From Eledone cirrhosa (Eukaryota): DNA of 64,000 nt. The position numbers were made by a program, and so were the translations under genes. Within the stretch, counting starts at the first letter, position 1, and each line of letters opens with the position of its first letter. The notes beneath the pieces were generated by a model. The model saw only the letters and a program-made list of their open reading frames with translations, had not been told where the DNA came from and made no database searches. Where the stretch lies: positions 28,458,001 through 28,522,000 of the forward strand of contig OZ024746.1 in NCBI GenBank assembly GCA_964016885.1, given 5' to 3'. This document shows positions 1-64,000 of the stretch, one piece after another.

Positions 1-166
1 ACCCAAACGACTTATTTTAAATCTACTGTGATTTAAACATATCCGACACTAATTTGCATAACAGACTAAATAAATTTAATAACCCCACTATCCGGGAGCT
101 TCCAACAGAAATGGTCACATTCTTTAAGGGTATGTCAATATTTATTTATAAAACTGATCTATATTA

Positions 167-231
167 TATTTTATCTGATGAAAGCGCACCATAATTTGAC
201 TTGGTGTCCTTGAAATATGTATAATGAAATA
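167..231 (+). ncRNA. Type-I hammerhead ribozyme motif (probable PLE/retrozyme remnant)
   Basis: Stem I tattttat/atgaaata, core CTGATGA (175-181), stem II aagcgcacca/tggtgtcctt (one mismatch), GAAA (212-215), short stem III, AUA cleavage triplet ending at 223. Confidence 0.6.
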
Positions 232-275
232 AATATGGTTTTATAAATATAGTTTCCATTTGTTAATATATCGTA

Positions 276-320
<45 letters not shown>

Positions 321-1523
321 GTGTGTATGTGTGTGTGTGTGTATGTATATATTTATATGTATGTATGTGTATGTGTAAATGTGTGTATTGCTTACCACGT
401 GTGTTTGTTTATTTATTTGTCCTTTCTTGTATCGCTGTCAACTTTATAATAATTTTTATTTTCTTAAGTCGTATATTTTATTTTTATGTGACGGCCTATT
501 GCATTATATATTTGTTCATTGTTTTTTATTTTTTCTTATAATTAATTGTGTGTGTGCGTATGTAGGTGTGTGTACATATATCTATATATGTGTGTGCGTA
601 TGTATGCGTGTATATATGTGTGTATGTATGTGTGTATATATGTATGATTATGTCTGTATATATATATATATATATATAATGTGTGTGTGTGTGTGTGTGT
701 GTGTGTTTGTCTATTTATGTGTATGTGTATCTATATTTTATACGATTGTGTGTATGTGGGTGAACGTATGTGTATAAGTACGTGTATATATATATATATA
801 TGTATATGTATGTATGTGTGTGCATGCATATGTGTATATATATAGTCGCGTACGTACGTGTGCTTAGATATACGTGTGCCGATATATGTATATATATGTG
901 TGGTTCGTGTGTATGTATGTACGTATGCATGTGCTTTTGCCTGTACGTATTCATATATATATTTTTTTTTTATATGTATGTGTGCGTACGTGCGAACCTA
1001 TGTTTGTTTTCTTTTTTTCTAGTGTTAATTTATAATTGATAACCCCTCCATCTTACTTTCTCTTTGATTTAAACAAAATTTATTTTTTCTCATATATTGT
1101 TTCATTTTCATATGTATCGAATATGACACTCTTTTTGACTAATACACTCCCTTCCCTTTTTATCTTCCGCATATAAATGATCGCGCGTGTGTGTTTATAC
1201 GCGTGCTTTCATACTTGTATGTGTATATATTTAATAACTAAATCTGGATGTACATTATTTGTCAACTTATATTATATACGTATTGGTCACACATACACTA
1301 TTATGCTTGCCCTCATATACGCACTTACGCACACACACATTTTCACTATACACATGCATTTGTACATACTCACATATGTACATTTGTGAGTGAATATAAA
1401 CACATTTATACACATACCCTAACTATATTTCCTTATTTTTTTATATATCTCTTGCTTTGTTTTTTTGCCCGTTAAACTCTTGCCTTTCTTGAGGAGATTT
1501 TTCAAATATTTCACTATGTTATA

Positions 1524-1601
1524 AATTGCCTTGTCCGATGAACGAATGAGGACGTTTTTCGTATTCGTCTTATTCGGGAAACCTCTGGTAATGAGGTAAT
1601 T
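1524..1601 (+). ncRNA. Type-I hammerhead ribozyme motif with variant core CCGATGA
   Basis: 11-bp stem I aattgccttgt/atgaggtaatt, CCGATGA (1535-1541), stem II cgaatgaggacg/cgtcttattcg, GAAA-CC-tct-GG-TA. The 3' half recurs at ~27283-27362. Confidence 0.65.
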
Positions 1602-1624
1602 ATATTGTATTGTTTATTATACAT

Positions 1625-1659
<35 letters not shown>

Positions 1660-1817
1660 ATGTATATGTGTGTGTTCGTGTGTGTGTGTGTGTGCATGCG
1701 TGTTTATCTACTTTTATATTTATTCTTTTTCCTTTCCTTCTTCCTTTTCCAACCTCACTTTCATATAGATTATAATTTTGTTTTTAAAATCCACTGTCAA
1801 TAAATACACCAGGATTT

Positions 1818-1878
1818 TTTCATTCTGATGACTGAAAGCAAATTTTGTTTGCTTTCAAGAAACCACTGGTAAATGAAA
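1818..1878 (+). ncRNA. Type-I hammerhead ribozyme
   Basis: Stem I tttcatt/aatgaaa, CTGATGA (1825-1831), perfect 10-bp stem II tgaaagcaaa/tttgctttca, GAAA (1859-1862), stem III ACC-act-GGT, GUA site at 1871. Confidence 0.8.
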
Positions 1879-1970
1879 TAATTATCTTATGTTGTTTATT
1901 ACATAACTTATAAGCTCTGTAACCTACATTGAGCACTCTTTTTTCCTGGACCTTTCCGACGGAATTACTT

Positions 1971-2057
<87 letters not shown>

Positions 2058-2639
2058 ATATGTATATATGTATATATATATATATGTATGTATGTATATA
2101 TGTATGTATACTGATTTAAAGTATCACAACGTATGTAATATGTATGATAAATATGTTTCTCAGTAAAAAAGTTCAATGGACGTTTGTCCAGAACATCAAT
2201 AATTCAAATGTTTAAAAAACAATATATATACCGTATAGCCATATATAACAGAGAAAAACATACGATTTTGTACATATATATACAAGCCATATAATATCTA
2301 GGGAACATTATATCATTTAAGGTAGGAAAGTCATTATATTCCTTACGGCGCCGTTTCATAATTTCTAGAACCGGATTGGAATTCGATCTAAGTAATCAAT
2401 TATGGATTACCAACTATCGATTTTGGTATAGTTCCGGGAGAGGTGGAACTAATCGTCAAAGTAAAATGTCTTGTTATGACTTCCCATGAAATACAAAATT
2501 CCTTTATAATCTGTTATATTCCGTTGAACAAGTGTTAAATAATAACAATAACATCTGTGAAACATCGTTGACATCTTTAAACGAAATATTTGTTCACTTT
2601 GCCGCCAAACCAAGAGAAATGTGACAAGACTTTATCTCT

Positions 2640-2768
<129 letters not shown>

Positions 2769-2770
2769 TA

Positions 2771-3112
2771 TCTATATATATAAAACTGAGGCCCGCATTA
2801 GATGAACAACTTCATTTTTCAGCTTTTTAGGGCTTTTTTGACGCGTTACGTCTAGCCGATTTTCCCGAAATTTCAAGGCATATTATGCACATAAAAAAAA
2901 TTCATTTTCTTGATCCCCAGGGCCCGCATTAGGTGAAAACCTGCATTTTTCCTGCTTCATCGAGTAGAATCTTAAAGAATATCCAGGCATCAGAATATTC
3001 GGTTTATTTTCTTTACATATTGTCCAGGCATGCAATTTTTCCACGATTAGGTCTGTTGGCGGCCCGTGTCACAAAATACCTTATCCCGTGCAACGCCGGG
3101 TTCCACTGCTAG
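2771..3112 (+). mobile_element. Non-autonomous Helitron
   Basis: Begins TC (tctatatatataaaa) after an A. Ends with GC-rich hairpin cccgtgcaacgccggg followed 8 nt later by CTAG, then T. Internal repeat ggcccgcatta at 2789 and 2921. Sits in a (TA)n tract. Confidence 0.75.
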
Positions 3113-3242
3113 TATATATATATATATATATATATAAAGGAGGAAATGTGGTAAGGAACCAGGTGGACCATAACGCACCAAAGTACTCAATACTTAGGGT
3201 AGTAGAGTGGTTAATAGGACCCCTCCTATCTATCTATATATA

Positions 3243-3334
<92 letters not shown>

Positions 3335-5735
3335 TATCTATCTGTCTATATGTTGCATGTATGTCTATCTATCTATCTATCTCTGTATGTATCTATCTCT
3401 CTATCTGTATAATCTCTCTGTCGATTTATCTATGTAGCTATTTCTCTATCTGTCAAATATTTCAGTCAGACATCTTCCTAACATTTCCAACCAGATGATC
3501 TACATCTTATCACCCCATCAGCTGACAATTTCCATTCTAACATCTCCCTACAGACGATCTACATGTTAGCATCTCCTGACAGACCAAACTATCTTACAAT
3601 TGGTTTTTAACCAAAACAACGACCAACAAAACTTCTCTGGGTTAATCTTTCTGACCTAGAAATCTTCATAAAGATTTGACACAGAAACTAAAAATAACAA
3701 CATTAAGGTGGCAGCAGACAGCATAGAAAGAAAGAAAGAACGAAAGAAAGAAAAAAAGAAGAAAAAAAGTATGAAAAAATAAACAAAAAATAGCTGTAAA
3801 ACAAAAGAGAAAAAATTGTTTAAAGCCTCCTAACAAATATATTCGTTGTTTCTTGAAGATGGTTGTGATAGCATGATTTAGAGTAAGTGTAAAATAAGTA
3901 AAGCTAGAATCTAGCTGGAGAACTACAAGAAAAACATTCGTAAACATTCGAGAAAAAATATATAAGTAGTGTCTGTCTGAGGAGAGGAGCGATGTTGCGT
4001 GAGAACGGGATAAAAGAATTGTTTTAGTTTTTTTTGTTGTGTTGTTGTTGTTGCTGCTTTGGTTTTGCTACTCTTGTTGGTCTTTTGTTTGGCTTTTCCG
4101 TTTGTTCGTGTTGTACTTGTTTTTGCTTTTGTTGTAACTGTTGTTTTTGTTAATGTTGATTCACTTCTTGGAATTGTTTATGCTGCTGTTTTTATAGTTG
4201 TTGCTGTTGATGTAGTTGTTATAGTTGTTGCTGCTGTTGTTGTAGTTGTTATAGTTTTTTAACCTCATTCAGCCGACATCAAGCAGATTTTTTTGATAAA
4301 AAGCGTTAATGCCGTTCCTATCACGTCTTTTTTGAAATCAGAGACGAGACTATATTATCCAAAGTGTCATTATGCTTTGTTTTTTTTAACGACATGGCGT
4401 GATTTCGTGAAGATGTGGCTTTCTAGTCATGACTAGCACGACTTTTATCTTTTACAGACATATTGAATCTAAGACTATTGAATATGTGTCATAGCTTTTG
4501 AGATAGTAGCACATGATTTAAAAGAAATTAGACTGCTGTTTCTAATAGGTCAACCGTTATATGATTACTTTATTACAGGGCGCTCCTCTCTTGACTATCC
4601 CACCTTTTAATTTTTGCAGGCATGTTGAATCTAAGACTAGATTATCAAAAATAAGCATCTGTCTTTCCTTTATTAACATAGTTAGTCTATGATCTGAAAA
4701 TGATACAAGCAGTTTATTATGTTTCTTTACGAAATTTTAAGGCGTTAAAATAATTTACGTAGATTATGTCTCGCACGTATAGTCTCGTACAGTCTCGTGT
4801 TACCTTCAATTGATAAGTCTTAGTATTTCAAGAGGAAAATATTATTTGATTCTGTGTTGCATGATTTTCTGGTGTTTACTCCTACTACTTTTATTTTCTG
4901 TTTAGATTGACTTTCGGGTAGTCGCAGAAATGATTGATGGGTTAAGAAGTTTGATTCCCAATAAGGAGGCTCAGGGTTCGATCCCACTGCAAGATCATTT
5001 GGGTAAGTGTTTTTTCCATAGCTTCAAGAATATCCAAAACTAGTGAGTGTATATATGTATTTCAGAGTTATTAGTTATCACCAGATGTGGCCTACTAGCA
5101 CCGTGACAACGAAGTATGAAAATTATGTGTTTTCTAGACCCGACCATCCGGTTCCGACGATAAGTGTTCGGTATATCTTCCTCACGAAATTAACGTGTAA
5201 ATCATTGAGAGTTACTCTACCTTTTCTACCTTTAATGTAGTTCTCATAGATTCCGGTGACAGAGAGAATGGCAAAGTGGTCCATTTAAAGGTAAAGCATA
5301 CATTTTGCGAGTTGAGTGAACTGGAGCAAAATGAAATAAAATGTCTTATCAGGGGTATTAGGTGTCACCGATAATCGAACACACAACGCCATGCAAGTCA
5401 ATGATGAATAGTTCTATATACAATATGCCTGAGGAATCAGGGATGACCTGGGGTGAAACTACAACAACTACAATTAAACAACTACCCTTTCGTTCGGTCA
5501 AGTGAAGATAATTTTCATATAGTAGAAGTGATTCGTATTCGTTTATCTTCCCAGACGCCATTTTGGTATTTACTGATTGAAATTGAGATTGTGGGTGACG
5601 TTTATTGTCTTTCATACTTCCGCTTCCTCTGGTGCCGAACTACTGTTCAATGTTCTATATACAATGGGGCTATACCAAATTATACACACAGAGACACACT
5701 CGTATATACATACATACATATATGTGTATATATAT

Positions 5736-5821
<86 letters not shown>

Positions 5822-6471
5822 TTTATATATATATATATATGCACAAATAGAGGAGACATATTTATAAACATACATACAGATACATACATACATACATACA
5901 TACATATAAATGTATAGACGAAGATACAAATAGAAACATACACATACATATACATTTTCTTTTGTTTCTCTTTTGCGTTGTAGAGAAAACGATAATAGTG
6001 ATTTCTAATGTAGACAGAATTTAATTAAAACTGAGGTAACAGAAATAGATTGAGAGAGAGAGAAAGAAGAGAATTAGAGGAGAGGATCTTCTTCTCCCAC
6101 CCTCCTCCATATATGTAAATATATACACAGGATCAGATGAAACTGATAACTGATATAACACACAGGAAATAGAGTACTACAGAAGAATCACACTAATAGT
6201 ACGAATACTGAATTCAATGTTATAAATAAGATAATAGGTATGCAATAATTACAATAACATTCACAATCTTAGCAACAACAACTAACAGTCTACTGAAAGC
6301 AGCTCAATAAGAAAACCTATATAGAAAGGGAGGGAGAAATGGGATGAGGTTTCTGATACATAGTGAAATACCACATTGTAACAATAGTGAAAGTTGAAAA
6401 AATACGTAGAATAGAATCAAAAGGAAATTGATTAGTTTCATAAGACAATATGAAAGCGAAAAATACTACTT

Positions 6472-6546
<75 letters not shown>

Positions 6547-6829
6547 TTATATATACCGAAATAAAATATAAAAAGACAAAGCAGGAGATTATATTGTAGA
6601 AAAACCTTTAGATAAGGGAAACATTTTCAAGATAAATTGCTTAGAAGACAAGGACAAATAAAACACGGAAATAGAACTCCAAAATATTCTAAGAACTGAA
6701 ACCGTAAATTTGTACTATGTATCGATATCTAAACGGTGAATGGTAAAGTTGACCAGGGCGGGTTTTGAGCTCAGAACATTATAACATGAAAAAAAAAGTT
6801 CTAAGGCATATTAATCCACGGCTCTTTTC

Positions 6830-7052
6830 TCTCTATGTCCCCGTCTCCCGGCTCTTTAATAAGCTGCCAAAATACCCAAGAGATCTACAATGTGTAGATG
6901 TAGATATTTCCAGCAAACATCTCGACATTCTGTTAACTAAGATCCGAAATGAATCCACAGCACTCGATGAAGTACCAATAAGGGCAGTAGCGACAAGCTC
7001 CCTTTTACCGGTAAGGAAGGTTGGCTATGAAAAGTGTAGCGACAATGGTGGT
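6830..7052 (+). mobile_element. CR1-like LINE 3' end remnant
   Basis: Translates RLFNKLPKYPRDLQCVDVDISSKHLDILLTKIRNE, resembling the C-terminus of CR1-group ORF2. Confidence 0.45.
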
Positions 7053-7070
7053 ACTTTATATATATATATA

Positions 7071-7520
7071 TAGTAATAATAATAAATTTGAAGACTAAAA
7101 TCTAAAGAGGGCTCGATAAGGATAAATATATATCAGATATATATAAGAACCGTAGAGCAAATATTTATTAAAATAACAGATTAAAGTTTAAGCAAAGAAT
7201 CGCTGCTTTCACCCTTAACGGGATCTTCTGAAACTAAAAAAGTCAATCTGTGAACGCAGAAGTAAATGTTTCAAAAAACGTTACAACCGAAGGAAGACAG
7301 GAAGACGATACTTTGGTTCGTGGTAACGTTCCCTGTCAAAGAACGAAAAAAAAACGAAGATAATACGTGATTATTTGGTATCGTCTTCCTGTCTTCCTTC
7401 GGTTGCAACGTTTTTTGAAATATTTACTTCTGCGTTCACAGATTGACTTTTTTAGTTTCAGAAGATCCCGTTAAGGGTGAAAGCAGCGATCCTTTGCTTA
7501 AACTTTAATCTGTTATTTTA

Positions 7521-7528
<8 letters not shown>
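7071..7528. repeat. Fold-back element: 151-bp inverted arms (7161-7311 / 7378-7528), each with an HHR-like motif
   Basis: Arms are near-perfect reverse complements around a 66-bp spacer and are flanked by (TA)n. 7072-7194 recurs at 24661-24781. Confidence 0.85.
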
Positions 7529-7601
<73 letters not shown>

Positions 7602-7614
7602 CATATACATTTAC

Positions 7615-7735
<121 letters not shown>

Positions 7736-7764
7736 GTACATACATACATATACACACACATACA

Positions 7765-7990
7765 TTAGCGAGAAGGAGACTATTTATGTTAATGAGGAAT
7801 CTACAGACACTCCACCCTGAATATACCTTTAGATTTATACCTGTGATAATTGGGGCACTGGTATATGTTTCTAACTGCTCCAGTATAAATCTTAAAAACT
7901 GGGATTCGCAGAACCAGAAAGGGCACGGTGAGTTAGGAAGTTGCACTTGAAGACCATTAATGGAACTGTAAAAATATGTAAAACATTTAA
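7765..7990 (+). mobile_element. RLE-type (R4/NeSL-like) non-LTR retrotransposon 3' remnant
   Basis: ISEKETIY / [24 protein letters not shown] resembles the K..KY..L...PiviGalG end of restriction-like endonucleases. Frameshifted. Confidence 0.5.
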
Positions 7991-8288
7991 AAAATTCAGC
8001 ATGTAACAACTGCATATAGACATGCATACAGAAACATACGTGTGTGTACACATATAACTCAAGAAATATAGATTCACATATACAATACCACCCACACCTG
8101 CACACAGAAATATATACAGACATATTTACCTAGTTGGTGTCTAAATTACAATGAAATATTCTTGTTTCTATTAGAAACCGGTTCCCTCTTTATTGGTGGA
8201 AATTTATAAAATAATAAAACAGTACATACATATACACTTTTACACATATATATATACAAACACTTTTACATATATATATACAAACTCA

Positions 8289-8331
<43 letters not shown>

Positions 8332-8711
8332 GCATATATATATATATATATATACACACACAAAAAAAAAGTATTGAATTTGCCCTACTTTATATGTTGT
8401 TATCAGATCAATAATGAAAGTTAGTTACAACGTTGTAAGTTCGTCAAAACATTGAATCGTGGGGTTACCATGGAAACCACATATGAATTCTTCAATCAAT
8501 CATCCGACCAATTTATTTTTAACATCCACGAGCATGACCCTCAACCGCACAGATGTACATACGTACTGTCACACATACGCATACAGATACTCTTTCTCAC
8601 TCTCTCACTTTCTCTCTCTCTCCATCACTATCATTAGATCTCTCTCCTTTCTCTTTGTCGCCTTCTCTCTTGCTCTATCTCCTTATCTTTCTCGCCTCCT
8701 ATCTCCTCTCC

Positions 8712-8757
<46 letters not shown>

Positions 8758-8786
8758 ACATATATATATGTATATATATATAATAT

Positions 8787-8843
<57 letters not shown>

Positions 8844-8952
8844 TGTATATATATATTATGTATATATATATATATATAGATGTATATATATATTATGTAT
8901 ATATATATATATATATAGATGTATATATATATTATGTATATATATATATATA

Positions 8953-8994
<42 letters not shown>

Positions 8995-8995
8995 G

Positions 8996-9067
<72 letters not shown>

Positions 9068-9374
9068 GCGTGTGTGTATATATATATATATGCGTGTGTG
9101 TATATATATATATATATGTGTGTGTGTGTATGTGTGTAATTGTGTGTATGTTTATGCATGTGTCTGTATATGTGTATATATGTATGAGTGTGTTGTAGTT
9201 ACTCTTAATTTATTTCGTTTGTAATTATATTTCAATGAGTTTTTTAGTTCTTTTTTATTCTTTTATCATTTAATTACATGTATGTATGTACATGATTGTG
9301 TATGTGTATGGCTTTGTATGTGTACATAAATATACATATGTGTGTGTGCCTGAGAGAGAGAGAGCGGGAGGGAG

Positions 9375-9464
<90 letters not shown>

Positions 9465-9616
9465 ATAAAATGGGGTTAAAGAAAAATGTGTACGAAACTA
9501 TGTTTGTTTGTTGTGTGTGTGTGTGTGTATTCATGTGTATGTCCGTATTCTGGAATATATCTGAATTTGTAGCTTTATATATATATATGTGTGTGCGTGT
9601 GTGTGTGTGCGTGTAA

Positions 9617-9700
<84 letters not shown>

Positions 9701-10529
9701 TGTGGTGTGCGTGTTTGTGCTGTGTATAGTTGAGGAAAGGTTTCATAAGGTCTGAGTAGAACGGGAAACTTTAAAAACTGTCCAAATCCAGTGACATATT
9801 ATCAGGTAATTTCACTCACCTCTGTCCAGCCTGTATCAAAACATTTCGTGTTTGTAGTCAACTTGTCAGCCATTTTCAAAGCCAACATCTGAAATGTCTA
9901 TCCTATTTATCATGTTCCACAGCCATATTCCATAGAGGGCGTAGTTGTCTGCTTATTTACATTTCTTTTTTTAAGAACAAGTAATTCTGATTTCTAATCT
10001 AGGGGCAATACCAACAGTTTCAGTGACGGGTAATTCGATTTTTTTAATGTAATTACTTGACTGGTACTTTAATTGTTTTGATCTCGGATTGATGCAGTAT
10101 TAAGATGAACTCGGTGAGATTTGAACAGAGAACGTAAAGAGCTGTGTGAAATACTACAAAACACTTTGTTCGATTCAAGGACATTCAATAATAAACACGC
10201 ACATTTGCTGCCAACTTCAGTTGTTGGATGAATTCCAAGGAAGTATCCTACTTCAGGTGACAATATATATGGCAGCAGCTCCACCGTTCTCCCCAACCTC
10301 CATGCTATGGATACCACGTGACCAGCGATTTTATGTCCAATTCAGGATGTCGTTCATAATCTAAGTTGTCGTTCTTTGATGTAGAAACCTCCACATTTGA
10401 AAGATTGACACACGCTCACACAAACACATACAAATACACACTATGTTCCTTCTAACTTCCTTTCCCCTAATCTCTGTATCCGAGGACTCATTCTCTCTCT
10501 CTGTCTCTCTCTCTCTGTCTCTCTCTCTC

Positions 10530-10564
<35 letters not shown>

Positions 10565-10705
10565 ATATCTCCCTAATATTTTAGCTTAATTTAAACAGTA
10601 CATCCACATCTACATCTTGAATTCGACGTTTGCTTTTTCTCACGCACTTCACTTCCTCACGCAATATATATATATATATGCACACACATACAAACGCATA
10701 GATAC

Positions 10706-10783
<78 letters not shown>

Positions 10784-11150
10784 GTGCGCGCACACACACA
10801 CACTCACACGCACACACACACACAGACACAGACACACACTCACACTCACACACACAGACACAAACACAGACACAGACACACACACTCACACGCACACACA
10901 CACACACATCATATATATATATATATACACGTATATATTCCTTATTAATCCAAAATATTATTTTATTCTAAAAATAAGGGCCTGTTTATGATTTCATGGC
11001 GATTCACTGAGTGATTCTGCAACATAGAGAACTTGCTTAGAATAAATAACATATAGAGCGAAATGTATAATGCCTGTGTATATGTGTGTGTGTGTATATA
11101 TACATATATATATGTATATATATATATGTATATATATATATACATATATG

Positions 11151-11270
11151 AAGGCGTGTGGCTGAGTAGTTAGAGAATTGGATTCGCAATTGTAAGGTTG
11201 TGAGTTCGATTCCTGGACCAGGCGATGCGTTATGTCCTTGAGCAAGACACTTTATTTCACGTTGCTCCTT
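11151..11270 (+). mobile_element. tRNA-derived SINE
   Basis: A-box-like gtggctgagtagtt, B-box gagttcgattcc, then a tgtccttgagcaagacacttta body. Degraded relatives at ~4920-5040 (+), 31660-31800 (-), 61060-61150 (-), 63240-63390 (-). Confidence 0.65.
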
Positions 11271-11404
11271 CTACCTGGAGTTGCGACCGATAGATAGTAT
11301 TAGCAATTGGAAAGACCAACGGAAACATTGTTCCCTCGGTCCGATTTGACGAAAGTCGATCGTCTAAAAAAAAAAATATGTATATATATATATATGTATA
11401 TATG

Positions 11405-11438
<34 letters not shown>

Positions 11439-11601
11439 TTTAATATATATATATATATGTATATATATATACATATATATATATATAATATATATATGTA
11501 TATATATGTATATGTATATATATGTATATATATATATATATATAAATGAAAGGAATAGAAATTGTTTTAGCGAGAAGCTAACAGTATTTCATAACATATT
11601 T

Positions 11602-11641
<40 letters not shown>

Positions 11642-11809
11642 ATTAATATATAGGCCTTTCGCCACTTAAAAAACCTCCAAACACAGGCATTGCTTGTTCA
11701 GGATCTGTTGCAAGCGATTGCAATACTCTTAGCAGAGTTTGCAGCCATCTTGTATATATATATATATGTATATTTATACACACACACACACACACACACA
11801 CACCCCACC

Positions 11810-11845
<36 letters not shown>

Positions 11846-12141
11846 ATATATTATAATATACGCAAAAGGACAATGACAACAATTCCACTCAATAAGCCCT
11901 GCAACGACATGAAATAGAATATGTGTAATGAGGAAAGGATTGAATAAGAAGTAAAGATGGAAGAGGTATGGATATAGTAGGAGTAAGAGGTGAAGAAGGG
12001 AGATGTGTGGAAGGAAGAGCATGAGGAGGAGGAGGAGGAGGAGGAGGGGGGGGGGGTGAGAATTATTAAAGGTATATGAATAGGTTTAGTGGGGTGATAT
12101 AACGTCAAACAATAACAAACTAGCATATATCACGAAAGTTC

Positions 12142-12204
<63 letters not shown>

Positions 12205-12243
12205 TCATACATACACACACATACAAACATATATATGTATTCG

Positions 12244-12275
<32 letters not shown>

Positions 12276-12427
12276 TTCATACATATATATATATGTGTGT
12301 GTTTGTTTGTGTGTGTGTATGTGTATGTCCTACATATATATATATATATACATATAAATATATACATATATAAACATATATATATATATATATATGTCAT
12401 ACATATATATATATATATACATATATA

Positions 12428-12570
<143 letters not shown>

Positions 12571-12681
12571 TGAAAAAAAATGAAAACGAAATTTCATTTC
12601 TCACTCTTAGTATGGCACTTACTTAAATGTAAGTATGTATGTATACGTACATACATATATGTATACAGACGTACAGTAGCA

Positions 12682-12690
<9 letters not shown>
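12571..12690 (-). repeat. Displaced terminal part of the first HHR-satellite unit
   Basis: Near-identical to satellite segment tgaaaaaaaatgaaaacgaaatttc...gtagcatgca (e.g. 18275-18390). It continues at 17925 after the PLE. Confidence 0.9.
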
Positions 12691-12719
<29 letters not shown>

Positions 12720-13204
12720 TAAACGGAATAGAAAATGCTGACAAATTGTTCACAGTTGAAAAATGGTTTAATTAGGAATAAAAGAGTATTAGTGATTGTA
12801 TGGGTTAGTATTCAGTTGTGGTTTTAAGTTTTTAAGTTTTTACCGGTTGCGCATTTCTAAATGCTTTTCAAAAATAATTTTGAGATAGAGTGTCCGTGCT
12901 GTTTGCTCTGATCTGATTAGTTTTGGGAATTCTACCTGTTTTTATGTTAAAAAAATGGCTCCAGCGTTATTTTTGTGTTGCAAAAATGCTTGTGGTCAAA
13001 ACAATTTTGATTGGTCGGTAGAGGTCATGTGAATGTAAAAAGTTGATTTTGCGCCAAGACTGTTTTTATGTTAAAATGTTAGAAAAGTGGCTCCAGCAAA
13101 AATTATGGTCAAAAATTATGGTCAAATTTTGATTGGTCGGTAGAGGTCATGTGGATAAAAAATTGGTTTTGCGCCAAGATTGAGAAATGACTCTTTCACA
13201 ACAA

Positions 13205-13262
<58 letters not shown>

Positions 13263-13698
13263 TAGTAGTAGTAAGGTGTTCGATGCTGCGACAATAGCCA
13301 CCAGCGATGTGTGTCAAATGGCTATTAAGATAAGTGTGTGTGTGTGTGTGTGTGTGCGTGTGCGTACATACACACAGCAGAGTCATTCGAAGGTCAAAAG
13401 ATATTTTTCAGCTTTTGTCTTATACGGAGAAGTGCGTGTGTGTGTGTGTGTGTGTATAAGTCTCTTTGTATGTTGATGTACGCGTGTGTATGTGTTTGTG
13501 TATATATGTGTGTGTGTGTGTGTGTGCGTGTGTGGGTGGACCAGTATTTTTTTCCCCCCTGGTAAAATGGTGTACATTATTCGATTTTTTCAGTAAAATC
13601 GGTTCTCTTAATAGAACATCAACAATCTTAACAATAAAAGGTGTGAAATGATATTCACTATATATATATATACTCACACACACACATATATATATTTT

Positions 13699-13735
<37 letters not shown>

Positions 13736-13877
13736 TACATACATATATATGCACATATATTTTTTTGTATTGCACCATAGAGCATGTGTGTTTACGTGTG
13801 TCATTGTGTTTATATGTGGGTAGAGATGTGTGCTGATGTAGATATGTATGTTGACGTGTGTATGTTGTGGGTTCGTC

Positions 13878-16199
13878 TTAGGGAGAAGTGTTTAGACGGG
13901 GTCCGTATTTGTTAATGAAGTAAGATTCCTTGCTGATGCGCTGGGTGTGGGTGGCATTATCTTTAAATTTGTAGAGGGGAAAGATTCTGAAGTTGGGATG
14001 ATTTTGGGCGGCGCAGGTATCAATGTGTTCACTCAGTGGTATTTTCCTGTATTCCCGTATTTTAATTTGGGATCTATGGACAGTCATGCGTTGGCGGAGG
14101 CTGTTTTTGGTCTGGCCTATGTATTGTTCTCGACAACCTGAACAAGTTAATACATATATTAAATTTTCCGATGCACATGTGAAATTGTGTTTTACTATAA
14201 AACGTTGTCCATCTTTGAAATAGAATTCCGAACCCTCTATTAGGTTGATGCAAATGCCACAGTTGGGTCTATCGCATTTTTTTACTGTGGGTTTCGTTGT
14301 TGTGGTTGGCAGTACTTTGGCATGTGTTAAGATGTTTTTCATTGACTTGGATTGTCTTTTGCTCTTTATGATATCGTGTGTTCGTAGAATTTGGTTCATT
14401 CTATGGTCCTTTTTCAATACAGGGATGTTCTGGAGGATGGTGTCAAAGGCCTCGTTGTTGAGGGGGTTGTGTGTGGAGATGTATGGAAGAGCTTTTAGTT
14501 TTGGTTGATTTACTTTAGGGTGTCTAAGGTCCTGGGTACTGAGTTTTAGGGCACGTTGGATTCCATTGTCAATTAGTGATGCAGGGTAGTCCCTGCCTAT
14601 GAGTGTGTCCTTTAGTTCTTGTAGCCGTAAGTAGCAGATGTTTTTATTGGAGACTATAGTACAGATTCTCTTGGCTAAGTTGTAGGGAATATTAATTTTA
14701 ACGTGTCTAGGGTGGCAAGAGTTGAAGGGGAGGTATTGCTTGGAGTCTGTGGGCTTGTAGTATATGTCTGTTTCTATTTTTTTGTTATGGATCTTAATGA
14801 GGATGTCGAGGAAGGGGAGTTGTTGATGGCTGTATTCCATCGTGAAGTTAATATTTGTGTTGAGCCCATTTATAAGGGTGTGAAATTCTTTAAGTTTTTC
14901 GATGTTTTCGTGCCAAAGGATGAAGCAGTCATCAAGATATCGCTTCCAGTTCCTTTCAATGTGTAAGTGGAGGGTGTTTCCAAATTTGTTTAGGACTTTA
15001 GTGTAGAGGGTGATTTCCAGGTATCCCATGACTAGGTTGGCATACGTAGTGGCTGTTTTCGTTCCCATAGCGGTCCCAGATTTCTGCCTGTAGGGTTTGT
15101 TATTGAAAACGAAGTAATTGTTCTCCAAGATAAATTTGAGTCCCTCTATCACGAATTCTTTTTTGATGCGTTGTGGGAGTTCATTGTGGAAGTTATCCAC
15201 CCAGAATTGGATAGCTTCTATTCCTAGGTTGTGGGGGATGTTGGAGTATAGGTTGACTACATCGAACGTCACTAGTAGGGTTTGTTCAGAAAGTGGCATA
15301 TTAGGGAGGTGATTGAGCATATCTAGGTCGTCCCTTATATAGCTTTTGATGTGCTTGAGGAAGGGTTTGAGAAGGGTATCAATGAAGTTGCTAAGACGGT
15401 GCGTTTCGCAAGCGGGGCCTGCTATTATAGGTCTTAATTTGAGATCATTGGGTGAGGGGACATTGATGACTATGTCTGTGGCTTCCTTGCATGCCTTACT
15501 GATTGATTCGCTTTTATGTACTTTAGGGATACCGTAGAAAAGGCTGGATTTACTTGTGAAGTCTGTGATGAAGCTGAATTCCTTGTTAGTGAGTCCTTCT
15601 TTGTATTGGTTGATTAGAGTTTTTAGGTTTCTCATAATTTTCTGTTGATTGTAGTGTTCAGCCTTTTCGTAGTATGTTTCGTTTTCCAAAGTGGAGAGCG
15701 CTAAGTTGATATAGAATTCTGTCTCCATTAGGACTACTGTACTCCCTTTATCAGCCTCTTTAATTGTAATGGTTCTGTCGGTTTTTAATCTATTTAATTC
15801 TTCCCATTCTTTCTTGTTAAGGTTTGGCTTGTGTTTTTGTCTGTGCAAGTGTTGGTAAGGGAAGTTTGTGATGTGTTCACAGAATTCGTCCAGGATTTTA
15901 TTTCTACCTTTTGAAGGGGTGTAATTGCTTCTATTTCTGGCTAATGATTCATCCTCATTGTACTGGTCGAATAGTTGTTCACTAAGTCGTAACTTTCTAC
16001 AGAAGTCTGTGATGTCTTCCTTCATTTCATAGTAGTTAGGACGTAGTGGGGTCGGTGTGAATTTAAGACCTTTGGAGAGTAAGTTGATAAGGTTGGGTGT
16101 TGGTTCTGCACTAGTAAGATTGATAACTTTTATTACTATCGGTTTCTCCTCCCTGTCTTGTGTTATTTTGTTTGCCTGTATCTGTGTGCTGTGTCTAAA
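13878..16199 (-). CDS. PLE reverse transcriptase - GIY-YIG endonuclease
   Basis: Motifs VINLT..LLSKGLKFTPTP, ADKG, PKVHK, LRPII, FDVVNLYSNI, GTAMG, RYLDD, CDRPNCGIC linker, LIYVLTC..C..QYIGQT..LRQRMTVH. The frame is open 58 codons upstream of the ATG at 16025. Confidence 0.95.
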   Translation of the reverse strand, partial: FRHSTQIQANKITQDREEKPIVIKVINLTSAEPTPNLINLLSKGLKFTPTPLRPNYYEMKEDITDFCRKLRLSEQLFDQYNEDESLARNRSNYTPSKGRNKILDEFCEHITNFPYQHLHRQKHKPNLNKKEWEELNRLKTDRTITIKEADKGSTVVLMETEFYINLALSTLENETYYEKAEHYNQQKIMRNLKTLINQYKEGLTNKEFSFITDFTSKSSLFYGIPKVHKSESISKACKEATDIVINVPSPNDLKLRPIIAGPACETHRLSNFIDTLLKPFLKHIKSYIRDDLDMLNHLPNMPLSEQTLLVTFDVVNLYSNIPHNLGIEAIQFWVDNFHNELPQRIKKEFVIEGLKFILENNYFVFNNKPYRQKSGTAMGTKTATTYANLVMGYLEITLYTKVLNKFGNTLHLHIERNWKRYLDDCFILWHENIEKLKEFHTLINGLNTNINFTMEYSHQQLPFLDILIKIHNKKIETDIYYKPTDSKQYLPFNSCHPRHVKINIPYNLAKRICTIVSNKNICYLRLQELKDTLIGRDYPASLIDNGIQRALKLSTQDLRHPKVNQPKLKALPYISTHNPLNNEAFDTILQNIPVLKKDHRMNQILRTHDIIKSKRQSKSMKNILTHAKVLPTTTTKPTVKKCDRPNCGICINLIEGSEFYFKDGQRFIVKHNFTCASENLIYVLTCSGCREQYIGQTKNSLRQRMTVHRSQIKIREYRKIPLSEHIDTCAAQNHPNFRIFPLYKFKDNATHTQRISKESYFINKYGPRLNTSP

Positions 16200-17527
16200 A
16201 AATGGTTGGGGTAGAGGGGTTGTCTGCTGATGTTAAGTGGTCTCCTGTGTTTGTTATATTCCTTGTTGTTGTAAAATGTGGTTCGGGTTGGTGGTTGTAG
16301 ATTGAATGGGGTGTTCCTGTACTGCGAGTATGGGTGTGTGTTTCTATGTGCCATGTTGTATTGTGGTGTTATAAGTGGCCTACGTTGTTGGTTGTATCGT
16401 GTGGTGTGGGTTTGCTGTGTATTGTGGAAGTGAGAGTTGAGAAAATGGTAATTACCTTGCTGTCCCCTTGAGGAGGGGAAGTTGTTGCATCTATCATGGC
16501 GGTGGTATCTTTTCCCTATGTTTGACGATGAGGAATCCGCATAGTAGTTGAGTGATTTGGTATGGTGTCTCCTTGAAGGGGGAAAGTTGTAAATGTCATT
16601 CTGGGGGAGATGATTTCTTGGGTTTTTGTTCCTTCTTATGGTAGCGAGGTTGGGAAGTTCATCTTCGGTGTGGTGCTTCCTTCTTCGTTTGTTTGAGGCT
16701 TGGGGGTTTGAGAAGTTGTTGTGCGGTTCAGTTATGGGTTTTCCTATTTTTATGAACGGGTTATTGGAGGTGTAATCCGTTCGAAAAGTCGATTCATAGT
16801 GTAGGAACCAAGCGGCACTTTTTTCCCAGCGTTGAAGGGATTTCAGTTCTTCTCTGTTGCAGTCCCCTTTCCATAATTTGGAGATCTTCTCTACCTTGGG
16901 GCCTTCAGTTTTGTTGTTGATTTCCAGGAGGATCTCTTCATCGATGGTTTCGATTTTTTCCTCATTTGTCTGGGCCCTCAGTTTAAGAAGTTCAATTTCT
17001 GTCTTCATTTTTTCCTATGCCATTCTTTCCCTAAGGTGTCTTTGAGGTTCGGGTTCATTTGGAATGGACTTTATTTGTAGTTTACGGAGGTGAGTTAGAG
17101 GGGTTGAGTTAAGCCATTTTTCATATATCTCTGCTTTGTTGTGATTTTGTATCATCTTCCAGAATGAGAACTTTCTGTCTCTGAGGGATTTGTTCCATTT
17201 TGGAATTGTTCGAATTTTCATTTTGTGTGAATCAATCTCACATGGTTCTTCGTTGGTTTTTCCTGGGTTGGTAGTAGTGAACATAGTTTGGATAGTATCG
17301 CAAAGGTTTGGGAGTTTGTCGCCGATTTTGGAGCGTTTGTATCCGGTGGCGGTTTCCTTATTTGTGGAGTCAAGTTTGTCGACCAGCAAAGATAGGTTGG
17401 TGTTGATTTTCTTGAGTTCCTGTAGGATCTCTTCATTTGAGTTGATGAGGGTTGTATCCGTTTTTGTTGGCATTTTCTGTATCTCGTGTGAGGATATGAT
17501 AGTTAAAAGAATAGAGGTGTAACACAC
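16163..17527 (-). CDS. PLE ORF1 (coiled-coil N-part, basic low-complexity C-part) with one in-frame TAG at 17015-17017
   Basis: The 170-aa and 281-aa ORFs share a frame (atg gca TAG gaa aaa atg), lie inside the terminal repeats and overlap the RT frame in -1. Confidence 0.65.
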
Positions 17528-17602
17528 AAGTTATTATATATTGGTAAACGGAATAGAAAATGCTGACAAATTGTTCACAGTTGAAAAATGGTTTAATTAG
17601 GA

Positions 17603-17657
<55 letters not shown>

Positions 17658-17676
17658 AATATATATATATATAAAT

Positions 17677-17798
<122 letters not shown>

Positions 17799-17861
17799 AA
17801 TATATATATATAAATATATATATAAATATATTTATAAATATAAATATAAATATATATATAA

Positions 17862-17934
<73 letters not shown>

Positions 17935-18105
17935 TACACATATGCATACAGGTACACATACGTATATGCACGCATCAGTTTAGCCGGCGTTTATTATAAC
18001 GCCGGCCGCTTTGTTCGTTTGTTTGTCAACAAAGCGAACAGCCTGAATTTATGCCATACGGTGGTAAGGCAACCACGTCACCTTTTTGTTCAACACTGAC
18101 ACAGG

Positions 18106-18150
18106 AACGATGTACTAGTTTCAAGCTTGTTAGCTATCATCAGCACCGTT
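18106..18150 (-). ncRNA. Minimal type-I hammerhead (further copies at 18605-18649, 19124-19168, 19663-19707, 20196-20240)
   Basis: Minus strand reads aacggtg CTGATGA t agct aaca agct t GAAA ctagTA catcgtt: 7-bp stem I, 4-bp stem II, palindromic ACTAGT stem III, GUA site. Confidence 0.85.
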
Positions 18151-18385
18151 TACCCATCTGCCAGATAGTTGAACGTTCGAAAGTATATACTTTCCTTATG
18201 AAAATTAACGGCTGAGCAGCCTAATTTGCATATTGAGTGAGTTAAATCGGTCAGGCATACCGAAAACGATAAGTTGAAAAAAAATGAAAACGAAATTTCA
18301 TTTCTCACTCTTAGTATGGCACTTACTTAAATGTAAGTATGTATGTATACGTACATACATATATGTATACAGACGTACAGTAGCA

Positions 18386-18433
<48 letters not shown>

Positions 18434-18884
18434 TACACATATGCATACAGGTACACATACATATACGCACGCATCAGTTTAGCCGGCGTTTATTATAACG
18501 CCGGCCGCTTTGTTCGTTTGTTTGTCAACAAAGCGAACAGCCTGAATTTATGCCATACGGTGTTAAGGCAACCACGTCACCTTTTTGTTCAACACTGACA
18601 CAGGAACGATGTACTAGTTTCAAGCTTGTTAGCTATCATCAGCACCGTTTACCCATCTGCCAGATAGTTGAACGTTCGAAAGTATATACTTTCCTTATGA
18701 AAATTAACGGCTGAGCAGCCTAATTTGCATATTGAGTGAGTTAAATCGGTCAGGCATATCGAAAACGATAAGTTGAAAAAAAATGAAAACGAAATTTCAT
18801 TTCTCACTCTTAGTATGGCACTTACTTAAATGTAAGTATGTATGTATACGTACATACATATATGTATACAGACGTACAGTAGCA

Positions 18885-18952
<68 letters not shown>

Positions 18953-19403
18953 TACACATATGCATACAGGTACACATACATATATGCATGCATCAGTTTA
19001 GCCGGCGTTTATTATAACGCCGGCCGCTTTGTTCGTTTGTTTGTCAACAAAGCGAACAGCCTGAATTTATGCCATACGGTGTTAAGGCAACCACGTCACC
19101 TTTTTGTTCAACACTGACACAGGAACGATGTACTAGTTTCAAGCTTGTTAGCTATCATCAGCACCGTTTACCCATCTTCCAGATAGTTGAACGTTCGAAA
19201 GTATATACATTCCTTATGAAAATTAACGGCTGAGCAGCCTAATTTGCATATTGAGTGAGTTAAATCGGTCAGGCATACCGAAAACGATAAGTTGAAAAAA
19301 AATGAAAACGAAATTTCATTTCTCACTCTTAGTATGGCACTTACTTAAATGTAAGTATGTATGTATACGTACATACATATATGTATACAGACGTACAGTA
19401 GCA

Positions 19404-19491
<88 letters not shown>

Positions 19492-19942
19492 TACACATAT
19501 GCATACAGGTACACATACATATATGCACGCATCAGTTTAGCCGGCGTTTATTATAACGCCGGCCGCTTTGTTCGTTTGTTTGTCAACAAAGCGAACAGCC
19601 TGAATTTATGCCATACGGTGTTAAGGCGACCACGTCACCTTTTTGTTCAACACTGACACAGGAACGATGTACTAGTTTCAAGCTTGTTAGCTATCATCAG
19701 CACCGTTTACCCATCTGCCAGATAGTTGAACGTTCGAAAGTATATACTTTCCTTATGAAAATTAACGGCTGAGCAGCCTAATTTGCATATTGAGTGAGTT
19801 AAATCGGTCAGGCATACCGAAAACGATAAGTTGAAAAAAAATGAAAACGAAATTTCATTTCTCACTCTTAGTATGGCACTTACTTAAATGTAAGTATGTA
19901 TGTATACGTACATACATATATGTATACAGACGTACAGTAGCA

Positions 19943-20024
<82 letters not shown>

Positions 20025-20524
20025 TACACATATGCATACAGGTACACATACATATATGCACGCATCAGTTTAGCCGGCGTTTATTATAACGCCGGCCGCT
20101 TTGTTCGTTTGTTTGTCAACAAAGCGAACAGCCTGAATTTATGCCATACGGTGTTAAAGCAACCACGTCACCTTTTTGTTCAACACTGACACAGGAACGA
20201 TGTACTAGTTTCAAGCTTTTTAGCTATCATCAGCACCGTTTACCCATCTGCCAGATAGTTGAACGTTCGAAAGTATATACTTTCCTTATGAAAATTAACG
20301 GCTGAGCAGCCTAATTTGTATATTGAGTGAGTTAAATCGGTCAGGCATACCGAAAACGATAAGTTGAAAAAAAATGAAAACGAAATTTCATTTCTCACTC
20401 TTAGTATGGCACTTACTTAAATGTAAGTATGTATGTATACGTACATACATATATGCTGCTCAGCCGTTAATTTTCATAAGGAAAGTATATACTTTCGAAC
20501 GTTCAACTATCTGGCAGATGGGTA

Positions 20525-20569
20525 AACGGTGCTGATGATAGCTAACAAGCTTGAAACTAGTACATCGTT
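20525..20569 (+). ncRNA. Minimal type-I hammerhead (further copies at 21034-21078, 21549-21593)
   Basis: The same motif read directly on +: aacggtgctgatgatagctaacaagcttgaaactagtacatcgtt. Confidence 0.85.
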
Positions 20570-20740
20570 CATGTGTCAGTGTTGAACAAAAAGGTGACGT
20601 GGTTGCCTTAACACCGTATGGCATAAATTCAGGCTGTTCGCTTTGTTGACAAACAAACGAACAAAGCGGCCGGCGTTATAATAAACGCCGGCTAAACTGA
20701 TGCGTGCATATATGTATGTGTACCTGTATGCATATGTGTA

Positions 20741-20798
<58 letters not shown>

Positions 20799-21249
20799 TG
20801 CTACTGTACGTCTGTATACATATATGTATGTACGTATACATACATACTTACATTTAAGTAAGTGCCATACTAAGAGTGAGAAATGAAATTTCGTTTTCAT
20901 TTTTTTTCAACTTATCGTTTTCGGTATGCCTGACCGATTTAACTCACTCAATATGCAAATTAGGCTGCTCAGCCGTTAATTTTCATAAGGAAAGTATATA
21001 CTTTCGAACGTTCAACTATCTGGCAGATGGGTAAACGGTGCTGATGATAGCTAACAAGCTTGAAACTAGTACATCGTTCCTGTGTCAGTGTTGAACAAAA
21101 AGGTGACGTGGTTGCCTTAACACCGTATGGCATAAATTCAGGCTGTTCGCTTTGTTGACAAACAAACGGACAAAGCGGCCGGCGTTATAATAAACGCCGG
21201 CTAAACTGATGCGTGCATATATGTATGTGTACCTGTATGCATATGTGTA

Positions 21250-21313
<64 letters not shown>

Positions 21314-21764
21314 TGCTATTGTACGTCTGTATACATATATGTATGTACGTATACATACATACTTACATTTAAGTAAGTGCCATACTAAGAGTGAGAAATG
21401 AAATTTCGTTTTCATTTTTTTTCAACTTATCGTTTTCGGTATGCCTGACCGATTTAACTCACTCAATATGCAAATTAGGCTGCTCAGCCGTTAATTTTCA
21501 TAAGGAAAGTATATACTTTCGAACGTTCAACTATCTGGCAGATGGGTGAACGGTGCTGATGATAGCTAACAAGCTTGAAACTAGTACATCGTTCCTGTGT
21601 CAGTGTTGAACAAAAAGGTGACGTGGTTGCCTTAACACCGTATGGCATAAATTCAGGCTGTTCGCTTTGTTGACAAACAAACGAACAAAGCGGCCGGCGT
21701 TATAATAAACGCCGGCTAAACTGATGCGTGCATATATGTATGTGTACCTGTATGCATATGTGTA

Positions 21765-21890
<126 letters not shown>

Positions 21891-22013
21891 TGCTACTGTA
21901 CGTCTGTATACATATATGTATGTACGTATACATACATACGTATATGTATATTTATATATATATATATGTATATGTATATATATATACATATATGTATATT
22001 TATATATATCTAC

Positions 22014-22050
<37 letters not shown>

Positions 22051-22079
22051 TATATATACATAAATATATATATGTATAC

Positions 22080-22115
<36 letters not shown>

Positions 22116-22517
22116 ATGTGGTCGTAAGAAGTAACCTAAAAGGAAACTATATTAGAAAATATGAATGAATTATTATTAGATGTCAAGACGCCATTTTCCC
22201 CGAATTACATGCAGTTGTGAATTTCTAAATTGAGAAGAAGACCAATGAATATCGTATTGGGAGTACATCATTTATGAAGGTCTTGGAGCCTTATATATAT
22301 ATACATCTGTCTATATATATATAATAATTGTTTAGGTGGATATCCAGTGATTTCGATCTGGTTGTTTACAATGTGCTCAACAAATTCATTTGGAGCACAC
22401 ACACCTGGTTAATTGTAATACAACAGTCAGAAGTCTAAGCCGAGTTTGGATCTAGCTGTCGAAACGGCCGGAGCTCAGCCGTCGTGGTCCTGATTCTTTT
22501 CTATATATATATAAATA

Positions 22518-22558
<41 letters not shown>

Positions 22559-22627
22559 AAAAAGAGATGAAATCGAAAATGCAACTGGAGTCTTATTTAA
22601 AAAAAATATATATATATTTATTTGGTT

Positions 22628-22665
22628 CCTTAACCGGTTTCGCAGTTCTTCTGCTTTTCAAAAGG
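22628..22665 (-). ncRNA. Minimal hammerhead, U3-A8 core variant
   Basis: cctt TTGAAAA gcag aagaa ctgc GAAA ccgg TT aagg. Palindromic ACCGGT stem III. Confidence 0.55.
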
Positions 22666-22693
22666 TGAGTTGAGATGGAGGGTCTGTGGTTTT

Positions 22694-22861
<168 letters not shown>

Positions 22862-22903
22862 AAGTGTAAGTCAACTGGTTAAAATTGACGTATATTCATA
22901 TTC

Positions 22904-22962
22904 GCTGCAATATAGATTTCGGTGATAAACATTATTCAACAGCTATGACCTCATCAGGCAGC
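22904..22962 (-). ncRNA. Type-I hammerhead ribozyme motif
   Basis: gctgc CTGATGA ggtcatag...ttatcacc GAAA tctata TT gcagc: 5-bp stem I, G-C closed stem II, AUU site. Confidence 0.65.
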
Positions 22963-22993
22963 TAGAACTTGAACAGAAAACACAGAAATACGC

Positions 22994-23125
22994 AATGGTG
23001 GAAGAACGTTAATCTCCGTTATTTCGGTCCTTTGATATACCAAGTTCCGAAGTGTTGTGTTGTTTTCTCAAAGAACTGGGCATATCAAAGGAACGAAATA
23101 ACGGAGGTGAACTTTATTCCCCCAT
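22994..23125. repeat. Short imperfect palindrome / MITE-like hairpin
   Basis: ctccgttatttcggtcctttgatat pairs with atatcaaaggaacgaaataacggag, and pairing extends on both sides. Confidence 0.65.
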
Positions 23126-23344
23126 TATTATAAATATTTATTAGTTGACAAATTATGTTAGATAAACCATCCATTATGGAGGGCTCCTCTCTATAAGACA
23201 CTGTTTTTCTGCCTCTTACCCACACACCTTCAGCTCTCTCATTCTTTATCTGATTTACTTACCTTGATATTTCTAACCCCACCTGCATTTGTAACGGCTT
23301 CCAAGCCATAACCACACACTAACACACTTATATATGTAAACATG

Positions 23345-23395
<51 letters not shown>

Positions 23396-23462
23396 GTGTG
23401 TGTGTGTATGGTTGTAAATATATCTATCTATATATACAATATGTGTATATATGTACTTACAC

Positions 23463-23493
<31 letters not shown>

Positions 23494-23522
23494 CATATGT
23501 GCATATATGCATATATACATAC

Positions 23523-23563
<41 letters not shown>

Positions 23564-23578
23564 TATATATATATACAG

Positions 23579-23655
<77 letters not shown>

Positions 23656-23981
23656 GTGTGTGTGTCAGCATGGAATTACATATGTAGACTTATGAATACG
23701 TTACAGTGTTGTTTGATGCTAGCTTGTTTCAATTTTGTAGCAATTAATTATAGATTCTTTACAATGATGATATACTTAAGATGTTGGTATGGTTCCTTAT
23801 GGTATTTGTTTTGGGGAAGGTGAAGCAGTCTACGAGGCAGTTGAATTCTTTAAAAGTAAGATATTTATTGAAACTTCGATAACAAACACGCCATAATTAT
23901 TGTCGCCTTTCATGTGAGGCTGCGAAAATAATTACGATTAAAAGAAGCAAAATAAACATTACAATAAATATATGAAAATAT

Positions 23982-24016
<35 letters not shown>

Positions 24017-24031
24017 GTATGTATATATCTA

Positions 24032-24143
<112 letters not shown>

Positions 24144-24162
24144 TATACACATATATGTATAT

Positions 24163-24208
<46 letters not shown>

Positions 24209-24236
24209 GTGTGTGTGTGTATACATATATATATAA

Positions 24237-24280
<44 letters not shown>

Positions 24281-24350
24281 ATATATATAAATATATTTAT
24301 ATTTATATAAATATATATATATATATATAAATATATTTATATAAATATAT

Positions 24351-24395
<45 letters not shown>

Positions 24396-24412
24396 TATTT
24401 ATATAAATATAT

Positions 24413-24463
<51 letters not shown>

Positions 24464-24588
24464 TATTTATATATATATATATATATATATAAATATATTT
24501 ATATATATATATATATATATATAAATATATTTATATATATATATATATATATATAAATATATTTATATATATATATATATATATATAA

Positions 24589-24642
<54 letters not shown>

Positions 24643-24780
24643 TAAATATATTTATATATAGTAATAATAATAAAATTGAAGACTAAAATCCAAAGAGGGC
24701 TCGATAAGGATAAATATATATCAAATATATAAGAACCCTAGAGCAAATATTTATTAAAATAACAGATTAAAGTTTAAGCA

Positions 24781-24817
<37 letters not shown>

Positions 24818-24818
24818 A

Positions 24819-24887
<69 letters not shown>

Positions 24888-24889
24888 TA

Positions 24890-24934
<45 letters not shown>

Positions 24935-25253
24935 GAAGTTCAGTAAAAACTTTCTGAAAACAATAAAAATGAGATTATAGATATGTATGTACGATTGAAT
25001 GCATATATATATATGGGATATAGGTGTGTGTGTGAATGTAAACGCATGCATGGATCCATACATGTATGTATGTATGTATATGTGTACGTAGGCATGAATA
25101 TTTCGAAGTGTTCGTATGTGTATATCTTTATGTACATACATATGTATGTAATTGTGCGTAAAGAAAATTTATACATAAAAAATATATATATACGGAAGGC
25201 TGCATGTACACACTCACAAATGCAGACATGTATACATTCATATATAGGTGTAT

Positions 25254-25288
<35 letters not shown>

Positions 25289-25322
25289 CATACATATTAT
25301 ATGTACATACATACATACATTC

Positions 25323-25353
<31 letters not shown>

Positions 25354-25463
25354 TGTATGTATGTATGTATGTATGTATGTATGTATGTATGTATGTATGT
25401 ATGTATGTATGTATGTATGTATGTATGTATGTATGTATGTATGTATGTATGTATGTATGTATG

Positions 25464-25494
<31 letters not shown>

Positions 25495-25699
25495 GTAAGT
25501 AAAACAAAACCAAACAAAACAAAACAAAACCTGCCAAAGGGGCTCTTAAGAGTCAATGGCCATCCAAAATCACCGGGAGAGATGACCCCTTAGCCTTTGT
25601 CAAGGCAGAATTCTAGGAGAAGGAAAACTCTGATATAACACCTGCAACCTTGATGGTATCCAATGATGTTGAATTGTTCTTCTTTTTGGTAAATATCAT

Positions 25700-25985
25700 C
25701 TTGGTTAAGAAAGTGGGACTGGCTTTGTGCACTGCCTTTGCTCACTATAAAAGCTTCACGGCACAGCATTGCTTTATATCTGGAGATCTCTCTGCCCTTG
25801 TCGTCACATGGTACCATGGGCCCAGCACTATGTGTCAATAATTGTCATAAGTGTAGTGTTTGTATCAGAGTTTTCAAGTCGCTGGCTGGACTAAAAAGTC
25901 ACACTCGTTCAGCACATCGGTAGGGGTTCTCCTACATTGATATAAAGTAGTGGCCGTACTTGAAAACTAGTTGGCAGCCACCATG
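25700..25985 (+). mobile_element. RTE-type LINE 3' end remnant
   Basis: C-terminal CSVCIRVFKSLAGLKSHTRSAH finger, short 3' UTR and (ATGT)n tail. Confidence 0.55.
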
Positions 25986-26139
25986 TATGTATGTATGTGC
26001 CCGTAACTCCTGATAGAGTCGTGCAGTGGCCTTATTGACATACAGCGTTTCTTGAGCATTTTACGCTTGGCCGAGCCCATAACTCTCCAGGCCTGAGTAC
26101 AGCAGATTTCTTCCAGAGAGAGGAAGAATCGATCCCAAT

Positions 26140-26280
26140 ATTAGACTAGTACATTTTTTATCGACCTCGAAAGCATGAACGGCAAAGTTGACCTCGGCGG
26201 GATTTGAACTCAGAGCAGAAAGCCGGAACAAATATCATAAAGCGTTCCATCCGGCGTCCTAATTACTCTGCCATTTAGCC
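26140..26280 (-). mobile_element. tRNA-derived SINE (same family as 35010-35203)
   Basis: Reverse complement of ctgagttcaaatcccgccgaggtcaactttgcc..ttcat..gtcgataaaa. Confidence 0.65.
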
Positions 26281-26831
26281 CCCCCCCCTCTCTCTCTATA
26301 TATATATCGTAATCCACCTGGTTGTGGTGGGTCTGATAACGTTGTCAGAACTCAATGTGTCCTTGGAAGGATGATTGCAGCGAGAATCAACAGAGGGACT
26401 GGTAGTTTTTGTGGTAGGTGATCACCGTCTAAGGTAACCTTGAAGAAAATCCGTTCAGGTTACAGAATCCTTTACATATATGTGTTTGTACATAGAACAA
26501 TAAAAAAAGAAATTAGCTGTAGGTAGATAGTTACTTCATCGATTTACGGTCATTTTTTTCTTCATATGGTAGATTGCTAGATGGAGATTGATGTATCGAG
26601 TAGCATGGTAGCCCAAACATGGTCAGTCGATACATGGTTTATTTATTACTTATTTCCCATCTCGAAATCCCTGTTCAATCGGCTGCCCTCCACAGAAACA
26701 CGGTGTTTACTGATGCGTACCTTTTTCTTTTCTGTGGGTATATATACCCAGCTATTCGTCTACCGTTACGGCGAAGCCTTCTATTTCTATTTCAATTTTT
26801 AAACTTCGATTATCGCTTTCTAAACATACAG

Positions 26832-26875
<44 letters not shown>

Positions 26876-27128
26876 TTATGTATGTGTATATATATATGTA
26901 TGTAAAGGTAAACAGAAATAACACAATCGGAACAGTATATGGAAGGAATATATTAGGTTATTAGGTTAACGCTTTAAATAGCAGGAAGAGGGTCTTAGCG
27001 TGTTGGACGCTAGTCCTTCATCAGAAGAAAGAATGAGGAGCAATATAGGTTGAAGAGACAGGCGGGGTGGAATTGGAAAACATGTCTTTCGATAAAAATA
27101 ACAGGTCTATTCATGTTGACATCACTAA

Positions 27129-27206
<78 letters not shown>

Positions 27207-27366
27207 TATTGAAGTTTCCGTTGAAAATTGAAAAAGTCATAGGAGTGAAGAGTGCTCTATGTCAGTACCAGAGCAAAATTTAATGAGGACGTTTTTCCTA
27301 TTCGTCTTATTCGGGAAACCTCTGGTAATGAGGTAATTATATTGTATTGTTTATTATACATTATAC

Positions 27367-27401
<35 letters not shown>

Positions 27402-28188
27402 CATGTGTGCGGATGTACACTCATACAGCCACACACACACACACACACACACGTATATATATATATATATATATATATACAAATGTATATATAAATATGC
27501 GTGTGTGTATTTATAAAGAATAGTAAATCTAAACTTAAATAATGTTAGACATACAGTAAAAGACAGTTCATAAGGAATTACAAAAACAGACAGTGAGGTG
27601 GGGTGAAGAGGAATGAGTTGTAAGAAAGAAAGACAGACAGAGTGTAACAGCCATTGAGTAAGACAGAGTGAGAGAAAGAGTGTATGTGTGTGAGAAAGAG
27701 AGAGAATATATTGTAAATTAGATTGAAAAGAATGTTCCAGAAAGCCTAACTCTGTGCTGTCATGTGATGTGATGTGAAATGTAGGTCAGTAAATAGAATC
27801 CACGTGATTTCTTTTGACTTCTAATTCTGGTAAACATTACAGACACCGTACAGTTCAATCATATATATATATATATATATACATATATATATACATACAT
27901 ATATATATACATACATATATATATGTATATATATATATATATATATATCTGGGCGTGTGTCTATACATCCACGTGATTTCACTGGCTTTCTTTAGAAACA
28001 TTAAAACATGGTTGATGTCGGCTAGTTAATTCATGTGTGTTTGTGCGTATGTATCTGTGTGTATGTGTGCGTGTATGTGTGGCTATGACTCTGTGAAACA
28101 CGTATATGTGACCATGTGTCTATATGGATTGGCTTATATAAATATATATATTTACACACGTGTATATATTTTCATGCGTGTATGTGTG

Positions 28189-28235
<47 letters not shown>

Positions 28236-28379
28236 TTCGCTGGTACTGTTTTATTTCATGTTAACATAGATAAAAACCATCAACCTGAAACATATATATA
28301 TACATATAAAATCACTGGGACCTTTCTACCCAGAAAATAACATTTACAAACTATGTCCACTCCTTCTGCTGCAGAACCT

Positions 28380-29510
28380 TCGACAATAGGTCCCGTGGAA
28401 TGCCGCTATATGCATGTTTGAAGCCTACGAACACTTCTTGGGTATACTACCACGATTTCTCCGAGACCACACTGTTCGTCAGCTCGTTTGAACTTGACAA
28501 TATCTTTACGTCTATGTATCCAGCTATAATTCGAAAAATCCCGTTTGTCTGCATTTTTGAAAATTGGGATTATCACTCCCGATTGCTTTGGTGCCTTAGC
28601 AGAGATCCTGGTAACTCGGCAGAAACGAGTCAACCAGAGAATAGCGTCATGAGTATGGGATCGATGGAAAGCTTGTTGCCTTGAAGATTTTATACGAATG
28701 CCCTAGTACTTGTGTTTACATAAATGATGCTAAGTCACAAAAACTCAATGCGGGTGTCAGACTCAACTAAGGCTGCGTAATGTTCTCAATCTTCATGGCC
28801 AGGATGGCTTGGCGGGAGTAGGATCAGTCGGCTGGAATTTGCCGGCGATGTGTTACTATTTTCCTCGTCGGAAGGTTATCTCCGATATGCACTTAATAGG
28901 TGTTATATTCCTCTCGGTACTCGCAGAGAAAACACAACGAGTTATATCAAATAATTTGTGTAATTTGCGAAACAACCAACATGCCCCTCCTCGCAGTAGC
29001 AGAATAACATAAAGTAAGTAAGTAGTAGTAGTTTGTGACTGAGTTTTTAATACCAACGCTGACTGACTGCCCAGATCACGTGATTCATATGCAAATGTGT
29101 GAGCACGTGTAAATTGAATAGAAATTTAACAGTCCATACAACAATGAGGTTGTGAGTTCGATTCCCAGTCCATACAACAATAGGTTTTCTGCCAAGTGGT
29201 GCACAGTAGAAATGAGAAAATTTGTGCTGCAAAGATTGAGACACGCATCCTCTCAAGGAAGCCTGCACAGTGCACCATATGTGCATTGAGTTCCACTGAA
29301 GCAGTTGCAAGAAAAATAGGAGCTAGTGCAGTAATCTTCCAGCTTCAGCATTCGGTCAGCAGAATAAGGGAGGTATGTGTAAATATCAAACTCTTTATCT
29401 TAAATTCCGTATTTGTGCCAATACTTAATTATAGTCACGAATCTTGGGTAATGACCGAATGAGTACGATGGGAAATAAAGGGACAGAAATGGGTTTCCTC
29501 CGAAATTTCC
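28380..29510. mobile_element. Decayed RTE-like LINE with an inverted 5' segment and later insertions
   Basis: Minus 28390-28600 gives VIIPIFKNADKRDFSNY. Plus 28650-28800 gives EYGIDGKL..TCVYINDAKS. Plus ~29320-29460 gives FVPILNYSHESWVM. Confidence 0.55.
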
Positions 29511-29961
29511 ATAAAAACTTATATGGTGAGTGTATATCTTTCTATTGGCAATATTAGCAACATGACCATCCCCAAATATAACAATATATGTTTCAATTAT
29601 TAAAAAAATGCAATCTAAGCAAAACTTTAGCTCAAGTGGACAACCGTGAAATTTTGAAGTTTTTGGCCGGAAAGTCATTTTTTCAGATAAAAAAAATTAT
29701 CTCTTATATAATTTTCTCTTAAATTAAAAACTTGTTCAGACTTATTCTTGGTATTAGAAGGATAAGTGACAATAAATATAGTGGAGATGGCACTTGCAAA
29801 GTTGGGGACAGAGCGCAGGTTTAGGACAAAGGCCTATTTTTAGCTGTGGGAGCAGCAACATTTTAACTTTCGGAAAATTACCTATTGCTAAGGGCCACTC
29901 TAATATTCATATATCCGTATGTGGTTGACAGCTGAGAGAAATAAGTGCTCGGTATTGAGTA

Positions 29962-29993
<32 letters not shown>

Positions 29994-30084
29994 TGTATAT
30001 ATATATATACTTTCCTTACTATCCTTGCTTTCATATTTCTCCTTGCTCCCCTTTTTTCATTGTATTTATATATAAATAAGTACA

Positions 30085-30268
30085 TAGATACAAAGAGAAA
30101 GGGAGAGCAAGGAGAAAAGGAGAGCAAGGCGAGCAATGAGAAAGGGAGAGCGATGAGAGGAAGGAGAGCAAGGAGAGCAATGAGAAAAGGAGGACAAGGA
30201 GAGAAAGGAGATCAAGGAGAGCAAGGAGAGCAAGGAGAGCAATAAGGAGAGCAAAGAGAGCCAGGAGA
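30085..30268. repeat. (GGAGAGCAA)n-type purine repeat; a similar tract lies at 63850-63995
   Basis: Direct inspection. Confidence 0.7.
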
Positions 30269-30299
30269 GGTTAAGGCAAATATTGCTTAAGTTATGCTG

Positions 30300-30674
30300 G
30301 AAGCAGACAAAGGTGAAAAAATGAACTGTAGAGGTACATTCTGCACCAAAATGACTTTTCTTCTTTTACAAACATCGAGTTTTCGTCTTTTGTAACTTCT
30401 GGCACAAAAACTTTCTTCACGAGAAGAAAGCCCCAATTTCCTCGACAAAGACCTTTCAGCATGGAAGGACGATCCTGGTTACAAAAGTGGACTTGAAAAA
30501 CTTGAAAAGACAGTTGCTGTGAATGATATTGCAGAAAGAGGTGTCAAACTCATTCAAGAATACAATACGATTCTCACAAAAGATGAAACTGACAAACAAT
30601 TTATTTTACAGATCGTTAACGAAAACTGTAAAACACACCCAACTGCCTCTAAATCCCCGCTTACGCAAAAATAA
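30300..30674 (+). pseudogene. DNA transposase C-terminal remnant (hAT/hATm-like)
   Basis: 30438-30674 reads FLDKDLSAWKDDPGYKSG..VAVNDIAERGVKLIQEYNTILTKDETDKQFILQIV, a VNDxAERGVKL motif recalled from hATm-like transposases. Not in the ORF track because there is no ATG. Confidence 0.6.
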
Positions 30675-32728
30675 TCTTCAATATTCAGTGTTCAGTGTTA
30701 ACATTATGTTTTTGATTCTATAGAAATGATTGTTGTATTTACAACATGCGTATAGAAAACTTAATATTTCTTAAGTTTTTCATGCTATTTCAGTAATTTT
30801 TCAAATTAACCCTTGGTAAATTTGATTAAGAACGTTTTTAAACATTTGTTCGGGTTGCCTGGATGTGTCCACATAAATTTCTCTAAGAAGAAAAAAGAAA
30901 ATAGTCGAGTTAGGGAACAGTATATCGCTTTTGAACAGAATTAATCATTGCTATACTATGTTCCAACTTCAAGGCGTTTGAGGGTCGCCTAACAGTTATC
31001 AGATTGAGCTGAAATTTTGCAGACTCCGTGATTTTTGTTGATTGAAACAATATATATATATATATATATATATATGAGGGAGATAGAGACAAAGGGGGCA
31101 AGAAATGTAACCAATCCTATGCTACTAATACTTCTTGAGTCATTCGCAACAACCGAGATACTTGCTATAATTGTCTTATATAGCAGTGGTGGTGTATGTG
31201 GCATATGCTATGTTAATGTCATAGAGTGGAACGAGGTATAAAATGCAATGTGATCCACTCCTAGCAACAGTTTTTTTTCAATTCACTCACAACTCGAAAC
31301 ATAGCAATTCAGGTAAAATGTTTGCCGATGGTATACTAGTTTTGAAATATTGTTGGCTTCCATTGGTTTTGACGATGAGTGTTCCAGTTGTTCGATCAAC
31401 GCTAGTTAGTACCTACATATACAATTTACATGCATGAGACTAAGTATATCTCTTACACATGCACCTATGTCATAATTCGAAGGAAGATATGTCTTGGTTC
31501 AATGTGTGAGAAGAATTTTGAATTACAGGTACAATCTATGCTGTATCATAAATCAGGTGGTAGAACATTCCACAAATAAGGTTACTCTTAGACTTAGTAT
31601 GAAGTAGTGTGTGAAAACGTTTGCCATTTGAATTACTGGTACAATTCTTCCGATGGGCTGCGAAAGATTTTCCGTCTACCCAGTCTCACTCACAAGGTTG
31701 CCCTGAGGCAATGGTAAAGGACTGTTGTCCATGGGGCCACGCTGGGGGTTTGAACCTGAGAAGTTATGGTTGCACAGTTAACTGCTTAACCATTTGGCCA
31801 TGCTGCATCTACACACCAAATATATAACTAGACCAAACAACAACGTCTGCCTGTCAAATTGTGGCATTTTGGGAGGGAATGGGAGTCCGATGGTTTCAAC
31901 GATACATGTTCCGATTGCTTGAAAAACGGAACAGTCTATTCGTGAAATTAACGCGTACCCTTAATGTAGTTCTCAGGAAGATTCAGCGATTACAATCCAT
32001 CCGGCGGGCTTCCAAGCATTTTCTATCTCTCTCAGGTCATTCTCAAGACACGTATCCACCCAAGGCTAAAGTAAATGACGATTACCCCAAATGTTTCACA
32101 ATCTGATCGTAACGGGGACTTAATGTTTTCTAAGAGAGTTTCTAAACCATTCGCCATGCTGCATCTATAATCATAATAATTCAAGGAAAGATAATCATAT
32201 CTTCAAAATATACCAACTTTTAACATACATTGATAATATAAAAAATATTTGAAATAGGTTCTGTAATGTAAATTCACGGTATCAGATTAATGATGTGGGC
32301 TGTTTGCTTTTGATAAATATTACGAAGCCATATTAACCGTTTTCAAAGCATTGCTTAAGATATTTGATGGTCGTATTAGAATTAGCGGAATACATCTTCT
32401 TAATAAATTGAATAATTAAATCAGCTTTGTTGCGATATTGTTTGAATATTTCGGCTATAATCTACAGACTTTGAATTAAGAATCAGATATATTTTCTTTA
32501 AAAATAAAAAAAATAAAACTTACAAAGTTATCTTCTTGTAAAATATTATTTCTGTGAGAAGTTTCCCATCTTCAATAGATTAAAGAATACATTAGAATTT
32601 CTTCCTAATTAACACAATCGTAGAAAAAGGTTTCGTCTATCTTTGAATATTTACTTCGTTCAATATCTACATAGAGATATGTATATGTGTGTGAATGTGT
32701 GTACCCCGCTCTCTCGTCTCTGTATACA

Positions 32729-32767
<39 letters not shown>

Positions 32768-32769
32768 GT

Positions 32770-33400
32770 GAATATGCATGTATGTATACGTACATACATA
32801 TATGTATATAGACGTACAGTGTATGTATATATATATACATACTACTCTACGTCTGTATACATATATGTATGTACGTATACATACATGCATATTTACATTT
32901 AAGTAACTGCCGTACTAAGAGTGAGAAATCAAATTTCGTTTCATTCTATTCCATTTATCGTTTTCGGTGCGCCCAGCCGACTAAACTCACTCGATATGCA
33001 AATTAGGATGCTCAGCCGTTAATATGCATAAGGAAAGTATAGACTTTCAGACGTTCAACCATCTGGCAGGAAGGTATACGATGCTGACGATAGCTAATAA
33101 GCTTGAAACTAGTACATCGTTCCTGTGTCAGTGTTGAACAAAAAGGTGACGTGGTTGCCTAAACACTGTACGGCGTAATTCGGGCTGTTTGTTTGTTTAA
33201 ACAAACAAACCGAGCATTATAATAAATGTTCGGTAAGCCGATACGTGCATATATATATATGTGTACGTGTATGTATATATATACATACTACTGTACGTCT
33301 GTATACATATATGTATGTACGTATACATACATGCATATTTACATTTAAGTAACTGCCGTACTAAGAGTGAGAAATGAAATTTCGTTTCATTCTATTCTAT
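32770..33400 (+). repeat. Diverged ~1.25-unit copy of the HHR satellite (446-bp period), with HHR at 33078-33120
   Basis: Aligns with 20800-21250. Direct repeats start at 32841 and 33287. HHR reads acgatg CTGACGA tagctaataagctt GAAA ctagTA catcgt. Confidence 0.85.
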
Positions 33401-33835
33401 ATATATATATATATATACATACATATATATATATGTATGTATATATATATATATAGGTGTCGGTGTGTGTGATCAGATATATCAAGACAAATTCAACACT
33501 TCGACCATATCATTGTGACCAGTCTGGCAATGTACGCTAAAGTTCAATAGCACCGTTGCCACTCATCAGACGAAGTAAATAAAAAAAATAAACCCATCAC
33601 ACTTCTCACAGTATTATTAGCAAGAAAAGTACATTAATATATATATATGTATACATGTGTGTGTGTGGGTATGTGTAAGTATGTATGTGTGCATATGTAT
33701 GTGTTTGTAAGTGTGTATGTATATATGCATGTATGTGTGTGGAGTGTACATGTGTGTCTATGTCTATGTGTGTGGGGTATTTCTGTACGTGTGATGTATG
33801 TGTCTGTGTATATGTGTGTGGTGTATTTATATGCA

Positions 33836-33899
<64 letters not shown>

Positions 33900-34004
33900 A
33901 ATATATATGTATGTGTCTGTCTGTGTGGTATAAATGTGTGTGTCTATGTATATATGTATGTATGTGTGTATATATGTGTGTCTGTATATATGTGTGTTTG
34001 TGTT

Positions 34005-34040
<36 letters not shown>

Positions 34041-34310
34041 ATCTGTGTATGTGTGTATGGAGAATGTCACACCATTGTGTCTGATAACTTTGAATTATTC
34101 ATAGTAGATATAGTTAGTTGTGTAAGTAAAATCAATGAAATCATAAGAAAAAATGTATAAATATCATTCAGACGTCAGACGATTTTATGTGTAACCACAG
34201 ACAAATATTTCTGCTAGAATTCATCTGGAGATAAAATAAATACCATTGATCTTGTCTATAGATTGAAACTAATTAAAGGCAAACGTTTGATGAAATATAT
34301 ATATATATAT

Positions 34311-34383
<73 letters not shown>

Positions 34384-34409
34384 TATACATATATATGTAA
34401 TATTATACA

Positions 34410-34498
<89 letters not shown>

Positions 34499-34723
34499 GT
34501 GAAGAAAAAATTTGGAAGAAAAACATTTCCAAATATCCTAATATTAAAATTCACGCATTTATAGAATAATTTTAATGATTTCGTCTGACTATATTATACA
34601 AAAATATTAATTTTGAACGATTTTTTTTTACATCCAGTCTACTCGAGCCCAAGTAATTTGTTAGTATTAATATTTTTTATGAAACATCATTTTGAATTTT
34701 TTTTTATATGGGTTTGCAAATAT

Positions 34724-35203
34724 AATTGTTTATACTTTTGGCACAAGGCCAGCAATTATCCCAGTACCTTACTGGTGCTTAATTTTATCGACCCCGTAAG
34801 GATGAGGCAAAGTTAAGTTCGGCGGGATTTGAACTCAGACCGTAACTCTATGCTGGAAAGCATGGCGTCCGACCCTCTACCGATACTGCCAATCATGGCG
34901 TCCGACCCTCTACCGATACTGCCAATCCACCGCGATTGGGTGTGCAAATACAATGATAGTCACTTTTGGCAAACATTCACTGTTACCAAGAACTATTATT
35001 TTGTCACGTGGCGGTGTAGGGCGGTGAATTGGCAGTAGCGGTAGAGGGTCGGACGCTTTGTCGCATAGAGTTACGGCCCTTACCATTCTGAGTTCAAATC
35101 CCGCCGAGGTTAACTTTGCCTTTCATCCTTACGGGGTCGATAAAATAAAGTACCAGTAATGTACTGGGTAATTGCTGGCCTTGTGCCAAAAGTAGAAACA
35201 ATT
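34724..35203. mobile_element. Head-to-head pair of tRNA-derived SINEs (34724-34935 minus; 35010-35203 plus)
   Basis: A-box tggcagtagcggt, B-box gagttcaaatcc, 3' end ggccttgtgccaaaagtagaaacaatt. The left copy is its reverse complement with a 33-bp internal duplication. Confidence 0.75.
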
Positions 35204-35444
35204 ATTTTGTCACGTGGTAGTATTCCACAGTTGTGAGGATCCGTAATGCCATTTTCAGTGTGTGACAAGGCTGACAATTACTGGTACGATCGTTCCACAC
35301 TGTTACCGTTTATCCAGTTTCACTTACAAGGCTTGGGTTGGTCCCATCCTCTAGTAGATGATACTTGTCCAAGTTGCGACGTACTGGTATCAAACCTGGG
35401 GGTTGATTATAGCTCAGTGAATATTTTAACAAATTTGCCAAATA

Positions 35445-35645
35445 CAATGTGTTCGCTTTTAACGCGCTCGCGTAAAGCAAATTCGTGTAATTCAAGTCTA
35501 ATTTTCTGATAAAAAATAAAAAATAAAAAACCACAGGCATTATAGCGCGTTTTTCGCACAAAGTGAATATTTGACAATATTTTTTCTCAAGACGCGTTAA
35601 AGCGAATTGGCGTATTTCAGGTTCGCGTAAAAAGCGAACAGACTG
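35445..35645. mobile_element. pogo/Tigger-type MITE
   Basis: TIRs caatgtgttcgcttttaacgcg / cgcgtaaaaagcgaacagactg, preceded by TA. Confidence 0.55.
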
Positions 35646-35854
35646 CCATTGTAAAGTCTTATACCTTTCGTTTGTAATTCACATTGTATTTCTAGTATTA
35701 GGTAGCTGACGCCGTGGTCTAATTAGAAACAACCGTCAAGTGTTACGCATCAATATTTTAAATGTTTTTTTTCATCAATTTACATACACTCCCGATTGAT
35801 ATAGTCTTTCGAGATTTAAAAGTAAACTTGGGATTCGCTCTACCTCCACTACCG

Positions 35855-38012
35855 TCATCACCACCAGCTACCACCACCACTACCATCATCACCACCAGCT
35901 ACCACCACCACTATCATCATCACCACTGCCACCACCACTACCATCATTACTACCGCTACCACCACTAACAGCACCAACATCACTACCATCACCTCTACCA
36001 TCATCACTACCACTACCACCACCACTGCTACCATCATCAATACCACTACCACCGCCACTACCATCGTTACTACCACTACCATCATCACCACCGCTACCAT
36101 CATCACTACCACTACCACCACCACTACCATCATCACCACCGCTACCAGCACCACTACCACTACCACCACCACTACTACTAACACCACTACTACCATCATC
36201 ACTGCCACTACCAGCACCACTACCACTACCAGCACCACTACTACTACCACCACTACTACCAGCACCACTACCACTACCAGCACCACTACTACTACCACCA
36301 CTACTACCATCATCACTATCACTACCAGCACCACTACCACTACCAGCATCACTACCACTACCACCACCACTACTACTACCACCACTACTACCATCATCAC
36401 TGCCACTACCAGCACCACTACCACTACCAGCACCACTACTACTACCACCACTACTACCAGCACCACTACCACTACCACCACCACTACTACTAACACCACT
36501 ACTACCATCATCACTGCCACTACCAGCACCACTACCACTACCAGCACCACTACCACTACCACCACCACTACTACTAACACCACTACTACCATCATCACCA
36601 CCGCTACCAGCACCACTACCACTACCACCACCACTACTACTAACACCACTACTACCATCATCACTGCCACTACCAGCACCACTACCACTACCAGCACCAC
36701 TACTACTACCACCACTACTACCAGCACCACTACCACTACCAGCACCACTACTACTACCACCACTACTACCATCATCACTATCACTACCAGCACCACTACC
36801 ACCACCACTACCACTACCACCACCACTACCACTACCACCACTACTACCATCATCACTACCACTACCAGCACCACTACCACCACCACTACCACTACCACCA
36901 CCACTACCACTACCACCACTACTACCATCATCACTACCACTACCACCACCACTACTACTACCACCACTACTACCATCATCACTACCACTACCACGACCAC
37001 TACCACTACCACCACCACTACTACTACCACCACTACTACCATGATCACTACCACTACCAGCACCACCACCACTACCAGCACCACTACCACTACCAGCACC
37101 ACTCCTACTACCACCACTACTACCATCATCACCACCGCTACCATCATCACTACCACTACCACCACCACTACCATCATCACCACCGCTACCATCATCACTA
37201 CCACTACCACCACCACTACTACTACCACCACTACTACCATCATCACTACCACTACCAGCACCACTACCACTACAACCACTACCACTACCAGCACCACTAC
37301 CACTACCACCACCACTACTACTACCACCACTACTACCATCATCACTACCACTACCAGCACCACTACCACTACAACCACTACCACTACCAGCACCACTACC
37401 ACTACCTCCACTACTACCATCATCACCACCACTACCATCATCACTACCACTACCACCACTACTACCATCATCATTACCACTACCAGCACCACTACCACTA
37501 CAACCACTACTACTGCCAGCACCACTACCACTACCAGCACCACTATCACTACCACCACCACTACCATCATCACCACCGCTACCAGCACCACTACCACTAC
37601 CACCACTACTACTACCACCACTACTACCATCATCACCACCACTACCATCATCATTACCACTACCACCACTACTACCATCATCACTACCACTACCAGCACC
37701 ACTACCACCACTACCAGCACCACTACCACATCCAGCACCACTATCACTACCACCACCACTTCCATCATCACCACCACTACCAGCACCACTACCACTACAA
37801 CCAGCACCACTACCACATCCAGCACCACTATCACTACCACCACCACTTCCATCATCACCACCACTACCAGCACCACTACCACTACCAGCACCACTACCAC
37901 TACAACCAGCACCACTACCACATCCAGCACCACTATCACTACCACCACCACTACCAGCACCACTACCACTACCAGCACCACTACCACTACCACCACCACC
38001 ACCACCACCATT
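35855..38012. repeat. Complex (ACC/ACT/ATC/AGC)n trinucleotide satellite
   Basis: About 2.15 kb of in-phase trinucleotide variants, which give the poly-Thr and poly-Val pseudo-ORFs. Confidence 0.9.
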
Positions 38013-38688
38013 ACCCCGAACATTACACCTGTCAGAGACAGTCCCAGCATCAACAACACTACCAATTCCTTCAATGTCGGTTGTTGCAATGTTGTCCTTT
38101 GTTTGACTGGAAACAAAGTAAAAGAAAGTATCTTGTTTAAGGACACAAGCGGCCGTCAGATATCGAACTCACTACATTACGATGATGACAGGAACTCGTC
38201 TAACCATTACGTCACTTGACTCCATTCAGCGTAGTTCACATGAAAATAAACAGTAATGGTGGTTCCATCATTGCAAAGAATTTATCGTCCTGCAATACAA
38301 GCAAAACTGGATTAAAATTCTTTATTCAATATCTAGAAATCTACGTGTATTTTACATTGTATAAAGGTGTTTGATATTATAGGAATTTGTTAGACCCAAA
38401 TCTGGTTATATGATTTGAATGAAACATCACTTGATGTAATATATATATTATATGATATATATATATATAAACACATATATATATATATATATACATACAT
38501 ACATACATACATATCAAACATGCTTTGTGCGCGTTCAGCTGAATTAGATGTTCTATAGAAAATAATATACTATATATGAGATACATTTGTACGTATATAA
38601 GCACGTACACGGCCACACACATATACACATGCACCCAGTCACACACAGATATATAGAGATGTAATATACAAGTACAATGAAAGTTCCT

Positions 38689-38728
<40 letters not shown>

Positions 38729-38875
38729 CTTACATAAATATATATAGACATTTATATGTATGTATACTCACACACATACACTCTATATACTGTATCAGCT
38801 AGAGGTCAAGAGTTGTATTATCTTCACAAAAAGGAAATGTAATTATGGTAGACTCTTCCATGTGCCTGTATATGG

Positions 38876-38963
<88 letters not shown>

Positions 38964-39419
38964 TCATACACAGAAACAGCAAGTCCTACTTTACAAGTCG
39001 CCATTTTAAAACACACATGATACACGATAAATTCAAAGAAAATGTTACATCTATTGTATGTGTAATATATGTATATATTGCAGGTATATATATTATAACT
39101 ACATTCTATTCATATATATATATATATATATATATACATACAAACACACACACACATATATATGTATATATATATATCTTTATATATATATACATATATT
39201 TCACTGACATACCACATACACACACAACACATATGTATATATACATTATATTTGGTGTGTATTTACAATAAAGCGACATTATTACGTAAATAGTTATATA
39301 AACCCAGGGGAAATTTTGTATGTACTGTCGGTGGCTTATTTTGCTAAGCACCACACAGTTAACATAGAAGTAGTTATTTGTATGATAGCATGATGTAAAT
39401 CTCTCATCCCTCTCTATCA

Positions 39420-39450
<31 letters not shown>

Positions 39451-39886
39451 CCCCTTCTCTCTCTCTCTCACTCACTCTCTCGTCATTGATGGACATCTAA
39501 TAGGATTATATTTAATGGAGATAACTGCGAACGCTGCTGACAATTTTAACTTGGAAATGAAAACACCCCTAAACACAATATCTTTGCAAACACTACGTAC
39601 TTACACACACACACACACATATACACACAAGCACGCACGCACGCACACACACACACACACACACACATACACACACACATACACGCTCAAACACACACAC
39701 ACACACACACACACATACGCACACACATATACACATACCTACATATATTTATGTATTCAGGCATTTATGTATGTATTTATGTGTACCCATGTATATCTAT
39801 ATATGTCTCCCCCCCCCCTTTCTCTCTGTCTCTGTATATATATATATACATATATATCTATAAATATATATATATACATATATATC

Positions 39887-39945
<59 letters not shown>

Positions 39946-40077
39946 TATATATATTAATGCATGCGTGTTTGCATACATACGTACATACATTTATACATAC
40001 ATACATACATACATACATACACACCTACATACAAACATACATACATACATTCATACATACACCTACATACACATAGT

Positions 40078-40145
<68 letters not shown>

Positions 40146-40737
40146 TACAATACAACACAAACATAGTTCAAGACATGACATTGAACGTGAAATATGTCGA
40201 GGTAGCAATATTTATTTTCTGCTTATGGAAGCTGATGTAGCAGAATCTTTAGAACCTTCGATATTTGTTCCAACTCCCTCCGTTCCCAGTTCAAATCCCG
40301 CCTAGCACCACTTTCCTACTTTTGGTGCCGTTAAAGAAACTCTCAGACCACTGTTGGTGAAACACTCTTGTATATGTCTCAACTCGTCATATCATTGGCA
40401 TCTAAAATCCTTAGTGAAAGCACATTACATACTACTAAGTCATACTTGATTGTGTGTGACGGCTGTAGAAGTTTTTACTTAACTTAGAGATAGTGAAACC
40501 ATAATAGTTTAATACAATATAAATGAATAATGTTCTAAAGAGATTTGAAGATATTCAATGATGTACAGTGATAAAACATAGTCATTAATTACTGATATAC
40601 AAATAGATATAACTTTCTCTCTGGAAATATATTACTGGAGCAAACTGCTGACGCATATTTGAATATAATGTAGCTATGACGTCTTGAATAGATTGAATAA
40701 AACAGACACAAACACAGGCACATATACGATTATATAC

Positions 40738-40830
<93 letters not shown>

Positions 40831-41914
40831 ACATATAAATTAGAAAAATGTTGAAATTAGTGAAATGTATCTGAAATAAATGGCAGTTCTTTGTAAAATA
40901 TCGATGATAAAATAGAATCGAAGGAGAAAGTAATATATTGGAGATTAGTGTTAAAAATGAATTGTAAAATAATTGGTTGAGAAATTGGGGAAGGCAATAA
41001 AAAATGTGGTGAATGAAGAAAAATATCGATAATGCTTGAGGGGTAGGTAAGGGTATGTTGAAAAAAAAATGGTGGCCGCAAGTTATGAAGGTTCCTGTGG
41101 AATGGGCCTCCGTCGGTTTCGTCGATGTTTTAGTTGTTCCATCAATGGAACAGCCTGCTCGTGAATTTAGCATGCAGATTGCTTAGTATTCAACTGACAT
41201 GTGTACCCTTAACATATTGGATCTCAAGTTTGTTTTATTTATTTGAATTACAGATTCAGTCTAGCCAGTGGGTTTCCAAACAGTTTCCGTCTACCCAAAT
41301 TCACTGACAAAGCTTGGATTGAGCCGAGGTTATAATCAAAACACCACGAAGCGAGATCAAACCTCAATCTACATGATTGTGAGGCGGACTTCCTAACCAC
41401 TAAGCTATATGTGTAATCCCAATATTTCATATGACAGTCGAGAGAAATCGGTAAAATAGAAATGCAGATATAACATAGCAATAATAGAATTTAATAATTG
41501 AATTACAATTTAATTATTGTTCAAAATAATATGGTAATGACACGTAGTTGGGTTGAGGAAGACATGTGAGAGGAGCGCAGGAAAATTACAAGAATCAGCG
41601 AGGAAATTACGAGGAAAATTATTTGGAAAAGAGTTTGAAAAGGTGAAGAATGGAGAAAAGTGCGTGGGAGCTGCGTGAAAAGAAATCTAGAAACATATTT
41701 AGAAGAAAGTGAAGATAGGTGGACAATAGGAAGAAAATTGAAATAGAATCACTTGTAAAATGTGAAGAGTGGGGACATTTTGTTAGAAATATATGGAAAA
41801 CGTTATGAGGAGGAATTTTTTTAAATATTGTTTATTCAAGGAGGGAAGTATAGAGATTATGGGTTTTGTTTCAGTGCTACGGAGAGTATTGAAATAGAAG
41901 GATGAAGTTATTTT

Positions 41915-42690
41915 AACACCAAACTCTCCCTCTCTCTATATCTACTACACTAAACTCTCTTTCAATCCCACTCTCTATATCAGTTAGCACCAAAGTCTCC
42001 TACTCTCTACATCACTACACGGAACTTTCTTCCAAACACCCTCTCGATATCTACTAGAGGGAACTCTCTTCCAATCCCTCTCTCTCTATATCAATTAACA
42101 TCAAACTCTCCCCCTCTGTATATCTACTACAGTGAACTCTCTTTTAATACCCCTCTCAATATCAATCTACTACATGGAATTCCCTTACACTCTCCCTCTC
42201 TATATCAATAAACATCAATCTCTCCCAACCACCTCTCTATATCTACCATACAACACTCTCTCTAATTCACTTTAACCATCACTACCAAGCCCCCCTCCCC
42301 TTCCTCACTATATTTATCAATATTTATCGCTATCCCCTCAGTCTATTCATTACCACCAAACTCTCCTCTCTACGTCAACCATATATTAACCTCTTCTAAT
42401 TCCCCTCTCTATATCTACTACTCGGTACTCTTTTCCAACCCACCCTTTATATCCACTATTCTGTACTCTCTTCCAATCGCCCTCTCTATATAAATTAGCA
42501 CCAAACTTTCCCCTCTCACTATATCTACTACATGACATTCTCTCTCCCGAAACCCATCTCTCTATATCAATTAACACCAAACTCTCCCCCCTCTGGATAT
42601 TTACTACATAGAACTCTCTTCCAATCTGCCTCTCTATATCTAATATACAAGAATTACCACGAAACTCTTCCTCTCTCTATATCTATATCT
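41915..42690. repeat. Degenerate ~35-40 bp minisatellite
   Basis: Recurrent ctctctatatctactac..aactctcttccaat alternating with ctctctatatcaattaacaccaaactctcc. Confidence 0.7.
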
Positions 42691-42816
42691 ATCTTTACAT
42701 GACATCTACATACATTGTAGTGCATATACAAATAGATGTCTGTTTTTGGTATTTTGGGGAGACAATATAATTATTGGAGAAGTTCTACCGCCCCTCACTA
42801 ATATGTATATATATAT

Positions 42817-42881
<65 letters not shown>

Positions 42882-43414
42882 CACATACATATATGATTGT
42901 GTGTGTGTATATGTATGGCATGGATGTTTTAAATTACCATCTTACATCCAACCATTAACTGAATGAGCATGCAATACGTGTAAGTCGTGTGTAAATTATA
43001 TTTTCTGAAGCAAAAAGTGGCTGTAACTTCGAAGTTTCTGTTGCGTGGCTTCCATCTAGCTGTCAGCTCACTGTACGTTAGCTGACCTGCAAATAATTTT
43101 GAGATTGTTGGTTCAGGTCACTTGTTCGTATTCTGGATTAAAGAATGTGCGTTATTCTTAGATTCTTACCTTCGCTATCTCTTATCCATTCTATCGTATA
43201 CGATAGCCGTAATAGCAGCTTCCCCTGATAATAACAAATGTTCTGTAATTCTGTAGAATTGGCAGCAATTTATTTAATGGCTCCCTTATTGATTTGGGCA
43301 CGTTTCAGCTTCCATAGTTAGTGGTGATAATCACATCAAAGATAATTGATTTCCTATATACATGTATACACACACAAACACACATACATACATGTGTGTA
43401 TACACACACACACG

Positions 43415-43537
<123 letters not shown>

Positions 43538-43950
43538 GTATATACATATATATATATCCCGGCCATGTATGACGCATTTCAAGTGTATGTGTGATGATGG
43601 TAGCGGTGGTATTAGTGGTTGTGAGGTTAGGGGCCGTCTGCGGTAGTGGTTGTGGCATTGATGGTTATGTTGGTGGTGGTACCGAGTGGTATATGAAAGA
43701 CAATAGGGAACACGTACTTTCTACTTTTCTACGTGATATGTTGGAGGTTATTGTGAATATATTCCCTTGAAAGTGAGTAAAATAGATTAGCCAGCAGCAG
43801 TGACATTGGTGAGGTGAGGTCAAAGGAGGGGTCAAATGTAGGAGGTGGAGTCATGGTAACTAGCTTGTTGTGGGTCATAGTAACCTGCATTTATGCACAC
43901 TAAACATAAGCACAACACCTGTCCAAGGATATATTTATGTGTGTATGTGT

Positions 43951-43986
<36 letters not shown>

Positions 43987-44051
43987 TCAAACACAAACAC
44001 AAACAAACCTCCCACACATATGCACACACACACACGTATATATATATATAC

Positions 44052-44146
<95 letters not shown>

Positions 44147-44299
44147 GTGAGTGAGTGTGTGTGTGTGTGTAAAAGAGAGGGAGAGAGGGGGAGAGAGAGA
44201 GATTACGGGCGAAGCACTTTACGATTTTGTATAAAGAGCGAATCGGCAATGATATCAGCTTGCTTCGCCCAATTCCGAGTACATAGGAAGGTAGAAGCC

Positions 44300-45205
44300 A
44301 GTTTGACATTCTTCTTCTTCATGGAAGGGTCCTGGAAGCTGAGTTCTCAAGTACTCCTTCTAACTATAGGTAAGGGTGGGGACAATTACCGAATTGAAGA
44401 CAGTGACTTTGGTTTTTATGCCTACCCACCTTCTTCTGATGACCGAACGCTGCAATTCTTGCATTTAATTCAGTCTCCTGCTTCCCATCACTCGGAAACG
44501 TGGCCCTGAGATACTCGAACTTTTCCACATGCTTCCACATGCTTCAGTGAGACTCTACTCACATTTAGAGAACACTGTTCTGGCTACCTAGAGCGGGCGA
44601 GTTTCTCAGTCTTCTCAGCTCTGATTGTCATTCCTCCGATGCAGCACTGAGCATTAAACCTATCAAATGTATATCGGAGATCACCTTCTGGCGAATTAAG
44701 TAGTACCAGGTTGTTTGCAAATTGCAGCCACTGGTTACATTACCATTTCCAACCCAGCTGCGCATGTCTATCCTGTCCATGTAGATTATGAACAAGAGAG
44801 GTGAGAGAATGCACCTATGACGGAGTCCGACACCTATATTGAATGGTTATGACTAGCACCATTTATCCGAACTCAATTACACGAGCTTTCATATAGTGAG
44901 CTCAGGTCAACGAGAAGCTATCCACAATAGGTCCCATGGAATGTGGTCAAATGCCTTTTCGAGGTCTACGAAACAAGAATACATATATTTACAATACTCC
45001 CTTATATCTGAAAGACCTGCCGCAGTGTGAATAATTTGTCGACTGTGCTGCCTCCCAGACAAAATCCACACTCTTCATCAGCTTGCTTGGACACAATAAT
45101 CTCCCTACATCTCTTTGCCAGACACTTAGTCTAGACTTTACCGAGGAAGCTTAACAAGGAGATCCCTCTTTAATTGGAGCAATCTCTTTTGTCTCCTTTT
45201 TTTTA
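44300..45205 (-). mobile_element. RTE-type LINE RT remnant
   Basis: Minus-strand peptides CFVDLEKAFDHIP and PFNIGVGLR..CILSPLLFIIYMDRI. Many disablements. Confidence 0.75.
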
Positions 45206-45871
45206 AACACTGCAATATCTCTAGACACAGCAAAGGTAGTCATGTAGATATTTCTTCGCGCGCGACAAGGGACGTGTTCAGGCCTTAGCTAGAGAAGCCT
45301 GTTCGAAAAGTATATTGACTTCTCCACCGAACGCTGAAAAAACTGGCGAACAGCCTGCGGCCGGTACTGGGAGGCGAAGGATGGAAGCATAAATGGTACG
45401 TTTTACATAGTTTAAAATAATACATGTATATACAAACACACACACACACGCACACGCACACACACACACACATACATATGTATTTATATATATATACGGT
45501 TACTATTTTGCATGTTTCTTTCACCTGTGTCTTCCCACGGTGGGACCTGTACACTTTTTTTCTCCTATTCCTTTCCTATTTTTTCCCCTTTTCCCTTCCC
45601 GCTTTCTTCCTCCTTTCACTCTCTTTATTTTCTCTCTCCTTTTTTCTTCCCTTTTTTTCTCTCTTTCTCTCTCATTTTCCACCTGGCCTTTTGATTAATA
45701 AAAGGCCTCGGACGCACCCGAACTACACTGATGTCCTGTAATTCAGTGCCGAAACATCGGATGGGGAAACATTTACAGCTGACGATGGAAACTCCTTTCT
45801 GCCTTTCTCCTCCTGGTCCGTCCTAACCACCATCCTAAACCTTGGTTTTAGTAACCTCACAGCTCCTTTCG

Positions 45872-45911
<40 letters not shown>

Positions 45912-46079
45912 CGATGGAAGTGTGTAAGGAACCAGGTGGACCATAATGCACAAGTGTAATCGATACTTTGGGTAGTAGAGTGGGTAATAGGAAAAGCTTC
46001 AGGACTCTGATGGCTATTTCTGGACAATAAATGGTCGTCGAAACGGCTTGAGCTCCGCCGTCGGGGTCCTGAACCTTTT

Positions 46080-46118
<39 letters not shown>

Positions 46119-47236
46119 CAAAGGAATTGTGATAAGGAACCAAATGAACCATAACGCACCTTACTCAATGCTTAGGGTAGTAGAGTGAGAAATAGGAAAA
46201 AGTACGACCCCAACGGCAGAGCTCAAGCCGTTTCGACGGCTATTTCAGGACTAAATTAGAATTTTTAGCCTGGTCAATAAATAGCCAAACTTTTCCCTTA
46301 TATGGGAAGATTGTAGTTGTCTAGAGGATTGGTTAAAATTTGTTGTAAACACAAATAAGTCTATCGTGGCATTTGGTGGTAAGTAGGGGTGGCTGAACTT
46401 GCCTGTAGAACAATAGGGGAATGAGTGGAGCGGCCAAGCGTTGAAAGTGATATGTATACAGCAGATTCTAAGGATAGTGTATGAAGTGAGGGAGGGAGGT
46501 TATAGAATAGGTAAATCGAAAGAGAGTAGGAGACAATAAAAGATACTAGAAAGAAATTTAAAAATATATATATATATAAAATTAGATAGTGAGAAATGAA
46601 TAAAGAAATCACAATGCTATCTTACAATAACAGGTTAATAAGTTGAGAATAGAAAAAACTTATAGAAATTACAAAACAGATACAAATTTTAAGGGGTTTT
46701 TAACACATCTGCTATAAGTAGTAAGTAAAACGTATTCGGCCAATTCTATCTTAAAATTACAGGGGTGGGGAACTGATGCTACAAGGCCCGATTGGCTGAT
46801 TGAAGTGTTAGGATGAGACAGGGGGAAGAAGGAGACAAAGAGGAAAAGAAAAGAGATACATTTACCTATGTAAGCTGGGGTTTGCCTAACTTATTCGGCA
46901 AGTGTGTGTGTGGGGGGGGGGGGTATAAGCCCCCCCCCCCCCCGGTCGTTATGGGGTTTAAGGGCGAGGTAATCCTACACAATCTGTGTTTGCATGCGGT
47001 TATCAGTTCATCTTTCTTGTTTAGGAGTTGGTCCTTCAAAAACAGGATTTGTAATATCTCCTCCGAGCATAAGTTACACGGACGGCGTCCTCCCCTTTGT
47101 AAGAGTTAGCTCTGGACAGTAATCTCCAAGTGAGATTGTAGGTTATATTGTTAACTTGGAGGTCCCAAATGTGGCCCGAAAGTGTAGTGGCATGTCGCCG
47201 AACCGGGTTTCGGAACGTGTGTCGGTGTTAGGCGTT
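45912..47236 (-). mobile_element. Second, 5'-truncated PLE: GIY-YIG C-terminus (46950-47236), 3' UTR and terminal repeats
   Basis: HRHTFRNPVRRHATTLSGHIWDLQVNNITYNLTWRLLSRANSY / GRRPCNLCSEEILQILFLKDQLLNKKDELITACKH (one frameshift). Terminal segment repeated at 45918, 46123 and 3138. Confidence 0.75.
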
Positions 47237-49976
47237 TAGGACAGGCATCGCAACCGACTCGCTTGCGGCGAGATTGGCACTCGACCGATTCTTCAACGCA
47301 AAACACGAAGGCTGCGTTGTCAGAGCTAGAGCGCGTGCTCTGAAAGACGAGGAGACAAAAGCCGTCCAATGGGCCCGGTGGCAGAGGCGCGACGTGGCAA
47401 CAAGTCCACAATTCGGTCTTTGTCTGACCAAAACGGGTGCGTGATTCTCGAACCCGAGCGGATGTGTGAAGCTTTTCAGCAGCACTTTGCTGAACTGTTC
47501 GGGAGCAGCGGCGGCCCGGATCGGGGCATGGACTTCAGTGCATAACTCGACGGACTGCCTCGGCTCTCGACGACCGCAGCACAGTGTTGCGAAAAGTCAA
47601 TAACAGCGGTGAAATACGGGAAGAGATGGCTAACTGCACGAGGGGTAAATCGCCAGGTTTGGATGGTCTGCCCTACGAGCTTTATGCATTTATGCCAGAC
47701 TTGTTCGGTGACCTCTTGGCAGACATCTACTGCAACTGGCAGCGGAACGGGAGCATTCCCAGTTTTGTGAGCCGGGGAGCGGTGGCGGTGCTGAGAAAAG
47801 ACCCGAACAAGGGGGACATTATCGATAATTTCATGCCGATAATCCTGCTAAACGCAGAGTTCAAGATTTTGGCCAAGGTGGTAGCAACGAGGTTGGCGCT
47901 TGTCAAGTGTCTGGTGGGAGAGATGCAGACATGCGCCATTCCGGACAGATCCATACACGACAACCTCCACCTCATGCGATACATCATAGTGAGGGTGGTT
48001 AAGGAACCTGGCACGGGTGGGGCCCTGATCAACTTGGATCAATCCAAAGCATTTTATAGGGTCGACCATCGGTACCTGGCGGCGGTCCTCGAGGCAGCCG
48101 ATTTCGGGCCCGTTTTCAGGGGTTGGATCGCAGCGATGTACGGCGACATCTGCTCAGTTGTGAGGGTGAACGGTCACCTGTCGCAGCCGTTCAGCATCAT
48201 GCGCTCGTACCTCTTGTACGTATTGGCTCTCGAGCCGTTACTGCACAAACTGGGGGCGATGAGGGGCGTCCCACGCAAACTAGGGTGCGGGAAATCTGAG
48301 TCGGCTTACGCCGACGACGTCACTGTAGTGGTGTTGAGCACCAGAGACGTGCAGATGCTCGGCACCGCTCTCAAGGAATACGAAGCGGTGACAGGAGCAA
48401 AGATAGACCAGGAAAATTCGGTGGGCTTGCAGCTCAGCACCTGGAGAGGCATGTCCATGGCGTCCGACAGCGTCGTGGGGCGTTGGACGGACGGAGCGGT
48501 TAAATTGCTCGGGTCTGGTTCGGACTGGACCTCCAGAAGGAGAAAACTGGAACGAGGTCACGAGCAAGGTGGCATCCCTCACCCAGAAATGGGCCGAGAG
48601 GAAGCTGTCCCGGAAAGGCCGGGCGGAGGTGGCGAATGCGTACATCGCACTCGTCATTTGCTACCGCCTAACCGTCGTCCCTTGCTCCGGCCCAACTCTC
48701 ACCAAAATGGAGCGCCTCCTCTTCCACTTTTTGTGGAACGGACGCGCTCCCATGGTCAGACGATCCATCTCCTGTCAACACCCGTTGCGTGGAGGACTGG
48801 GCATGGCATGGCTGATGATGCGCAAGCATGCGCTGAAGCTGCGACATCTCTGGTCCTTCCTTGACGGTGAACAGGTGTGGTCGCCGTTCGCCAGGCACGT
48901 TTTCCCACAGCTCGTCTCCTTGACGGAGCTGCAGTCCTGGGTCAGAAAAAAACCGAGGGATAGCGCTTGGAAACTGGAATGTCACCAGGCGCTCACTGAC
49001 CTCTACCAGCTGCGCACCAGTATCGGTGGAACATCCACCTCGGCGTTCTATAGAGGACTAGTGGAGGGGAAGAGCGACGACGTTCTCGGAGAGATCCTGG
49101 GCGTCGAAGAAGATCAGCTGTTTGCTCTCTTCCGGAGAGAACTTTCAGCCCAGGGCCTATGGATAACTTCCAAAAATCCCTGGCCTGGCACTGCTACCAG
49201 GGAGCGCTGCCAGTTCGAGATAAGCTCTACAGGCATGGAAGTGCCCACAGCTGAGCCTGTCCGAGATGCGCGAATAGCGACGAAACCGTTGTGCACGCAC
49301 TCGTTCAGTGCCCGAGCATTGATGACTTGCTGGTGCGTGTAGGACTGATCCGGCTATCGACTGAGTACATTGTGCAGATGGTCTCGTCGTCTTCCTTCGA
49401 GGAGAAAGGGCAGGTGGTTTTCATCTGCCTGGTGGCCATAGCGAAAGAGATTGTGTGGTGAACAAGGTTGAAAGGGTTAAAGACAGACACTTTCCTCTTC
49501 GGCAAATCCCTAATTAACTTTTTCAAGTTTCACTTGAAGAGGAAAATCAGGGTGGAGAGGCAAGTGCTGTATTCTAGCAGGTTTGTTGAAAGGTGGGTGA
49601 ATGTAGCGAGAATGGTCCGAGTGAACGGGACCGCTCTGAATATACGTCTGTAGTTTGAGAAATGGAAAAATTGAGAGAGGGCGCTTGCCCTGGTGGGCAG
49701 GGTGGCCGTGGTTTTTTGTGTGGTTTTCGCCACGAGTAACCCTCGGAGGTTTCCCCCCTATTGGGGAATTTTTCATTGTTTCAATTTTCATTTTTATTGT
49801 TTATATATATATGTGTTTCTATGTCCTTTTTTTCTTTTCTTATGTAAATAATAAAAATATTTACACGCACAAAACCCACATCGTTACCGTCCTGTACCGT
49901 CCTGTGTCGTCTGTAATGTTTTTCTTGATGTCAGCCCTTGTGGCCAATAAAGAAATCATTATTATTATTATTATTG
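47237..49976 (+). mobile_element. 5'-truncated L1/Tx1-like LINE (ORF2 pseudogene)
   Basis: GKSPGLDGLPYE, INLDQSKAF, YADD (~48307), CPRC..ET..HALVQC zinc finger, AATAAA and (TTA)n tail. Frameshifts, and the QGCP motif is deleted. Confidence 0.9.
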
Positions 49977-50189
49977 AATGCCATGGTTGACGGAGGCTCG
50001 GCTCTGTAAGGTATAGTAAATTTTAACCGCTATAACAATTGTAAATTGTTTAAAACTTTAACCAGATTGTAGACAAAAACACCCTCCTCCTCGTGAGAGG
50101 GGTCTTTCTGTCCTTTATTTGGCCCTTCGGGGTCAAATAACCGCTTATTGGGGTTTTGTGCCCAATATTTATTTTAAACCCCCAAAAAA

Positions 50190-52338
50190 CATGGCTACAA
50201 AAAAGAATTTTCACAAGTCACTGTCACTCATTCCGTTTTCTTCTTCCTCAATCGTCACTACACCAGAGAGAAGATTGTCTCTCTCCATCCCTTCTCTTTC
50301 GCAAGCCACGCCAGTAAAGAAAAAGCAAAATATAGTTTCTGATAGTTTCCAAGAGCACGTGCAAACAGAGGAACATTTCTCCACGACGACGACAACGACG
50401 AAAAATGTGTGCGGTAAATACGGAAACCCATTTCATTCGTCTGACGTCATGAATAATAGCAGTAGCAGCCGTAATAACAGCAGCAGCAGCAACAGTGACA
50501 AGGAAATCAACAGTAGCAGCCGCAACAGCATCAGCAGCAGCATAAACAGCAACAGCATTAACAGGAACAGCAACAGCAGCAGCAGCAGCAGCAACAACAA
50601 CAACAACCACAGAAACAGCGGCGGCGGCAGTAGTCGTAGTACCTGCAGCAACAACAAAAGTAACAGCAGCTCTGACGACAACAACAACAACAACAACAGC
50701 AGCAACAGCAAAGAAAAACCAATTTCGTTTGCAGGTATCGCAAAGAACCTGGAAACCATCCTCACAACAAATGAGGAATTACAGGAAGCGAAGAAGATGG
50801 TGACGAAAACCGGACACCGAGCAATCTGCAAGGCAGCCGAAACATTTTTCGAAACCCAACAGCACTGTACGGTCACGTACCGTACAGTAAGCACAAAATC
50901 CCGTAGGGTTGAAAGAGCCACAGAGGCTCAAATACAAAAAGCCTTAGGGTCTGTGTGGCAGCGGAAAACACATATCACCCGAGGCAAGAAATATGCCACC
51001 GTAGACGTGCTTTTGCCACACCCCAGGAGGCAAAGGCTCAATCCTTAGTGACCCTAAGGAGCGAGGAAATGGTGTTGGTGCCCTCCTACTGCGGGCAAAA
51101 AATTGTGAGGGTCAAACTGACCCACGTCTCCCCCGGGATGGCCCCTTCTTGGCTGGCCGCGTCTGTCCTCGTCGGAATCGAGGACAAAACAACTGTACTG
51201 CAAGTACAGAAAAAAGTAAGAGAAGATTGGGTTGGCACCTCCATTGAGATGTTAATCCAAACCAACCAGGAGTGCATCGAAGCTATCCCGGATGTGATAG
51301 ACTTCGATAACGGCACTCAACTGCCCATAATTGTTGAGGGCAACGCCCGAAATGCTTTCGCTGTGGATCAAAGACTCACCTCAGGGCCTTCTGCAACGAG
51401 AAGACCCTGAGAAAGGAGAAAACCCCCCTCCTTCCGGAACCGGCTCCACTGCTACCAGCAACAGGACAAGCGGCAACCAGGAATGATAGGTCCGTGGCAC
51501 CCATACCCACGCCACGGAAATCAATAACAGCAGCAGCAGTGGAAGTATTAACAACAACAACAGTAATACCAAATGCAGCTGCAACAGAGACTCCACTGCA
51601 AACATCACCAACAACAACAAGTGAAAGAGTGGAGCTGGTACCCCTCCCCGACCTCACAGAATCAGACATGGAGTGTGAGGTGGGAGAGGGATGGAAAAAG
51701 GTCGTAAGAAGGCACAAACGCAGAAGCAGCGCATCGTCGCCTTCGAAAAGGGAGGAAAGAAATGAAAAAAGGGTAAAGGCTACTGCAAAGTGACTCACAG
51801 CAGCAACACCGCCAACACCATCACCACCCACACTAGCACCACCATCACCACCGGCGACAACCCCACCGCCAACAACAACAACACCTTCAACACCACCACC
51901 ACAAGCACCAACATCGCAAACACAACAACAAAACACACACACCCAGCAACAACGACAAGAAAATCGCAGAACCACAGCGACCCCCAGAAAAACAAATGCA
52001 CGGCAATAAATACACACAACAAGAAACTAATGACTTACATAATTGAACACACAGACATTTCACAGCACGACTACATAATACCAGCACCAATCAAAACGCC
52101 AACGAACATAAGACTGGTAAAAATAGCACAGAAACAATACACAAACATTAAAACGAAATTCCCCAACGCAGTTGGTGATTTCAGAGACCTAGGAGGGACT
52201 CTCAACCGGAGAGTATATTCGGACATACTCATAGAAGAGCCGACGACCAGTCGAAGGGACGATTCAACGGTCCCTTCACCAGACGATCAAGTGAAAAGGG
52301 ATGGAGAAACCATCCTTCCTCTACGAAAAGTACGGTAA
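50190..52338 (+). pseudogene. LINE ORF1 (gag-like) with CCHC zinc knuckle, frameshifted
   Basis: CFRCGSKTHLRAFC (CX2CX4HX4C) at 51353-51394, Ser/Asn and Thr tracts, directly upstream of ORF2. Confidence 0.7.
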
Positions 52339-52373
52339 GTGGTCTTTCCCATCTTTTCCACTCCATTTTAAAC

Positions 52374-54044
52374 ATGACCTCACTCAGAATAGGCAGCATA
52401 AATGCGCGTGGCTTGGGGTCGTCATGGAAGCAGGGTCACCTGCTCAACGACCTCAGGTCACTAAACATAGATGTAGTGGCCATCAGTGAGACCAGAATTT
52501 CAGAAGCACGGGTCTGCTCTGTTGGGATAGTGAACGGTCACCTTTCGGAACCGTTCAACATCATGCGCTCGGTCCGCCAAGGATGTCCCATCTCGTCCTT
52601 CTTGTACGTATTGACTCTCGAGCCATTACTGCACAAACTGGAGACGTTGAGAGGCGTCCCGCGCGAACTAGGATGCGGAAGATCCGTGTCAGCATATGCG
52701 AACGATGTCACCGTAGTGGTGTCGAACGCCAAACACATCGAGGCGATCGGCACTACATTAAGAGAATACGAAGCGGTGACAGGAGCAATGATCAACCAGG
52801 AAAAGTCAGTGGGCCTGCAGCTCGGCACCTGGAGAGGCAGGTCCACGCCGTCCAACAGCGTCGTCGGACGCTGGACGGACGGACCGGTTAAATTGCTAGG
52901 GGTCTGGTTCGGTCCGGACCTCCAGACGGACAAAAACTGGGATGAGGTGACGAGCAGGATGGCTTCTCTCACCCAGAAATGGGCGGAGAGGAAGCTATCC
53001 CTGAAAGGTCGAGCGGAGGTGGCTAACGCGTACATCGCGTCTGTCATCTGCTACCGCCTGACCGTCGTACCTTGTCCTAAGCCCCGCCTGACTACGCTGG
53101 AGCGTTTGCTCTTTCGCTTTTTGTGGAAAGGACGCGCTCCGATGGTCAGGCGGTCCATCTGCTGTCAACACCCGCTAGGTGGAGGGCTGGGCATGCCGTG
53201 GCTGATGATGCGCAGACACGCGCTCAGGCTACGACATCTCCACCTCTTCCTCGACGGTGATCAGGTGTGGTCTCCGTTTGCTAGACACGTATTTCCCCAG
53301 CTCGTTTCCTTGACGGAGCTGCAGTCCTGGGTCAAGCGAAGACCGAGATGGAGCGCCTGGAGACTGGAATGTCTTTAGGCGCTCACAGCCCTCAACCAAT
53401 CGGGCAATGTGATCGGTGGAAACTCCACCTCGGCGTTCTATAGAGGATTAGTGGAGGGGAAGAGCGACGGCGTACTTGGGGAAACTCTAGGCGTCGACGA
53501 AAATCAACTAGCCAATCTCTTCGGAAGAACTTTCGGGCCGGGACCTATGGACAACTTCCAGAAATCTCTGGCCTAGCAGTGCTACCGAGGAGCCTTGCCA
53601 GTTCGGGATAAACTCTACAGGCATGGAGGTGCCGTCAGCGGGGCATGTCCGAGATGCGCGCAGGGCGACGAAACCGTCCTGCACGCACTCGTCCAGTGTC
53701 CGAAAATTGCTGACTTGTGGTTTTATGTCGAACACCTGCTGTCGCGTGTAGGACGGATTCGGCTATCAGCTGAGTCCATCGTGAGGATTGCCCTGCCCTC
53801 TTCCTTTAGCCGGGAAGGGCAGGCAGTTTTTATCTGTCTGGTGGCGATGGCGAAAGAGATAGTATGGTGGACACGTTTGAAAGGGCTGAAGACGAGCACT
53901 TACCTCTTCGGTGATGCCCCGATTAACTTTTTCAAATTTCATTTGAAAAGGAAAATCCGGGTAGAGAGGGAAGTGCACTCTTCCCAGCATTTTGTTGAAA
54001 GATGGGTCAGAGAAGCAAGAATGGCCCGAGTGACGTATCTGTAA
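52374..54044 (+). pseudogene. LINE ORF2: APE endonuclease N-terminus fused to the distal RT and zinc finger
   Basis: LRIGSINARGL..DVVAISETR joined directly to SVRQGCPIS..YAND. CPRC..HALVQC present. Internal stops at 53376 and ~53574. Confidence 0.85.
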
Positions 54045-54293
54045 ATTAAAGGTGGAAAACTGGGAGAGGGCACTTGCCTTGTTGGTCAGGGTCACTGTGG
54101 CCTTTGACTGGGCTTTCTCCACAAATGTCCCTCCGAAGTCTCCCCCCTATTGGGGAATTTTTCATTGTTATTTTTTTTGTTACATCCTCTGTTTTTGTTT
54201 TTTACACGCAGAAATGCCCATTTGTACCGTCCTGTATTGTCCTGCACTGTCCTTAATGTCTACTTTATGTAAACCCCTGTGGTTAATAAAGAA

Positions 54294-54341
<48 letters not shown>

Positions 54342-54500
54342 ATAATACAAGGATGATTTGTAAAGCCTTCATTACGTTTAATGATTGCTGACAAGTACTT
54401 CGCTATTTATCCCCTCAGGGTTCGATCTGTATCCATCTCGCCCGACTCTGGAATCAAAATCTCGTCGAACCTCTACTGTTGTAATGACATTACACTCCCT

Positions 54501-54559
<59 letters not shown>

Positions 54560-54627
54560 CGTGTATGTTAGCAGAATACCAGTCAAATATAGCGAGGCTC
54601 ATTGTAAAAATAAAATTTCATATTTAA

Positions 54628-57600
54628 TAACTGCAACACTTCCACCACCTCTAACTCTACCATCACCATAACCACAACCATCACTTCCACCACCTCTAAC
54701 TCTACCATCACAATAACCACAACCAACACTTCCACCACCTCTAACTCTACCATCACCATAACCACAACCAACACTACCATTACCTCTAACTCTACCATCA
54801 CCATAACCACAACCAACACTTCCACCACCTCTAACTCTACTATCCATAACCACAACCAACACTACCACCACCTCTAACTCTACCATCACCGTAACCACAA
54901 CCAACACCTCCACCACCTCTAACTCTACCATCACCATAACCACAACCAACACTTCCACCACCTCTAACTCTACCATCACCATCACCACCTCTAACTCTAC
55001 CATCACCATAACCACAACCAACACTACCACCATCTCTAACTCTACCATCACCGTAACCACAACCAACACTACCACCACCTCTAACTCTACCATCACCATA
55101 ACCACAACCAACACTTCCACCACCTCTAACTCTACCATCACCATAACCACAACCAACACTACCGCCACCTCTAACTCTACCATCACCATAACCACAACCA
55201 ACACTACCACCACCTCTAACTCTACCATCACCGTAACCACAACCAACACTACCACCACCTCTAACTCTACCATCACCATAACCACAACCATCACTTCCAC
55301 CACCTCTAACTCTACCATCACCATAACCACAACCATCACTTCCACCACCTCTAACTCTACCATCACCATAACCACAACCAACACTTCCACCACCTCTAAC
55401 TCTACCATCACCATAACCACAACCATCACTTCCACCACCTCTAACTCTACCATCACCATAACCACAACCAACACTACCACCACCTCTAACTCTACCATCA
55501 CCATAACCACAACCAACACTTCCACCACCTCTAACTCTACCATCACCATAACCACAACCAACACTACCGCCACCTCTAACTCTACCATCACCATAACCAC
55601 AACCATCACCATCACCACCTCTAACTCTACCATCACCATAACCACAACCAACACTACCACCACCTCTAACGCTACCATCACCGTAACCACAACCAACACT
55701 TCCACCACCTCTAACTCTACCATCACCATAACCACAACCATCACCATCACCACCTCTAACTCTACCATCACCATAACCACAACCAACACTACCACCACCT
55801 CTAACTCTACCATCACCATAACCACAACCAACACTGCTACCACCTCTAACTCTACCATCACCATAACCACAACCAACACTTCCACCACTACCTCTAACTC
55901 TACCATCACCATAACCACAACCAACACTGCTACCACCTCTAACTCTACCATCACCATAACCACAACCAACACTTCCACCACTACCTCTAACTCTACCATC
56001 ACCGTAACCACAACCAACACTACCACCACCTCTAACTCTACCATCACCATAACCACAACCAACACTACCGCCACCTCTAACTCTACCATCACCATAACGA
56101 CAACCAACACCATCACCACCTCTAACTCTACCATCACCGTAACCACAACCAACACTACCACCACCTCTAACTCTACCATCACCGTAACCACACCCAGCAC
56201 TTCCACCACCTCTAACTCTACCATCACCATAACCACAACCAACACTTCCACCACCTGCTCTAACTCTACCATCACCATAACCACAACCAACACTACCACC
56301 ACCTCTAACTCTACCATCACCATAACCACAACCAACACTACCGCCACCTCTAACTCTACCATCACCATAACGACAACCAACACCATCACCACCTCTAACT
56401 CTACCATCACCGTAACCACAACCAACACTACCACCACCTCTAACTCTACCATCACCGTAACCACACCCAGCACTTCCACCACCTCTAACTCTACCATCAC
56501 CATAACCACAACCAACACTTCCACCACCTGCTCTAACTCTACCATCACCATAACCACAACCAACACTTCCACCACCTCTAACTCTACCATCACCATAACC
56601 ACAACCAACACTTCCCCCACCTCTAACTCTACCATCACCATAACCACAACCATCACTTCCACCACCTCTAACTCTACCATCACCATAACCACAACCAACA
56701 CTACCACCTCCTCTAACTCTACCATCACCATAACCACAACCAACACTACCACCACCTCTAACTCTACCATCACCATAACCACAACCAACACTACCGCCAC
56801 CTCTAACTCTACCATCACCATAACGACAACCAACACCATCACCACCTCTAACTCTACCATCACCGTAACCACAACCAACACTACCACCACCTCTAACTCT
56901 ACCATCACCGTAACCACACCCAGCACTTCCACCACCTCTAACTCTACCATCACCATAACCACAACCAACACTTCCACCACCTGCTCTAACTCTACCATCA
57001 CCATAACCACAACCAACACTACCACCACCTCTAACTCTACCATCACCATAACCACAACCAACACTACCGCCACCTCTAACTCTACCATCACCATAACGAC
57101 AACCAACACCATCACCACCTCTAACTCTACCATCACCATAACCATAACCAACACTTCCACCACCTGCTCTAACTCTACCATCACCGTAACCACAACCAAC
57201 ACTACCACCTCCTCTAACTCTACCATCACCATAACCACAACCAACACTACCACCTCCTCTAACTCTACCATCACCATAACCACAACCAACACTACCACCA
57301 CCTCTAACTCTACTATCACCATAACCACAACCAACACTTCCACAACCACCTCTAACTCTACCATCACCATAACCACAACCAACACTACCACCACCTCTAA
57401 CTCTACCATCACCATAACCACAACCACCACTACCACCACCTCTAACTCTACCATCATCATAACCACAACCAACACTACCACCACCTCTAACTCTACCATC
57501 ACCATAACCAACACTTCCACCACCTCTAACTCTACCATCACCATAACCACAACCATCACCATCACCACCTCTAACTCTACCATCACCATAACCACAACCA

Positions 57601-59350
57601 TCACCATCACCACCTCTAACTCTACCATCACCATAACCACAACCAACACTTCCCCCACCTCTAACTCTACCATCACCATAACCACAACCAACACTTCCCC
57701 CACCTCTAACTCTACCATCACCATAACCACAACCAACACTACCGCCACCTCTAACTCTACCATCACCATAACCACAACCAACACTTCCACCACCTCTAAC
57801 TCTACCATCACCATAACCACAACCATCACCATCACCACCTCTAACTCTACCATCACCATAACCACAACCAACACTTCCACCACCTCTAACTCTACCATCA
57901 CCATAACCACAACCATCACCATCACCACCTCTAACTCTACCATCACCATAACCACAACCATCACCATCACCACCTCTAACTCTACCATCACCATAACCAC
58001 AACCAACACTTCCCCCACCTCTAACTCTACCATCACCATAACCACAACCATCACCATCACCACCTCTAACTCTACCATCACCATAACCACAACCAACACT
58101 TCCACCACCTCTAACTCTACCATCACCATAACCACAACCATCACCATCACCACCTCTAACTCTACCATCACCATAACCACAACCATCACCATCACCACCT
58201 CTAACTCTACCATCACCATAACCACAACCAACACTTCCCCCACCTCTAACTCTACCATCACCATAACCACAACCAACACTTCCCCCACCTCTAACTCTAC
58301 CATCACCATAATCACAACCAACACTACCGCCACCTCTAACTCTACCATCACCATAACCACAACCAACACTTCCCCCACCTCTAACTCTACCATCACCATA
58401 ACCACAACCAACACTACCGCCACCTCTAACTCTACCATCACCATAACCACAACCAACACTTCCCCCACCTCTAACTCTACCATCACCATAACCACAACCA
58501 ACACTACCACCACCTCTAACTCTACCATCACCATAACCACATCCAACACTTCCACCACCTCTAACTCTACCATCACCATAACCACAACCATCACTACCAC
58601 CACCTCTAACTCTACCATCATTATAACCACAACCAACACTACCACCACCTCTAACTCTACCATCACCATAACCACAACCATCACCATCACCACCTCTAAC
58701 TCTACCATCACCATAACCACAACCAACACTTCCACCACCTCTAACTCTACCATCACCATAACCACAACCATCACCATCACCACCTCTAACTCTACCATCA
58801 CCATAACCACAACCAACACTTCCACCACCTCTAACTCTACCATCACCGTAACCACACCCAGCACTTCCACCACCTCTAACTCTACCATCACCATAACCAC
58901 AACCAACACTTCCACCACCTCTAACTCTACCATCACCATAACCACAACCATCACTACCACCACCTCTAACTCTACCATCACCATAACCACAACCATCACC
59001 ATCACCACCTCTAACTCTACCATCACCATAACCACAACCAACACTACCACCACCTCTAACTCTACCATCACCATAACCACAACCATCACCATCACCACCT
59101 CTAACTCTACCATCACCATAACCACAACCAACACTTCCACCACCTCTAACTCTACCATCACCATAACCACAACCATCACCATCACCACCTCTAACTCTAC
59201 CATCACCATAACCACAACCAACACTTCCACCACCTCTAAATCTACCATCACCATAACCACAACCAACACTTCCACCACCGCTAACTCTACCATCACCATA
59301 ACCACAACCAACACTACCACCACCACCTCTAACTCTACCACCACCATCCC
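54628..59350. repeat. 45-bp minisatellite, ~105 copies, with higher-order structure
   Basis: Unit tctaactctaccatcaccataaccacaaccaacacttccaccacc. Diagnostic acg variants at 56097/56370 and 56823/57096 give a 273-bp period. Confidence 0.95.
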
Positions 59351-59467
59351 CACCACCACAGCCTACATAGCAACAATCAGCACGGACGGCAGCCACACAA
59401 CCACCACCACTACAATCACCAACATATATCTGTCTATCTTCGTCTCCGTATCTATCTTTATAGATGA

Positions 59468-59624
<157 letters not shown>

Positions 59625-62162
59625 GAGAGAGAGAGTTAAGGATAGATAGACCATATATATATATATATTTATATGTATGTATCTATCTATCAATCTATAT
59701 ATCTTTTGTTTTTTCAGTTAATATAGTAAAGGCAAGAAGAGTTGTTGAATGTTTCGTGTCTACTATAATATAATACATCATTTTCATACAATTATGAACG
59801 TAACATCAACCTGGGAATAGCCAAGTAGAGAATGCAGTTTTCATATTGAAAATGCTAATGTGTCTAATTCGAAATAATATTTCAAATATGCCTTTCTTGA
59901 AAAATCCTAATTAACTTTACGTTTTATTCTATTCTATTATATTTTATATTCTCTCAAATCAGATATTTCCATATATGCTCCCGCTGTAAGATAACTTCTG
60001 CTGCTCTTAAAATATTTCTTGTTTGTTTTATTTTCCTTTCCTTCCAAAACAATTACTTGTAATGGTGCTTCCTTCTCCATACATTAATAACGAAAATAAG
60101 ATTTTAGTTTGTAGCAAAATAAGAGATTACAGTTTTTGACGAAGATAAAACGATTATTCATAATAGAAGTCCGTATTGAATAGAAATAAAGAAAAGTATT
60201 AGCAAGACGTCCAACCATTCTATACTTCGATTATAGAATCGAAGATCTCGAAACCTCTTATCAATTAATAGATCCACTTGCTCTCTTACAATTCACTGAG
60301 GAAATAATTTACAATATTAATATTTTTTATATATATTTTCTCTCTCCAATTCTCTAAAGTCAAACGGCAAATTTAATATGCTGATAGCATAGCCATAAAA
60401 ATTGCAATATTTTAATGATTATTTTAAATAATAAACGTTTATGATATATTAATATGCAGGTGAGATAATAAAACGAGAACACCAACGAAACATAGCTTTT
60501 TAGTGGTTTTGTGATGGCGGGAGGAAGAGGAGCACCTGTGGCATTTTGCATAGTCTCCTACCGTAGACCTGGTTCCAATGCTAGCAACAGTTTGAAATCC
60601 GATAAAAACAGCCGTGATTCAGATGATGGTGTTAATCCAGAAAATTGGCGTAACAATGCAGCCCTATTCGGATAGTGTTGTGTCCAGAAAACGGGGGTAA
60701 CTCTACTACCCAATTCAGATGGCGGTTAGTTCGGAAAACGCGGTTACTTTGCAGCCCACTTCAGATGGTGATAGCTGTGTTAATCCAGAAAACGAGGTAA
60801 TTCTGCAGCCCAATTTCAAAGGCCCTTCAGCTACATTATCTATGAAAACATGATGAAAGCAACATAAAAAATGAAATTTAAGTATTTCACGGACAGGTGC
60901 GCTCTTAAAGTAATTGGCAGGGAGATTCAGCGAGAAAGAGTATGTCATTGTGCTGGCCTTTTGAATTGCAGTGTCCCTCTATCAAACGCTTTTCCATATA
61001 GTTTCTGTTATGTCAGTTTTATCCACAAGACAGAGGTCAATCTTAATCTATGGTAAATTACCTTTTCCTAAGATGCCACGCTGTGGAGTTGAACCTAAGA
61101 CTACATGATCGTCAAGCGAACTTCTTAACCACTCAACCATGACTGCAAGCATATAAAATAGATTTTGCTTGCACACCGCTTCACTTGTTATTGTTGTGGG
61201 TAGAGATATCACTCTTAGAAGATTATTCAAGTGTTAATACAAGATAGAGATCGGTAGGGGAATTGATTGCTATGCCCTTCCCCCTCCCAATTCTCTCTCA
61301 ATACGTCCTGCTTATTTGATTTTAGAGTAAAAAAAAAATGGGATCTTTTGACCAAGTAGGATTTTTTTTAATGCCATTTCTTCTCTCCTTGTGTTCATGT
61401 GTCGATATGATTTAATAACAAGGCAAATCAACTTGAGATTTTCCGCAATTATCATTTGTAACAAGCATTTCGCTATTGATGTTTTAGTTAACGCCAATAA
61501 TGTATTTATTTTGCAAACGGCATGAAGCTCTGACGAGTTGCTGTGTTTTTCCTTTTTAATATATTCAAGAAGATTGATGATATTCATCTATTGTATAGCA
61601 TGATGAATATCAAATTCTTTAGATATACCATAATTTACAATACCGATGTCACATGCTGCAACTGAAACAAAAACAAAACGAAGAAAAAGGCAAAATATAC
61701 GTATTATTATAGTTTTCGATCAATGCAGATATCTTTATAATTGGAGTCTTTATGAAAAGACCAGTGCTGTCAAATATATTGTAGAACATGTCGAACTATG
61801 AATCCAAAGGATCTTATTTTTTTCCAGGTAAATAATTGATAATGAATCGATGGAATGTATCGATAATCCGCTGTGAATAGCCTGTGTGTCATAAAAGAAC
61901 TGAATTTATCAGTTCTTTCGTATTTGATTAAATCGCCTGTTATATAGCATGATGACATTGTCCAAAGTTCACTGATAATCGATATATTAGAAGTACAGTT
62001 CAAGGAAAGAGGATTCACATTTGCAATGGGGTTATACTTGTATATCAATATATAATAAACAACAAGTAATCAATTTAGATGGGAACCGTTAAACCGTTAA
62101 ATCGTTATATTAATATTAACAGCCAGTTTTGCATTCGTCGTAAATATATAGATCTATGTATG

Positions 62163-62214
<52 letters not shown>

Positions 62215-64000
62215 AAAGAGTGAGAGAGATGGAGATAGATAGATATAGAGATAGATAGATAGAGAGAGGGGGGAGTGTAGGCACAGGCATGGCTGTGGGG
62301 TTAAAGAGTTCGCTTTTCAATCACCTAAGTTCTCTCGCAATTCGTAGAAACTTGAACGACTGACGTCTACTATAGCTTTAGGTGGAGAAATTCTTTGTAA
62401 GTTATAATAGAAATTTGGTGGACGGAAGCTGTTGATATGACCGTCGTAAATAATGTATACATATGTAAATATAGTTCAAGATGAATAAAAAATATAAACT
62501 CAGAGATACAATTACCAATATATCTTATTAGTTTCACGCTTGTTGTAAATGGAAAAGGAATATTTCAACGCATCGAACATTAGTCCTTCATCACAAAAGA
62601 GTAATGTAAAGAGGAAAAAGAGGCCGGAAGTTATAAGATATATATGTTGTAGGTATATATACTGTGTTTACGTTTAATTATGTCTGGTATTTTCGTAGCT
62701 CGGCAGACATAGATCTATAAAATATGTACTAAGATCGATATGATCAACTAAATCCTATCAAGGTGGTGCTCCAGCATGGCCGCTGTCTAATAACTGAAAC
62801 CAGTAAAGAGTTGAGCCGTCACATAGATGCTGGCGTGTTACAATTTAGCCCTCTAAGTTTTTGAGCAAAGAACTTCCATCCGTGACCACCCTGCACTTTT
62901 ATATGTATAATAAACCTGGAATAATATTACCTAATGTATTCTTCCGTTTTTTAAGTCAGTAGAAATAGAATAGGCTGCTATTTCCAGCATAAAGAGAACA
63001 AAAGTGGTGGAAATAGTCGAAATGGCTGAGAAAGAGGAGAAAAGAAAGAGATGACGAGGAAAAGGAGAGGGGAGGGTGAAGAAAAGTTTAGTTAAGAGAC
63101 ATAAGGAGGGGATAGAGTGGGATTAGGAAGGATAAAAAGGACGATCCAGAAAGGGGCCGAACTAATATGTGTACCCATAACTTAATTCTCAAGGAGATTC
63201 GATATGACAAAGTGTGTTAAGACTTTAAAGTAAGGGGCTTCCAAATAGTTTCTGTCTACCTAATTTCGCTCACAATACATCGGTGAACGTGAGGCTGTGG
63301 TAAATACCACTTGTCCCAGATGTCACACAATAGGATCGAACCCAGTATCTAATGATTGCGATGCGAAGTGGACCTTTTACCCATTCGGCCATTCTGCATG
63401 ATCTCTGCCTACAATATACCGTGTACATTCTATATCGTTAATTCAATGTCAATGAAAACCACCTGCTAGATATAGCAACAAAATTTTCTTCTAAGTTCAC
63501 TGTACATCCTACAGTGTTTCCTGCACATTCGATTGTGTTGGTTAATATACTTATTAAAATATGCTAGAAATAGCAGCCAAATCTCACTTCACTTTTATTG
63601 CACTTCCCACAGCAAAATCTACTTTAACTTTCCACAGCCAAATCTACTTTAACCTACTTTTTCGCCATTTTACGCAGTTACCATCTTCATCTTTCGCCCT
63701 AATTAGCTGAAGCCAATATCCCCCACTTCCCCTACACGTCCCCACACACAACTTTCTAATTCTCTGTCTTTCTTATAAATTCTTCAGATTTCTTTCGGCC
63801 GTTTTTAGGGAGCTTCATTCACCCTATTTACTCTGCTTAATCCCACCTTAGCAAGAAAGAGATAGCAAGATAGCAAAAAGGAGAGAGCGAACAGGGAAGG
63901 GAGAGCAAGAGAGAGTAAAAAAGGGTGAGAGGGTGAGCAAGTGAGGGAGAGTAAGAGATAGAGAGAAAAAAAAGGAGAGCAAGAGAAAGAGAGTTATAGT

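What the first reader, a model, noticed from the sequence alone, without database searches (positions are those of the whole stretch)
32841..33400. Diverged satellite copy preserves RNA structure through compensatory changes
Seen: the 33-kb copy has many substitutions, yet its HHR changes are harmless (N7 T>C; stem I G-U becomes A-U; loop II aaca>aata). The hairpin ccggcgtt-ataata-aacgccgg is replaced by ccgagcatt-ataata-aatgttcgg (33210-33233), which still pairs fully. The adjacent hairpin becomes gtttgtttgtt-ta-aacaaacaaac. Inference: selection acts on the folded RNA, and two subfamilies (446 bp and ~500 bp) exist.
Basis: partly seen in the sequence, partly recalled or inferred. Interest (0 to 1): 0.72.

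Follow-up and report, generated by a model that had tools for sequence, protein, structure and literature searches.

The report
Jumping ribozyme repeat keeps whole fold
This is one decaying copy of a very abundant non-coding jumping repeat that carries a predicted self-cutting RNA motif; its paired sequence changes are real, but they were fixed in the parent lineages that kept copying themselves, which likely had to keep the whole RNA folded, and the element belongs to a known class.

Summary
The 33-kb copy is not a drifted offshoot of the 18-22 kb array: it belongs to an older subfamily (446-bp unit, 95-98% identical copies genome-wide) of a repeat with 28,412 exact matches to its type I hammerhead. 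There is a ladder of about ten subfamilies plus three sister families, not two. On a tree of 51 copies, shared changes in stems end as base pairs 38:12, private changes 52:83 (p=6e-6); G-U versus A-C is 16:2 against 34:34. A sister family repeats the first result. Pairing is kept far outside the ribozyme, including arms 260 bases apart. Only one pair is significant alone. This copy's own changes break two pairs, so selection acted on mobile parent RNAs, not on this copy. Insertions are two-armed, sit in TA microsatellites and end at two fixed points, like Penelope-like elements. Verdict: new member of the known non-LTR retrozyme class; no RNA data. The scan noted the same class and conclusions before on other DNA of this genome.

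The parts
32763..32831 (-). Short inverted left arm of the insertion; ends at fixed end 1 and runs into (TA)n
   Evidence: BLAST hit of unit positions 4-61 on 32820-32763; sequence; same end in other copies
32821..32842 (.). 22-bp TA-rich palindrome at the junction of the two arms
   Evidence: read from the sequence
32832..33397 (+). Right arm: one full 446-bp unit plus about a quarter unit; ends close to fixed end 2 and runs into (TA)n; one hammerhead only
   Evidence: (L001)
32908..33175 (+). Long-range helix P1, arms 32908-32915 and 33168-33175; both-sided changes at 2 of 8 pairs within the family; sister families D and E have other letters that pair at the same place
   Evidence: (helix 1)
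32919..32992 (+). Helix P2 (32919-32925 with 32986-32992) enclosing two hairpins; one pair is A-U in 40 and G-C in 11 of 51 copies; this copy's private C at 32930 breaks a pair of the first hairpin
   Evidence: (E=0.003)
32995..33006 (+). 12-base motif (TATGCAAATNAG) also found about 77 bases upstream of this genome's U6 genes; kept in all four families; candidate promoter element
32995..33030 (+). Hairpin H2; this copy's private A at 33008 breaks a pair
33033..33048 (+). Hairpin H3 whose centre (33038-33043) is a TATA-like box in the family; this copy has a private G at 33042
33053..33139 (+). Helices that extend hammerhead stem I (33053-33059 with 33133-33139; 33063-33068 with 33126-33131)
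33078..33120 (+). Type I hammerhead: stem I 6 bp, core 33084-33090, stem II 4 bp over a U-U mismatch, GAAA 33105-33108, one-pair stem III with palindromic loop; predicted cut after 33114
   Evidence: architecture as described for axolotl motifs in PMC7229834; no Rfam hit at gathering score
33145..33159 (+). Hairpin H5; letters differ between subfamilies and families, pairing kept
33180..33241 (+).
17937..21954 (.). Related two-armed array of the young subfamily A (5 hammerheads on -, 3 on +), inverted at about 20456
12717..17607 (-). Young Penelope-like element (RT plus C-terminal GIY-YIG, 784-aa open stretch 13878-16232) lying in the TA spacer between the A array and its terminal fragment (12571-12716)

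Best explanation
The 33-kb stretch is a single-ribozyme, decaying insertion of a high-copy non-coding repeat (non-LTR retrozyme) that is likely copied through a folded RNA by Penelope-like retrotransposon enzymes, and its compensatory changes were likely fixed by selection on the parent RNAs that stayed mobile. Steps: tandem copies would be transcribed, perhaps from the U6-like motif plus TATA inside each unit (inferred); the hammerheads would cut as dimers through their palindromic stem III and release 420-510-nt monomers that may circularise (inferred from coral, mussel and axolotl retrozymes); a Penelope-type endonuclease/RT would nick a TA microsatellite and start copying at one of two fixed points 56-59 nt apart (the fixed ends and two-armed shape are shown; the enzyme is inferred). 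Only RNAs that keep the branched fold found new subfamilies (pattern shown; cause inferred). After insertion each copy decays without regard to pairing (shown).
For: Abundance and dispersal: 28,412 hammerhead matches vs 2 control; top 40 scored candidates 96-100% identical on many contigs. Fold: majority sequences of 14 of 14 subfamily groups fold to the same core layout, z -3.7 to -11.3, sense strand more stable than antisense in 14 of 14. On 51 real copies and 85 pairs, 95.5% of cells pair and 120 cells have both sides changed against 41 in shuffles. On the tree (92 pairs): shared changes end paired 38:12, private 52:83 (p=6e-6); G-U:A-C 16:2 vs 34:34 (p=0.003); stem:loop substitutions 53:80 vs 138:107 (p=0.003); 11 double-changed pairs vs null mean 3.3, maximum 10 of 150; summed covariation 196 vs null maximum 94. 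Replicate in sister family D (19 rows, 105 pairs): 13:1-2 vs 13:23 (p=0.0003), stem:loop 18:37 vs 37:19 (p=0.0006), six double-changed pairs. Compensation runs stepwise through G-U and mismatch intermediates, also in arms 260 nt apart. Ends: 60 of 87 mapped 3' ends lie at two points; 7 of 13 loci with ends on both strands have one of each and none has the same fixed end twice. Two internal RT start sites and inverted arms are Penelope hallmarks (PMC11167929; PMC8557442).
Against: No RNA evidence was obtained; cleavage, transcription and circles are untested. Only 1 of 92 pairs is significant alone. The structure was drawn from folds of these same subfamilies, so the counts lean towards it, and one hairpin was re-registered by hand. 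G-U excess is not significant in family D (4:1-2 vs 12:11, p=0.36), and 9 of the 16 shared G-U pairs came from A-to-G changes, which a mutational bias could supply. For the one family E copy folded, the antisense strand is more stable (-125.3 vs -104.5 kcal/mol). The active hammerhead fold is not the minimum-energy fold in the monomers. The neighbouring Penelope-like element has ends about 40 nt apart, not 56-59, and no canonical hammerhead was found in it, so the partner enzyme is not identified.
Confidence: 0.8

Rival explanations
1. The symmetry is made at DNA or cDNA level: template switching and slippage correct quasi-palindromes, with no selection on RNA.
For: The 33187-33210 hairpin is built of (GTTT)n/(AAAC)n repeats that change length on both arms; inversions with junctions inside palindromes are common in these insertions; both strands fold better than shuffles.
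Against: Correction gives Watson-Crick pairs on both strands alike, yet shared changes favour G-U over A-C 16:2 on one strand; compensation is stepwise and includes arms 65 and 260 nt apart; shared changes avoid stems; sister families with other letters keep the same helices.
Confidence: 0.08
2. Part of the pattern is mutational, from the RNA phase: A-to-I editing (or RT bias) of double-stranded RNA turns A-U into G-U and A-C into G-C, and these are copied into new masters.
For: Shared branches carry about 27 A-to-G vs 13 T-to-C changes, private branches 24 vs 23; 9 of 16 shared G-U pairs arose so.
Against: The excess is as large in loops (15:7) as in stems (12:6) and absent in family D (11:12); editing would raise, not lower, the change rate in stems. 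It still needs a folded RNA intermediate, so it adds to the best explanation more than it replaces it.
Confidence: 0.07
3. The RNA is kept by the host for a function of its own (a structured non-coding RNA family), and genomic copies are under selection.
For: U6-like promoter motif kept in four families; related circRNAs are abundant in other animals (PMC7229834).
Against: Private changes hit stems at least as often as loops and break pairs 83 of 135 times; this copy has broken pairs and an altered TATA-like box; ladder-shaped tree of successive masters.
Confidence: 0.05

Closest known systems
Metazoan non-LTR retrozymes (coral, mussel, axolotl; newt satellite 2) - Cervera and de la Pena 2020, PMC7229834 (passages, two results sections and Discussion read)
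   Same: Non-coding tandem or dispersed unit with one type I hammerhead, low GC, highly self-paired monomer, tens of thousands of copies; one-pair stem III with palindromic tetraloop as in axolotl HHR_Amex1 and U-U at the base of stem II as in HHR_Amex2.
   Different: Unit is longer (420-510 nt vs 170-400); both weak features sit in one motif; holds an internal TA tract; two-armed insertions with two fixed ends; no RNA shown here. The word 'covariation' does not occur in that paper's main text.
Non-LTR retrozymes as non-autonomous Penelope-like elements - Li, Clavereau and Pollet 2026, bioRxiv 10.64898/2026.07.22.740005 (parts 1-3 of 5 read: introduction to discussion; supplements closed)
   Same: Families of monomers, dimers and multimers; co-occurrence with Penelope-like elements; single-hammerhead copies regarded as inactive offspring.
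   Different: That survey covers 31 vertebrates, three insects and a coral; here no pLTR of an autonomous element matching the unit was found.
Penelope-like elements with C-terminal GIY-YIG (PMC8557442, passages; PMC11167929, parts 1-2 of 4; PMC4209133, part 1 of 4)
   Same: Inverted 5'-truncated arm, a 'tail' between two RT start points, AT-rich or (TA)n targets, type I hammerhead.
   Different: No coding capacity; tail of 56-59 nt rather than 30-40; hammerhead is the canonical rather than the minimal form.

Membership tests
Non-LTR retrozyme | Type I hammerhead in each unit | tested here: met
   33078-33120; 8 more in the window array; 28,412 genome matches. Rfam gave no hit at gathering score.
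Non-LTR retrozyme | Short non-coding unit in tandem and dispersed copies, no LTR | tested here: met
   Units of 422-509 nt as monomers to long arrays; coding capacity of the unit was judged by eye, not by an ORF call.
Non-LTR retrozyme | Two hammerheads in tandem so that a monomer can be released | tested here: not met
   Not met for this copy (one hammerhead, 1.26 units); met by other copies of the subfamily (L002, L008).
Non-LTR retrozyme | Highly self-paired monomer | tested here: met
   z -3.7 to -11.3 against 30 shuffles each; circular folds. Prediction only.
Non-LTR retrozyme | Transcription, self-cleavage and circular RNA | not testable with these tools
   No run on record as RNA was available.
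Penelope-mobilised element | Inverted 5' arm and two fixed 3' ends (tail), AT-rich target | tested here: met
Penelope-mobilised element | Sequence shared with an autonomous Penelope-like element | tested here: inconclusive
   Only the neighbouring element was compared: a 13-of-14 match near an end, but at a different end, and a tail of about 40 nt.
snRNA-type internal promoter (newt satellite 2 kind) | Upstream element and TATA box spaced as in host snRNA genes | tested here: inconclusive
   Motif matches U6 upstream DNA (exact in 2 of 5 loci printed, one change in the others); spacing to TATA 41-45 vs 46-48 in U6; absent upstream of U2 (0 of 4).

The most novel reading that the evidence does not exclude
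Four diverged retrozyme families of this genome share one conserved branched RNA of ten or more helices that works as a recognition scaffold for a Penelope reverse transcriptase, holding its two start sites in single-stranded U-rich linkers on either side of the P1/P2 stack, while a U6-type promoter is written into two of the hairpins; the fold, not the hammerhead alone, is what is selected, and the genome records its stepwise compensatory evolution.
Probability: 0.35. Interest if true: 0.62.

Novelty: new member of a known kind. Interest (0 to 1): 0.38.

Why it matters
Retrozyme circles have so far been described with predicted folds; this family gives comparative support for a whole-monomer structure and separates selection on mobile masters from neutral decay of copies. 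With tens of thousands of copies it is a natural data set for how RNA base pairs compensate step by step, and it points to testable RNA features that Penelope enzymes may read. It does not reveal a new kind of element.

Tried and rejected
Rfam scan of the window at gathering score: no hit. DNA search with the 63-base conserved core returned nothing because very common words are skipped. RNA runs: no RNA holder listed; laying three contig sets of unknown kind showed only family variation. RNAalifold on the mixed alignment of both families gave almost no structure because of gaps and misregistration, so helices were taken from single-subfamily folds. A search for both-sided change of the first stem II pair found 2 matches, neither in the family; one led to sister family D. 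First D count had two helices misregistered and was redone. Idea that the unit is the pLTR of the neighbouring Penelope-like element: rejected, no shared sequence beyond a short end motif and only 1 of 25 loci of that element's end had retrozyme motifs nearby. Idea of a U2-type promoter: motif absent upstream of U2. The newt satellite 2 promoter paper (PMC308520) is not held; it is cited only through a passage in PMC2220036. Sequence look-up in earlier findings gave nothing. Paper searches listed no title or abstract on a cephalopod retrozyme or on whole-monomer covariation of animal retrozymes; the library is partial and supplements were not read.

Full report
Observation. The copy is 81-82% identical to the units of the array at 17.9-21.9 kb. 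Small corrections: the second hairpin needs a 4-nt loop, and the two hairpins share base 33210.

What it is. The 33-kb unit has at least 40 relatives at 96-100% identity over the 346 bases searched (40 of 1,988 candidates scored); the array unit has 40 at 99-100% (40 of 1,387 scored). A pattern for the shared hammerhead has 28,412 exact matches against 2 for the control. From the fetched loci 152 distinct units were extracted, 149 passed a colinearity filter and 63 remained after merging near-identical ones; 51 belong to this family and 12 to sister family D. The sample is biased: best hits to the two window types plus the first matches on one contig. The tree is a ladder of about ten groups, with the 33-kb type near the base and the array type at a tip. 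A pattern joining an 8-base motif to a hammerhead with another stem II gave 9,857 matches against 16 and showed sister families D, E and F.

The ribozyme. Type I, with stem I of 6 bp, stem II of 4 bp over a U-U mismatch and a one-pair stem III capped by a palindromic tetraloop. PMC7229834 describes each weak feature in one of two axolotl motifs, which cut poorly as monomers and well as dimers; PMC4209133 explains the dimer fold. The 33-kb copy has one hammerhead, so by the two-ribozyme criterion of the 2026 preprint it could not release a monomer.

Is the fold selected? On the 51 real copies 95.5% of cells pair and 120 cells show both-sided change against 41 in shuffles, but pairs with such change (13 vs 11.5) and further pair types do not exceed shuffles, and that control ignores relatedness. 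I therefore mapped changes on the tree, with H5 re-registered by one gap (92 pairs). Changes shared by several loci end paired 38:12, private changes 52:83 (p=6e-6). G-U versus A-C is 16:2 and 34:34 (p=0.003). Stem versus loop substitutions are 53:80 and 138:107 (p=0.003). Against 150 simulations that reshuffle substitutions along the same tree, 11 pairs are double-changed (null mean 3.3, maximum 10) and summed covariation is 196 (null maximum 94), but only one pair is significant alone (E=0.003). This is my own R-scape-like test, not R-scape. Family D (75 distinct units, 19 rows) repeats the paired-outcome and stem-avoidance results (p=0.0003, 0.0006) with six double-changed pairs, including stem II, but not the G-U excess (p=0.36). 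One family E copy folds to the same layout, though its antisense strand is more stable; the F copy matches only in part. The structure came from these sequences, so some circularity remains.

How the changes arose. Shared branches show about twice as many A-to-G as T-to-C changes (27:13; private 24:23), not seen in D; editing or RT bias may contribute.

This copy. Against 12 other B copies it has four private substitutions: 32930 and 33008 break pairs, 33042 alters the TATA-like box, 33237 is unpaired. It is decaying; the compensations are inherited.

Insertion anatomy. The insertion has a short inverted arm (32763-32831) and a long arm (32832-33397), both ending in (TA)n. Of 87 mapped 3' ends, 60 fall at two points 56-59 nt apart; 7 of 13 loci with ends on both strands have one of each and none has the same fixed end twice. 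Inverted arms and a tail are Penelope marks, and a purified Penelope enzyme cuts both strands of AT-rich DNA and starts copying at two internal RNA sites. Both end points lie in U-rich linkers, mostly unpaired in the predicted folds, beside P1 and inside P2, which suggests, as inference, why the fold is kept. A young Penelope-like element (GIY-YIG above its Pfam cut-off, RT below it; 40 of 40 scored end copies identical) sits in the array's TA spacer and has the same two-ended, TA-targeted form with ends about 40 nt apart. It is a candidate helper, not a shown one.

Promoter lead. U2 upstream DNA lacks it. Newt satellite 2 is reported to use an snRNA promoter (seen only as a citing passage). 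Function untested.

Comparison and verdict. It works like, and meets the sequence-level criteria of, a non-LTR retrozyme; RNA-level criteria could not be tested. Earlier notes of this scan reached the same class, the two-armed form, the U6-like motif and lineage-level selection on other DNA of this genome; they are leads, and the numbers above are my own. New member of a known kind, with good comparative support for a whole-monomer fold. Interest 0.38.

Noticed in passing
window 12717-17607 (-): Young Penelope-like element with RT and C-terminal GIY-YIG, preceded by a CxxC motif (Neptune-like, label from PMC8557442 passage); many identical end copies, two fixed ends about 40 nt apart, (TA)n targets; no canonical hammerhead found in it.
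   Followed up: partly
window 22917-22957 (-): Another hammerhead-like core with a longer stem II, unrelated to this repeat; may belong to another Penelope-type family.
   Followed up: no
L199-L203 (family F): The U6-like motif is repeated two to three times in tandem upstream of the hammerhead, inside a long hairpin.
   Followed up: no
L163, L189-L198 (family E) and L128-L208 (family D): Sister retrozyme families with the same order of parts; D has a perfect 5-bp stem II with a both-sided change between its subfamilies.
   Followed up: partly
window 35842-38015 and 54634-59359: Long ACC-rich tandem arrays (18/66-bp and 45-bp periods) that may encode Thr-rich mucin-like repeats.
   Followed up: no
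window 20456-20460: The subfamily A array flips strand here; its two outer ends are again one of each fixed end.
   Followed up: partly
G000:C3 about 307.35-307.45 Mb and C19 about 31.78-31.84 Mb: Tandem arrays of U2 (about 2.2-kb period) and U6-like genes (about 1.8-kb period).
   Followed up: no
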